The position numbers were made by a program, and so were the translations under genes. From NCBI GenBank assembly GCA_963848295.1, contig CAWKDB010000011.1:416001-480000 (forward strand): DNA of 64,000 bases, written 5' to 3'. Positions 1 to 64,000 of the stretch are shown piece after piece; within the stretch, counting starts at the first letter, position 1; each line of letters opens with the position of its first letter. The notes beneath the pieces are model-generated. The model searched no databases and was not told the DNA's origin. It was given only the letters and a program-made list of their open reading frames with translations. The stretch comes from an uncultured delta proteobacterium (GTDB lineage: Bacteria > Myxococcota_A > Polyangia > Haliangiales > Haliangiaceae).

Positions 1-258
1 CTCGAGCAAGCGACCGGCGATCACGTGTCGGCGCACCCCGACCCCGCGGCCGCCGATTCGACCGACCCTCCGCCCGACGCGCGCAACGGCCCATCGCTCA
101 AAGAGCAAGTCGAAGCGTTCGAGCGCGGCCTCGTCGCGCGCTCGCTCGACGCGACCGGCGGCAATCAATCCGAGGCCGCGCGCCGGCTCGGCGTCTCGCG
201 GGTCACGCTGATCGACAAGATGAAGAAGTACGGGCTGTCCAGCAAGACCTCGCGCTAG
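1..258 (+). CDS. C-terminal end of a sigma-54-dependent (NtrC/Fis-type) transcriptional regulator, truncated by window start
   Basis: Fis-type HTH: SLKEQVEAFERGLVARSLDATGGNQSEAARRLGVSRVTLIDKMKKYGL. Confidence 0.85.
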   Translation, partial: LEQATGDHVSAHPDPAAADSTDPPPDARNGPSLKEQVEAFERGLVARSLDATGGNQSEAARRLGVSRVTLIDKMKKYGLSSKTSR

Positions 259-3200
259 TCGAGGAAGTCGTCGGTTCTCGGCTTCGACTTCGGGGCGAGG
301 CGGAGGAACATCACCGGCACGAGGAACAGCGAGAGCAGCGTCGACGACGTCAGACCGCCGACGACGGCGAGCGCGAGCGGGCGATTGGCCTCGGCGCCGC
401 GGTCGAGCCCGATCGCAGTCGGGATCAAGCCGATCACGGTCGCGAGCGTCGTCATCGCGATCGGCACGAACCGCGTCCGCGCGGCGTCGAGGATCGCGGA
501 CAGCTTGTCGGCGCCTTCATCGAGCCGGATCCGCGCGTGATCGATCAACAGAATCCCGTTCGACACCGCGATGCCGACCACCATCAGCACGCCCATCAGC
601 GCGGTGATCGAGAACCCCAGACCTCCGGCGAGTAAAGCGAGCACGATGCCGATGAGGGTGCACGGGATCGTGAAGAGCATGATCAACGGCATCCGCACGC
701 TCTTGAACTGCGACGCCATGATCATGAACACGACCATGATCGCGAGCCCGATCCCGAGGCCGAGGCCGGCGAACGTCGTCCGCATCAGGTCGACCTGGCC
801 GACGAAGTCGACCTTGATGCCGGCGGTGCGCGGATCGTGCGCGAGCCTGTCCTCGAGATCGGCCGCCGTGGTGCCGAGATCACGCCCTTCGGTCTGCATC
901 AACACGTGAGCTGCACGTCGCAGCTGGTTGCGCTCGATCGCGATCGGCCCGGTGGCGCGCCGGATGTTTCCGTAGGCGCCGAGCGTGACCGGGTCGCGAC
1001 GCCCGTCGAACCGCAGCGGGATCGTGCGCAGGGCGGCGGTGTCGTCGATCCGCTTGCTGTCGTACTCGGTGACGAGGTAGTAGGCGTTGCCGTTGCCACC
1101 ATCGACCCAGACCGCCGGCAGGTTGATGTTGCCAACCGTCGCGTCGAGCGTGGCCTGCGCGGCGGCGCGCGCGCTGACCCCGACGGTGCCCGCCTCCTCG
1201 CGATCGGTGTCCACGTGGACTTCGGGGTAGTCACTCTCGAACGTCTGCCACACGTCGCGCACGCCGGGGACCGTGCGCGCGACCTCGGCGACTGCACGGC
1301 TCTCGGCCTCGAGCTCCTCGAGGCTATCGGCGCGAACCTCGACCGCGAGTGGCGCGTTGTAGCCATTCGAGAACACGCTCGCGACGAGGCCGCCCGGCCA
1401 CTGCAGAAATTCGACGCCGGGATATTCGCGCGTCAGGATCGCGCGCGCCTTGTCAGAGAGCTCGTGCTGCGACTGCGCGCGCTCGTCGGGATCGACGAGC
1501 CCGAGCCGGATGAAGCCCATGTGCGGGCCCCAGTTCGGGCTGTTCATCGCGCTACGCGCCGCCTTCGGCGAGCCGACGTTCGTCAGGACGAGGTCGATGC
1601 CTGGCAGCTCCTTGCGCAAGTGCTCGGCCATCTCCTGCATCATGCGCGACGACTCCTGGATCGACGTACCCGGCGCGAGCCGCACGTAGATCCGCTCCAT
1701 CGACTCGTCGATCTCGGGGAAGAACGTGCTCGGCAGTCGTCCCGCGACCCAGCCGCTCGCGCCGACGAGGATGACCGAGCCGAGGATGACGACCCAGCCG
1801 AAGTCGAGTACCCGCGCGAGCGTACGGGTGTAGCCCTCGGCGAGCCACGCGATGCCGCGCTCGATCCGGCGCGCGATGCGGCCGGGCTCGGCATGACCGA
1901 GCAAGTAGCGACACGCGACCGGCGTCACCGCGATGCTGACGAAGTACGACGCGGCCATCGCGACCGCGACCGTGATCGCGAGCGGCACGAACAGCCTCTT
2001 CGCGAGGCCGGCGAACAGCAGGACCGGCAACAGCACGGCCATCGTCGTCAGCGTCGATGCGAGCACCGGCAACATGACCGCGCGCGTACCCTCGAGCGCG
2101 GCCTTCGCCGCGGACAGACCGCGCTTGCGGTGGCGGTGGATCGATTCGAGCACGACGACGGCGTCGTCGACGAGTCGGCCCATGACGAGCGTGAGCCCGC
2201 CCAGGGTGAACGCGTTGAGCGTCTGGCCGGTCGCGTTCAGCACGATCAGCGTGATCGCGAACGACAGCGGAATCGCGAACGACACGACGATCGTTCCGCG
2301 GATCGATTGCAGGAACAACAGGATCACGATCGCGACCAGAATCAGCGCCTGGATGATCTCCTTCTTGAGCCCGGCGTAAGAGCTGCGCACGAACGTCGAC
2401 TGATCGAAGATCGGCTTGACGACCATGCCCTGCGGCAGGTTCTGAAGACCGGCGATCGTGTCTTTTACGGCGTCGACGATCTGGATCGTATTGCCGCCCG
2501 GAATGCGCAGCACGTTGAGGTAGACGCCGTCGACGCCGTTGATCGAGACCGCCTGGGTCTGCGGCGACGCGCCATCCTCGACGCGCGCGACGTCGGACAC
2601 CCGCACTGGCTTGCCGTTCGGCCGCTTGATGATCGCGTCGCCGATGTCGGAGATCCGCTCGGCGATCGCGTTGGTATAGAGGTTCGCGTCGAACATCCGC
2701 GTGATCAGCTCGCCCGACGGCAACAGCGGATTTGCATTCGCGACCGTCGCGGCGACATCGGACGACGTGATGCCGCGGGCCTCGGCCTTGACCGGATCTA
2801 CGACGACGTTGATCCGGCGCTGGCGACCGCCGTTGACCGACGCGCTCGCGACGCCCGAGATGCCCTCGAGCTTCGGCTCGATGTTGTTGAGCGCGTAGTC
2901 GTAGAGCTGGGCGCCGGTCATTCCGCCGCCATAGACCGCGACCTGGACGACCGGAGCGTTCGACGGATCGTACTGCAGCACGAACGGCGGCAGCACGCCG
3001 AGGGACTTCGGCACGGCCGCCATCGAGAACGCGACTTGCTGCTGGACCAGCGACTGCGCCGCGTCGAGGTTCGTGCCCCACTTGAGCCACACGAACACGA
3101 CCGAGAGGTTGTTGCGCGAGACGCTCTCGACATGGTCGACGCCCGGCGTCGCGCTGACGTACTTCTCGATGCGCCACGTCAGCGTCTTCTCGACGTCCTT

Positions 3201-3362
3201 CGGCCCGAGGCCCGGCGCGAGCGTGCCGATCACGAGCACGGGAGGCGTCAGCTCGGGGAACGTGTCGACGCTCATCCTCGGCGTCACGACCGCTGCGAAT
3301 ACCACGATGCCGATGCACGCCATCGCGACGGCGATGGGGTTGCGGAGGGACAGCTCGGTCAT
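255..3362 (-). CDS. RND efflux transporter permease subunit (AcrB/CzcA family)
   Basis: Start MTELSLRNP overlaps the MFP stop; motifs GRLVDDAVVVLE, VGIAVSNGILL, RFVPIAMTTLAT, PLALAVVGGL; ~1035 aa. Confidence 0.95.
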   Translation of the reverse strand: MTELSLRNPIAVAMACIGIVVFAAVVTPRMSVDTFPELTPPVLVIGTLAPGLGPKDVEKTLTWRIEKYVSATPGVDHVESVSRNNLSVVFVWLKWGTNLDAAQSLVQQQVAFSMAAVPKSLGVLPPFVLQYDPSNAPVVQVAVYGGGMTGAQLYDYALNNIEPKLEGISGVASASVNGGRQRRINVVVDPVKAEARGITSSDVAATVANANPLLPSGELITRMFDANLYTNAIAERISDIGDAIIKRPNGKPVRVSDVARVEDGASPQTQAVSINGVDGVYLNVLRIPGGNTIQIVDAVKDTIAGLQNLPQGMVVKPIFDQSTFVRSSYAGLKKEIIQALILVAIVILLFLQSIRGTIVVSFAIPLSFAITLIVLNATGQTLNAFTLGGLTLVMGRLVDDAVVVLESIHRHRKRGLSAAKAALEGTRAVMLPVLASTLTTMAVLLPVLLFAGLAKRLFVPLAITVAVAMAASYFVSIAVTPVACRYLLGHAEPGRIARRIERGIAWLAEGYTRTLARVLDFGWVVILGSVILVGASGWVAGRLPSTFFPEIDESMERIYVRLAPGTSIQESSRMMQEMAEHLRKELPGIDLVLTNVGSPKAARSAMNSPNWGPHMGFIRLGLVDPDERAQSQHELSDKARAILTREYPGVEFLQWPGGLVASVFSNGYNAPLAVEVRADSLEELEAESRAVAEVARTVPGVRDVWQTFESDYPEVHVDTDREEAGTVGVSARAAAQATLDATVGNINLPAVWVDGGNGNAYYLVTEYDSKRIDDTAALRTIPLRFDGRRDPVTLGAYGNIRRATGPIAIERNQLRRAAHVLMQTEGRDLGTTAADLEDRLAHDPRTAGIKVDFVGQVDLMRTTFAGLGLGIGLAIMVVFMIMASQFKSVRMPLIMLFTIPCTLIGIVLALLAGGLGFSITALMGVLMVVGIAVSNGILLIDHARIRLDEGADKLSAILDAARTRFVPIAMTTLATVIGLIPTAIGLDRGAEANRPLALAVVGGLTSSTLLSLFLVPVMFLRLAPKSKPRTDDFLD

Positions 3363-4531
3363 GGCTCGGTCTTGCCCTGCGACGGCGTCCACGGCACGGT
3401 CTTGCCGTCGACGCGATCGTTGTCGTTGAGCAGTCCGCGCCCCTCGGTGACCACCAGGCTCCCGGGAGGGAGCGTCGGGTCGACGTAGTACGTGCCCTTG
3501 CGCTCCCCGATCAGCTTCGCGCGCGTCGCGTGGGCGGCTCCGTTCGCGACGACGAACACGGTGGTCTTCGAGCCGTGCACCGCGGCGGAGATCAACGGGA
3601 TCGCGGTCGCCGGGACCGGCGCGCCGACATCGAGCGACAGCTCCGCGGTGGTCCACACCGGGACCGTGCGAGCCGGATCGTCGAGGTCGAGCTCGATGTG
3701 CACCGTGCGCGTATCCGGGTCGGCCGCCGGCGAGCGGCGCGAGATCTTCGCGGTGAGGTCGCGGTTAGTCGCCAGCAGATGGACGCGAACCTCGTTCCCC
3801 GGGGCGACGTTATCGAAGTCATCCTCGGGCACGTCGGCCGTGATCCGCACCATGCGGCGATCGATCACGGTCGCGATCCAGGAGCCGGGCCGCACGAACG
3901 CGCCGGGATCGCTGTGGCGCTCGGCGATCTCGCCATCGAACGGCGAGCGGAGGACGCAGTCGTCGACCTGCAATGTCGAGTTGATCATCTGCGCCTGCAG
4001 GGCGGCGAGCTGCGCGTCCTTGCTCGCGACGTCGGCGTTCTTGAGATCGACCTCGTTCTCCGACACGTAGTTGCCATCGAGCAGGCTCGAGATCCTCGTC
4101 GCTTCCTTGGAGGCAGCCCCCCGCATCGCATCGAGCGCGCGCGCCTGGGCGGCGACCGCCCTGCTGGTCGCCGACGAGCTACGGCAGTCGAGCGTCGCGA
4201 TGACCTCGCCGCGCTTGACCTGTGCGCCCGGGCGCACGAGCACGGTGTCGACGTACGCCGACACCATCTGCGGCCCGATCTTCGCTTGCACCCACGGCTC
4301 GACGGTGCCGACGTATCGCCGGCGCGGCTGGAACGGCTGAGCGATCGCCGCGACCATCGTGACTCCCTTGGGCGCCTGGGCGAGCGAGACCTTGTTCCTG
4401 CCGGCGGCAGCTCGCATGTACAACAGCGCGCCCACCCCGAGCACGCCGAGCACGCCGAGCATGATCATCGTCGGCATGGCGAAGCGGCCGCGAGGAGCGA
4501 CCGGCGAGATCGGATCGATGGGTTCGGTCAT
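3359..4531 (-). CDS. RND efflux periplasmic adaptor (membrane fusion protein)
   Basis: N-terminal TM anchor, lipoyl/barrel motifs (VRPGAQVKRGEVIATLD, LRSPFDGEI), DPDTRTV; located between TolC and RND genes. Confidence 0.93.
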   Translation of the reverse strand: MTEPIDPISPVAPRGRFAMPTMIMLGVLGVLGVGALLYMRAAAGRNKVSLAQAPKGVTMVAAIAQPFQPRRRYVGTVEPWVQAKIGPQMVSAYVDTVLVRPGAQVKRGEVIATLDCRSSSATSRAVAAQARALDAMRGAASKEATRISSLLDGNYVSENEVDLKNADVASKDAQLAALQAQMINSTLQVDDCVLRSPFDGEIAERHSDPGAFVRPGSWIATVIDRRMVRITADVPEDDFDNVAPGNEVRVHLLATNRDLTAKISRRSPAADPDTRTVHIELDLDDPARTVPVWTTAELSLDVGAPVPATAIPLISAAVHGSKTTVFVVANGAAHATRAKLIGERKGTYYVDPTLPPGSLVVTEGRGLLNDNDRVDGKTVPWTPSQGKTEP

Positions 4532-5898
4532 GGTGCGGCCTCCGCGAGTACGCGCGCGAGCAGCGCCCGCGCGCTAGACAGCTGGAACTGACCGATCGCG
4601 AGCTGGATCTGCGCGTCGGTGAGCAGCGCCTCGGCGTCCGAGACCTCGATCGCCGTGCCGAGACCTCCGTTGAAGCGCGCTTCGGCCTGGGCGTGGTTCG
4701 CCTGCGCCGCATCGAGCGAGCGTCGCAGGGCTGGCAGGGCCGCGCGCGCGACGTCGAGCCCGACCGTGCTGCGCTCTGCGAGCGTGCGAAGCTGTTCGCG
4801 GACCTCGTCGATCTCCGCGGAGCGCACCGATTCGACCCGCTGCGAGGCCTTCGCGCGCGCGCTGACCGTCCGGTCATAGAGCGGCCAGCTGACGACGACG
4901 AGCGCGTCCCAGTTCGGCACGTCGGGGATCAGGCCGCCGCCCGTCGGCGTCGGATTCGTCGTCACCGCCGCGCCGCCGGCGCGACCGGTCAGCTCGGCAG
5001 AAAAGCTGACGTCCGGCTTCAGCTCGTCGCGGATCGCTCGCGTGAACCCCTGCTGCGCGGCGAGCAGATCGCGCGCGGCGCCCAGCTCCGGCGCATCGCG
5101 GATCGCCGCCGCGGTGGCCGGAGGCACGCCAAACGCGACGTCGTCGGTACCGGCGTCGACAGCCGCCGCGCTCGAACCGACCGCCGCGGCGAGCACGGCT
5201 TGTGCGGTCGCGAGCGCGCCGGTCGCACGCACGCGATCGACATCGAAGCGCGCGACATCGGCTTCGGCGCGCGTGAGCTCGATCTGCGGCCACAGCTGCG
5301 CACCGACCTTGGCCTGCGCGAGATCGCGATGTGCGCCCGCTCGCGTCACCGCGGCCTGCGAAGCGGCGAGCACTTGCTTCGCTCCGAGCACGGCATAGAA
5401 GCTGCGCTCGACGAGCAAGTCGAGATCGAGCTGCGCGACCCTCGCGTCCTGCTCGGCCGATCGGGCGAAAGCATCGAGCGCATCGGCCTGGGCCTCCAGG
5501 CGGCCGAAATCGTAGAGTTGTTTCTCCACCACCACCCCCGCGAGCGTCGAGGGCTCCGGCTTCCACGTCACGGAGGCGTTGGCCGGGGTCCCGCCGACGC
5601 GCGCGACGTCGAGGGCCCCGAGCGTGCCGTACGAGGCCGTCGTGTTATTGGCCGTGCCGATCAGCGCTTCCGCAGCCGCGGTCACGCGCGGAGAGAATCC
5701 CGCCCGCGGCACTTCGGTCGCAGCGCGTGCGACCTCGACCCGCGCGCGCGCGGCCGCGATCGAAGGCTGATGAATGCGCGCGTAGTCGAGGGCCTGGCGC
5801 AGCGACATCGCAGCGACCGCGGGCTGAGCGTCGGAAGATCTCGGAGCCAGGACGATCGCCGCAACAGCCATAGCGACACGCACGCAACGCTCGTACAT
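4528..5898 (-). CDS. TolC family outer membrane efflux protein (start uncertain, 5871-5898)
   Basis: Signal peptide, SLRQALDYA, QLYDFGR, VSWPLYD, ARFNGGLGTAIEVSDAE. Confidence 0.9.
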   Translation of the reverse strand: MYERCVRVAMAVAAIVLAPRSSDAQPAVAAMSLRQALDYARIHQPSIAAARARVEVARAATEVPRAGFSPRVTAAAEALIGTANNTTASYGTLGALDVARVGGTPANASVTWKPEPSTLAGVVVEKQLYDFGRLEAQADALDAFARSAEQDARVAQLDLDLLVERSFYAVLGAKQVLAASQAAVTRAGAHRDLAQAKVGAQLWPQIELTRAEADVARFDVDRVRATGALATAQAVLAAAVGSSAAAVDAGTDDVAFGVPPATAAAIRDAPELGAARDLLAAQQGFTRAIRDELKPDVSFSAELTGRAGGAAVTTNPTPTGGGLIPDVPNWDALVVVSWPLYDRTVSARAKASQRVESVRSAEIDEVREQLRTLAERSTVGLDVARAALPALRRSLDAAQANHAQAEARFNGGLGTAIEVSDAEALLTDAQIQLAIGQFQLSSARALLARVLAEAAP

Positions 5899-5918
5899 AG
5901 GAGGACCGTAGTTGCAAC

Positions 5919-5934
5919 AGCATCCCTCGTGCCA
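5919..5934 (-). promoter_or_regulatory. Sigma-54 (-24/-12) promoter of the tolC-MFP-RND operon
   Basis: Minus strand reads TGGCACGAGGGATGCT, with correct GG-N10-GC spacing; adjacent divergent NtrC-type two-component system. Confidence 0.75.
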
Positions 5935-6059
5935 TCCCCTCGTGCTACTCCAAGTCCAGAATTCAACATGGCGCCCGAGAATCGGAACCGGGATAAATTC
6001 CGGATCGACGCGGAGATTCTCCGGAAGGGGACGGTGCGTCTCTACGTGTCTTCGTGGAG

Positions 6060-7415
6060 ATGAATCCTGGCGCGGATGTTGCCTCGCCACGCCGGGGAGG
6101 TCCACGTGGTGCGTTCGGCTGGTTCGTGATCAAGACGCGGTGGCTCGTTGCGTTCACCGTGGCGGCGGTCGCTGCGATCGGCGCACTGGTCTACGTGGAC
6201 GAGACGTACCGCTCCGAGGCCGGCCTCGACGATCTCGGCGAGCAGCAGGCCGCGGTCGCTCAAGCGGCGAGCCTCGCACTGGCGGCGGATGGCGATCGAG
6301 CGCCGAGCTCGCTCGCGGCACTCGCGCATCCGGGTACCGCCGTCGTGATGATCGGGCAAGTGGGTGGCGAGCTGCATACGCTCGACGGTCAGCGGATCAC
6401 CGCCCCCGAGCTCGTGGCGGCGATCGATCACGGCGCTCGCACGGTGCGGATCGCGCCGGCCGATGCTCCCGCGCTCGGCCTGCCCGAGCGCACCGCCATG
6501 GTCGGCATCGCGCGCACGCCGGACGGTCGGATCGTCGCCGTCGCGAGCAGCGCCGAGCATCAGCGCGATCGCGACCGCCAGGGCCGCATGCGCGTCTTGT
6601 CGTCGATGGTCCTCGCCGCGTCGGTGATGTCGGTGTTCGCGGCCGTCGTCTGGAAGAAGCAGCAATCCGAGGCTGCGCTATCGCGCGAGCTCGCGGTCGC
6701 CGAGACCGCGCGCAGCCGCGACGTCGAGCTCGATCGGCTGAATCGCGCCGCGACGATGGCCGCGCTCGGCTCGGGCGTCGCCCACGAGCTGTCGACGCCG
6801 CTCGGCGTGATCGTCGGGCGCGCCGAGCAACTGATCGCGCGGCTCGGCGATGACGCACGATCCGTCAAGAACGCGCAGGCGATCCTCGACCAGGCCGATC
6901 ACATCAATCGCGTCGTGCGCGGGCTGCTCGGCCTCGCGCGCGGCGCGCCGATCGCGCTACAAGCGGTCGAGGCGAGCGCGCTGGTCCGCGACGCTGCTGC
7001 GCTCGTCGAGCATCGATTCCAGCGGGCGAACGTCAAGCTGTTGCCGGCGGTCGGCGGGACGCTGCCGGCGGTTCGCTGCGAGCCGCTGCTGTTCAAGCAC
7101 GCGCTCGTGAACCTCCTGCTCAACGCGTGCGACGCGTCGCCGCCGAAGAGCACCGTGCGGCTCGACGTCCATGCCGATACGTCCGAGATCGCGTTCGTCG
7201 TCACCGACGAGGGCGAAGGCATCACCGAGTCCGACGCGGCGCGCGCGATCGAGCCGTTCTTCACGACGAAGCCGGCCGGTCAAGGCACCGGGCTCGGCCT
7301 CGCGATCGCGAACGAGATCGCGAAGACCCATCGCGGCTCGCTCGACATCGCACCGCGCCCGCCGCGAGGCACGCGCGCCTGCATCCGGATTCCGATCGAA
7401 GGGGGCGCCACATGA
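6060..7415 (+). CDS. Sensor histidine kinase (NtrB-like)
   Basis: Two TM segments, H-box VAHELSTPL, N-box NLLLNACDA, DEGEGI, PFFTTK, GTGLGL. Confidence 0.95.
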   Translation: MNPGADVASPRRGGPRGAFGWFVIKTRWLVAFTVAAVAAIGALVYVDETYRSEAGLDDLGEQQAAVAQAASLALAADGDRAPSSLAALAHPGTAVVMIGQVGGELHTLDGQRITAPELVAAIDHGARTVRIAPADAPALGLPERTAMVGIARTPDGRIVAVASSAEHQRDRDRQGRMRVLSSMVLAASVMSVFAAVVWKKQQSEAALSRELAVAETARSRDVELDRLNRAATMAALGSGVAHELSTPLGVIVGRAEQLIARLGDDARSVKNAQAILDQADHINRVVRGLLGLARGAPIALQAVEASALVRDAAALVEHRFQRANVKLLPAVGGTLPAVRCEPLLFKHALVNLLLNACDASPPKSTVRLDVHADTSEIAFVVTDEGEGITESDAARAIEPFFTTKPAGQGTGLGLAIANEIAKTHRGSLDIAPRPPRGTRACIRIPIEGGAT

Positions 7416-8767
7416 CCGACCTCAAGCCTCGCGTGATCGTCGTCGACGACAAGGTGGCGATGGCCGAGACGCTCGCCGACGGACTCGGCGATCACGACTA
7501 CGAGGCGACCGCGCTCGGCTCCGGCCGCGCCGCGATCGAAGCGGTGCGAGCGGGCAGCGTCGACCTCGTGGTCACCGATCTGCGCATGCCCGATGTCGAC
7601 GGCCTCGCGCTGCTCGACGCGATTCGCGGCTCGAACCTCGATGTGCCGGTGATCGTCATGACCGCGTACGGCGCGATCGATTCGGCCGTCGAGTCGATCC
7701 GCCGCGGCGCGTATCACTACCTCACCAAACCGTTCAAGCTCGACGAGCTCGTGATCTTCGTTCGCCGCGCGCTCGAAGAGCGCGCGCTGCGCCGCGAGAC
7801 CGCCGAGCTACGCAGGACCCTCGGCGAGCAGTTCTCGCTGGCAGGCGTCATCGCGCGCAGCGCGGCGATGCAGCGGGTCCTGTCGATCGTCGAGCGCATC
7901 GCGCCGAGCGACGTCCCCGTGTTGATCACGGGTGAGACCGGCACGGGCAAGACCATGATCGCGCGCGCGATCCACGGCGCGAGCAAGCGCGCCGGTAAGC
8001 CCTTCATCGCGATCAACAGCGCCGCCCTGCCCGAGGCGCTACTCGAGAGCGAGTTGTTCGGTCACGTCAAGGGGGCGTTCACCGGCGCGACCGCGGATCA
8101 CGCCGGGCTCTTCGCGTCCGCCGACGGCGGTACGATCCTGCTCGACGAGATCGGCGAGCTGCCGATCGGGCTCCAGGCGAAGCTGCTGCGCGTGCTCGAG
8201 TCCGGCAAGCTGCGGCCCGTCGGCTCGACGCGCGAGCGCTCCGCCGATGTACGCATCCTCGCGGCGACCCATCGCGACCTGCGGAATGCCGTCACACAGG
8301 GCACGTTCCGCGAGGATCTGCTCTACCGGCTCGACGTCGTCTCACTCGAAGTCCCCGCGCTGCGCCACCGCCGCGACGATATGGCGCCGCTGATCGAGCG
8401 CTTCCTCGCCGGCGCCGTGCACCGGCACCCGACCTCTCTGGGCACGCACTTCTCCCGCGACGCCATGCGACGAATGCTCGACCATGCGTGGCCCGGGAAC
8501 GTCCGCGAGCTCGCACACGCGGTCGAACGCGGAGTCCTACTCGCGACCGGCAGCGAGATCACGTTGTCCGAGCTCGAGCTCGTTGCCAGCTCGGCCGACC
8601 CCTCGACCGACTTTGGCGGCGCGATCGTCCCGATGATCGAGATCCAGCGCCGCTACGCGCGCTGGGCACTCGAACAGCTCGGCGGTCACAAGACGCGGAC
8701 CGCCGAGCGCCTCGACGTCGACGCGAAGACGCTCAACCGCTGGCTCGCCACCGACGATTCCGGCTGA
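7412..8767 (+). CDS. Sigma-54-dependent response regulator (REC-AAA+-HTH)
   Basis: VVDD and TDLRMP receiver motifs; GETGTGKT, ESELFGHVKGAFTGA, WPGNVREL; C-terminal HTH. Confidence 0.96.
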   Translation: MTDLKPRVIVVDDKVAMAETLADGLGDHDYEATALGSGRAAIEAVRAGSVDLVVTDLRMPDVDGLALLDAIRGSNLDVPVIVMTAYGAIDSAVESIRRGAYHYLTKPFKLDELVIFVRRALEERALRRETAELRRTLGEQFSLAGVIARSAAMQRVLSIVERIAPSDVPVLITGETGTGKTMIARAIHGASKRAGKPFIAINSAALPEALLESELFGHVKGAFTGATADHAGLFASADGGTILLDEIGELPIGLQAKLLRVLESGKLRPVGSTRERSADVRILAATHRDLRNAVTQGTFREDLLYRLDVVSLEVPALRHRRDDMAPLIERFLAGAVHRHPTSLGTHFSRDAMRRMLDHAWPGNVRELAHAVERGVLLATGSEITLSELELVASSADPSTDFGGAIVPMIEIQRRYARWALEQLGGHKTRTAERLDVDAKTLNRWLATDDSG

Positions 8768-8921
8768 TCCGCAGCCCCAGCGGCACCGGCGCAATCCGAG
8801 GGCCGCCGCCGCTAGACCGCGCACCGAGCGAAATCTCGATAGCACTCCAGCACCTACCGCCGCCGCGCGCGGCTCGGAACCCGAGGTGCGTGCACGCGTC
8901 GCGCGCCCTATCGTGGGCCGC

Positions 8922-9917
8922 ATGCAAAGCGTGATCATCACCGGCGGCAATACCGGCCTCGGCTTCGCCTGCGCCAAGACCATCGCGCGCGCCGGCGGCT
9001 GGCATCTCATCATCGCGTGTCGCAACCAGGCCAGCGGAGAGGCGGCTGCACAGCGGCTCCGCGCCGCGAGCGGCCCGGACACCACGGTCGAGACGTTGCC
9101 GCTCGACCTCGCGTCGCAGGTGTCGATTCGCTCGTTCGCCATGACGATCGCGACCGGTGGCCGCCCTCCCTTGCGCGCGATCGTCTGTAACGCAGGGATC
9201 CAGGTCGTCAGCGCTACGACGTATACGACGGACGGCGTCGAGACCACGTTCGGCGTGAATCACCTCGGCCACTTCTTGCTCGTGCATTTGCTCGCGTCGC
9301 ACCTCGAGGCGCCGGCGCGGATCGTCGTGGTGTCGAGCGGCACGCACGATGCGGACAAGCGCACCGGGATGCCGGCGCCGGTGTTCACCGACGTCGCGTC
9401 CCTCGCACGTCCGTCTGTGACTGACGAGGACGTCGGCGTCGTTGGCCGCCGCGCGTATTCGACGTCGAAGCTGTGCAACGTGATGTTCACGTACGAGCTC
9501 GCCCGTCGGCTGCACGACCGCGGGGTCACGGTCAACGCGTTCGACCCGGGCTTGATGCCGGGCTCGGGCCTCGCGCGCGACTACTCGTGGTTGCAGCGCT
9601 TCGGTTGGCACTACATCTTGCCGTTGTTGACGCTGGTGATGCGGAACGTCAACACGACGCGCAGGTCCGGCCGCCGGCTCGCCACGCTGGTGCTCGACCC
9701 CGCGATGAACGGCATCACCGGCCGGTACTTCGAGGGCTCGCGCGAGATCGCGTCGTCACGCGAATCGTACGACCCCGCCAAGACGCGCGCGCTGTGGGAC
9801 GGCAGCGTCGCGCTCGCGCACCTCGCGCCGGGCGAATCGATCGGCGAGCCGACCGCGCCCCGACCGATGCCCGCGCCGGTCGCGCGCGACGAGCTACCGT
9901 CCGTCGGGCCGAGCTGA
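8922..9917 (+). CDS. SDR family oxidoreductase (retinol/protochlorophyllide reductase-like subgroup)
   Basis: TGGNTGLG, CNAG, NHLGHFLL, YSTSK. Confidence 0.92.
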   Translation: MQSVIITGGNTGLGFACAKTIARAGGWHLIIACRNQASGEAAAQRLRAASGPDTTVETLPLDLASQVSIRSFAMTIATGGRPPLRAIVCNAGIQVVSATTYTTDGVETTFGVNHLGHFLLVHLLASHLEAPARIVVVSSGTHDADKRTGMPAPVFTDVASLARPSVTDEDVGVVGRRAYSTSKLCNVMFTYELARRLHDRGVTVNAFDPGLMPGSGLARDYSWLQRFGWHYILPLLTLVMRNVNTTRRSGRRLATLVLDPAMNGITGRYFEGSREIASSRESYDPAKTRALWDGSVALAHLAPGESIGEPTAPRPMPAPVARDELPSVGPS

Positions 9918-10520
9918 CCGCGGCGCGCGCGCGTAACCCACGAACAGCGCGGTGAGCTCGTCGACGAGGCGGTCGTCATGGCTGCGCCGCGTGCGCACGG
10001 CCTCCGACAGCACCCCCATGATCGCGTGGACAAGCACGAACGCGGCGAGGTCGACATCGAGCGCCGGGAGCTCCGCAGAGAACCGCGACAGGTGCATGGC
10101 CACCATCGGCTCGAGCTGACGGTGCAGGACCTCGAGCCGCTTGGCGCCATCGACGCGCGGCAGCTCCTCGGCGAGCACCGCGTTGAGCTCGAGCTCGCTC
10201 GCCTTCGCGGCGAGCAGCGCGGCGATCACCCGTCGGATCGCGGGCTCGAACCCCAACGCCGGATCGACCGCCGCCAGCGCCGCGGCCATCATGCGCCGAA
10301 AGAAATCCTCGACGAGCTCGGACAGCAGCGCGTCCTTGCTCGGAAAGTACTCGTACAGGCTACCGATGCTCACGCCGGCGACCGCGGCGACGCGCTCGGT
10401 CGTGAACCCCGCATAGCCGTGCTCGACCAACACCTTGCGCGACGCGACGAGCATCGCATCGACCGTCACCGCCGAGCGGGTCTGGCGCGGCTTGCGTCGC
10501 GGCTTGAGCCGATCAGCCAT
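9894..10520 (-). CDS. TetR/AcrR family transcriptional regulator
   Basis: PRQTRS...GYAGFTTERVAAVAGVSIGSLYEYFPSKDAL. Confidence 0.93.
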   Translation of the reverse strand: MADRLKPRRKPRQTRSAVTVDAMLVASRKVLVEHGYAGFTTERVAAVAGVSIGSLYEYFPSKDALLSELVEDFFRRMMAAALAAVDPALGFEPAIRRVIAALLAAKASELELNAVLAEELPRVDGAKRLEVLHRQLEPMVAMHLSRFSAELPALDVDLAAFVLVHAIMGVLSEAVRTRRSHDDRLVDELTALFVGYARAPRSARPDGR

Positions 10521-10567
10521 CGGGCACGAGTCTGCCTTGGAACCGGCGCGCCGGGAGCCGCGCGCCG

Positions 10568-11323
10568 CTAGAACCTGAGATGACCGACGTACGGATGATA
10601 TCGACCATCCGCATCAACCTCGTCGTTGTACGGCGTGACCTCGTCGTTGCCGGTGAACAGCTGCGCGACCGCGGTGATCGGCGTCTGCGATCGGCTCACC
10701 ACGATCAGCTGCGGGGTGCAGCTCGGTGCCGCGGCAGCGCCGAGCCCACACACCTGGATGAGCTCGCCGTCCCGCGCGAAGTCCCGGAACCCGACATCGC
10801 GCGGCGTGCGGTAGAACAGCACGAGCTCCTCGGCGCCACCCTTGACCGCATCGATGAATGACAGCGTCGGTACCCGAAAGTACATGGGCCGGTCGCGGTG
10901 AAACGGCGTGCACGAGTGGTGTGGCCGGTCACAGGGCGGGAAGTACTCGGTGTCTTCCTTGCCGTCGGTCCCGAGGAAGGTCGCGTACCACTGTCCAGCG
11001 ACGTTCGCGAACAACGCGAAGTGGCTCGTGTCTGCGTACGCTCGGTCGCGGTCGCGGACCGCACCGATCTCGACGCCGCGCCAACCGCGTCCGGATCGCG
11101 CCGTTGCTTCGACGCGATACGTGGCACACGAACCTCGCGCGCCGAGGACTTGTTCGCAAGCGAGCGCGCGCGTGGCGAACGGACCGGCGAGCGCGATCCC
11201 CGGGACGTCCGCTGGCTTCACTTCGAGTGCAGCCGGGGTTGCGCCGACTACCGCCGCATCGACGCCTGCCAGGGACACGAGCCCAGCAGCGACGATTCCA
11301 ATGCGCACGCCTCGCAGTAGCAT
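10568..11323 (-). CDS. Hypothetical exported protein
   Basis: Signal-peptide-like N-terminus, paired Cys residues, fills the gap between neighbours. Confidence 0.6.
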   Translation of the reverse strand: MLLRGVRIGIVAAGLVSLAGVDAAVVGATPAALEVKPADVPGIALAGPFATRALACEQVLGARGSCATYRVEATARSGRGWRGVEIGAVRDRDRAYADTSHFALFANVAGQWYATFLGTDGKEDTEYFPPCDRPHHSCTPFHRDRPMYFRVPTLSFIDAVKGGAEELVLFYRTPRDVGFRDFARDGELIQVCGLGAAAAPSCTPQLIVVSRSQTPITAVAQLFTGNDEVTPYNDEVDADGRYHPYVGHLRF

Positions 11324-11428
11324 TCGCGCACACTCGGCGCCATGAAATCGCTGGTCGCCTTGGTGCCGCGGTGCCGCAGCTGATCCGGCTGCGGATGCGA
11401 GCCGTGACGGCGCCGTGAGCCCGACGGG

Positions 11429-12367
11429 TTACCTCACGCTCGTGACCGGGGTCGTCGACTGGATCACGGCGACGAAGTCGAACGTCGCGGTGATGAAGTG
11501 CCCGCCGACGTAGATTCCCGGTGTCGCGGTGAGCGCGAGCCCCGAACCGGCGACGCTCTGGATCCCGCCATCGACGTAGCCCTCGATCGCGAGCGTCTGA
11601 GAGGACACCGACTCGTCGATCTGCACCGCCCATGGCCCGAGCTCGAGCGGCGCGGGCAACGTGACCGAGCCGAGCGTTCCCGGCGACGTGATGCCCGTCG
11701 ATGCAATGTGAAACGTGCTGGTCGTCGCGCCGCTGTCGATCAGCTCGAAGTAGTAGTAGCTCGAGCCGCTGGGCGACCTGCTGAAGGACACGGTCAGGTT
11801 GTGAAAGCTCGCGCCCGAGACGAGTGCTTCGATCATGCCGCCGGTCACGATCCGGATCTCGCCGGTCGGGATCGAGCCATCATAGGCATTCGCCGCCGCG
11901 ACGATCGACGTGATCTCGAGCGCATCGTTCGCGACCGTGTCCATCGAATCCAGCGTCCAATCCATCGGCTGCTGCGCGAAGGTCTCGAACAGCAACCATT
12001 TCTGCTCGGCGATGTCGGGCTCTGGGTCGCAGGCGTCGCCGACGCCATCGCCATCGCTATCGTCGGCGTTGCCCGGGAGATACGGGCACGGATCGCACGC
12101 GTCGCCGAGGCCATCGGCATCTTCGTCGTGTTGATCGGCGTTGGCGACGGTCGGACAGTTGTCGATCGCGTCGGGGATGCCGTCGCCGTCGCTATCGGGA
12201 CCGGGCACCGCATCGATCGAGCTGTCGGCGATCACCGTCCCCGCCGGCTCGCACGCGTGGCTGACGCACACGAGCTGGTCCGGGCACGTGGTGTCGCATG
12301 CCGAGCCGACCAGGTCGTGCGACGCGTAGCACCCGGCCAGAGCGACGACCACGAGCGCGCGCGACAC
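11429..12367 (-). CDS. Thrombospondin type-3 repeat lipoprotein
   Basis: Lipobox [46 protein letters not shown]. Confidence 0.85.
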
Positions 12368-12419
12368 GACGTCGAGGATACCCTTGCGGCGTCCCCAGCG
12401 GGGCTGCTACGTCAGGCGC

Positions 12420-13337
12420 ATGACTGAACGCATCGTCCACGTCTGCAACGGCGACAGCACCGCCGGCTCGCTCGAGCTCGCCGAGCTGCCTGGCGAGATC
12501 GTGGTGTGGGCCGACGCCCTCGATCAAGGGCCGTTGCTGCCGGTCGGTGACGCCGAGCACTACGCCGCGCGCGCGGCGTTCTGGGCAGAACGTGGACAGC
12601 CCAGTACGAGCGAACGTCTCGCGCAGTACGACCGAGACTTCGACGCCGCCGCGAGCGCCGACGAGCTCGTGCTGTGGTTCGAGCACGATCTGTTCGATCA
12701 GCTCGCGCTATGCCGACTGCTCGCCCGGCTATCGCGCCGCGGGATGCCGGCGACGCTGTCGATCGTCTCGATCGATCGCCACCCCGAGATCGCGACTTTC
12801 ATCGGCCTGGGCCAGCTCGAGCCAGAGCAGCTCGCCGCGCTGTGGCCCCGGCGCACGCCGCTGTCGCGCGATGCGATCGACGAAGCGATCACCGCGTGGA
12901 TCGCGGTGACCTCGGCCGATCCGCGCGCGCTGCCGTACCTGACCCGCCGGATCAAGGCGATGCCGTTTCTCGCCGGCGCGCTCGAGCGCCAGCTCGAAGA
13001 GCTACCGGATGCGACGAGCGGGATGACGCGGACCGAGCGTCAGCTACTCGCCGCGATCGCACGCAGCGAAGCCGAGCTGGTGCCGGCGTTGCAAGCGATC
13101 GATCCGCGCTATCCGATCACCGATGTCGTGCTTGCGGCGACGCAGCAAGCGCTCGCCCGCTGCGGGTTCGTGGACGGGTCTGGCCAGGTCACGCCGCTCG
13201 GCCGTCAGGCGCTCTCCGGCGCGATCGATCGCGTGCACGAGTGCGGCATCGACGATTGGCGCGGCGCGGTTCGGCTCGCCGGCCGCGGCCCGGTGTGGCG
13301 GTGGGACAGCCGCGAGCGCAAGCTGTTCGAGAAGTAA
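12420..13337 (+). CDS. DUF1835-like domain protein
   Basis: VHVCNGDSTAGSL, DALDQGP, LVLWFEHDLFDQL, ELPDATSGMTRTE, DDWRGAVRL motifs. Confidence 0.75.
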   Translation: MTERIVHVCNGDSTAGSLELAELPGEIVVWADALDQGPLLPVGDAEHYAARAAFWAERGQPSTSERLAQYDRDFDAAASADELVLWFEHDLFDQLALCRLLARLSRRGMPATLSIVSIDRHPEIATFIGLGQLEPEQLAALWPRRTPLSRDAIDEAITAWIAVTSADPRALPYLTRRIKAMPFLAGALERQLEELPDATSGMTRTERQLLAAIARSEAELVPALQAIDPRYPITDVVLAATQQALARCGFVDGSGQVTPLGRQALSGAIDRVHECGIDDWRGAVRLAGRGPVWRWDSRERKLFEK

Positions 13338-13667
13338 CTACGCGACCGCGAGTCTCTCGACGACGCCGTCCATCGTGCCGGCGAGCATGTGTCGCCACAT
13401 CCGGAGATCGCCGCGCAGCGACCACACCGCGAACTTCGCGCTCCCCCATGTCGCGGGCTTGTTCTTCTCGAACACGAAGTGCCCGAACCACGCGAAGCCA
13501 TAGCCGGCGATCGGCGCGGCGAGCAAGGCTTGCGGGACGAACGGCGCGACCGCGACGCAGCCCATCGCGAGCGACGTGCCGATGAAGTGGAGCTGGCGCG
13601 ACGTCTTGTTGCGATGCTGCGAGACGTAGTACGGCCAGAATTCTTCGAAGCTCTGTGGAGCGCTCAT
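13338..13667 (-). CDS. DUF962 (Mpo1-like) membrane protein
   Basis: SFEEFWPYYVSQH, LHFIGT, GYGFAWFGHFVFEKNKPAT. Confidence 0.9.
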   Translation of the reverse strand: MSAPQSFEEFWPYYVSQHRNKTSRQLHFIGTSLAMGCVAVAPFVPQALLAAPIAGYGFAWFGHFVFEKNKPATWGSAKFAVWSLRGDLRMWRHMLAGTMDGVVERLAVA

Positions 13668-13921
13668 GGCCGCGAGATAGCGCGGCCATCCGGCGGTGTC
13701 ACCGATGGATCGACGCCACCAGGCGCAGGAAATGGCTCGCGCCTTGGATAACTCGATGAGCAGTGCGGGAGCTGAAGGCTAGCCATTTAGGCGGAATTGC
13801 CCGAGATCTCGGCGGGGTCACTACGCACCAGTTGGGGTCTGGGGTCCCAGATCCGGGGCCACGCAACCCATACACAACACGAGGTTACCAATGTTCGCGC
13901 CCAGGCACGTAACTTGTACAC

Positions 13922-14740
<819 letters not shown>

Positions 14741-14761
14741 CTACAGCTCATGCGCATCGCG

Positions 14762-14791
14762 ACGGCCCGCCCTGCGGGCCGTTTGCGTTTT
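14762..14791 (+). terminator. Putative intrinsic terminator
   Basis: ACGGCCCGC-CCT-GCGGGCCGT stem followed by TTGCGTTTT, about 20 bp after the stop codon. Confidence 0.6.
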
Positions 14792-14801
14792 CGGAAATGG
14801 T

Positions 14802-14868
14802 GACGCTGTCTCTATTGTCAACTTGCGTCGAAGAAGTCTGGGGACGGTGTCGCTATTGTCAACTTGCG
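14802..14868. repeat. 26-bp direct repeat pair
   Basis: GACGCTGTCTCTATTGTCAACTTGCG (14802-14827) and GACGGTGTCGCTATTGTCAACTTGCG (14843-14868); 2 mismatches. Confidence 0.85.
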
Positions 14869-14953
14869 AGACACGAGGGGACTTGGAGTCCCTTGGCCGT
14901 AAAGCACATCGCGTCCCTGCTAGCGCCGGGGACGCGACACGACGGACAGCGGC

Positions 14954-15940
14954 TCAATCGCAGACCGGGAGCTCTTCGCAGCTGGATAGCTCGCCCGAGT
15001 CCTCGCAGAAGCTACTGACGCAGTCGTTGTTGGTATCGCAGATCGCGCCATCGGCGAACAGCGCGATGCAGGTCCCCGACGGCGCATCGCAGAACGCGTC
15101 GGCCTCGCAGCGCTCGCTGCACGGCGAGCCGATGTCGGGGGCATCCGCGCACAGGCCGGACCCGGCATCGCAGACGCCGTACGGCGAACAGTCGGCGGCG
15201 CCGGTGCATGGGGCGCCGGTGAGCCCGACCGGCTCGCAAATCTTCGACGCGTTGCAGTGATCGCCGATCTCAGCGCACAGCCCGTTCGGACACGGCTGGC
15301 CGTCCGCGGCAGCGGCGTAGCATGTGCCCGGGAACGTCGCGGTCGAGCACGCGAGCCCGTACACGCAATCGGCGTCGATGTAACAGTTGTCGCCTTGGTT
15401 CCCGAACGCGACGCATACCTTATCGATCGTGCAGTACGAACCAGCGACGCAATCCGCCGTGATGTTGCACGCGTCTCCGATCGCCGCTGCGCCCGCGACC
15501 GCGCACGTGCCGGCGCAACAAGCGGACGGATCACAGTTGCTGCCGAGGGCGCACCGCCCGGAGTCGCACTCGGAGTCGAGGAAGCACGGATCTGCGATCG
15601 CGCCATCGCCGGTGAAGACCTCAGCGCACACCGCAGGCGGCAGGCGAGCGCCCTCGGTCGAGCCGTCGCACGTGATCCCGGCGAGCGCGTTGACGCAGCC
15701 GTTCGCAGCCTCGCCGTCGTAGTGGACCTTGCCGGCGGTGACCGCGGCGTCGAGGCTGGTGTTCGGGACGAGCTTGAAGAACGCAAGGCACGCCGTCGAG
15801 CTCTCGAACAGCCCACAGCGAACCAACCGCGTGCACTGCGCCGCGACCTGACGCGACGCGAAGTCATCGTATGCGATCGTCGGAGCCGGCTTACACGCGG
15901 CAACTGCGAGCAACACGCCTGCAATCCGCGAGCACCTCAC
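14954..15940 (-). CDS. Cys-rich repeat lipoprotein (Dickkopf-like myxobacterial repeats)
   Basis: Lipobox VAAC; repeated G..C....C..G..C units. Confidence 0.8.
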   Translation of the reverse strand: MRCSRIAGVLLAVAACKPAPTIAYDDFASRQVAAQCTRLVRCGLFESSTACLAFFKLVPNTSLDAAVTAGKVHYDGEAANGCVNALAGITCDGSTEGARLPPAVCAEVFTGDGAIADPCFLDSECDSGRCALGSNCDPSACCAGTCAVAGAAAIGDACNITADCVAGSYCTIDKVCVAFGNQGDNCYIDADCVYGLACSTATFPGTCYAAAADGQPCPNGLCAEIGDHCNASKICEPVGLTGAPCTGAADCSPYGVCDAGSGLCADAPDIGSPCSERCEADAFCDAPSGTCIALFADGAICDTNNDCVSSFCEDSGELSSCEELPVCD

Positions 15941-15968
15941 TCGAGCGATGGTACCCGAACGCCGGTGA

Positions 15969-16250
15969 CTACGGCTTGCCCATGACTTTGCGGACCCACG
16001 AACGCGCCTGGACGACCCCGCCGCTGACTCCGCTCATCCAGCTCGACCGGCCGGTCGCCTTCGCGATCTTGGGGCCGAAGAAGTACAGCGCCGCCGCCCA
16101 CGCCACCACGAGGACGTAGACCGCCAAGCTCATGCCGGGCACGACCATCGCGAGCAGTAACGCCCCGGCGGTCAGCACCGCGACCACGATGCCCAGCCGT
16201 AGCCCGAGGTACCAGGCCGTCAAACCACCGACGATCAGCGCGGGAATCAC
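15969..16250 (-). CDS. Small hypothetical membrane protein
   Basis: Three hydrophobic segments; same strand as and contiguous with its neighbours. Confidence 0.7.
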   Translation of the reverse strand: MIPALIVGGLTAWYLGLRLGIVVAVLTAGALLLAMVVPGMSLAVYVLVVAWAAALYFFGPKIAKATGRSSWMSGVSGGVVQARSWVRKVMGKP

Positions 16251-16288
16251 AGCCCAAGGCTAGCACGCCGGCGGGCCGCAACCAGGGC

Positions 16289-17776
16289 TTACTCGAGGCG
16301 CTCGCGGCACGGAAAGTCGCAGTTCTTGCGGTGGCTGCAGTCGTACGCGCAGCCTGCGGCGAGCGCGAACAGCGCGAGCACCTCGTCGGCCGGCCCGGTC
16401 GGCACGAGCTTGCGGGCGGCCCGGCTCGAGATGACCAGCGCGGCGGCATCGCTCGCGTACGGCGTGGTCGTGAAGCCGAGCCGAAACAGCGTGTCGCGAA
16501 CGATGCGATGCGGCGTGACCGTGAAGTCGGCGAGGTCGTCGTAGCGAATCACGCCGAGCCGCGCGAGCATGTCCATGATCCAGAACAGCTCGACGCGAAA
16601 CAAGCCGCGACCGAGCGCGGTATCGAGCGCGGCGAACGCGGCGGCGGCCGAGCCCTTGCCGTCGAGACCCGCCGCGAGCTCCGGCGCTTCGGCGCAGCGC
16701 CGAGCCGCGAGCGACGCCAGCATCAGCGCGCGCGCATCGATCTGCGCGGGCAGCGTCTCGGGCACCGTCCCTTGGTAGAGGTCGGCGAGCACGCCGGCTT
16801 TGTCGAGCGCGGTGTAGGCGGCGATCACGCCGACGCGATCGCGGTCGAGCCGGAACGCGAGCGCCGATGCCACCGCGATGCGATAGAGCACTTCGTCGGC
16901 TTGCTCGACCCAGCTCTCGGCGTCGATCCCGAAGTCCGACGGCTGATAACCGAGCGGCTGCTGCTCGAACTCGCTCCACCACGCCCCGATCCGCGCTTGC
17001 GATTCGGCGAGCACGTCGTCGGGGAAGCCCGCGGCGAACCGCGAGGTCGCGACCGGGCGCTCGCGATTGCGCGGCGACGGCACACCGTCGGCAGATAACT
17101 GGCGCAACGGCGCCGGCAACGGCGAGCCCGAAGGCGCCGACGCCGCGACCGGGATCGAGTGCTCCGCCGGACCGACCTCGGCCGGGGCGGATTCTTCGTC
17201 GGCGACGGTGGGGATCACCGGCTCGGGCTCCGGCTTGTCCTCGGCGAGGAACTCGTCGACGTCGAGCGCCGCCGCGAGCTGCTGATAGCGATCGATGCGC
17301 GGGCCCGCCGCGACCGCGACCCCGACGGTGCGCAACAGGCCGCACGTCAGCGCGATCTGGAGCCACAGCTCGAGCCCGGGTCGCGACGGCACGACGCCGT
17401 GGTAGTGCGCCGACGCGAGGTGCTTGTAGACTTCGTCCTTGTGATACGCGCGCGTGCCGACGAGGTCGATGACGGTCTTGCCGAGCAACGCGTTGAGGTG
17501 CCACAGCCGGTCGAGCACGGCCGTCGCGATCGCGTCATCGTTCGCCGCGCCCGCGAGCTCCTGGGTGAACAGCGACGGCATGACGGTCGCGCCACCGACG
17601 CCAAGAAACCGGAGCAGCGCCGCCGGTCGCTCGCGATCCCACAGCTTCGCGGCGCGCAGCCGGCTGCGGAGCTCGCGATACGGCTCGCCCTTCGCGGGCA
17701 GCTCCTTGCAGACCTTGACGACGACCGGCAGCATCGTGCGCCAGTCGATCGGCGGCAGCTCGATGACCTGAGGCAT
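16289..17776 (-). CDS. Hypothetical protein: winged-helix-like N-terminus, HhH-GPD/EndoIII-like C-terminus with a 4-Cys tail
   Basis: Start MPQVIELPP; TPHRIVRDTLFRLGF and CAYDCSHRKNCDFPC at the C-terminus. Domain calls are by-eye inference. Confidence 0.7.
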   Translation of the reverse strand: MPQVIELPPIDWRTMLPVVVKVCKELPAKGEPYRELRSRLRAAKLWDRERPAALLRFLGVGGATVMPSLFTQELAGAANDDAIATAVLDRLWHLNALLGKTVIDLVGTRAYHKDEVYKHLASAHYHGVVPSRPGLELWLQIALTCGLLRTVGVAVAAGPRIDRYQQLAAALDVDEFLAEDKPEPEPVIPTVADEESAPAEVGPAEHSIPVAASAPSGSPLPAPLRQLSADGVPSPRNRERPVATSRFAAGFPDDVLAESQARIGAWWSEFEQQPLGYQPSDFGIDAESWVEQADEVLYRIAVASALAFRLDRDRVGVIAAYTALDKAGVLADLYQGTVPETLPAQIDARALMLASLAARRCAEAPELAAGLDGKGSAAAAFAALDTALGRGLFRVELFWIMDMLARLGVIRYDDLADFTVTPHRIVRDTLFRLGFTTTPYASDAAALVISSRAARKLVPTGPADEVLALFALAAGCAYDCSHRKNCDFPCRERLE

Positions 17777-17864
17777 CGCGCCAAGATTACACGATCTATC
17801 GTTGGTAACCGCGGCGAGAGCCGGCGGATGGGCGGTGATCGATGTGCGATAATCCAGGCACGAC

Positions 17865-18899
17865 ATGCGAAGCCTGAAGCGGCTCGTCGGTGCGGCAGCG
17901 AGCGTGTTCGCGGTCGGGCTCGGCCAGGCGCTCGCTGGTCGCCGCCGCGCCGCGATCGTCTGGGCGCTCGCGCGCGTCGTGACCGCGGCACTCGCGATCG
18001 TCTCGGTGTGGTTCGGCGTGCTGTCGCTGACCATCGCGCTCGCCGGCGCGATCGATGCGTACCAGTGCCTGACCAAGGCCGACCGCATCGAGCTCCTCGA
18101 TCCGGTCGCGCTTGGCATCGTGCCGTTCACGATCGTGTCGGTGTTGGCGACCCACTGGTTCGTCGTCGAGGGCTACCGGATCCCGACGAGCTCGATGTAT
18201 CCGACGCTGTGGCTCGAGGATCGGGTCTACGTCGACAAGCTGTCGCCGCGCTGGCATCCGCTCCAGCCGGGCGAGATCGTGGCGTTCGTCTATCCGTGCG
18301 ATCACAGCGAGGACTACATCAAGCGCGTGATCGCGGTCGCCGGCGATCGCGTCGAGCTGCGCTGCAGCAAGCTCTACGTCAACGACCAGCTCGTCCCCGA
18401 GCGGCTCGTGAGCGAGAGCTACGACTACGAGGATCGCCGCGATGACGGCAACTGGATGACCGCGCACGCGAGCGAGTACCGCGAGAGCCTCGGCGGCCAC
18501 GACTTCGACGTGCTGCTCGATCCGAGTCGACCGGCGCGCGATCGCCAGCTCGCCGCCGGCAACTACTCGCAGCGAGCCCCGAACGACTTCCCGCTCCTGA
18601 ACGGCAATCCGTTTCCGCCGAGCTGCCGCCGCACAGCAGAGCCCGGCGGCGCGCGCGAGCAAGTGCTCGGCAAGCTGATCGTGACCAAGCCCGCCGCCGT
18701 GGCGCAGCCGTGCGAGCTGCAAGCTCACTACGTCGTGCCCCCGGATTCGCTGTTCGTGCTCGGCGACAACCGCGCGAACTCGAACGACTCGCGGGTGTGG
18801 GGTGCGGTGCCGGTGGCGCTCGTGATCGGCCGGGTCACGTCGGTGTTCTGGCACGGCGGGCGCGGCAGCTCGTGGTCGCGCATCGGCAGCGTCGAGTAG
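17865..18899 (+). CDS. lepB: Signal peptidase I
   Basis: IPTSSMYPTL (catalytic Ser), YIKRVI (catalytic Lys), FVLGDNRANSNDSRVWG. Confidence 0.92.
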   Translation: MRSLKRLVGAAASVFAVGLGQALAGRRRAAIVWALARVVTAALAIVSVWFGVLSLTIALAGAIDAYQCLTKADRIELLDPVALGIVPFTIVSVLATHWFVVEGYRIPTSSMYPTLWLEDRVYVDKLSPRWHPLQPGEIVAFVYPCDHSEDYIKRVIAVAGDRVELRCSKLYVNDQLVPERLVSESYDYEDRRDDGNWMTAHASEYRESLGGHDFDVLLDPSRPARDRQLAAGNYSQRAPNDFPLLNGNPFPPSCRRTAEPGGAREQVLGKLIVTKPAAVAQPCELQAHYVVPPDSLFVLGDNRANSNDSRVWGAVPVALVIGRVTSVFWHGGRGSSWSRIGSVE

Positions 18900-19511
18900 T
18901 CAGGCCGCGCGCGTCCACGCGACGTGATGATCGTCGAACGCGTGGCGCCAGTCGCCGCCCCATTCCCAGCCGAGCTCGTCGAACGCGGCGACGACCGGTC
19001 CCGGGCGCACGATCATGCCGGGGCGAATGTCGCGGCGATCGGCGAACGCGGCGCCGGCAGGCGGCTCGATGCGATCCGGCTTGCGCCACGGATTCTCGAC
19101 CGGGTTGAGATCGATCGCGCGACCGAGCGCATGGGCCGACAGGACGGTCGTCCCGGCGACGACGCGAAAGTTGAACGCCGACGAGTTGTCCGCCGCCATC
19201 GATGCATCGTCGGAGGCCGCGAAGTCATCGACCAGCCGGAGCGAACGGATCGGAAAGCCGAGCGTATACAACCGGCGGAACAACGTGACCGCGTGAGGCG
19301 CGATCGCGGCCGCGACGACGAGCTCGCCGCGCGCGACCCCGCCGTCCATCGCGACGTGATCGACCGTGAGGTAGGCGAGCTGCGCGAAGTCCGGGCACCG
19401 CGCATCGTCGTCGCGATGCGAGACGCGCCGCATGCGCGCTCGCACCTCCTCGGGCACCGGCGACACCGTCGCGGCGAAGGCTCGACTCGGCGGCGCGAAT
19501 AACGCGCCCAC
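18900..19511 (-). CDS. M15 family metallopeptidase (D-Ala-D-Ala/L-Ala-D-Glu peptidase-like)
   Basis: DNSSAFNFR, SAHALGRAIDLNP, WGGDW...DDHH; GTG start overlaps the upstream TAG (TAGTG). Confidence 0.88.
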   Translation of the reverse strand: MGALFAPPSRAFAATVSPVPEEVRARMRRVSHRDDDARCPDFAQLAYLTVDHVAMDGGVARGELVVAAAIAPHAVTLFRRLYTLGFPIRSLRLVDDFAASDDASMAADNSSAFNFRVVAGTTVLSAHALGRAIDLNPVENPWRKPDRIEPPAGAAFADRRDIRPGMIVRPGPVVAAFDELGWEWGGDWRHAFDDHHVAWTRAA

Positions 19512-20695
19512 TACTGGCTCGGCGATTCCGGATTCGCAGCCGGAGCCGGTGCCGTTCCCGCTGCCGCTGCCGTCCCCGATGCCGATGCCGGTGCCGTACC
19601 CGATGCCGATGCCGGTGCCGTACCCGATGCCGATGCCGGTGCCGTACCCGATGCCGATGCCGGTGCCGTACCCGATGCCGATGCCGCCGCCGCTGCCGGC
19701 TTCGCTGCCGCTGCCGTTCCCGCTGCCGCTGGCCGCGCAGCGATCGGCTGCGGCGGCGCGATCGGCGGGAGATGGACGAGCGTCGCACTCCGCCGCATCG
19801 CGAACAGCGCGAACGGATGTTGTGGATGCGCGGTCGCGAACTTGTCGTACTCGCCGCGCGCCTTGCCCCACTGGCCGGCGCGATCGAGCACCGAAGCGAG
19901 CTGGAATCGCGCGTCGTCCTCGGCGACCTCGGCCGCGATCGCGGCATCGAGCTGGGTGATCGCCGCCGGCAGCTCATTGACCCGACTCCGCGCGACCCCG
20001 ATCATGTAGTGCATCTCGGCGGCGCGTGGCCCGGTCGGCTCGATCGTCAACGCTTGTTCGAGCGGCGCGATCACTTCGCTGAACTTCTGCGCTTTGAATG
20101 CGGCGCTCGCCGTCTTCATCGCGGCGTCGACCGCGATCGTGCCGGCCTGCTTGACGCGTGCGACGAGCAACTCGCGCTCGGGCTTCGGGATCGGCGCGCC
20201 GTCGAGCTCGCCGAGGCGCTTGGCGGCCTCGGTTCGCTTGCCCGCTTCGAGCAGCGAGTAGAGCTCGAGCACCTTGGCATCGGCCGCATCGCGCGCCACC
20301 GCGCGGGTCGTCGCTTCGTCCGCCCGCCGGACAGCCGCATCGCGCTCGCTCGCGGCCTTGTCGCGGCCATCGACCAGATCCGCCGCTCGGCTGCGATAGA
20401 GCAAGTATGCGCCCGACGCGCACAGCGTCGTGAACACGAGGTACGCGACGAACGAGTTGAGGTTGAGCCCACGCGTCCGCCGGCGCTGGACCTCGACGAG
20501 CGCTCCGATCGACTCGGCGAGTTGACTGACCTGGAGCTGGGTGCGCCGGGTCTGCGAGACCTGGTCATCGAGCTTGCGGCGCAAGCCATCGAGCAGCGCC
20601 CAGCCGTCGGCGTCGTCGTGCGCGCCCGGATCGGCCTCCGGCGCCCCTGCTGGACGAGGCTCGGGCTCGGGCTCGGGCCGGGCGGCGACGGTCAT
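19511..20695 (-). CDS. Membrane-anchored coiled-coil/TPR protein (CpoB/YbgF-like C-terminus)
   Basis: Coiled coil, TM helix, TPR motifs (AEMHYMIGVA, DARFQLASVLD, YDKFATAHPQHPFA); ASASGTAP repeat tail. Confidence 0.8.
   Translation of the reverse strand: MTVAARPEPEPEPRPAGAPEADPGAHDDADGWALLDGLRRKLDDQVSQTRRTQLQVSQLAESIGALVEVQRRRTRGLNLNSFVAYLVFTTLCASGAYLLYRSRAADLVDGRDKAASERDAAVRRADEATTRAVARDAADAKVLELYSLLEAGKRTEAAKRLGELDGAPIPKPERELLVARVKQAGTIAVDAAMKTASAAFKAQKFSEVIAPLEQALTIEPTGPRAAEMHYMIGVARSRVNELPAAITQLDAAIAAEVAEDDARFQLASVLDRAGQWGKARGEYDKFATAHPQHPFALFAMRRSATLVHLPPIAPPQPIAARPAAAGTAAAAKPAAAAASASGTAPASASGTAPASASGTAPASASGTAPASASGTAAAAGTAPAPAANPESPSQ
19540..19731. repeat. Hexamer-based tandem repeat, including 4 copies of the 24-mer CCGATGCCGATGCCGGTGCCGTAC
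   Basis: Read directly; lies in the 3' end of the TPR gene. Confidence 0.9.
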
Positions 20696-20806
20696 CGCCC
20701 GTTCGTGCCCGGAAACCGCTGCCAAATCAAGCGCTCCGTTCGCATTGAGCACCCCCGTCGAGCCTGCTATGGTGCGCCGGCCCGAGTCTGCCTCGGGCGA
20801 GTTGAC

Positions 20807-22342
20807 ATGACCCTGCTCTACGACTGGCTGAAGAAGGCCGCAAAGGCCCAAGGCAACAACAAGGCCGTCGTCTACCGGGACAACTACCTGTCGTGGCGCG
20901 GCTTGCTCCACCGCGTCGATCGCCGCGCGCAAGAGTTCAAGAGCATGGGGATCAAAGAGGGCGCGTGGGTCGGGCTGATGCTCGGCAACGTCCCCGACTT
21001 CGTGATCCTCGCGCTCGCGCTGTCGAAGCTCGAGGCGACGATCGTCCCGATCGACCCGACGACCGGTGGGCGCGAGCTCGAGCTGATCCTCGCCGCCGCG
21101 CCGTTGCGCGCACTGGTCACTCGTCCGCGCGGTAGCGAAGGCTCGATCAGCGCGAACGGGACGAGCGCCCCGGTGCCGCCGTCGACCCTGCCTCGCGCTC
21201 GCGTCTCACGCCCGACCTCGCCACTCCCCGGCGTGCCCACGGTCGTGCCGTCCGCCGATGCCGCCGAGGTTCGCCGCCGCCTACAAGGCACGCTGCTGAC
21301 GTGCTCGGTCTACAAGCGCAGCCCGCCCGATCACGGCGTCGATCCGATCGCCGTGCTGTTCACCGCCGATTCGCTCGGCGACCCCAAGGGGGTGCTGCGC
21401 ACCGACAAGAACACGATCGCGGCGGTCGACCACGCGATCGCCGCGCTCGCGATGACGACCAAGACCAAGGTGTTGGTCGCGATGCCGCTGTTCCACGCCT
21501 ACGGCTGGGACCTCGGCTTCCTCCCGACGCTCAAGCTCGGCTCGTCGATGTTCCTCGAAGAAGAGGTCTCGGCCCGCCGGATCGGCAAGCTCGTCCGCGA
21601 GCACGACGTCGACGTGTTGCCCGGCACGCCTGCGATGTACGCCGAGCTCGCGAAGCTGCCGACCGCGAAGAAGATCGAGGTCGCGAACCCGAAGTACATC
21701 TCCGCGGGCAGCCGGCTCGATCAGAGCGTCGCCGACATGTTCCTCGCCGAGTACGGCGTCAAGATCCTCAGCTGCTACCACTCGACCGAGGCCGCGACGG
21801 TCGCGCTCGACGACACCGGCAAGTACCCGACCACGGTCGGCAAGCCGATCGATGGCGTCGAAGTGAAGATCACGTCGCCCGATGGCAAAGCTGCCGGCGC
21901 GAAAGAGGGCCAGATCTGGGTCAGGAGCAAGACCCTGTCGCCGAAGTCGATCGGGCCGTTCGACGGCGAGGACAAGCCGACGACCCGCGCGTCCGGGATG
22001 GTCGCGATCGGCGCGATCGACAAGGCGGGCTGGCTCCGCACCGGCGACCTCGGCAAGATCGACAAGAACGGCCGGCTCGCGATCACCGGTCGCGAGGACG
22101 ATGTCGTCAAGGTCGACGGCAAGCGCGTCGCGCTCGGCGAGGTCGAGGGCTGCCTCGAGTCATTCCCGAAGATCAAGGCCGCGCAGGCAACGGTCGTCAC
22201 CGATCCGATGGCGGGCGCGATGGTCGTCGCGCGTGTCGTGATGAAGACGAAGTGCGGCGCCGAAGAGATCATCGATCACTGCGCGCGCAACCTGGCGCCG
22301 TACAAAGTGCCGCGTCGCATCGAGTTCTGCGAAGCGATCTGA
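20807..22342 (+). CDS. Class I adenylate-forming (AMP-binding) family protein with degenerate motifs
   Basis: FTADSLGDPKGV, PLFHAYG, WLRTGDLG, GREDD, LAPYKVPRRIEF. Confidence 0.88.
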   Translation: MTLLYDWLKKAAKAQGNNKAVVYRDNYLSWRGLLHRVDRRAQEFKSMGIKEGAWVGLMLGNVPDFVILALALSKLEATIVPIDPTTGGRELELILAAAPLRALVTRPRGSEGSISANGTSAPVPPSTLPRARVSRPTSPLPGVPTVVPSADAAEVRRRLQGTLLTCSVYKRSPPDHGVDPIAVLFTADSLGDPKGVLRTDKNTIAAVDHAIAALAMTTKTKVLVAMPLFHAYGWDLGFLPTLKLGSSMFLEEEVSARRIGKLVREHDVDVLPGTPAMYAELAKLPTAKKIEVANPKYISAGSRLDQSVADMFLAEYGVKILSCYHSTEAATVALDDTGKYPTTVGKPIDGVEVKITSPDGKAAGAKEGQIWVRSKTLSPKSIGPFDGEDKPTTRASGMVAIGAIDKAGWLRTGDLGKIDKNGRLAITGREDDVVKVDGKRVALGEVEGCLESFPKIKAAQATVVTDPMAGAMVVARVVMKTKCGAEEIIDHCARNLAPYKVPRRIEFCEAI

Positions 22343-22375
22343 TCGCCGGCCTGAGGACGATCGAATGCCCGCGAT

Positions 22376-22705
22376 TTATTGCGGGTGGGGAAACAGATCA
22401 TTCATCTGCTTGACGCAGTTGCGATAGTCGCTGCAGCCCTGGTCGGTCGTCGGAAGTCGATCGGCGCAGTTCGCAAGCGAACGGATGCGTGCCCACGACC
22501 GCGCCGTGTCTTTGTCGACCGGGTGATCGGGTGAGCCTTTGAAGGCGCCGGTGCACTGGCCGACCAACTCGGCCGGGCTGTCACCGCCCGACGCGAAGCA
22601 GTAGTCGAGGAGCTTGGCAAAGTGCTGGCAGGTCTTCGTGCGATCGGGCGGATCCGGCGTGCAGGCGACGAGCGCGCAAGCCAGGACGACCGCGTAGATT
22701 CTCAT
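22376..22705 (-). CDS. Small Cys-rich lipoprotein
   Basis: Lipobox LVAC plus six further Cys. Confidence 0.7.
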   Translation of the reverse strand: MRIYAVVLACALVACTPDPPDRTKTCQHFAKLLDYCFASGGDSPAELVGQCTGAFKGSPDHPVDKDTARSWARIRSLANCADRLPTTDQGCSDYRNCVKQMNDLFPHPQ

Positions 22706-22714
22706 TCCCGGAGT

Positions 22715-23401
22715 CTAATTGATGACGACGAGCTCGCCGGCGTCGTGGCCGCAGAACCTCGCGTTGAGATCGTACTTCGCGCCGCACACGGGACAGATCC
22801 GCGCGACGACGCCCGCCGGCTCGGTCGCACCGCGCTTGCGCGGTCGAGTCGCGTGATAGACCGCAAACGCGACGAGCTCGGTGCCATCGTGCGGACACTC
22901 TCGCAGCCCGTGCTCGAACGCGCGGCGACACGCCAGGCAGACGAGGCCAGCGCTCTTGCCGAGCGCGAGCGAGCGCAACGGACTGCCGAGCAGATCGGTC
23001 GGAGTGACCAGTCGGCGCGCGTCGCGCGTGCAGTACGTCATGCCGTGATACTCGACGCGGCACGTCGGACACACCATGGCGCCTGACGATGTCGTCGGTG
23101 CCGACGCGACGACGGCCAAGCCGCCGCCGCCACCACCGCCGCGCACCATCTGCGGTCGCGTACGTGGCCGCGGAGGTGGCGGTGACGCAACCGCGGCGAC
23201 TTGCTGTGGCGGCGGCGCCTCGACCGCGGCCGGTGCGGCGTGACCGCGGCGGCGAAGGATCACCGCCATCGCGACGAGCCCGACGATCACGAGCGCGAGC
23301 AGTCCGATGACGGCGAGGAGCAACGGCTCCGCAGTCAACAGCGTCGCCGAAGCGAATCCGGAAATCACAACTCCTGCCTCTGCAAAGGCTAGCAACCGCA
23401 A
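22715..23401 (-). CDS. Membrane-anchored triple zinc-ribbon protein
   Basis: TM helix; CPTC..CTRD, CLAC..CPHD, CPVC..CGHD. Confidence 0.75.
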   Translation of the reverse strand: MRLLAFAEAGVVISGFASATLLTAEPLLLAVIGLLALVIVGLVAMAVILRRRGHAAPAAVEAPPPQQVAAVASPPPPRPRTRPQMVRGGGGGGGLAVVASAPTTSSGAMVCPTCRVEYHGMTYCTRDARRLVTPTDLLGSPLRSLALGKSAGLVCLACRRAFEHGLRECPHDGTELVAFAVYHATRPRKRGATEPAGVVARICPVCGAKYDLNARFCGHDAGELVVIN

Positions 23402-23453
23402 TTCTGTCGGTCAACGCGCATGTTTGTCGGTCGACGAGGTACTACCTCGCCGC

Positions 23454-25157
23454 ATGCCCGACCTCGTGATCGGCGGTCGACGCGCCGCGCCGGTGCGCCC
23501 ATGGCGCGCTGCGGTGATCGGCATCGCGCTCCTCGGGGTCGCAGTCGTCGTCGCGTGGTTCATCTATCGCAGATCGGTCGCCTACGACATTCCCGGAGGT
23601 GAGGTCAGCGGCGAGCTTACGGTGACCGCACCCTCGGCGGGGGCGCTTGCCCGGGTCGCGTTCGGGGCCTCGTCGCTCGAGTGGGTCGGGGGCATCCCGG
23701 TGCTGCGTGCAACCGGTGATGCCCACGCGATCGGTGCCGCCCAGGGCCGGCTGCTCGCGCCCCTGCTGGCTGCGGTGGTTCGGGCGCATCAGGCATCGAT
23801 CGAGGGCACGGTCGCCGATGATGGCCTCCTCGGTGGCACGACCCACCACATGCGGCTCAACTGGCGCTGGCGGTTTGTCGACGACGGCGTGTCCGACTCC
23901 GACCGTCGGATGGTCGCCGGCTTGATGCGAGGCGCCGCGGCGAGCGGCGTGTCGCTCTCGTTCGACGACCTGCTGCGCGACCAGGCGGTGCTCGACATCG
24001 GGGTGCCGTCGCCAGCGAGCTCCGAGACCGAGGAGCGTAGCCTCGCTCACAGCCTGACGGTGATTGCACAACAAGCGCAAGCACCGGCCCGCGTCTGGAT
24101 CGGCCGCAGCTTCTCGCTGAGCGGGCTCGACGACGGCGGCGACAACGAGATCCCGCTGGTCGAGATCGCCCATCCAGCCGGCAAGATCGCGTGGGCGACC
24201 GTCGGGTGGCCAGGAGAGATCGGCGCCGTGACCGGGATCAACGCCGAAGGCATCGCGGTCATGGTTCATCCGACGCGCACGGGCGATGTCCGCCCGACGC
24301 GCGACGCGAGACCGATCGCCATGCTCGCGCGCGCCGTGCTCGAGCAGGCCAAGACGCTCGATCAGGCGATCGCCTTGATCGAGCAAACGCCGACCCTTGG
24401 CGCGGCCGCGTTTGTCGTGGTCGACGGCGCCTCCGGCAAATGGTTGCGCGTCGAACGCACGCCGAGCAAAGCGATCGTCGAACGCGCACCGAAGTCGCCC
24501 GCGATCGGCGATGTGCTCGAGACCAACGCGCTCGCGTCGGATCCGGAGAACGACCGCGCTAGGCGAATGCTCGCGACTGTTCCGCGGGTCGCACGCGCGG
24601 CGCGGCTCGTGCGTGCTCCTCTTCCCGACGTCGAGGCGATGGCGGCGATCCTGCGCGATACCCGGGGCGACGCCGACGCACCCCGTCCGGCCGGACATCG
24701 CGGCACGATCGATGACGGTCGCGCCGTCCACGTCGCGATCTTCGATCCGACGTCGCTCGAGTTATGGGTCGCGGACCCGCGCGCCGGCGGACGATTTCGC
24801 GGGTTCGATCTGCGCCACGAGCTACGCGGCGAAGGCGATCGCGCCGCGCCGCCCGCAGACATTCCGCCCGATCCGGCCGCGGACCCGGACCGACGCGCCG
24901 ACCTCGTCGCCGCACGCGCCGATCTGCGCGACGCTCGCGCTGCGCTCGTTCGCGGTGACGACGAGCTCGCAGCCGAGGCTTGTGCGCGCGCACTCGCGCG
25001 GCAGCCGCAGCTGCCGGAGGCGCTGGAGCTGGCCGGCCAGATCGCGGCCGAACGCGGCGACAACGCCCGCGCGCGGGCGCTGTATCAGCAATGGCTGGAC
25101 GGCGGAGCCGATGATCCGCATGGCGAAGAGCGAGCACGCGCGCTCCTCGGCCGCTGA
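23454..25157 (+). CDS. C45 family (Ntn-hydrolase/acyltransferase-like) protein with C-terminal TPR
   Basis: GDAHAIGAAQG, WIGRSFS, VGWPGEIGAVTGINAEGIAV, ARAVLEQAKTLDQAI. Confidence 0.8.
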   Translation: MPDLVIGGRRAAPVRPWRAAVIGIALLGVAVVVAWFIYRRSVAYDIPGGEVSGELTVTAPSAGALARVAFGASSLEWVGGIPVLRATGDAHAIGAAQGRLLAPLLAAVVRAHQASIEGTVADDGLLGGTTHHMRLNWRWRFVDDGVSDSDRRMVAGLMRGAAASGVSLSFDDLLRDQAVLDIGVPSPASSETEERSLAHSLTVIAQQAQAPARVWIGRSFSLSGLDDGGDNEIPLVEIAHPAGKIAWATVGWPGEIGAVTGINAEGIAVMVHPTRTGDVRPTRDARPIAMLARAVLEQAKTLDQAIALIEQTPTLGAAAFVVVDGASGKWLRVERTPSKAIVERAPKSPAIGDVLETNALASDPENDRARRMLATVPRVARAARLVRAPLPDVEAMAAILRDTRGDADAPRPAGHRGTIDDGRAVHVAIFDPTSLELWVADPRAGGRFRGFDLRHELRGEGDRAAPPADIPPDPAADPDRRADLVAARADLRDARAALVRGDDELAAEACARALARQPQLPEALELAGQIAAERGDNARARALYQQWLDGGADDPHGEERARALLGR

Positions 25158-25162
25158 CCAAC

Positions 25163-25401
25163 CATCGGCATCGGCATCGGCATCGGCATCGGCATCGGCA
25201 TCGGCATCGGCATCGGCATCGGCATCGGCATCGGCATCGGCATCGGCATCGATCGCATCGCGCATCGGCATCGGCATCGGCATCGGCATCGGCATCGCCA
25301 TCGCCATCGGCATCGGCATCGGCATCGGCATCGGCATCGGCATCGGCAGCGGCATCGGCATCGGCAGCGGCAACGGCGTCGGCAGCGGCAGCGGCAGCGG
25401 C
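25163..25401. repeat. Hexamer microsatellite (GGCATC)n grading into (GGCAGC)n
   Basis: About 14 perfect CATCGG units, then degenerate units. Confidence 0.97.
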
Positions 25402-25449
25402 TTGTTTGACTCCCGCAAAGGCTGCCGGATTCAGCGCCGGCGCGCGCGC

Positions 25450-25770
25450 TCACCGCGTGAGCCTGAACAGCATCGCGCGAACGCGATCGAGTGGCGCCTC
25501 GATCGCGGCGAAGTCCTCGGCGGTGATGTAACCGCGCGCCTTCGCGATGAGCAGCGCGGTCGACAGCTCGCGCGCGCTGCCGAAGGCGCGGCGGAACATG
25601 TCGGGCCGATCGAGGCCGGCGCGTGCGCTCGCTTCGGCGATGTTGAGGGCCACGCTCTCGGCGGCGCGGCCGATCTCGTCGGCGAGCGACTTGCGGCGAG
25701 CCCGAAGCTTCGGCTCGATCGGAGCGAGCTGTTCGAGGACGGTGAGCGACTGAGCGAGGACGTCGAGCAT
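25450..25770 (-). CDS. Four-helix-bundle protein (23S rRNA IVP / Avd-like family), copy 1
   Basis: LADEIGRAAESVALNIAEA...FRRAFGSARELSTAL...ARGY; 106 aa; GAAAGG RBS. Confidence 0.9.
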   Translation of the reverse strand: MLDVLAQSLTVLEQLAPIEPKLRARRKSLADEIGRAAESVALNIAEASARAGLDRPDMFRRAFGSARELSTALLIAKARGYITAEDFAAIEAPLDRVRAMLFRLTR

Positions 25771-25792
25771 TGGCGTGGCCTTTCGTGGATGA

Positions 25793-25993
25793 GCGGCGCA
25801 CCGATTCGCCGGGGCCGTCTCGCCCGTCGCGCCGCACTCGCGCCGGCGCCGTGACGAGCGCGGGCACAAATCTCCGCACGCGTCGGTCGATCCAACTCTG
25901 CGGCGGTCGTTCGCACGCGTCGGTGGCCTCGGCGCTCGGCGCGGCGCTGGCGCGAAGCGGCGCAGGGCGACGGCCCCGGCGATCGGAAGCCGC
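25793..25993 (-). ncRNA. Putative structured RNA/hairpin leader of four-helix-bundle gene, copy 1
   Basis: Long rod-like inverted repeat homologous to 26182-26378, with compensatory changes. Confidence 0.65.
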
Positions 25994-26007
25994 GAGGGCC
26001 GAGAGGT

Positions 26008-26160
<153 letters not shown>

Positions 26161-26181
26161 ACTCGACGCTCACTCGCTCGC

Positions 26182-26378
26182 GCCGATGAGCGGAACGTCT
26201 CTCTCGCCCTGCGCCGCTTCGCGCGGGTCCCGCGCCGAGCGCCGAGTGCGCCGGCGTCTGCGATCGACCGCCGCGGAGTTGATCGGCCGGCGATTGCGGT
26301 GGTCAGCGCCCGCGCTCGTCACGGGACCCGCGCGAGTGCGGCGCGACGGGCGAGAGAGAGACGTTCCTACCCATCGGC
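26182..26378 (+). ncRNA. Putative structured RNA/hairpin leader of four-helix-bundle gene, copy 2
   Basis: GGAACGTCTCTCTCGCCC pairs with GGGCGAGAGAGAGACGTTCC; TCGCGCGGGTCCCG pairs with CGGGACCCGCGCGA; further nested stems. Confidence 0.65.
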
Positions 26379-26399
26379 CACTCACTTCGGAGGATCATC

Positions 26400-26723
26400 A
26401 TGTCGTTCTACGCCCTCGACTTCGCCCTCGCCGTCCTGCAGCAGCTCGCCCCGATCGAGGCCAAGGTCCGCCGCACGCGCAAGTCACTCGCCGACGAGAT
26501 CGTCCGCGCCGGCGAGAGCATCGCCCTCAACGTCAGCGAAGGCCGCATGCGCGTCGGGCTCGATCGCCCGGACTTCTTCCGGCGAGCAGCCGGCAGCGCC
26601 AGCGAGCTCACCACCGCCCTACTGATCGCGCGCGCGCGAGGCATCATCACCACCGAGGACTTCGCGGCGGTCGACGAGCCGCTCGACCGCGTCCGCGCGA
26701 TCCTGTGGCGGCTCACGCACTGA
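26400..26723 (+). CDS. Four-helix-bundle protein (23S rRNA IVP / Avd-like family), copy 2
   Basis: [19 protein letters not shown]...[25 protein letters not shown]; about 70% identical to copy 1 by manual alignment. Confidence 0.92.
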
Positions 26724-26787
26724 GCGCTTGCGCCGGCCGCCGCGCCGGCGAAACCGATTTCGGCACCCTTCGCCGGGCCCAACGAAC

Positions 26788-27280
26788 GGATACGGATCCG
26801 GCAGCGGATCCGGCAGCGGATCCGGCAGCGGATCCGGCAGCGGATCCGGCAGCGGATCCGGCAGCGGATCCGGCAGCGGATCCGGCAGCGGATCCGGCAG
26901 CGGATCCGGCAGCGGATCCGGCAGCGGATCCGGCAGCGGATCCGGCAGCGGATCCGGCAGCGGATCCGGCAGCGGATCCGGCAGCGGATCCGGCAGCGGA
27001 TCCGGCAGCGGATCCGGCGGCGGCGGCGGATACGGCAGCGGATACGGCAGCGGATACGGCGGCGGCAGCGGATACGGCGGCGGCAGCGGATACGGCAGCG
27101 GATACGGCAGCGGATACGGCGGCGGCAGCGGATACGGCGGCGGCAGCGGATACGGCAGCGGATCCGGCACCCGCGGCGGCAGCGGATACGGCACCCGCGG
27201 CGGCAGCGGATACGGCAGCGGATACCGGCGGCGGCGGCGGATACGGCACCCGCGACGGCAGCGGACACGGCGGGGCGGCT
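26788..27280. repeat. Tandem array: 18 x GGATCCGGCAGC, then GGATAC/GGCAGC/GGCGGC hexamer mosaic
   Basis: Read directly; perfect 12-mers span 26794-27009. Confidence 0.97.
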
Positions 27281-28760
27281 ACAGCGGAATGTGCTGATGC
27301 CACGTCGCGGCTGGGCCCGGACCGAACCGAACATCACGCAGCACGTCGACGACGCAGCTCTGCGTCACGCCGCCGAAGTCGCTGTTCTGCGGGTTGAGGT
27401 AGCTGACCGCGCCTTGCGCGTCGACCGCGAGCTCGATGTCGATCGCCAGGTCGGAGATGCCTTGCTTGGCGAGGGCGCGCGTGCACACGTCGAGACGCGC
27501 TCGCACCTTCGCGATCCCTCGCTCGAGCTCGCGACTGCGTGTCGACACGCCTCCGGTCGGTGGCGGTGCAGTCGCCGCTGGGACCTCGAACCGCGAGCCC
27601 TCGCCGCTGCCCGAGCCGACGTCGACCCAGCCGACGCGATGGAACCGCCCGCCGCGATCCGCGGCCTCGATCGTGTGACGACCGGGCATGACCCGGATGC
27701 GCAGCGGCGCCGCACCGAGCTCGACGCCATCGACCCGGACGTCGCGCCGCGCGACGGTCGCGATATCGAGCGCGGCGGTCTGATGCGCGAGCTGCGGGAC
27801 GCCGGCCCAGATCGGCGTGGTCACCGGCGTCGCCTGCGCGAGGTCCGCGAGTTGCGCAGGCGCGAGCGCGATCGCCCGATCGCCGTCGAGCGCTTGGCCG
27901 GCGCCGACCGCCACCGGCGCATGACCCGGCGCACTCGAGCGAACCTGCACGAGCCCGTGGCGACACTCGACGTCGGTGGCATCGTGCTCGCGATCATGCA
28001 CGACGCGGAACTGGGTGCCGCGGACCTCGACCGTGCGATCGCCGGCGACGACCGTGAACGTCTGGCCGGCCGCGCGCGGCGCCACGACGACATCGACCGT
28101 ACCTTCGACCGCGAGCTCGATCGCCTGCGCATCGAACCGGCGTAGCTCGAGCGACGACCGAGGTCCGAGCGACAGCGCGCTCGCATCGCCGAACTGAATG
28201 TCGATCCGGCCATCACCGGTCGCGAGCAACGTGCCCGTGCCGATCGCGCGACCGAACAGCGCGTCGAGATCGGCGACGCGAATGCCGTCGAGCATGACGT
28301 CGCCGGCGACCCGGCTGACCGCGCCGATCACGGGCGTCGGCGGGGCCACGAGGGGGCGAGCAAGCGGTCGCGTCGGTGGTGCCGGCGGTGCGCTCGCGAC
28401 CTCGGGCGAGGCTGCGCCTCTCATCATCGGTACGATCGCGAAGCCAGCGGCGACGAGCCCGGCGGCGCCGAGTGCGGCGAACCACACGCGGCGCGGAATC
28501 CGCGGGCCGAGCGTGACCTTGCTGCGCCGCTCGGTCGATACCGACCAGTGGATGCGCGCGCGCACTTCGTCCCACGAGATCTCGGGAGGTGCGCTCGAGC
28601 GCAGCGCCGGGAACGCGTCGCTCGCGCGGGCGATGCGGGTTCGCGCGGTCGCGCAGCGAGCACAGTCTTTCGCGTGCGAGTCCATCGCGGCGCGTTCGGA
28701 TGCATCGAGCTTGCCGGCGAGCGCGTCGGCCCAGCGGTGAGGCGCTACGTGCCCGATCAC
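27279..28760 (-). CDS. FecR-domain anti-sigma factor (zinc-finger-like N-terminus, PEGA-like and TonB-C-like C-terminus)
   Basis: HAKDCARC, TM helix, VEVRGTQFRV, VRVDGVELG; translationally coupled to the ECF sigma. Confidence 0.85.
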   Translation of the reverse strand: MIGHVAPHRWADALAGKLDASERAAMDSHAKDCARCATARTRIARASDAFPALRSSAPPEISWDEVRARIHWSVSTERRSKVTLGPRIPRRVWFAALGAAGLVAAGFAIVPMMRGAASPEVASAPPAPPTRPLARPLVAPPTPVIGAVSRVAGDVMLDGIRVADLDALFGRAIGTGTLLATGDGRIDIQFGDASALSLGPRSSLELRRFDAQAIELAVEGTVDVVVAPRAAGQTFTVVAGDRTVEVRGTQFRVVHDREHDATDVECRHGLVQVRSSAPGHAPVAVGAGQALDGDRAIALAPAQLADLAQATPVTTPIWAGVPQLAHQTAALDIATVARRDVRVDGVELGAAPLRIRVMPGRHTIEAADRGGRFHRVGWVDVGSGSGEGSRFEVPAATAPPPTGGVSTRSRELERGIAKVRARLDVCTRALAKQGISDLAIDIELAVDAQGAVSYLNPQNSDFGGVTQSCVVDVLRDVRFGPGPAATWHQHIPL

Positions 28761-29410
28761 GCGACGTCCTCCGGGTCGAGCTCGGGATCCTTGCCCACGA
28801 TCACCCGATAGAACTCGCGGCGCGCGTAGAACAGCCGCGTCCGGACGGTGACCGGGTTCGACTCGACGAGATATGCGATCTCCTTGAGGTCGAGGCCTTC
28901 GATCTCATGGAGGTACAACACGATGCGCTTCTTCGGCGCCATCGACTCGAGCGCGCGATACACCGACTCGCGATCTTGCCGGCGCTCGAGGCTGCGCTCC
29001 GGCGTCTCGGGCCGCTCGGTCAAGCTCGGATCGGTCGGTGCGAGATCGAGGTCGGCCATTCCGATCGCAGCTGGCCGGCGCTTGCGCGTGCGGATCCGGC
29101 CAAGCGCGACGTTGACGCAGATCCGGTAGAGCCAGGTCGACAGCCGCGCGTCGCCGCGAAACCGTTCGAGCCCGCGAAACGCGATGACGAACACCTCTTG
29201 GACCAGATCCTCGAGATCGGTGCGGTCGCCGAGCACGCGATAGAGGTTGCCGGCGACCTGGCGACGGAACCGGTTGTACAGCTCCTCGTGTGCGGTCCGC
29301 TCGTGCGCTCGGCACCGCTCGATCAGCTCGGCCTCGACGGTCGGGCTGAGCGCCGCGATCGATCCGGTCGATCCGGTGCCGGAATCGCGCTTGGTCACTC
29401 GAGGCAGCAT
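28757..29410 (-). CDS. ECF RNA polymerase sigma factor
   Basis: EDLVQEVF, FRGDARLSTWLYRI, EGLDLKEIA, TVRTRLFYAR. Confidence 0.95.
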   Translation of the reverse strand: MLPRVTKRDSGTGSTGSIAALSPTVEAELIERCRAHERTAHEELYNRFRRQVAGNLYRVLGDRTDLEDLVQEVFVIAFRGLERFRGDARLSTWLYRICVNVALGRIRTRKRRPAAIGMADLDLAPTDPSLTERPETPERSLERRQDRESVYRALESMAPKKRIVLYLHEIEGLDLKEIAYLVESNPVTVRTRLFYARREFYRVIVGKDPELDPEDVA

Positions 29411-29488
29411 AACTGGGACGAATGTTTAGTGACCTAGGAGACTGCGAGCGTTCAGGCACAGTGGGCGGCGGTTTGGTGAGGCGCGATA

Positions 29489-29668
29489 CAATTGAATTGA
29501 TCAACAGGCAACAGGCAACAGGCAATGCCGGATCGTTCGCACGCGGTTCGGATCCAGATTCCTGCCTCCGCGCCGGGCCCTGCCACCGGGGGCGCGACTC
29601 CCTATTGCGCTCAAACCTCCGAACATCGCCTGTTGCCTGTCGCCTGTTGATCAATTGATCAATTTCCG
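29489..29668. repeat. Inverted-repeat-bounded element A: (AATTGATC)(AACAGGC)3 ... (GCCTGTY)3(GATCAATT)2
   Basis: Ends are reverse complements of each other and shared with 57772-58125. Confidence 0.9.
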
Positions 29669-29680
29669 CTCGGCGGCGCG

Positions 29681-30826
29681 TTACCGCCGAGTCGGCAAGA
29701 CCACGAACTCGAGGTCCTTGTCGAGAACGCACCGCATCGCGTCGTCCTCTCCGACCTTCTCGAACACACAAGGCGCCTCGTCCTTCGCGGTCGCCTTCGC
29801 GCCGCGGGTCGGCAACGTCAAGATGATCTCGTCGCCGTCCACTCGCCACGTGCCCTTGAACGGCAGGTCCGACGCCTGGCCCTCGCAGCTCATCTTGACG
29901 TGCAGCTTGAACGCGCGATCGCGACTCAGCACGAGCCTGACCTCGGCGCGATCGCAGCTCGTGCCGGTCTGCTCCCATTGCCCACCGAAGCCCATCACGC
30001 GTTCGTAGGTCGATCGCGGCTTGCGATCGAGACCGACCGCGGCCCGAAACTTCGGATCGGCGCGCAGCGCGGCGAACGCGGCATCGAACCGCGCTTCGAC
30101 GAGCCAATCGATCGCATCGCTGCGGTTCGTGCCGGACAGCCGCTCGAGCTCGGCGAGCGCGTCGCGCGGCTGCCTCGGCGCGACCATCGCGGCGACGTGA
30201 AACAGCGCCTCGCTGTGATCGCTGTCGAGCGCGAGCACCGCTCGCCACGCGGAGAGCTGGTGCGCCCGCGCAGCTGCTCGAGCGTCCGCGACCTTCTTGG
30301 CGACCTCGGGCGAATCCGTGTGATCACTCGTCGGCGTGGTCGCGGGGGTCTGGATCGGCGCGGTGACGGCCGGCTTCGCGGTCGCGACGTCGAACGCGAC
30401 CACCTCGGTGAGCTCGCGCCCCAACCGCCGCACGGTGTACGCGACCGCGACGCGATCGGCGTACTGGCTGGCGTAGACGTCGACGACCTTGCCGATCGGA
30501 TCGACGGCCTTCCACGTCGCGACCGGAGCGCCGCTGTCGCCGGTGACGGTCAAGGTCGCCTCGCTCGCGGTTGCCGCGAACTGCGCCTTGTCGCCGCGCT
30601 GGACGATCGGCGCCTTGAAGTCGAGCTTCGCGAGCTCGTCGGTCGGGGCCTTGCGGCAGGTCGGCGCGCCGGTCGCCGTACCGTCGGGCTTGACCGCGAG
30701 CGGCGTGCACACCCGATCCTGGTTGACCAGGTAGGCTCGGTCGATTCCGGAGAATCCGCCGAACGTGTCGGCGAGCGCCGGCGGGGCGGCCAGGCCGACG
30801 AGCGCGAGCACCAGCGCGATCCGCAT
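29681..30826 (-). CDS. Hypothetical exported protein with TPR-like middle region
   Basis: Signal peptide MRIALVLALVGLAAPPALA; ALDSDHSEALF, ARFDAAFAALRADPKF. Confidence 0.75.
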   Translation of the reverse strand: MRIALVLALVGLAAPPALADTFGGFSGIDRAYLVNQDRVCTPLAVKPDGTATGAPTCRKAPTDELAKLDFKAPIVQRGDKAQFAATASEATLTVTGDSGAPVATWKAVDPIGKVVDVYASQYADRVAVAYTVRRLGRELTEVVAFDVATAKPAVTAPIQTPATTPTSDHTDSPEVAKKVADARAAARAHQLSAWRAVLALDSDHSEALFHVAAMVAPRQPRDALAELERLSGTNRSDAIDWLVEARFDAAFAALRADPKFRAAVGLDRKPRSTYERVMGFGGQWEQTGTSCDRAEVRLVLSRDRAFKLHVKMSCEGQASDLPFKGTWRVDGDEIILTLPTRGAKATAKDEAPCVFEKVGEDDAMRCVLDKDLEFVVLPTRR

Positions 30827-30887
30827 CCTCAGGTGATAGCTCAGCGGCGCGCGCGCTGCACGGCTCATCGCCCCGCCGGCGTCCAAG

Positions 30888-32004
30888 ATGCGCTACCTTG
30901 TGCTCGTGCGGTCCGTCCTCACCCGAGCCAGTGCTGCGCTCGACCGCGGCGTGGTCCGGTTCATCGAGCGCCGGATGGCGCCGCGCACGCCCGCCAGCCA
31001 GCGGCTGACCGAGGCCGACTCGCGCGGCAAGCTGATCGAGCTGGCCGCGGCGTACAACCACGACACCCGCGAGCTACCGAGCCGGTTCTTCCCGACCCCG
31101 GCCCTGCCGCAACCGGTGCTCGATCCGCAAGGCGACGGCCCGCTCGGCACGCAGGTCGTCGACCTCAGCTTTCGCTCCGACTACGTGCCGTTCTTGCCGC
31201 TCGCGCGCGACGCGTACTCCGCGGTCGCCGAAAATCAGAACGCGCATATCCGATGGTGGACCAGTGATCGCGGCCGCCCGACGATCGTGATGTTGCACGG
31301 CTGGGGCGGTGGCAACCATCGCGTGACCGCCGCGAGCTTCGTCGTGCCGTACTGGCTGCGCCACGGGTTCGACGTCGCCGCGTTCCAGCTGCCGTTTCAC
31401 GGCGCGCGCGCGCCGTCGGGCTCCGCGCCGCTGTCGCCGCTGTGGCCGAGCCCGAATCCACTGCGCACGAACGAAGGCTTCGGTCACGCGATCTATGACC
31501 TGCGCGCGCTCGCGCTGTGGCTGCGGTCGCGCGGCACGTCCGCGGTCGGCGTGATGGGCATGAGCCTCGGCGGTTACACGACCGCGCTGTGGGCGAGCGT
31601 CGCGGGCCCGAGCGATCCGGGCGGGGTCGACTTCGCGGTCGCGATGATCCCGGCGGTGTCGATGGCGCGCCTGTTCTGGCGTCACGGCGAGAGCAACCCG
31701 ATGCGCCGGCGCGCGCTCAAGGCCGGGATCACCGAGGAGCTGCTCGCCGATGCGTTCGCGGTCCACTCGCCGCTCGCCGCGCCCGCCGCGGATCGATCGC
31801 GACCGCCGGTTCGTCGTCGCCGGCCGAGGCGATCGGATCACGCCGCCCGATCAAGCCGAGGAGCTCGCGGCGCACTGGCAGACCGAGATCGAATGGTTCG
31901 ACGGCGGTCACCTCGCGCAGGTCGGCCGCGGCGATGCGCTGCGCGCGATCCGGCGCAAGCTCGCGACGCTCGATCTCCCGGGCCGCGCATTTCGTCCGTC
32001 ATGA
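30888..32004 (+). CDS. Alpha/beta hydrolase, interrupted by one +1 frameshift near 31778
   Basis: MLHGWGGG, GMSLGG nucleophile elbow; Asp (GDRITPP) and His (FDGGHL) continue in the shifted frame. Confidence 0.85.
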
Positions 32005-33915
32005 CGCTCCGGCCACTCGCCGACGCGATCGCCGCCGGGCCGCTCCTGATCGACGGAGCGATGGGCTCGCTGTTGTACGAGCGCGGCGTGCTCCACACCC
32101 GGAGCTACGACGAGCTCAACCTCGCCCAGCCCGAGCTGATCCGCACCGTGCACCGCGACTACGTTCAGGCCGGCGCGGAGATCATCGAGACCAATACGTT
32201 CGGCGCGAATCGGCTCGCGCTCGCCCGCCACGGCCTGGTCGAGCAGGCCGCGCAGATCAATCGCGCCGCGGTCGAGCTCGCGCGCTCGGCGGCCGGCGAA
32301 CGCGCGTACGTCGCCGGCGCGGTCGGCCCGAGCGGCATCAAGTTCCACATCGCGACCGCGTCCGAACGCAAGCTCGCGCGGTTCGCGCTCGCCGAGCAGA
32401 TCGATACGCTCGTGCTCGCCGGCGTCGACGCGATCTTCCTCGAGACGTTCACCTCGATCCTCGAGATGGAGGTCGCGATCGACGTCGCGAAAGAGCGCGG
32501 CCCGAGGGTGCCGGTCGTCGCGATGATGGTGTTCGACGCGCAAGCGCGCAGCGACGGTGGCCTGGGCCCCGCCGAGATCGCGGATCGCCTGATCGCGGCG
32601 GGCGCCGACGTCGTCGGCGGCAACTGCGGCATCGGCCCGGCCGAGCTCTATCAGGTCACGACCTCGATGGTCGGACGCGGCCGGCCCGTGATCGCGCAGC
32701 CGAACGCAGGGCTGCCCGCGTCGGTCGAGGGCCGCACGCTGTACGTCGCGAACCCCGAGCACTTCGGCGTGTTCGCGCGCCGGATGTTGAAGAGCGGCGT
32801 CCGGCTCGTCGGCGGTTGCTGCGGGACGACTCCCGAGCACACGCGCGCGATGCTCGGCGCGGTCCGCATGCTGCGCGGCGAAAAGATCGAAGAGCGCACG
32901 CGCCCGGCGAGCATTTCGATCACGACCGCGCCCGTTGCGGCGCCGATCGCCAAGACCGCCGCTCGCGTCGCGCAGTCGGCTCGGCGCGCGGATCGCGAGC
33001 GGCGAGTTCGCGGTGTCGGTCGAGCTCACCGCGCCGACCGGCCTCGACCTCGACAAGACCAAGCAGCAGGTCGAGCTGCTGCTCGCCGGCGGCATCGATA
33101 TCGTCAACATCGCCGACGGCCCGCGCGCGTCGGCGCGGATGGCGAACATCGCCGTGTGCGCGCGGCTCGCCGCCGAGACCAAGGTCGAGCCGATCCTCCA
33201 CGTGTGCGCGCGCGACCGCAGCTTCCTGGGGCTGGTCGCGCACCTGCTCGGCGCGCAGCGCGCTCGGCCTCCGCGACCTCGTGATCATCACCGGCGATCC
33301 GCCGAAGATGGGCGACTATCCGTTCTCGACGCCGGTCTACGACGTCGATTCGGTGGGCCTACTGCGCATCGCCGCGGGGCTCAACGCCGGCGTCGATCCG
33401 GCCGGCAAGGAATGCGAGCCGACGTCGTTCGTGCTCGCGACTGGCGCCGAGCCCGCCGCGCACGATCGCGAGCGCGAGCTGCGCCGGCTCGAGGACAAGA
33501 AGGCCGCGGGCGCCGAGCTCGTGATGACCCAGCCGGTCTACGATCCCGCGCACGCTCGAGCGATTCCTCGACGACTGCAAGTCGATCGGCCTGCCGATCA
33601 TGGTCGGCATCCTGCCGCTCGCGTCGCACCGCAACGCCGAGTTCTTGAACTCCGAGGTGCCCGGCATGACCATCCCCGGGGAGTATCGCGAGCGGATGGC
33701 GAAGGTCGGCTCCGGGCCGGCCGCGCGCGCCGAGGGCATCGCGATCGCCCGCGAGGCGCTCGCGCTCGGTGAAGGATCGCGTCGCGGGCGCGTACGTGAT
33801 GCCGCCGTTCAATCGCGTCGACGCCGCGCTCGCCGTGCTCGAGGTCGCGCGCGATCGAATGACTACGACCGATGCGCCGCGGACCACACCCGCTCGCACG
33901 GTAGATCGCGCCTGA
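32001..33915 (+). CDS. yitJ: Bifunctional homocysteine S-methyltransferase / methylenetetrahydrofolate reductase, interrupted by four +1 frameshifts
   Basis: DGAMGSLLY, ETNTFGAN, GGNCG, GGCCGTTPEH; then SVELTAP, NIADGPRA, ITGDPPKMGDYP, MTQPVYD, SEVPGMTIP, YVMPPFNR in successive frames. Confidence 0.88.
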
Positions 33916-34237
33916 CCTCGACCGGCGGCTCGATGATCGCCGGCCACGGCTCGATCACGTGCTGCTCGGTCACGTACAACGCGTTGAGCGAGTGAAACCA
34001 GTAGTCCTCGCGACAGGTCGGCTTCCCGGCCGGCGCCTCGTCGGTATTGCAGGCGTAGAGCGTGCGGTCGTCGATGGTGTAGCAGCCCTGGCCGAGGTAA
34101 TCGACGCGCTCGAGCTTGACCGCGGGATGGCTCGCGCGAAACTCGGCGACGACCTGGTCCTGTGCGTCTCCGAGCGAGCCGCGAACACCGGGCCACGCGC
34201 ATCCGGCGACGACCACTGCGACCCACACGCGCTGCAT
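33863..34237 (-). CDS. Hypothetical lipoprotein
   Basis: MQRVWVAVVVAGC lipobox; fills the gap. Confidence 0.55.
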   Translation of the reverse strand: MQRVWVAVVVAGCAWPGVRGSLGDAQDQVVAEFRASHPAVKLERVDYLGQGCYTIDDRTLYACNTDEAPAGKPTCREDYWFHSLNALYVTEQHVIEPWPAIIEPPVEVRRDLPCERVWSAAHRS

Positions 34238-34361
34238 CGCCGCAGCATCGCGCGAACCGGGCTTCACCACCGCTAACACACGTTTGCAGCCGTGCGAGTC
34301 CGTGCGTCGGTGCGACGTCCATTCCTGCGCGGCCGGCGCTCGCCAGTGCTAGGGTCCCGCC

Positions 34362-35384
34362 ATGTCCCTGACGCTCGACGAAGCGCGCGCGCTGCACGAC
34401 GAGATCTGCGTGCTGGATCTGCACGCGGACACCGCGAAGCTGATGGACAAGCTCGGCTACGACGTCACCGCTCGCCACGAGCGGCCGATGCCGAAGGTCG
34501 CGAACGTGTTCGGCCACCTCGATCTGCCGCGGATGCGCGACGGCGGCATGGCCGGCCAGTTCTTCAGCTTCTGGACGTCGCCGTATCCCGAGCGCGGCTG
34601 CACCCGCTCGGTCGAGCGCCAGCTCGACGCGCTCGACCACGCGATGGACAAGCATCCCGGCGAGCTCGCATGGACGCGCACCGGCGCCGATGTGCTGACC
34701 GCGAAGACCCGCGGTCAGGTCGCCGCGCTCGGTGGCATCGAGGGGGGGCAAGCGCTCGAGGGCAAGCTCGACGTGATCGAGCCGTTCTCGCGCCGCGGCG
34801 TCCGCTACCTCGGCCTACTCCACTTCTCGGCGAACGCGCTCGGCAAGCCCGCGAAGGGCCGCGGCGCCGATCCGCTGGGCGGGCTCACCGCATTCGGTCG
34901 CGACGTCGTCCGCGAATGCGAGCGCTGCGGGGTGATCGTCGACCTCGCGCACATCAACCGCAAGGGCTTCTTCGACGTGCTCGAGGTCGCGACGCTACCG
35001 GTGATGGTCTCCCACACCGGCGTGCTCGGCGTGCACGATCATTGGCGCAACATCGACGACGAACAGATCCGCAAGGTCGCCGATGGCGGCGGCTGCGTCG
35101 GCGTGATCTACGCGCGGCGCTACCTCGGCGGCGCGTCGATCGAGTCGGTCGTCGATCACATCGCGCACATCATCGACGTCGCGGGCGAGGATGCCCCCGC
35201 ACTCGGCAGCGACTTCGATGGGTTCGTCGTGCCCCCGGAGGGGCTCGAGGACGTCGCCGCGCTGCCAAACCTCACGGTCGCACTCAGCAAGCGCCTGCCG
35301 ATCCGCGCGGTCGAGAAGGTGCTCGGTCGCAACGTCATGCGCGTGCTCGACGCGGTGCCGGCCTGGGGCAAGCTCGCGGCATGA
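34362..35384 (+). CDS. Membrane dipeptidase (peptidase M19)
   Basis: DLHADT, GIEG, VDLAH, SHTG, RNIDDEQ, LGSDFDG. Confidence 0.93.
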   Translation: MSLTLDEARALHDEICVLDLHADTAKLMDKLGYDVTARHERPMPKVANVFGHLDLPRMRDGGMAGQFFSFWTSPYPERGCTRSVERQLDALDHAMDKHPGELAWTRTGADVLTAKTRGQVAALGGIEGGQALEGKLDVIEPFSRRGVRYLGLLHFSANALGKPAKGRGADPLGGLTAFGRDVVRECERCGVIVDLAHINRKGFFDVLEVATLPVMVSHTGVLGVHDHWRNIDDEQIRKVADGGGCVGVIYARRYLGGASIESVVDHIAHIIDVAGEDAPALGSDFDGFVVPPEGLEDVAALPNLTVALSKRLPIRAVEKVLGRNVMRVLDAVPAWGKLAA

Positions 35385-36481
35385 AGCGCGCGCGGGTTGC
35401 GCTCGTGGCGGTCGTCGCGCTCGGGGGCTGCCCGAAGCACGACCAAGCGCACACCGAGCCGACGACGAAGCACGACGCGCTCGGCAGCGCGGGTGGACTG
35501 AACGGACCGCGCGATGCGGCGGAGCCCGAGCTGCCGCCGCTCGCCGAGGCGGTGATGCCGCGCTCCGCGCTCGGCCTGCCGCTCCAGCCGATCAACCCGC
35601 TGCTCGCGAACTACGTCGCATTCGGCGAAGTGCTGTTCGGCGATACGCTGCTGTCGAGCGATGGCAAGACGTCATGCGCGACGTGCCACGATCCCGACCA
35701 CGGGTTCGCCGGCACCGGCCGGCAGGTCACCGCGAGCGGCCAGCCGAACCTGCGCGCGGCTCAAGCGCTGGTCAACCTGTCGTATGCGATCGCGTTCGGC
35801 TGGGACGGCCGCTCGACCTCGCTCGTCGAGTTCATGCCCGCGCACTTCAAGGGCCAGCTCGGCAACGCGATGGAAGAGGTCGTGGTTCGACTGCGCGGGG
35901 TCCCGCTCTACCGCGCCCACCTCGCCCGGCTGACCGACCAGTTCACGCCGAAGCCCGGAGAACCGGCGCTCGCGACGCCACCGCGCGTCGCACCGGACCA
36001 GCTCGCGCTCGATGCACTCGCGATGTACGCGATGTTTCTCTACAACGGCAACTCGCCGTGGGATCTCGCCGAGCAAGCCGGCACGGTCACGCCCGAGCTG
36101 CGCGCCGGCCACGCGCTGTTCGTCGACAAGGCGCAGTGCGCGGGCTGCCATCCGCCGCCGCTCTACACCGACAATCGCTTCCATCGGCTCGGCTTGATCG
36201 CGTCGCACGACGAAGGCCGCGGTCGCGTCGATCCGGCGCAGACCGGCGCGTTCGCGACACCGACGTTACGCGGTGCTGCGGCGCGCTCGACGTTCTTTCA
36301 CGACGCGAGCGCCAGGTCGCTCGACGCCGCGATCGATTGGCACCTCGCCGGCGGCATCGGCCAGGGCGCCGATCCGAGCATCATCGATCCGGCGCTGCAC
36401 GAGGTCGCGCTGACCCCGGTCGAGCGCGCACAGCTCGGCGCGTTCGTCCGAGCGCTCACCCCGGTCGGCGAGGCGCACTAG
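35381..36481 (+). CDS. Di-heme cytochrome c peroxidase / MauG family lipoprotein
   Basis: SCATCH and CAGCH heme motifs, WDGR, FATPTLR, FFHD. Confidence 0.88.
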   Translation: MKRARVALVAVVALGGCPKHDQAHTEPTTKHDALGSAGGLNGPRDAAEPELPPLAEAVMPRSALGLPLQPINPLLANYVAFGEVLFGDTLLSSDGKTSCATCHDPDHGFAGTGRQVTASGQPNLRAAQALVNLSYAIAFGWDGRSTSLVEFMPAHFKGQLGNAMEEVVVRLRGVPLYRAHLARLTDQFTPKPGEPALATPPRVAPDQLALDALAMYAMFLYNGNSPWDLAEQAGTVTPELRAGHALFVDKAQCAGCHPPPLYTDNRFHRLGLIASHDEGRGRVDPAQTGAFATPTLRGAAARSTFFHDASARSLDAAIDWHLAGGIGQGADPSIIDPALHEVALTPVERAQLGAFVRALTPVGEAH

Positions 36482-36934
36482 ATGTGGTGGAAGCGCGTCC
36501 GTTACGTCCTCGCGCTCACCGCGCTGTGCGCGATCGCGACCTGCCCCGCCGCGAAGCGCGCGTGCGTCGCCGAGCGTCGCGCGCAGGAGGCTGATGATCT
36601 GCTCGACTACCTCGGCGATCGCGTCGCCGAGACCGTGCAGCTCACCGGCAAGGTGCCGCCGCTCGCCGCGGGCCCATCGCCGCAGACGTCGTGCTGCGAC
36701 CAAGGCGGCGCGTGTAGCCCCGACGCGTCGACCTTCGCGACGCCCGCGTGGCGCGCGCTGCGGTTCTCGATCGACAATGACTATCGCTACACCTATTCGT
36801 ATGCGCCGGATCCGGATGGCAGCTCGGCGGTGCTGCGGGCGACCGGGGATCTCGATTGCGACGGCACGCCCGCGCACGTCGAATTACGGATCACGGTGAA
36901 CGGCACCCAGGTCGAACGAACCTGGACGCGGTGA
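36482..36934 (+). CDS. Pilin-like globular domain protein
   Basis: WRALRFSID..YRYTY...ATGDLDCDG resembles myxobacterial pilin heads. Confidence 0.65.
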   Translation: MWWKRVRYVLALTALCAIATCPAAKRACVAERRAQEADDLLDYLGDRVAETVQLTGKVPPLAAGPSPQTSCCDQGGACSPDASTFATPAWRALRFSIDNDYRYTYSYAPDPDGSSAVLRATGDLDCDGTPAHVELRITVNGTQVERTWTR

Positions 36935-36946
36935 TAGATTCACCGC

Positions 36947-37372
36947 ATGCGTCGCATGCTGTTGATCTCGCTGCTCGCCGTTGGCTTCACCGCGTGCGGT
37001 AAAAACAACCAACCACCACCGCCGACCAGCGGCATCCCGGGGGCGCAACCCGAGTCCGGCCCGCGCCACAAGCGCTCCGGCGCCGCGATCGCGGCCGATC
37101 TGTTCTCGAGCTCGTGCGCCCTGTGCCACGGCGCGACCGGCCACGGCGACGGCCAGATGGCCGCCAACCTCGATCCGAAGCCGCGCAACTACTCCGACCC
37201 CGCGTGGCAAGCGTCGGTGACCGACGACGACATCAAGAAGATCATCCTCGAGGGCGGCGCCGCGGTCGGCAAGAGCAAGATGATGCCGGGTCAGCCGTCG
37301 CTCGCGAAGGAGCCCGACGTGCTCGACGGCTTGGTCAAGATCATCCGCGGCTTCGCCAAGCCGGCGCAGTGA
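36947..37372 (+). CDS. Monoheme cytochrome c lipoprotein
   Basis: Lipobox FTAC; CALCHGATGHGDG, PKPRNY, MMP. Confidence 0.92.
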   Translation: MRRMLLISLLAVGFTACGKNNQPPPPTSGIPGAQPESGPRHKRSGAAIAADLFSSSCALCHGATGHGDGQMAANLDPKPRNYSDPAWQASVTDDDIKKIILEGGAAVGKSKMMPGQPSLAKEPDVLDGLVKIIRGFAKPAQ

Positions 37373-38967
37373 CCCGCGCGATCGTCACGAGCCCGGACGG
37401 CCAGTGGGCTGCCGTGCGCCGGGATCGCGTGATCGCGTTGCACGCGGCTGGCGCTGGCCCGGCGGTCGGTCGGCTCGAGCTGACGAGCGATGACGCCGAG
37501 CTCGCGATGGTCGGCCCGCCGAACGTGCTCGCCGTCCTCACCCGCGCGGCCGACAAGGCGACGCTCACGCTGCACGAACCGCCGTTCCTCGAGGAGGTCG
37601 CGAGCCTGGAGCTCGAGCGCGCGGCGCGGCTCGTCGCGGTGACCGGCACGCGGCTCGCGATCGCGCCGCCTCACGCGACCGCGGTGAAGATCGTGCGGGC
37701 GGCCGGGCGCACCATCGCCTCGCAGGTGCTCGAGCTGGGCTCGACGTTCGAGCTCGCGGTCGGCCTCGACAAGAACCAGGTGTTGTTCTCGCTGCCGCGC
37801 AAGCTCGAGGTGTGGGACGCGGTGTTCGGTCGACCGCTGTTGCGACCGCAGCTGCAACTGCCACCGCCGCCGCGTACGATCGGCGCCGCGGCCGGTCATC
37901 TGTGGGCGGCCCGCCCGGGCAGCGATGAGGTGTTCGTCTATCGCTTGTCGGATGGGCGACCGTTCCGTCACCTCGCCGGCTCTCCGGTCGAGGACGTGAT
38001 CAGTCATCCAGCGTCGCCGGTGGTCGTGCTCGTCACGGCGCGCGGCCTCGTCCGCCTGCAGTGCTACGCCCACAGCCTTCAGCGGCTCGACGACGCCCCG
38101 TGGCGCCCGGGCACGGCGCTCGCACAGCTCGTGGTCGGCGACGACACCAGCCTGCTCGGCATCGCGGCGGACGATGTCGACGGCGAGCCCTGGCGACTCG
38201 CGATCCGCGGGGTCGGCGCGCCCGCAACGGCCGAGCTCGCCGAGGCGGTCCCCGCGGTCAGCGAGCCGACCGGAGCGGACAAGCTGGACGCGATGCGCAG
38301 CCGCGGGACCAGCGCACCGGCGCGCGCGATCTGGCGCGAGGCTCTCGTCGGGTACGGCCAGGAGCTCGCGCGGGCCGGCGGTGGCGCGAGCACGCACCTC
38401 GGCGCGAACGATGTCCCGCTCGTGGCGGTCGACACCGAGCTCGGCCAGCTATCCGAGCGGCTCACGCTCGGGGCTGCCGGGCGGCGCGCGTTGCTCGCGT
38501 TATACGCGTCGTACCTCGTTGGGGAGCCGCGGCTGACGATCGCGAAGCTGGCGCGCGTGGCCAGCGACTGGGCGGAGCCGCTCGGCCAAGGCGAGCTCGC
38601 CACCCACGCGCTGATCGAGCGCGACGGGGGCTGGGTCGCGCTGCACCGGGCGGTCTCGAACCTGCTCGATGGTGCGGCGCCACGCGCGATCCGGATCGTC
38701 GGCGGCGCACCGACCACGCCGCGCGCCGGACTGTTCCGCGTCGCGCGCGACGCCGCGAGCGAACCACAGCTCGTGAGTCAGCTCGGGCGGATCGCAGTGA
38801 TCGACGGTGACCTCGAGACCGCGATCGTCGAAGCGCGAATCCACGGCGCCACGGCGGTCGCGCTCGATCCCCCGGCGCGAGCACCGCACCTGCCTGCCGG
38901 CGCCGGCCTCGTCATCGTCGCCGATGGCGACCTGCCCCGCTGGCTCGCCGCCGTGCCGCCGCTATAG
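37369..38967 (+). CDS. Hypothetical protein (beta-propeller-like N-terminus)
   Basis: GTG start overlaps the upstream TGA; beta-rich N-terminal half, helical C-terminal half. Confidence 0.7.
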   Translation: MTRAIVTSPDGQWAAVRRDRVIALHAAGAGPAVGRLELTSDDAELAMVGPPNVLAVLTRAADKATLTLHEPPFLEEVASLELERAARLVAVTGTRLAIAPPHATAVKIVRAAGRTIASQVLELGSTFELAVGLDKNQVLFSLPRKLEVWDAVFGRPLLRPQLQLPPPPRTIGAAAGHLWAARPGSDEVFVYRLSDGRPFRHLAGSPVEDVISHPASPVVVLVTARGLVRLQCYAHSLQRLDDAPWRPGTALAQLVVGDDTSLLGIAADDVDGEPWRLAIRGVGAPATAELAEAVPAVSEPTGADKLDAMRSRGTSAPARAIWREALVGYGQELARAGGGASTHLGANDVPLVAVDTELGQLSERLTLGAAGRRALLALYASYLVGEPRLTIAKLARVASDWAEPLGQGELATHALIERDGGWVALHRAVSNLLDGAAPRAIRIVGGAPTTPRAGLFRVARDAASEPQLVSQLGRIAVIDGDLETAIVEARIHGATAVALDPPARAPHLPAGAGLVIVADGDLPRWLAAVPPL

Positions 38968-39666
38968 CTTGGTCACGACCGCGGACTTGTTCGTCGCCTT
39001 CTCGAGCTCCGTCTTCGCGTCGTTCGCCGCGTCGAGCGTGCGGTACGAGCCGACTCGGATCCGATAGTACTGCTTGCCGTCGACTTCGCCTGGCGTCACG
39101 TACGCCTGTACCCCGCCGGCGTTGACCGATGACAAGAACGCTTCGGCCTCGCTCTTGTCCTGGAACGACGACAGCTGGAGCGTGAACTTGCCCTTCGGCT
39201 TGTCGGCTTTGTCGGCTTTGTCGGCTTTGTCGGCTTTGTCGGCTTTGTCGGCTTTGTCGGCTTTGTCGGCTGGCTTGTCCGCCACCTTGTCGGCTGGCTT
39301 GTCGGTCGGCTTGTCCGCCGCCTTGTCCGGCGCCGGCTTACTCTGCTTGTCCGGCTTGGCGACCGCCCGCGCCTTCTCGAGCTCGGCGATCGTCTTCTCG
39401 ACGTCGCCGCCGTTCGCGTCCGCGCCGGTCAGCGCGCCGCGAAACGACAGCCCACCGTTGCCCTCGAGTCGATCGAGCGCGGTCAGCGGATCGACGGTGG
39501 CTCGAGTCTGGGCGCGATCGAGGTGGCCGCGCGCCTCGACCCGCCGGCCGACCATCACCCCGAGCACGAATACCAGGCCGACGATCACGGAGCCGCCGAA
39601 GAACAAATAGAAGATCTGGCGACCGTCGAGACTGACCTCGATCTTGTCCTTGTACGCCTCGGTCAT
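38962..39666 (-). CDS. SPOR domain protein (FtsN/DedD-like)
   Basis: TM helix, (ADK)n linker from a 9-bp tandem repeat, FTLQLSSF...YYRIRVGSY. Confidence 0.9.
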   Translation of the reverse strand: MTEAYKDKIEVSLDGRQIFYLFFGGSVIVGLVFVLGVMVGRRVEARGHLDRAQTRATVDPLTALDRLEGNGGLSFRGALTGADANGGDVEKTIAELEKARAVAKPDKQSKPAPDKAADKPTDKPADKVADKPADKADKADKADKADKADKADKADKPKGKFTLQLSSFQDKSEAEAFLSSVNAGGVQAYVTPGEVDGKQYYRIRVGSYRTLDAANDAKTELEKATNKSAVVTKL

Positions 39667-39710
39667 GCCTCCACCGTCCGTGCTTGCGGACCGCAGGGCA
39701 ATTTTTTTGC

Positions 39711-42700
39711 CTACTCCATGATGTTGATGATCGATAACGCGATGGTCTCGATGCGGAACAACTTGCCTTCGGTCGAAGGCAGGGTGACGTCGGTCGAGAT
39801 GTAGTCGCCATCGTCGATCACCCAGATGCTCTCGCTCGGGCCGCGCACGACCTTGATCGGAAAGGCAGGTGCGATCGCGAGCGTGAGCGGCAGGAAGCCA
39901 GCGGTCTGGCGGAACGACAGCGAGTAGCCGTCCGGGACCATCGGCACGTCGTCGAGGCCACCCGCGCGATCGCCGAGGCAGCGCGCGTCGCCGGGATAGG
40001 TCGGATCGACGAGCGTCAGCGTCATGCCGCGGTTATGAAAGCGCAGCGCCGGAGCCGCGCGGGTCTGCAACATCGCGCTGGGGCCGGCGCAGGTCGTCGG
40101 CTGGAACTGATTGTCGACCTCGAACTGGTTCGTGGTGAGCGAGCACGGGTTCGCGTCGTACGTCCCGTCGCCCTTGAGCCCGGTGCGCGGATCCGCGTTC
40201 GGATCGCAGGCAGGTGCGCTCAACGGGATGCGGCCGACCTGGAACGGGCTCGCGGTCGGATCGGTCACGCAGTTGCCAGCGGCATCCGCGATGATCGGGT
40301 GGATGAACCCGGACTGCGTCCCGGTCACGGTGAACGCTTCGCTCGCGCGCAGCTCGAAGCGCTGCGACGAGTTCACGCAGGACTGCGGAGGCTCGATGCC
40401 TTCCATGCACGAGCCGTTCTGACAGACCGTGCCCGCATCACAATCGGTGTCGGTCGCGCACGCCTCGATGCAGCGGCGCAGCGGGTCGCCGTCGGGGCCG
40501 ATGCCCGGCTTGCGATTCGCGTCGGCCTGGCACGCCCAGGTGTGCGTGTCCGGCGCGGTCGTGTCATCGACCGGATCGACCGAGCTGTTGTTCTGCAGGG
40601 CGTAGTCCGCGAGCATCTGGCACTGCGCGTCGCTCGTACAGCCGTCGAGCGGCGACGTCCGCAGCACGTGGGTCCGCGGCAGCAGCACGAGCTCGCCGGT
40701 CGTCGCGTGACCGACCGTGTAGCGGCGCAACGAGATCAGGAACTCTTTGCATGCATCGGCGAGCCGATCGGCTTCGTAGGACAGCATGCACGCGCCGAGG
40801 TTCGTGATCTGGCTATCGGGATGGACGTAGCACGTGTAGCCGAGCGGACAGTCGCTGTCGCCGAGCGTCGGATCGCAGCCGCGGAACTGCACGATGTCGT
40901 ACGGCTCGACGCCGGTCGAGCAGAACGGGCCCGACGGATCCGAAAGCTCCATGCCGTCGCTCGTGACGAACATCTGCGCCTCGCGGATCGGCGGGCCGTT
41001 CGCCGCAGTGTCGATCGTGTCGCCCGAGAGATCGCCTTGATAGGTCAGGGTCCAGGTCTCGTCACTGCGCAGCCCGCGGAGATCCGGGAACTCGAGGTCG
41101 CGGACCGCGACCGGCGCGGAGAACATCAGCTCGGAGATCGGCGTGCCGTTCGGCGCATCGATCTCGCTCTGACACTCCACGGTCCGGATCGACGGCAGCT
41201 CGCCGCTCTTCGCGTTCGATACGTAGCCAGCGGGCAGCGTCGCGGCCGGCGCGACCGGGGTTCGCGGACCGCCGGTGTTGCCGGTCGACGCGTCGGGATC
41301 GGGACCGGCGTTGTCACACACTTGAACCTGCGCGCAGCTCGACCCGGTGCAGCTCGGGTCCTGCTCGGTGGACAACAGGCCGCGCTGTTGGATGCCATCG
41401 CGGAGCTGGTGCGCGAGCGTCTGCGACATCGGGGTCGATAGTGGTGCGCTCTGGTTCTTGTAGTCGGCGAAGTCGTCATCGTCGATGTTGACGATGTACG
41501 AGGCGCCATCGGCCGACGTGACCACCGCGAAGTAGCCGACCAGCTTGGTCGGGCAGTAGGACGGATCGGCGCAGTCGGCGGCGCGCGTGTCGTCGGGATA
41601 GGTATCGACCTTGAACGCCGCGACCGAGGTCGGCGTCGCGTGTCCGACCAGCTCGATGCCGGGTCCGCGAGCCCCGGGGCGGCGAGCCGGCGTCGCCGGA
41701 TCACCGACCGGGAAACACGACAGCTGCTTGACGTCCTGATCGCTGTCGATCAACCGCGGATCGACCTGGGTGTCGCATTCCTTGCGCAGCGACAAGATGT
41801 CCGCGACACGCACGGTGTTGTCGGTCGCGATCGCGTAGACGAACTGGAACTGGCCACCCTTGGCCGAGTCATCGTTGATCGAGCCGTCGCTGCCGCCCAT
41901 GCCGATCTGCGGCGTGATCGCGAGGTTCGTGATGCCGATCGGTGACGTCGGGTCTTGGCTCGAGTACGCGATCTGCGACAGCGACGCCGGCAGGTTGTTG
42001 ATGTCGAGCTCGACGAGCGTGACCGCATTCGAGTTCGGCGCCCCGATCGCGAGTAACCGCCGGCTGCTGTTCGGATCGAGCTGGAGATCGAGCGAGGATG
42101 GCTCGATGCCGGCGGTCGTCACGCCACCACCGCACTCGTCCGGGCACGACAGCGTGCTGACGTCCGGGATGATCGACGGCACGCCCGAGCTGTCGTACGA
42201 GATTCCTGCCTTGACGACGCCGCTCGACAGATCGACCGCGGCGACCAGGTGGCAGCGCGGATACGCGACGTAGACGAGGCCGGTCGCGGTCGCCGGGCAC
42301 TGCACGCCGATCGTGCCGGTCGCCGGCGTGCCGATGATCGCGCTCGGCTTCGCGCGCAGCGCTTGGCCGCTCGAGTTCATCACGGTCAGCTGCGAGACGT
42401 TGACCGCGGGATCGGCATCCAGCGCCGACGTGATGTCGAGCGTCGACATGTCGCACGTGCCGGCGTTCGCGCTCGCGAGGTAGCAGCCGATCGGATCGGT
42501 GGCGATGCCGACCGGTAGCTCGCCGATCGCGATGCCGCTCTTGCCCGGGGTCAGCGGATCCGGATCTTGAACCGTGATGTCACCGCCGGTGAACTCCAGC
42601 GCCGGCTTGGTCAACCAGCTCACGATGCCGACCGTGCCCGGCTCGGACTGCAGGACGAACCCGTACCACTGCACCGCGGGCAGCGGCAGGCCCATCATCG

Positions 42701-42992
42701 CGGTGAGATCCTCTTGCCCGGGCGGCACAGGCGCGGCCGAGCCTTCATCGATCGGTCCGGAGCGAATGTCGCACGCCTGGTAGGGCTGGGCCGATGACAC
42801 GATGGTCTGGTCGACGGTCGCCGCGCCGCCGTTCGTGATGCGCAAGCCGCCGTAGCACGCGAACGCGACGTCGATCGGCCGGTTGAAGTCGAGCTGACTC
42901 GGCGCCAGATCGGTCGTGTCATCGCACGACGCGGCTACGACCGCGGTCGTCGCGACCGCCACCACGATCGAGGCATGCACGATCCGTCTCAT
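39711..42992 (-). CDS. Large acidic Cys-rich lipoprotein
   Basis: MRRIVHAS...AASC lipobox; beta-propeller-like and Cys-rich segments; ~1093 aa. Confidence 0.8.
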   Translation of the reverse strand: MRRIVHASIVVAVATTAVVAASCDDTTDLAPSQLDFNRPIDVAFACYGGLRITNGGAATVDQTIVSSAQPYQACDIRSGPIDEGSAAPVPPGQEDLTAMMGLPLPAVQWYGFVLQSEPGTVGIVSWLTKPALEFTGGDITVQDPDPLTPGKSGIAIGELPVGIATDPIGCYLASANAGTCDMSTLDITSALDADPAVNVSQLTVMNSSGQALRAKPSAIIGTPATGTIGVQCPATATGLVYVAYPRCHLVAAVDLSSGVVKAGISYDSSGVPSIIPDVSTLSCPDECGGGVTTAGIEPSSLDLQLDPNSSRRLLAIGAPNSNAVTLVELDINNLPASLSQIAYSSQDPTSPIGITNLAITPQIGMGGSDGSINDDSAKGGQFQFVYAIATDNTVRVADILSLRKECDTQVDPRLIDSDQDVKQLSCFPVGDPATPARRPGARGPGIELVGHATPTSVAAFKVDTYPDDTRAADCADPSYCPTKLVGYFAVVTSADGASYIVNIDDDDFADYKNQSAPLSTPMSQTLAHQLRDGIQQRGLLSTEQDPSCTGSSCAQVQVCDNAGPDPDASTGNTGGPRTPVAPAATLPAGYVSNAKSGELPSIRTVECQSEIDAPNGTPISELMFSAPVAVRDLEFPDLRGLRSDETWTLTYQGDLSGDTIDTAANGPPIREAQMFVTSDGMELSDPSGPFCSTGVEPYDIVQFRGCDPTLGDSDCPLGYTCYVHPDSQITNLGACMLSYEADRLADACKEFLISLRRYTVGHATTGELVLLPRTHVLRTSPLDGCTSDAQCQMLADYALQNNSSVDPVDDTTAPDTHTWACQADANRKPGIGPDGDPLRRCIEACATDTDCDAGTVCQNGSCMEGIEPPQSCVNSSQRFELRASEAFTVTGTQSGFIHPIIADAAGNCVTDPTASPFQVGRIPLSAPACDPNADPRTGLKGDGTYDANPCSLTTNQFEVDNQFQPTTCAGPSAMLQTRAAPALRFHNRGMTLTLVDPTYPGDARCLGDRAGGLDDVPMVPDGYSLSFRQTAGFLPLTLAIAPAFPIKVVRGPSESIWVIDDGDYISTDVTLPSTEGKLFRIETIALSIINIME

Positions 42993-44350
42993 AGCGTCGT
43001 CCCCGTATCCGGAGGCAGCGGGATGCCGATGCGCAACACGACATGATCGCGGAGCGGCGACGTCGGCGACACGTCGATCACCGCGATCGTATCTTCGAGG
43101 AAGTTCGTCACGTAGATCTTCTTGCGAGTCGGTGCCGCCGTGATCGCGTACGGCCCGCGACCGACCGTGATGATGTCGATCACCGACGATAGCCCGGTCG
43201 GGTCGATGACGTAGACCTGGCCGTCTTGGAAGCACGTCGCGTACACGCGATCGCCATCCCCGGCGTCGAGGATGGTGAGCGTCGACCCGTTGCGGCAGAT
43301 ATCGGTGGCGGCGGTCAGGGCGTTCTCGGGGTAACCGCTCGGGCCGGGCGAGGTGTCGATGGTCTGCAAGCTCGCCGGGTTGCGGTTGATCATGAACAGC
43401 TTGCTGCCATCACTGTTGAACTTCATGCCGCGGGTATCGTTCGACGTGCCCGCGTTTTCGCCGACCGCGTCGAGAAAGAAGTAGTCGCCCGGGATGAGAT
43501 ATGGAGCGGCGTCGTTGAGCGGGTGCCCGACGGTAAATGTCTGGATCCGATTGTCGTTCGCGCTGCCGACGTAGACGATGTCGTTGTCGCCGCCCGACGT
43601 GCGTCCGGCGACACCAGACGAGCTGAGCAGGCCCGTCGTCATGTCGGGCTGGAAGTAGCCGCTCGCGATGTCGGCGATCGTCGCGGTGCCGCCGGCCGGC
43701 GAGTCGATCAGCGTGACGTCGCCGGTCGACAGGCTGGTGACGACCGCGAACTGGCCGAGCGAGTCGGCGTACGCGTTGAACGGCTCCGGCGGGAGCTCGC
43801 CGATGTTCGGGTTGTTCTGGACGTAGGTCAGGCGATGGGCGTCATCGCACAACGCGAACTGCGCGTCGCTCGATCCGCACGACAGCTTGCTGCCGTCGTA
43901 GTCGGCCCACGCGACCGAGGGATCGCCGCGGGTCGGGATGATCAGCCGCAGCGAGCTCGTGCCGGTCGCGGCGCCGGTGTCTTGCACCGCGATGTCGGTC
44001 GCGAAGTTGCCGACCCGGATGCCGGCGTCGGGCAGCAGGAACCCTTCGCTCGTGTCAGGGCAGATCAGGGTCTCGGTGAAGTCCTGATCCGGCGAGCAGT
44101 CCGACGGGATGATCTGGCTCTGGGTCCACTGATCGGCGATCGAATCGACGATCGACAGGTCGATCACGCTGATCGAGCCGGAGTCGTAGGTCAAGTCGGA
44201 GTTCGCGTTCGCGACGAACAGCACGGAGTCATCCGGCGCCACCGCGATCCCGGTCGGGAAGAAGATGTGGTTGTTCGGCGGCTCGACCGCATTTGCCGAG
44301 GCGGTGCAGCCGGCCAGCGCGACGCCCGTCAGCAGCACAGCGGTCCTCAT
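42989..44350 (-). CDS. YncE/YVTN-like beta-propeller lipoprotein
   Basis: LAGC lipobox; PTGIAVAPD..LFVAN, ITVGRGPYAI, IYVTNFLEDTIAVID. Confidence 0.85.
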   Translation of the reverse strand: MRTAVLLTGVALAGCTASANAVEPPNNHIFFPTGIAVAPDDSVLFVANANSDLTYDSGSISVIDLSIVDSIADQWTQSQIIPSDCSPDQDFTETLICPDTSEGFLLPDAGIRVGNFATDIAVQDTGAATGTSSLRLIIPTRGDPSVAWADYDGSKLSCGSSDAQFALCDDAHRLTYVQNNPNIGELPPEPFNAYADSLGQFAVVTSLSTGDVTLIDSPAGGTATIADIASGYFQPDMTTGLLSSSGVAGRTSGGDNDIVYVGSANDNRIQTFTVGHPLNDAAPYLIPGDYFFLDAVGENAGTSNDTRGMKFNSDGSKLFMINRNPASLQTIDTSPGPSGYPENALTAATDICRNGSTLTILDAGDGDRVYATCFQDGQVYVIDPTGLSSVIDIITVGRGPYAITAAPTRKKIYVTNFLEDTIAVIDVSPTSPLRDHVVLRIGIPLPPDTGTTL

Positions 44351-44403
44351 GGCAGCTCGCTTCGACCGGTCGTGGCCCGGTTTGGTTGCCTGAATGCCCG
44401 ATC

Positions 44404-47051
<2,648 letters not shown>

Positions 47052-47055
<4 letters not shown>

Positions 47056-49130
47056 GCGGCACCGCCGAGCTTGCGGAAGTCGCCGATCGCTTTGTACGGC
47101 GAGTAGATCGCGTCGAGCATGCCGAGTCGATTCGCGCGCAACGCCGGATCGGGATCCATGACCATGACGCCGCCCTTGTCGAAGAACGCGGACAGCTGTG
47201 GGTTGAGCTCCGCGAGGGATTTGATCGCGACCGCGTATTCGTGCGTATCTATCGAGGTGTGGACCGCGTCCTGCTTGCTGCGCCACGCAGCCCACAGCTC
47301 GCGCTCGGCGGTGGCGACCAGCTTCGCCTCGTCGACGGTCCCGGCGGCATATTTCTTGGCCGCGGCCTCGTCGAGGATGTTGCCGATCCGTTTGAACGCG
47401 ACCTTCGTCGCCGAGGGCAGGCTTTGCAGCAGCTCGGCGCGCTTCGCGACATCGCTCGGGTTGCTCGCATGCATGCCGAGTGCGCAATCGACCGCTTGCG
47501 CTTCGAGCCCGCGCTCGTCGACGAGGATCGCGCGCAGGCGTGCGGCGAAGAACTCCGCGAGCAGCTTGCGCGCGTCGTCCGACAGCCTCAGCGTCGCGTA
47601 GCCGGACGCGGCCGTGTCCACGAGACTCGAGGTCTCGAGCTTCAATTGCGGGCGATGCAGCAGGATCGCGAGCACGCCGACCGCGGCGCGGCGTAGCCCG
47701 AGCGGATCGGCGCTGCCGGTCGGCACGAGGCCGGTCGCGAAGCAGCCGACCAGCGTGTCGACCCGATCCGCGAGCGCGACGAGCGCGGCATCATCGGTCG
47801 TCGGCAGCGCCGCGCCCTGCCCTTTGGGCCACCAGTGCTGCTCGATCGCGTCGGCGACCGCGGCGGGCTCGCCGGCGAGCCGCGCGTAGTGCTTGCCCAT
47901 CACGCCTTGCAGCTCGGGGAACTCGCCGACCGCGCTCGACGCGAGGTCCGCCTTGCACAGCTCGGCCGCGCGGATCGCGGTCGCCGAGCCGCCGAGCCGC
48001 TTCACCAGCCCGGCGAGCCGGCGCACCTTGTCGCCGATCGTCTTCGCGCCATCGCCGAGCTTGGCCTGGAACACGACCCCGTCGAGCTTCGTGTTCCACT
48101 CTGCGAACGTGTGCTTGCGATCCTCGGCGAAGAAGAACTTCGCGTCACTGAGCCGCGCCGCGATCACCGTCTGGTTGCCGCGCTGGACGACTCTGGGATC
48201 CTTGACGATCGTCGCGGTCAGCGTGACGAACCGGTTCGCGAGCACGCCCGCGGCATCTTCGAGCGCAAAATACCGCTGGTGGTTGCGCATCGCGGTGACG
48301 ATGATCTCTTCCGGCACCTCGAGGAAGCTCGGATCGAACTCGCCGGCGACCGCGACCGGCCATTCGCCGAGGTTCGTGACTTCGTCGAGCAGCGCCGGAT
48401 CGGGCCGGACGCGCAGCCCGGTCTCGCGCTCGATCCGCGCGAGCTCTTGGCCGATCGCGTCGCGGCGCTCGGCGGGATCGACGACGACATGCGCCTCGCG
48501 CAGCGTCTCGACATAGCGATCGGCGCTCGCGATGTCGATCCAGCCCGACGACAGGAAGCGATGGCCGCGCGTCTTGCGACCGGCGGTGTGCCCGGCCCAG
48601 TCGAGCGCGACGACCTCGCCGCCGAACAGCGCGACCAGCCACTGCACCGGCCGGACGAACGTCGTCTCCGACCAGCCCCAGCGCATCACCTTCGGCCAAG
48701 GGATCGCGCCGGCGAGCTCGCGCAGGATCGCGGGCAACAGCGTGCGGGTCGGCTCGCCGACGACGTTGCGCGTCGCGACGACATACAGGCCCTTCTTGCC
48801 GGCGACCTCGCGCTTGTCCAGCGCGGACTCGGCGACGCCGTTCTTCGCGGCGAACCCCTGCCCGGCCTTGGTCAGCGCACCGTCGGGCGCGAACGCCGCC
48901 GACACCGGCGGACCGGTGACCTCTTCGCGCAGGTCGGGCTGGCGATCGGCCAAGCCCCGAACGACCACGGCGAGGCGGCGCGGGGTGCCATACGCGTGGA
49001 CGCTGCCGCGCGCCAGTCGCGCGGTCTGTAGCCGCGCCTCGATCAGAGCCGGCAGCTCGGCGATCGCGCGCGCGAGCATCTTCGCGGGAATCTCCTCGCA
49101 GCCGATCTCGAACAGCAGATCGCTAGCCAC
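47052..49130 (-). CDS. glyS: Glycine--tRNA ligase beta subunit
   Basis: [43 protein letters not shown]. Confidence 0.97.
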
Positions 49131-50094
49131 GCGCCGCTCCGATCGCACGCGCGGCCGCGAGCGCCGCCGCGTTGACCCCGGCCGATTCGGCCGCGCGATA
49201 GGCCGCCTGCGCCGGGGCCTGGAGCTCGGGCGCGAGCAGCGGGAAGCCGAGGTTCGCGCGGGTCTGGACGTTGGCATGCGCACACGCGCGCGCCATGCCG
49301 CGCACGCGGCCGATGAACCGCTGGCGCTCGGTGACACTGATCGCGCCGCGGGCGTCGAGCGAGTTGAACGCGTGGCTCGCCTTCATGCAGTTCTCGTAGG
49401 CCGGCAACACGAGCCCGGGCACGAGCAGGCGGGTGCACTCGCCTTCGAACGTGTCGAAGTTGCGAAACGCGATCTGCGGATCGAGCAGCTCGAAGTGATA
49501 CGTCGAGTACTGGCGCTCCCACTCTTTGCGCAGCTGACCGTAGGTGACGTGCTTGTCCCACTTGAGGTCGTACATGCTCGAGACGTCTTGCAGGTACATG
49601 CACAGCCGCTCGAGCCCGTAGGTCAGCTCCGCGGTCACCGGCATCAGATCGATGCCGCCCGCCTGCTGGAAGTACGTGAACTGCGTGACCTCCTGGCCAT
49701 CGCACCAGACCTCCCAGCCCAGGCCCCACGCGCCGAGCGTCGGCGATTCCCAGTCGTCTTCGACGAACCGGATGTCGTGCGCGGCGGGATCGATGCCGAT
49801 CGCGCGCAGCGACTCGAGGTAGAGGTCTTGGACCTCGAGCGGCGACGGCTTGAGCCCGACCTGGAACTGGTAATAGGCGCCGGCGCGGTTCGGGTTGTCG
49901 CCGTAGCGGCCATCGGAGGGGCGGCGGCAAAACTGCACGAACGCGGCGTTCCACGGCTCGGGGCCCAGCACGCGCAAGAACGTCGCGGGGTGAAACGTAC
50001 CAGCACCGACCTCGACATCGACCGGCTGCTCGATCACGCAGCCGCGCTCCGCCCAGAACCGCTGGAGCGTGAACATCAGGTCTTGCAGATACAT
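49123..50094 (-). CDS. glyQ: Glycine--tRNA ligase alpha subunit
   Basis: [42 protein letters not shown]. Confidence 0.98.
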
Positions 50095-50195
50095 GGACCG
50101 CGCGGGACCCTACCCGCGCCCGCCGATCTGGTCAAGCGTCGGCGCTTAGCTAAGTCCCCGTAGTCTCTTGACGATCTTGGCGTGCGACAGCTACG

Positions 50196-50726
50196 GTGAA
50201 ACGCATGGTCCGCGAGCTCTTGGTCCCTGCGCTCGTGGCGGCGATCGCCCCCCTGGCGGGTTGTTCGCTGATCCTCGACTTCTCGCCGAAAGCGGTGCCG
50301 ATCGACGCCGCGATCGACGCGGTCTACTCGCAAGACGAGTGCGACTACAAAGAGCCGAACGATACGCTCGCGACCGCCGCGCTCGTCGTGCCCGGAGACA
50401 CCGGACCGGCCGCGGTGTGCGCGAATGCCGGCGGCACTGAAGACGACGACTACTACCAGTTCGTGGTGCCCGCCGGGACCACCACCGTGACGATCACCCT
50501 CGACTTCACCGAGCGGCCAGGCGGGGACCTGGATCTCCGGCTGTTCGACACGAGCAACGGCTCGATGGTCTCGGAGTCGGTCGGGTTCGGCGACGAAGAG
50601 AAGATCGTGTGCCCCGGGACTTCGCCATCGTGCGTGAGCCTGATGGCCGGCACCTACGCGTTCGAGGTGTTCCCCGGCGAGCCGGGCGCGGTCAACGACT
50701 ACACGTTCTCGCTGGCCGTCCAGTAA
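50196..50726 (+). CDS. Lipoprotein with PPC (pre-peptidase C-terminal-like) domain
   Basis: LAGC lipobox; EPNDT, DDDYYQF, GDLDLRLFD. Confidence 0.8.
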   Translation: MKRMVRELLVPALVAAIAPLAGCSLILDFSPKAVPIDAAIDAVYSQDECDYKEPNDTLATAALVVPGDTGPAAVCANAGGTEDDDYYQFVVPAGTTTVTITLDFTERPGGDLDLRLFDTSNGSMVSESVGFGDEEKIVCPGTSPSCVSLMAGTYAFEVFPGEPGAVNDYTFSLAVQ

Positions 50727-50741
50727 CCGCGATCGATTGTC

Positions 50742-51851
50742 TTATTGCCGGTAGTGCAGCGTGAAGCCGACGCGCTCGAGCGCGTGCGGCGGGATCGAGA
50801 CCTTCTCGCGCACGAGCTCGCCGACGACCTCCGGCTTGTGCGGCCACGATCGCTCGATGCCGGCGAGCTCGACCGCGCGCAACGGCTCTTCGATCCAGAC
50901 CTCGCGCGTGGTCTCGCCTTCGTTCGAGATCGAGAACATCAGGCGATCGACGAGCGAGAGCTCGGTCGGCCCCTCGTTCGTGCGCTCCCGCGCCGCGTGC
51001 ATGGCGCCGTCGCTCCACAGATCGAAGCGCACCGCGTTCGCGACGAGGTGGTGGCGCGCGATCGGGACGTGGACATCGCGCTCGGGCTCGTCGGGCTGCG
51101 CGACGTGAACGTAGGCCTCGCCCGGCGCCAGCCGAGCGTTCGGCAAGTCGAGCACGACCCAGACATCGCTCGTCGCGTCCGGCCCCCAAGCGTGTGCCGT
51201 CGAACCCGCGGAGGTCGGAGCGACGTTCGCACCGGCGTAGACCCGGCGCACGGTCGCGACCGTTCCGATCGGCGCAGCGACGAGCACCGAGGTCGAGCCG
51301 TCGAGCGTGATCGAGCCGCGCGCGACCAGCGTCGGCGGTTCGCCGCCGGGGACGCCATCGTACAACGCGACGTCGGCGCGCACGCCATGCCACGACGGTG
51401 TGGCGATCGCGTAGTGGGACGTCACCACCGCATGATCCCCGGCGACCGCGATCCAATGCTCGGCGCGATATGCGATCGCTTTGGACGTGTAGACCAAGCG
51501 CACGAGGTGGCGCCCGCGACCCGCTGTGACCGCGCAGCGCACTTCACCGATCGGCGTCGGAAGCTCGACCGGGAGGCCATCGCGCGAGCACGCACCGATC
51601 GCGACGTGGCCGCCGATCGGCACGATCTCGAGTGACGCGAGCTCGGCGCCGGGATCGACGTCGGACAGCACGAGCTCGTTGCCCGCGATGTCGACCTCCC
51701 GGCGGTCTTCGACGATCGCGTAGCCCTCGGGGCTGCCGCCGGACCCGGTGTGCTCGTAGATCGCGATCGAGATGCCGGCGGACGCGTGACTCGAGGCGAG
51801 CGTGTCGCGCTGCGCGCACGCGGCGAGCACGAGCAACACCGAGACGCGCAC
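50742..51851 (-). CDS. Hypothetical lipoprotein, DUF4139-like
   Basis: LAAC lipobox; YAIVEDRREV, FSISNEG..REVWIEEPL. Confidence 0.65.
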   Translation of the reverse strand: MRVSVLLVLAACAQRDTLASSHASAGISIAIYEHTGSGGSPEGYAIVEDRREVDIAGNELVLSDVDPGAELASLEIVPIGGHVAIGACSRDGLPVELPTPIGEVRCAVTAGRGRHLVRLVYTSKAIAYRAEHWIAVAGDHAVVTSHYAIATPSWHGVRADVALYDGVPGGEPPTLVARGSITLDGSTSVLVAAPIGTVATVRRVYAGANVAPTSAGSTAHAWGPDATSDVWVVLDLPNARLAPGEAYVHVAQPDEPERDVHVPIARHHLVANAVRFDLWSDGAMHAARERTNEGPTELSLVDRLMFSISNEGETTREVWIEEPLRAVELAGIERSWPHKPEVVGELVREKVSIPPHALERVGFTLHYRQ

Positions 51852-51852
51852 G

Positions 51853-52833
51853 CTACTCCTCGGCGGCGACCGAGTCGCCGATCAACGCCGCAGCGTCGCG
51901 CGAATCGATCTTGCCGCTGAGAATCCCGGCGATGCCGGCGAGCACGGGCATCCGCACGCGCAACGACGCCGCGAGCTCGCTCCCCGCGATCGCCGCGCGC
52001 GCGCCTTCGGCCCGGTCTCCGTCGGGGCGCTTGCCCTCCGCGAGCCTCTTGCCGAGCGCGTAGTCCGCGGAGCGATCGCTCGCGCGCACGAGCAAGTTGC
52101 CGAGACCGGACAGCCCGGCGAACGTGCGCGCTTCGGCGCCCGCCGCGACGCCCAACCGCGAAGCCTCGGCGACCGCGCGAGTCACGAGCACCGCGCGCGG
52201 TCCGTCGCCCATGCCCAGGCCGTCGCACAACCCGAGCGCGACGGTGTACGCGCCGGCGAGCGCCGACGCGAGCTCGACGCCGGCGAGATCCTTCGAGCCA
52301 TAGACGCGCAACGCCGGCGGCGCGTTGACGAGCCGGCGGGTCTCGGCGATGACCTCCGCGAAGTGCGACGCGACGACCATCGACGCGAACTTGCCCTCGG
52401 CGAGGTCATCGGGCAACGCGGGGCCGGCGAGCGCGCCGACTTTGAGCGTCGGCAAGCCTTGCAACATGACCTCGGACACGCGCTCGTTGTTCGGCGCGGC
52501 GAGCGCGCCGATCGCGTGGACCACGATATGACTGCCGTCGAGATAGTTGCCGAGCTCGCGCGCGCGTTCGCGGACATCGCTCGACGTCACCGCGAGCACC
52601 AGGAACCGCGCTTCGTTCGCGAGCCGCCGGACATCGGTCGTGGGCTCGAGCGGCGGCGGCAGCACCGCGGCCGGCAAGCGCGGGCAATGCCGGGTGCGCG
52701 CGATCGCGTCGACCACGGCGGCGTCGCGCGACCACAGGATCACGTGGCGGCCGGCGCGCGCGAGCACCGACGCGAGCGCGGTGCCGAACTGACCGGCGCC
52801 GACGATGCCGATCGCGTCTGCACGCTCGCTCAC
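51853..52833 (-). CDS. NAD(P)H-dependent glycerol-3-phosphate dehydrogenase-like protein (GpsA family, degenerate active site)
   Basis: IVGAGQFGTALA, DLAGVEL, TFAGLSGLGNL; adjacent to plsB. Confidence 0.85.
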   Translation of the reverse strand: MSERADAIGIVGAGQFGTALASVLARAGRHVILWSRDAAVVDAIARTRHCPRLPAAVLPPPLEPTTDVRRLANEARFLVLAVTSSDVRERARELGNYLDGSHIVVHAIGALAAPNNERVSEVMLQGLPTLKVGALAGPALPDDLAEGKFASMVVASHFAEVIAETRRLVNAPPALRVYGSKDLAGVELASALAGAYTVALGLCDGLGMGDGPRAVLVTRAVAEASRLGVAAGAEARTFAGLSGLGNLLVRASDRSADYALGKRLAEGKRPDGDRAEGARAAIAGSELAASLRVRMPVLAGIAGILSGKIDSRDAAALIGDSVAAEE

Positions 52834-52855
52834 ACGATCTCCGGCTCGTGGACGA

Positions 52856-52889
52856 GGACGTGCACGTGACACGTGACACGTGCACGTCC
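52856..52889. repeat. Palindrome built from CACGTG units
   Basis: GGACGTGCACGTG-ACACGTGA-CACGTGCACGTCC: perfect 13-bp stem. Confidence 0.85.
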
Positions 52890-52900
52890 ACAGTTTGGGC

Positions 52901-54517
<1,617 letters not shown>

Positions 54518-54713
54518 AGGGGGGTCATATCACGCACGTTCACGAGCGGATCTCTCGGTAGGCTCTTGCGTCGCAAAATCGGGTATGCTGATGATTACTC
54601 AAGCGGAGCGGGCGTCGGCCAGTCGACGCTCGGCGGTCGGTGGATCGAGGGACTAGCGACACGGGTCGCGGGTCTAGTTGGACGATTCATCGCCGGACCC
54701 GGTGCGAGTGAAG

Positions 54714-57771
<3,058 letters not shown>

Positions 57772-58125
57772 GAAATTGATCAATTGATCAATTGATCAAT
57801 TGATCAATTGATCAACAGGCAACAGGCAACAGGCAATTGAAGGTGCGGGCTGCGCGGCGGTTGTCGTACGGAGCCTGGCGATCAGAAGACAGGGACCGGG
57901 AGCCGAGCATCCGACCTCCCTGGGTCGACTGCCGATCGTCACCGGGTCTTCTCCGGACGACCGCCGCGAAGCGCCGCTCCGCCGATGCCCCCGGCGGGCA
58001 GCGGCGCCCTGTTCCCTGTTTTCTGATCGTCAGGTTCTGCGCGTTCCGTACAACAACCCGCCGCGCTAGCGGCGCTCCGCCATTGCCCGTTGCCTGTTGC
58101 CTGTTGATCCATTGATCAATTTCCG
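57772..58125. repeat. Inverted-repeat-bounded element B: (AATTGATC)5(AACAGGC)3 ... reverse-complement end, with self-complementary interior
   Basis: Read directly; same termini as 29489-29668. Confidence 0.9.
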
Positions 58126-58166
58126 AACTCCCTCGACGTAACCTCTTTCCCCAAGTAGCCTTAGCT

Positions 58167-58655
58167 GTGCTCGATTGGCTCGGTTCCGTTCGTATCCGCG
58201 CGCAACGCGAAGGTCGCGTCGAGCTCGCGCTGACGCGCGCGACCGGGTGGACCGGTTGGGCCATCGCCGCGGCCGGCGTGCGGGTCGTGCTGGTCGGTGG
58301 CCTGATGGCTCACGCGCTCGGGATCGTCATGCTGTTCCTCGGCGTGCTGCTCGGGACGCTGCGCCGCCGGCTCGTGTTCGATCGCGACGCTGGGCTGATG
58401 CGCAGCGAGCAGCGCATCCTAGGCATTCGCCGGCGCGCTGCCGTGCCGTTGTTCCACCTGCGTGCGGTCGTCGTCGAGGCGCGCGCCGGAGGCATGTACG
58501 TCGCTTACGTCGAGCGCCGGATCGGCGGCTCGATCCATCTCGACGAGGCGCGCAAGCCGGCGCCGCTGCTCGCGCTGGCCGAAGCGATCGCCGAAGTGGC
58601 GGAGCTCCGCCTCGTTTACGACGCTACGACGCGCGTCGCCGATCAGCACGGCTGA
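58167..58655 (+). CDS. Hypothetical membrane protein
   Basis: Two TM segments followed by a bPH-like beta domain. Confidence 0.7.
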   Translation: MLDWLGSVRIRAQREGRVELALTRATGWTGWAIAAAGVRVVLVGGLMAHALGIVMLFLGVLLGTLRRRLVFDRDAGLMRSEQRILGIRRRAAVPLFHLRAVVVEARAGGMYVAYVERRIGGSIHLDEARKPAPLLALAEAIAEVAELRLVYDATTRVADQHG

Positions 58656-58710
58656 TTGCGGGCGATCTAGCTCGCTGCACGGCTCCGAGATTTGCTACCG
58701 TTCGCGGCGG

Positions 58711-59328
58711 ATGCGCCGGATCTGGGTCTTGTTGCTCTGCGCCGCGTGCAAGAACGACGGCTCGGCGGCTCCCACCGAAAAGCCGACGCCGCCGCGCAAG
58801 ATGGCCGGCGTCGAGCCTAACAACTTCAAGTGCGACAGCATCGCTAAGCCCGACGTGCTCGGGCAGCTGCTCGGTGGCGTCGCTCACCCGATGGACTCGG
58901 GCTCGGCGATCCCGGCCGGCGTGCCGCATCCGTGCGCGTACCTCATCGACACCCAGCCGCAAGAAGTGTGGACGTTCGACTTCGACTGCCGCGATGGCTA
59001 CAAACAACGCGCCGATGCGTTGTTCGAGCAGTATCGCAACGACAGCTCGGCGATGGTCGGCGAGTACAATCGGCTCGCCGATGCCGGGGGGATCAAACCG
59101 AACGACGCCGGCGTCGTCAGTCGCCCGCCCGACGTCGCCGCCGAGGTCGCGGTCGGCGCGAAAGGCCTCGACCATCACGGCCAGGGGCTGATCTTCATCG
59201 ACGACGACGCGCCGTGCTACGTGCGCGTGATCGGGCCCGACGCCGCCAAGCGACTCGCTCTCGCCCAGCTGATCGCGAAGAACCTGACGTTCGAGAACGC
59301 GCCGATGTCTCCGCGTCCGATCAAGTGA
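58711..59328 (+). CDS. Hypothetical lipoprotein
   Basis: MRRIWVLLLCAAC lipobox. Confidence 0.75.
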   Translation: MRRIWVLLLCAACKNDGSAAPTEKPTPPRKMAGVEPNNFKCDSIAKPDVLGQLLGGVAHPMDSGSAIPAGVPHPCAYLIDTQPQEVWTFDFDCRDGYKQRADALFEQYRNDSSAMVGEYNRLADAGGIKPNDAGVVSRPPDVAAEVAVGAKGLDHHGQGLIFIDDDAPCYVRVIGPDAAKRLALAQLIAKNLTFENAPMSPRPIK

Positions 59329-59381
59329 GCTGACATGAGGCCGGCGTGGCTCGTCGCGTTGCTCGCGCTGGCCGAGGCGCG

Positions 59382-60692
59382 ATGAGCGAGACCCGGGCGC
59401 TGATCAGGCTCGCGATCCCACTCGCAGCGCAGCAAGTCGGGTTCCAGCTCATGGGCGCGGTCGACACCGCCTTGCTGGGCCGCTACAGCGACGCAGCGCT
59501 CGCCGGATCCGGCATCGGCAACACCCTGCTGTTCGCGGTGATCTCGGTCGGGATGGGCATCGTGATGGGCCTCGACACCGTGATCCCGCAAGCGGTCGGC
59601 GGCGGTCGGCGCGCGGATGCCCGACGCGCCCTCGGCGCGGGCCTGCGCCTCGCGTTGCTCATGGGGCTCGTCTCGACGTTGTTGGTCCTGCTGTCGCCGA
59701 TGCTGCTCACCGCGGCGAGCGTCCCGGCCGATGTCGTCACCGAGGCGCGGGTCTACACGTTCGCGCGCGCGATCGGCATCACCCCGTTCCTCGCGACGAT
59801 CGCGATCCGGCCCTACCTCGCGGCGTACGATCGAACCCGCGCGCTCGTCATCGCGACCGCCGTCGGCAACGTCGTCAATGCGCTCTTCGATCTCGTGCTG
59901 ATCTTCGGCGTGCCAGCGCTCGGCATCCCGCGTCTCGGCGTGCTCGGGGCAGCGATCGCGACCGTGGCGGTGCAAGTCGTGATGCTCGCGGTCTACCTGA
60001 TCGCGGTGCGCGACATCGACGGTCACGAGCCGCGCCCGGTCTCGACCACCGCCGATCTCAAACAGATCGTGCACTACGGCCTGCCCGTCGGCGGTCAGCT
60101 GTTCGCCGAGATCGGTGTGTTCACGCTCGCGACCGTGCTCGCCGCGCACATGGGCAAGCTCCCGGTCGCCGCTCACAGCATCGCGCTCAACCTCGCGAGC
60201 TTCACGTTTTCGTTCGCGCTCGGGTTGGGCGCGGCGACGTCGGTGCGCGTCGGCCAAGCCGTCGGCGCTGGCGACCTGGCGTTGGCTCGTCGCCGCGGCG
60301 AGCGTGGCTTGGGGCTCGGGCTCGGCGTGATGGCGTGCTGCGCGACCGCGTTCGTCGTGGCACCAGCTGCACTCGCGAGCATCTACACGAGCGATCGCGC
60401 GGTGATCGCCGCGACGATCCCGCTGCTCCAGATCGCGGCGCTATTCCAGCTGTCCGACGGGACGCAAGCGATCGCCTCGGGGGCGTTGCGCGGCCGGGGC
60501 CTGACGCGCACGACGTTCGCCGCGAATGTCGTTGGTCACTACGTCGTCGGGCTGCCGCTCGCACTCGCGCTGGGCTTCGGCGCCGCGATGGGCGCGCCCG
60601 GGCTGTGGTGGGGCCTGTCCGCGGGCCTGACCGCGACCGCGCTGTATCTCGTGATCGCGTTCTTCAGAAGTACGAGCCGAAACCCGCGATGA
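59382..60692 (+). CDS. MATE family efflux transporter (NorM-like)
   Basis: RLAIPL, VDTALLGR, VAAHSIALN, TSVRVGQAVGA, FQLSDGTQ, GALRG. Confidence 0.95.
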   Translation: MSETRALIRLAIPLAAQQVGFQLMGAVDTALLGRYSDAALAGSGIGNTLLFAVISVGMGIVMGLDTVIPQAVGGGRRADARRALGAGLRLALLMGLVSTLLVLLSPMLLTAASVPADVVTEARVYTFARAIGITPFLATIAIRPYLAAYDRTRALVIATAVGNVVNALFDLVLIFGVPALGIPRLGVLGAAIATVAVQVVMLAVYLIAVRDIDGHEPRPVSTTADLKQIVHYGLPVGGQLFAEIGVFTLATVLAAHMGKLPVAAHSIALNLASFTFSFALGLGAATSVRVGQAVGAGDLALARRRGERGLGLGLGVMACCATAFVVAPAALASIYTSDRAVIAATIPLLQIAALFQLSDGTQAIASGALRGRGLTRTTFAANVVGHYVVGLPLALALGFGAAMGAPGLWWGLSAGLTATALYLVIAFFRSTSRNPR

Positions 60693-62586
60693 AGTGCGGC
60701 ACGCCGGCGGGGCTGCCCGGCACCGCATCGAACGGGAACGCGAGGTCGAAGCGCCAGAGGTCGCGCGAGGTCTGCGGGATCAGAAACCGCAGCCCGAAGC
60801 CGGCGTCCTGGTGCAGCTGCATGTCGCCGAACGAATTCGCGGCGCCGCCGACCTCGTAGAACGCGACGCCGCCGATCCGGAACACCCAAAACGGCAACGG
60901 CATCGAGCGCACCTCGAGCAGCCCGGTGAGTCGGCGCTGGCCGATGAACTCGCTGATCGGATAGCCGCGCAACCCGCTGTCCGAGCCGATCGCATAGAAC
61001 GCGTTCTGCGTGTCGTGCCAACGCGTGTCGAGCTCGCCCTGCGCGACGACGCGAAGGTAGCGATAGATCGGCGTGCCGACCCGTAGCGCGACATCCGCGG
61101 TGTTGTCGATCGTCGTGCCGTCCTGGAACCGCATCGAGATGCCGGCCGACGGCCGGATGAAGCCCTCGCGGCACCACGGGAAAGTCCACCCCGCGCTCGC
61201 GCTCGGCTTGACGAAGTTGTAGGTCGACCCGAGCCACTGCAGACCCTTCGCGAGGGAGACGTCGAGGTCGGGTCCGTCCTTGAGATCCTCGACGAGATCG
61301 TACGTGCCGACGTCGTGCAGCATCCGATAGCGCGGCATGAACAGCGTGTATTCGATGTAGGGCGTCGACGTCACCTCCGAGCGCGGGAACACGTCGCGCT
61401 CGAAGTCGGCGAGCTGTTGCGGCGTGCCCGGAAAGTCTGCGAGCGCCGACGGGCGCTGGCTCGTCACGGTCTGACCGATCGCGACCTGGCTCTTGATCTT
61501 CGTACCCCACTGGCGGACGACGTTGACGTTCGCCGACCACACCTTGAGCCGGTACTCGTACGGCAACATGTCGTTACCCGGTGTGTTCGGATCGTCGTAC
61601 GTGCGCAGCCCGGCGGGCATCAACGGCGCCATGCCACCGAACGATCGCGCGACGCCGAAGTTGTGGCTGAACGATGCGCCGGCGCCCCACTCGCTCGCTA
61701 ACGACCACAGCGGCAGCGCGAGCGCGACCGCGCTGCTCGATCCCTCGGAGTGAAACTTGTGGGCGTCCTCCAAGCCGACCGGATCTCCGGGTGCGACGGC
61801 GTGGCGGGTCAAGATGTCGGAGACGCTCGCCGACAGCGTGAGGTGAGAGCCGAACAGGTTCTTGTCGATGAACTGCGGACCGACCGCGATCGAGCCCTCA
61901 TCCATCGAGATCGCCGCAGCGACCAAGTTGCGCTGGCCGAGGAAGTTGTTCTCCGACAGCGAGATCGCCAGGTTCGTCAACCTCGTCCTGCCGAACACGT
62001 CCTGCGCGGTGTACTGGGTGTTGAGTCGCAAGCTCCACACGTCGCGCGTGACGACGAGCAGGGTCACGCGACCGGGTGTCGGCGATTTCACCGGGATCAA
62101 CGCGATCACGCTGGAGTACAGCGGGTCGCGCAACCGGCGGCCGCTCTCTTCGACCCGCGCTTGGTCCCAGACTTCGCCGACGTTGATCGTCAGCTCGTCG
62201 CGGATCGCGAACTCGCGCGTCGTGTAGTGGAGGTGATTGGAGGTCCACTTTGCCGCTCCGCACAGCGAAGGCCACCACGCATCGCCACAGCCCTCCGGGA
62301 ACACGTTCTCGTTGAAGACCTCGATCCGATCGATCGTCTTACCCCACGGCTCGGGGTCGGGCTCGAGATGGCGAGCGCGCAACGCGCGATCGAGCGACTG
62401 CTTCTCGAGCCCGCCGTAGGTCTCGACCCAGTTGCAGCTCGGGTCGTGGGCGAGGCACGCGGCCTCGGCGGCGCCGCGGTCGGCGGCGGCGAGCGGCGGT
62501 GACGGCGGTGGCACGCGGGGCACGTCGGCGCGCGCGGACAGGCTCCGCATGACCAGCGCTACGCAGCCGAGCCAGTACCGAGGCAC
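60664..62586 (-). CDS. BamA/TamA (Omp85) family outer membrane protein
   Basis: POTRA-like TTREFAIRDEL, ENNFLG, GLRGYP, GFGLRF, terminal aromatic residue (SYF). Confidence 0.85.
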   Translation of the reverse strand: MPRYWLGCVALVMRSLSARADVPRVPPPSPPLAAADRGAAEAACLAHDPSCNWVETYGGLEKQSLDRALRARHLEPDPEPWGKTIDRIEVFNENVFPEGCGDAWWPSLCGAAKWTSNHLHYTTREFAIRDELTINVGEVWDQARVEESGRRLRDPLYSSVIALIPVKSPTPGRVTLLVVTRDVWSLRLNTQYTAQDVFGRTRLTNLAISLSENNFLGQRNLVAAAISMDEGSIAVGPQFIDKNLFGSHLTLSASVSDILTRHAVAPGDPVGLEDAHKFHSEGSSSAVALALPLWSLASEWGAGASFSHNFGVARSFGGMAPLMPAGLRTYDDPNTPGNDMLPYEYRLKVWSANVNVVRQWGTKIKSQVAIGQTVTSQRPSALADFPGTPQQLADFERDVFPRSEVTSTPYIEYTLFMPRYRMLHDVGTYDLVEDLKDGPDLDVSLAKGLQWLGSTYNFVKPSASAGWTFPWCREGFIRPSAGISMRFQDGTTIDNTADVALRVGTPIYRYLRVVAQGELDTRWHDTQNAFYAIGSDSGLRGYPISEFIGQRRLTGLLEVRSMPLPFWVFRIGGVAFYEVGGAANSFGDMQLHQDAGFGLRFLIPQTSRDLWRFDLAFPFDAVPGSPAGVPHFIAGFGSYF

Positions 62587-62606
62587 TGGTTACGACTCTA
62601 CGATCG

Positions 62607-63458
62607 TCACGGCACGAGCCCCCACGTCACGCGCGGTTGTTTTCCAAGATCGTGCACGAGTGTGACACGCGCGACGCCGGCGGCTTCGAGCCGCGTCCGC
62701 ACCGCATCGGCCTGATCGAAGCCGTGCTCGAGGGCGATCGCGCCGCCGGGCGCGAGGTGCGCGCGCGCCGCGTTCGCGATCCGGTCGTAGAACGCGAGTC
62801 CGTCCGCCCCGCCGTCGAGCGCGATCCTCGGCTCGCGACGAACCTCCGCGTCGAGCGTATCGATCACCGCCGAAGCGATGTAAGGCGGGTTCGCGACGAT
62901 CAGATCGAAGCGCTCGCCGGCGACCGGCGCGAATAGATCGCCGACGCGAACGTCGACCCGGTCCAGCACGCCGTTGCGCTCCGCGTTGCGGCGCGCGATC
63001 GCGGCGGCATCACGCGAGACCTCGGTCGCGATCACGCGTGCCGCGGGGAGCTCGCGAGCGAGGCTGATCGCGACCGCGCCCGAGCCGGTGCACAGGTCGA
63101 GCACGGTACATGGCGCCGCGCGATCGGCGCGGGTCGCACGCGCGACCTCGATCAACGTCTCGGTGTCAGGTCGCGGCACGAGCACCGAGCGGTCGATCCA
63201 GAACGGCAAGCCCCACAGCTCGTGCTCGCCGACGAGATACGCGACCGGATCGCCGGCGAGGCGCTTCTTGATCAGCTCGCGATATCCGGCGAGCTCGGCC
63301 TCGCCGAGCGGCTTATCGAACGACGTATAGAGCTGGACGCGCGAGCAGCCGAGCACGTGGGCGAGCAGGATCTGCGCTTCGAGCCGCGCCGACGAGATCC
63401 CGGCGGTGGCGAACTTCTGCGTGGTCCAGTCGAGAACGGCGAGCGTGGTCCAGACCAC
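62607..63458 (-). CDS. prmC: Release factor glutamine methyltransferase
   Basis: PVAYLVG, VLVPRPDTE, LDLCTGSG, ANPPY, LDGGADGL. Confidence 0.96.
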   Translation of the reverse strand: MVWTTLAVLDWTTQKFATAGISSARLEAQILLAHVLGCSRVQLYTSFDKPLGEAELAGYRELIKKRLAGDPVAYLVGEHELWGLPFWIDRSVLVPRPDTETLIEVARATRADRAAPCTVLDLCTGSGAVAISLARELPAARVIATEVSRDAAAIARRNAERNGVLDRVDVRVGDLFAPVAGERFDLIVANPPYIASAVIDTLDAEVRREPRIALDGGADGLAFYDRIANAARAHLAPGGAIALEHGFDQADAVRTRLEAAGVARVTLVHDLGKQPRVTWGLVP

Positions 63459-63486
63459 GCGATGCGTATAGCATCTTCCCGTCCGG

Positions 63487-64000
63487 TCAGCCGATCACCA
63501 CGACGTCGGCGTGGTTGATCCCGGTCGGGCCGGTGAGGATCAGCGCGCCGACCGCCGCCAGCGCCGTCCCCGCGTCGCGCCTCGCGAGCGCGACCGCGGG
63601 ATCGATCCCGGCCGCGGCGATCGCATCCCAGGTCCCGCCGTCGACGTACCCACCGGCCGGGGTCGGCCGAGACTGCGGCGGCGGACCGTCCGTGCCATCG
63701 CTGCCGGCGACGAACGCCGCGCGCGACGTGTCGCGCAGCTGACGCGCGAGCTCGAGCGCGAGCTGTTGGGCTCGACCGCCTTCGCCGTGACCGGCGTGCA
63801 CCTGCACGGTCGGCTCGCCCCATGCGACGCAAATGCCCGAGGTCGCCGCGAGCGCTCGCGCGACGTCTACCACATCGCCGACCGCGGGATCCGATCGAAG
63901 GCTGGCGCCCGGCAGTGCGGCGACGATCGCCTCCGCGAACGCGCGGATCGGAAGGATCACCTCGGCGTGATCACCGGCGCGATGCGCGACCGTCGGCGCC
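63487..64000 (-). CDS. MOFRL-family glycerate kinase-like protein, C-terminal part (truncated by window end)
   Basis: GEPTV, GGRAQQLAL, GSDGTDGP, LILTGPTGINHAD. Confidence 0.88.
   Translation of the reverse strand, partial: APTVAHRAGDHAEVILPIRAFAEAIVAALPGASLRSDPAVGDVVDVARALAATSGICVAWGEPTVQVHAGHGEGGRAQQLALELARQLRDTSRAAFVAGSDGTDGPPPQSRPTPAGGYVDGGTWDAIAAAGIDPAVALARRDAGTALAAVGALILTGPTGINHADVVVIG

Follow-up and report, generated by a model that had tools for sequence, protein, structure and literature searches.

A hairpin of about 200 nt stands ahead of a small gene in the genome of an uncultured myxobacterium (G000 hereafter), back to back with a second, similar hairpin ahead of another small gene on the opposite strand. 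The question raised by this locus is which molecule is being conserved: a leader of the mRNA, an RNA from the other strand, single-stranded DNA (ssDNA), or nothing more than an old palindrome. Coordinates below are positions within the window, i.e., the whole stretch of 64,000 nt that was analysed (GCA_963848295.1, CAWKDB010000011.1, 416,001-480,000, forward strand); C2, C10 and C11 are contigs of the same genome, other G numbers are other genomes, and L numbers are loci.

The hairpin and its copies in the genome

The two cassettes form one unit in the order array, gene B, hairpin B, array, hairpin A, gene A, array (Table 1). The C45 acyltransferase and FecR-domain genes that flank the unit are both directed toward it, and each hairpin ends about 20 nt ahead of the start codon of its small gene. 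In HMM searches, the products of genes A and B pass the cut-offs of PF05635 (46 and 53.6 bits versus 33.8) and TIGR02436 (48.1 and 50.1 versus 24), and both match PDB entry 2gsc (E, 3e-4).

Table 1. Features of the double cassette and its host flanks in the window
Feature	Position	Strand	Remarks
Hairpin A	26182..26378	+	Shown in gene orientation; outer stem of free sequence, conserved core, loop of ~68 nt
Hairpin A core	GCCGAGCGCC 26234-26243 / GCGCTCGTCAC 26312-26322	+	Contains C.T and C.A mismatches
Hairpin A loop motif	26268-26278	+	
Shine-Dalgarno-like GGAGG of gene A	26389..26393	+	From sequence
Gene A, four-helix-bundle protein, 107 aa	26400..26723	+	PF05635, TIGR02436; pN/pS 0.18 among 10 paralogs
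Cassette A 3' tail	26724..26792	+	Conserved in part; truncation varies between copies (by eye)
Right hexamer/dodecamer array, (CGGATCCGGCAG)n and variants	26793..27271		Reaches the stop of the FecR-domain gene
Middle CGG-N3 hexamer array	26008..26159		Separates the back-to-back hairpins; highly variable between copies
Hairpin B	25793..25993	-	83.7% identity to hairpin A across 153 nt
Hairpin B core	25940-25931 / 25861-25851	-	
Hairpin B loop motif	25906-25896	-	
Gene B, four-helix-bundle protein, 106 aa	25450..25770	-	~70% identity to A; pN/pS 0.14, 9 intact paralogs
Cassette B 3' tail	25402..25449	-	Short, conserved (by eye)
Left (CATCGG)n array	25163..25401		Begins 5 nt past the host stop codon
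Host flank (outside the element), C45-family acyltransferase gene	23307..25157	+	In relatives adjoins a convergent kinase-like gene, without the element
Host flank (outside the element), FecR-domain gene	27279..28760	-	In relatives adjoins a gene that here flanks another copy (C2:609601-610149)

The hairpin is real, and every motif named in the original prediction was recovered in place. In hairpin A (copy 2 of that prediction), these are GGAACGTCTCTC at 26192, GAGAGACGTTCC at 26356, GGGTCC at 26225, GGACCC at 26324, and the invariant blocks at 26204 and 26330; in hairpin B (copy 1, minus strand), the stem motifs lie at 25980-25969, 25819-25808, 25949-25944 and 25849-25844 and the invariant blocks at 25970-25950 and 25843-25820. 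The predicted folds reach −146.1 kcal/mol for hairpin A (z, −9.5) and −145.2 kcal/mol for hairpin B (z, −7.2), and in neither case was any of 200 shuffles as good. RBS-like sequences lie outside the stem in both copies, as had been noted (GGAGG at 26389 and GAAAGG at 25784-25779). That the structure had not been recognised as a known RNA family agrees with an Rfam 15 scan, which gave no match in the window at or above the gathering threshold and, in five loci, left the hairpin free of matches even at E ≤ 10.

The original prediction spoke of two copies. Both are present, but they belong to a set of 23 dispersed copies that head cassettes whose orthologous sites are empty. A covariance model (CM) finds 23 full copies in the genome, every one of them upstream of a four-helix-bundle (TIGR02436) gene, and a strict pattern gives 23 matches versus none for a control pattern. 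The copies are arranged as 11 head-to-head hairpin pairs within hexamer arrays and one single. Ten A and 10 B hairpins, with 91-99% identity, are invariably paired head to head, and in addition the genome has a diverged pair, a single and a truncated copy. Judged by eye, a host gene points its 3' end at the element on 17 of the 22 sides of the 11 pairs, and 6 of these pairs lie between convergent host genes.

The hexamer arrays vary widely in length and unit from copy to copy. Genome-wide, there are 52 clusters of GGN-NNC hexamer arrays, 12 of which adjoin the hairpin family, the others being alone or intragenic. An origin of the GGC-NNC arrays by DGR-like A-to-N mutagenesis was considered and rejected, as there is no DGR reverse transcriptase (RT) here and, in the G061 arrays, the CCG is fixed and the three positions around it vary. 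The window also holds 24-nt tandem repeats (19545-19736, within the 3' part of the open reading frame [ORF] at 19511-20932 on the minus strand), 9-nt tandem repeats (39195-39334), and a separate repeat family with (AATTGATC)n and (AACAGGC)n arms at 29495-29656, where a 33-nt inverted repeat flanks a 96-nt spacer, and at 57774-57835; AATTGATC occurs 139 times in the genome.

Stem and cargo gene are under purifying selection. Among the A and B genes, 19 of 20 are intact, with pN/pS as listed in Table 1, and among the paralogs in this genome the linked genes have diverged by 16-18% at synonymous sites, the stems by 2.2% and 1.6%, and the loops by 7.6% and 10.7% (9 pairs). Loops are about 90% alike between copies at unrelated sites, and we therefore rejected a role of the loop as a site-specific guide. 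Distances among A halves and among B halves are uncorrelated, a pattern consistent with recombination between copies or with a star-like burst.

Fold and covariation across the family

Relatives were sampled through DNA, protein and pattern searches. Clustering left 47 sequences, and removal of two wrongly oriented rows gave an alignment of 45 representatives, to which the unpublished genome G010 contributes one row (it also contributes 1 of the 29 flank loci discussed below, and none of the conclusions hinges on it). In its family form, the hairpin has a stem of about 55 bp, a conserved mismatched core, and a loop of about 68 nt that is predicted to be unstructured. The description as rod-like fits the minimum free energy models of the two window copies, but not the family, in which shuffled sequences fold as well as the inner ~68 nt (mean z, 0.05 and −0.16), a part predicted to be unstructured on both strands. 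The conserved part reads GCGC-N7-9-GCC-GAGCGC ... GCGCTC-GTCAC-N7-8-GCGC and retains particular mismatches, C.T in 41 and C.A in 30 of the 47 sequences. The enclosed loop measures 67-70 nt in 38 of the 45 representatives, within a filter that admitted 62-76 nt, and short-loop variants exist; the motif CCGCCGCRNAG stands at offset 24-25 of the loop in 37 of the 45 and in 29 of 35 additional copies from metagenomes. Tandem duplications of the hairpin module, partial or full, occur at L292, L294, L306, L500 and L075, and in some of the duplicates the inner part is deleted between the GCGC blocks.

The compensatory covariation proposed from two copies holds in the larger sets. Among the 45 representatives, 92.5% of cells pair versus 84.8% in shuffled alignments, and 14 of 26 pairs carry two-sided changes, a count that none of 500 shuffles reached. 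The structure had been derived from these same sequences, and kin are not independent; the test was therefore repeated out of sample on the 35 metagenome copies, with the columns fixed by the search pattern excluded. In this set, 80.4% of cells pair versus 65.7%, there are 94 two-sided cells versus 35 (0 of 500 shuffles), and 14 pairs show two-sided change versus 11.6 (8 of 500 shuffles). The outermost arm complements its own partner best in 36 of the 45 representatives and in 26 of the 35 metagenome copies. The claim of selection on structure is supported: two-sided changes keep the pairing, and the stems diverge least. The comparison of two copies could not by itself have shown it, because the outer stems were replaced as blocks between two subfamilies.

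Cargo genes, host range and insertion sites

A metagenome scan by a pattern blind to cargo gave at least 122 matches, of which 80 were retrieved and 45 were real hairpins by stem score; the CM confirms most of these 45. Among the matches listed, the gene on the 3' side of these hairpins is a four-helix-bundle gene in 23 cases, GxxExxY in 8, DUF222-HNH in 5 (a family call for which both the DUF222 and the HNH scores are mostly below cut-off), and RAYT in 1, with no gene in 4 and too short a sequence in 4. By gene context, one hairpin type accompanies three unrelated cargo genes. In a census of genomes picked for having hairpins, some of whose loci are in the model, a hairpin lies within 1.5 kb of 19 of 30 DUF222-HNH loci (7/7 in G027, 6/7 in G023, 4/7 in G003, 2/2 in G005 and 0/7 in G030), and the two HNH genes of the genome studied here are without one. 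The HNH gene is constantly on the 3' side of the hairpin, in either orientation. In G005, two inward-facing hairpins enclose each of both HNH genes, and among the metagenome hairpins GxxExxY or four-helix-bundle genes commonly lie between an inward-facing pair. The same array and head-to-head layout recurs in G061, in which the second gene is of another kind. On a weakly resolved hairpin tree, the HNH label changes six times, suggesting that cargo partners were probably switched more than once.

Pattern matches occur in 14 of 44 other genomes of the family. Outside it, 3 of 256 genomes were pattern positive, none of these 3 being confirmed by the CM, and viral contigs gave no pattern matches. 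Confirmed records that bear a family name are Kofleriaceae (Myxococcota), and among the genomes searched the hairpin is, by pattern and CM, restricted to this one myxobacterial family. An earlier and looser contig pattern had yielded 6 CM-confirmed loci of 80.

Comparison of flanks shows what the sites look like without the element. Of 29 relatives, 28 have a convergent gene within about 200 nt after the C45 gene and no element between the two (by eye). The ortholog of that convergent gene in the genome studied here lies at C2:612.3-613.8k, where it forms the right flank of another copy (12 of 12 tested). The left flank gene of the C2 copy, in turn, adjoins the FecR gene in G113 (with a gap of 12 nt), G112 and G079, and the junction between the two is empty in G113 and G112. 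Judged by flank orthology in the relatives, two element copies have thus exchanged flanks reciprocally (window 23307-25157 / 27279-28760 versus C2:609601-613847). The flank junctions map to 313k and 1513k on G112 coordinates, and the swap would correspond either to the inversion, relative to G112, of a segment of about 1.2 Mb lying between oppositely oriented copies or to an assembly mis-join giving the same picture. Since copies lie at the joints of this reciprocal change, the family may have an influence on gene order in these soil-dwelling myxobacteria. The element is likewise missing from G113 at the C10:1501k site, whereas the C2:1180k site has the array alone and the C11:317k site a decayed B remnant; given this remnant at a shared site, some copies are old and vertically inherited. 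The hairpin is present in 0 of 49 host-junction loci. Neither a target duplication nor fixed ends are visible, the nearest empty sites being only about 89% identical.

These exchanges bear on the reading in which no structure is selected at all, and an old palindrome, its complementarity kept by arm-to-arm template switching, has spread passively via repeat recombination. The flank swap between copies, the replacement of outer arms as blocks, and the uncorrelated A-half and B-half distances, which recombination or conversion would give, would all fit. However, template switching would erase the specific C.T and C.A mismatches that the family has retained; further, the loop motif and its offset are conserved, the strand skew described below is one-sided, and the cargo genes are under purifying selection. 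As judged from the alignment, the conserved mismatches largely refute the passive reading, and we consider it very improbable.

Strand preference, mobility and known systems

The two strands of the hairpin are not equivalent. According to predicted energies, the arm duplex is stabler antisense to the gene in 43 of the 45 representatives with DNA parameters and in 40 with RNA parameters, and in 35 and 33, respectively, of the 35 metagenome copies. When the outer stem is considered alone, the antisense strand is stabler in 38 versus 6 (DNA) and 36 versus 9 (RNA) representatives and in 29 versus 6 and 27 versus 8 metagenome copies. Across the family, the strand with the better predicted fold is hence the one that corresponds to the minus strand of hairpin A. 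Single mismatches in gene orientation are A.C rather than G.T (25 versus 15, not significant; 26 versus 6 in the metagenome set) and C.T rather than A.G (36 versus 4; 31 versus 4), which places wobble and purine-purine pairs on the antisense strand. One core column, C.A in 30 and T-A in 13 sequences in gene orientation, would be U-G and U-A on the other strand.

This folding preference argues against an mRNA leader, as far as energy models go. A cis-regulatory 5' leader would hide the ribosome-binding site in the stem, or be cut by RNase III, and would keep the passenger gene quiet under read-through, as leaders of insertion sequences (IS) do. The distance from hairpin to ATG is 70-92 nt in most four-helix-bundle cassettes, the hairpin stands directly upstream of GxxExxY genes too, and in 39 of 60 cassettes pairing is predicted between the Shine-Dalgarno sequence (SD) and the 5' flank, which hints at an additional role at the mRNA level. 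However, the SD pairs with its own flank hardly better than with foreign ones (−11.3 versus −10.4 kcal/mol; own flank among the top 3 in 7 of 25), covariation between SD and anti-SD is weak, and wobble pairs are depleted on the gene strand. The hairpin is also kept in many copies that lie 150-640 nt from an HNH gene, often one directed toward the hairpin, or that have no adjacent start codon. We therefore consider the leader unlikely. A discrete RNA of about 200 nt, or a leader, on the gene strand was implied by the original prediction, and this part is not supported, given mismatch types that favour the opposite strand and an SD sequestration that covaries weakly.

The strand skew fits an antisense RNA and ssDNA equally well, bearing in mind that it comes from energy models and from related, nonindependent sequences. 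An RNA antisense to the cargo gene could be a protein scaffold, an antisense regulator or a processing site, and could arise outward from the cassette or by read-through from a convergent host gene. In such an RNA, the mismatches would become G.U and G.A/G.G juxtapositions; the three cargoes all belong to nucleic-acid-acting families; and, as host 3' ends face the element at most pair flanks, read-through would copy the antisense strand. At single HNH-type cassettes, however, the upstream host gene often enters the hairpin in sense (by eye), so that exposure to read-through is not strand consistent; a noisy ORF heuristic splits the orientation of upstream host genes 19 versus 19. No sigma-70 promoter or terminator matches were found, and the loop is predicted to be unstructured on either strand. 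We regard an antisense RNA as possible but rather unlikely.

The explanation that we favour, with about as much confidence as doubt, is that the hairpin is the conserved head of a multi-copy cassette and likely the recognition structure, formed by antisense ssDNA, of a transposase-less mobile cassette. During single-stranded phases of replication or transcription, the antisense strand would extrude the stem of about 55 bp, and a protein would recognise the mismatched core together with the loop motif at its fixed distance. Strand-specific cut-and-join or strand invasion would then copy the cassette to new places, where copies would survive mainly directly behind host stop codons. The Avd-like four-helix-bundle protein may be a cis-preferring nucleic-acid-binding helper, which would account for selection on every paralog. 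Doublets, head to head or tail to tail, would result when a cassette inserts in the opposite direction where another already lies, and the CGG-N3 arrays, which would grow by slippage, would accompany four-helix-bundle cassettes and be dispensable to the hairpin.

Against mobility stands the fact that no mobiliser was found and no movement was observed. RAYT was rejected as the cognate mobiliser, since a hairpin accompanies only 1 of 30 RAYT/Y1 loci and G061 (93% complete), with 22 four-helix-bundle matches, has no Y1. A search of G061 for HNH genes of this family at E ≤ 1e-20 was negative as well. A 14-nt likeness of the loop motif to one RAYT-hairpin end was likewise discarded; it is absent in two other RAYT copies and looks, from their comparison, to be due to a deletion in that one copy. 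Movement through RNA would require a sense transcript to be reverse transcribed with Avd-like help into an antisense cDNA that folds and integrates, as in retron msDNA or DGRs. The cDNA would equal the antisense strand, 3' tails of A cassettes are variably truncated, PF05635 is structurally related to DGR Avd according to PMC10053308, and msDNA-like repeats are reported for Nannocystis in titles of the reference list of PMC6868368. However, RT matches in this genome are group II intron-like ORFs or fragments by inspection, with no DGR or retron RT among them, G031 (92% complete) has 7 hairpins and no RVT_1 match, and there is no Rfam msr match. Such a route thus seems quite improbable.

Other repeated elements were seen alongside. 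A different family of hairpins of about 200 nt, with CCTGTG...CCACAGG ends, is found at C10:3445538-3445747 and 11 further places and stands upstream of most of the nine RAYT-like Y1 genes here; RAYT-like genes are multi-copy across the genus, with up to 34 matches. In a second type of four-helix-bundle cassette, the repeats at the termini and the hexamer arms are inverted; the genome has 12 end motifs of this type, with sites at C2:271071, C10:2647165, C10:3467596, C2:797203 (L039), C11:722k and C10:2116.7k. Several of these cassettes directly adjoin group II intron-like RT sequence, which suggests that such an intron targets them. In G061, an identical short end sequence adjoins the hexamer arrays of several cassettes (L212, L218, L220 and L194), at L212 beside an apparent transposase 3' end (by eye), and an IS may thus target the arrays.

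A broader reading, doubtful in our view though worth stating, is that of a transposase-less class of elements in which a strand-specific hairpin with a fixed-length open loop is a universal handle by which unrelated passengers copy themselves. The handle would be ssDNA or an outward antisense RNA, and the passengers would be the Avd-like four-helix bundle, the PD-(D/E)XK protein GxxExxY, and DUF222-HNH. If true, it would be the first biochemical substrate for three protein families and a source of genome inversions. Genes for TIGR02436, GxxExxY and DUF222-HNH proteins occur commonly and in multiple copies, and they are unexplained. With a conserved, strand-biased 200-nt hairpin shared by the three, assays of binding and mobility gain a defined substrate, which makes the function of the proteins and the spread of the cassettes directly testable.

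A search of openly available main texts found no published description of the element; the new points are the strand skew, the cargo swapping and the empty sites. Among known systems, ORF-bearing intervening sequences (IVS) of 23S rRNA share the PF05635/TIGR02436 protein and a small gene with repeats and hairpins but no transposase. In contrast to these, the element lies outside rRNA, its gene is not within a stem, the complex nonrepetitive hairpin is wholly upstream, and the arrays here are directly oriented; a repeat-armed four-helix-bundle cassette type is present separately in this genome. DGRs also place an Avd-like fold beside a conserved structured nucleic acid, but neither a DGR RT nor a template or variable repeat was found, and the hairpin has no strong match outside the cassettes. 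Unlike in retron msr-msd, the downstream genes are four-helix-bundle, GxxExxY or HNH genes. The inward-facing pair around DUF222-HNH genes in G005 recalls a MITE or IS, but here every end forms a 200-nt hairpin of its own, ends that stand singly or in back-to-back pairs are equally common, and no target duplication or transposase was seen.

Two comparisons come closer. Like integron attC sites, as described by Nivina (2016; PMC5027507), the hairpin is variable in sequence, conserved in structure and tied to small gene cassettes, and its strand skew resembles that of these ssDNA sites, whose bottom strands fold better through G:T pairs and purine skew; unlike attC, it lies upstream of the gene, its copies are dispersed rather than arrayed, and RYYYAAC/GTTRRRY boxes stand at the stem base in 0 of 47 sequences. 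REPINs, according to Bertels & Rainey (2011; PMC3116915) and Di Nocera (2013; PMC3733652), are nonautonomous, extragenic, multi-copy hairpins with compensatory changes, often near host 3' ends, in which the length of the spacer (71 bp in GI REPINs) matters above its sequence. The hairpin shares with them an inverted repeat around a length-conserved spacer (its length window being partly set by the filter) and multi-copy, extragenic occurrence. However, its arms do not have the form of GTAG-tagged REP palindromes (3 of 47 sequences have GTAG close to an arm end), CGTC occurs only within the paired core, it is about 200 nt long and bears protein cargo, it thrives in a genome without a Y1 match, and the RAYT-like genes here carry their own, different hairpin. 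By these marks it is neither a REPIN nor an attC site; by analogy, it would nevertheless work most like a REPIN or an attC-type ssDNA handle.
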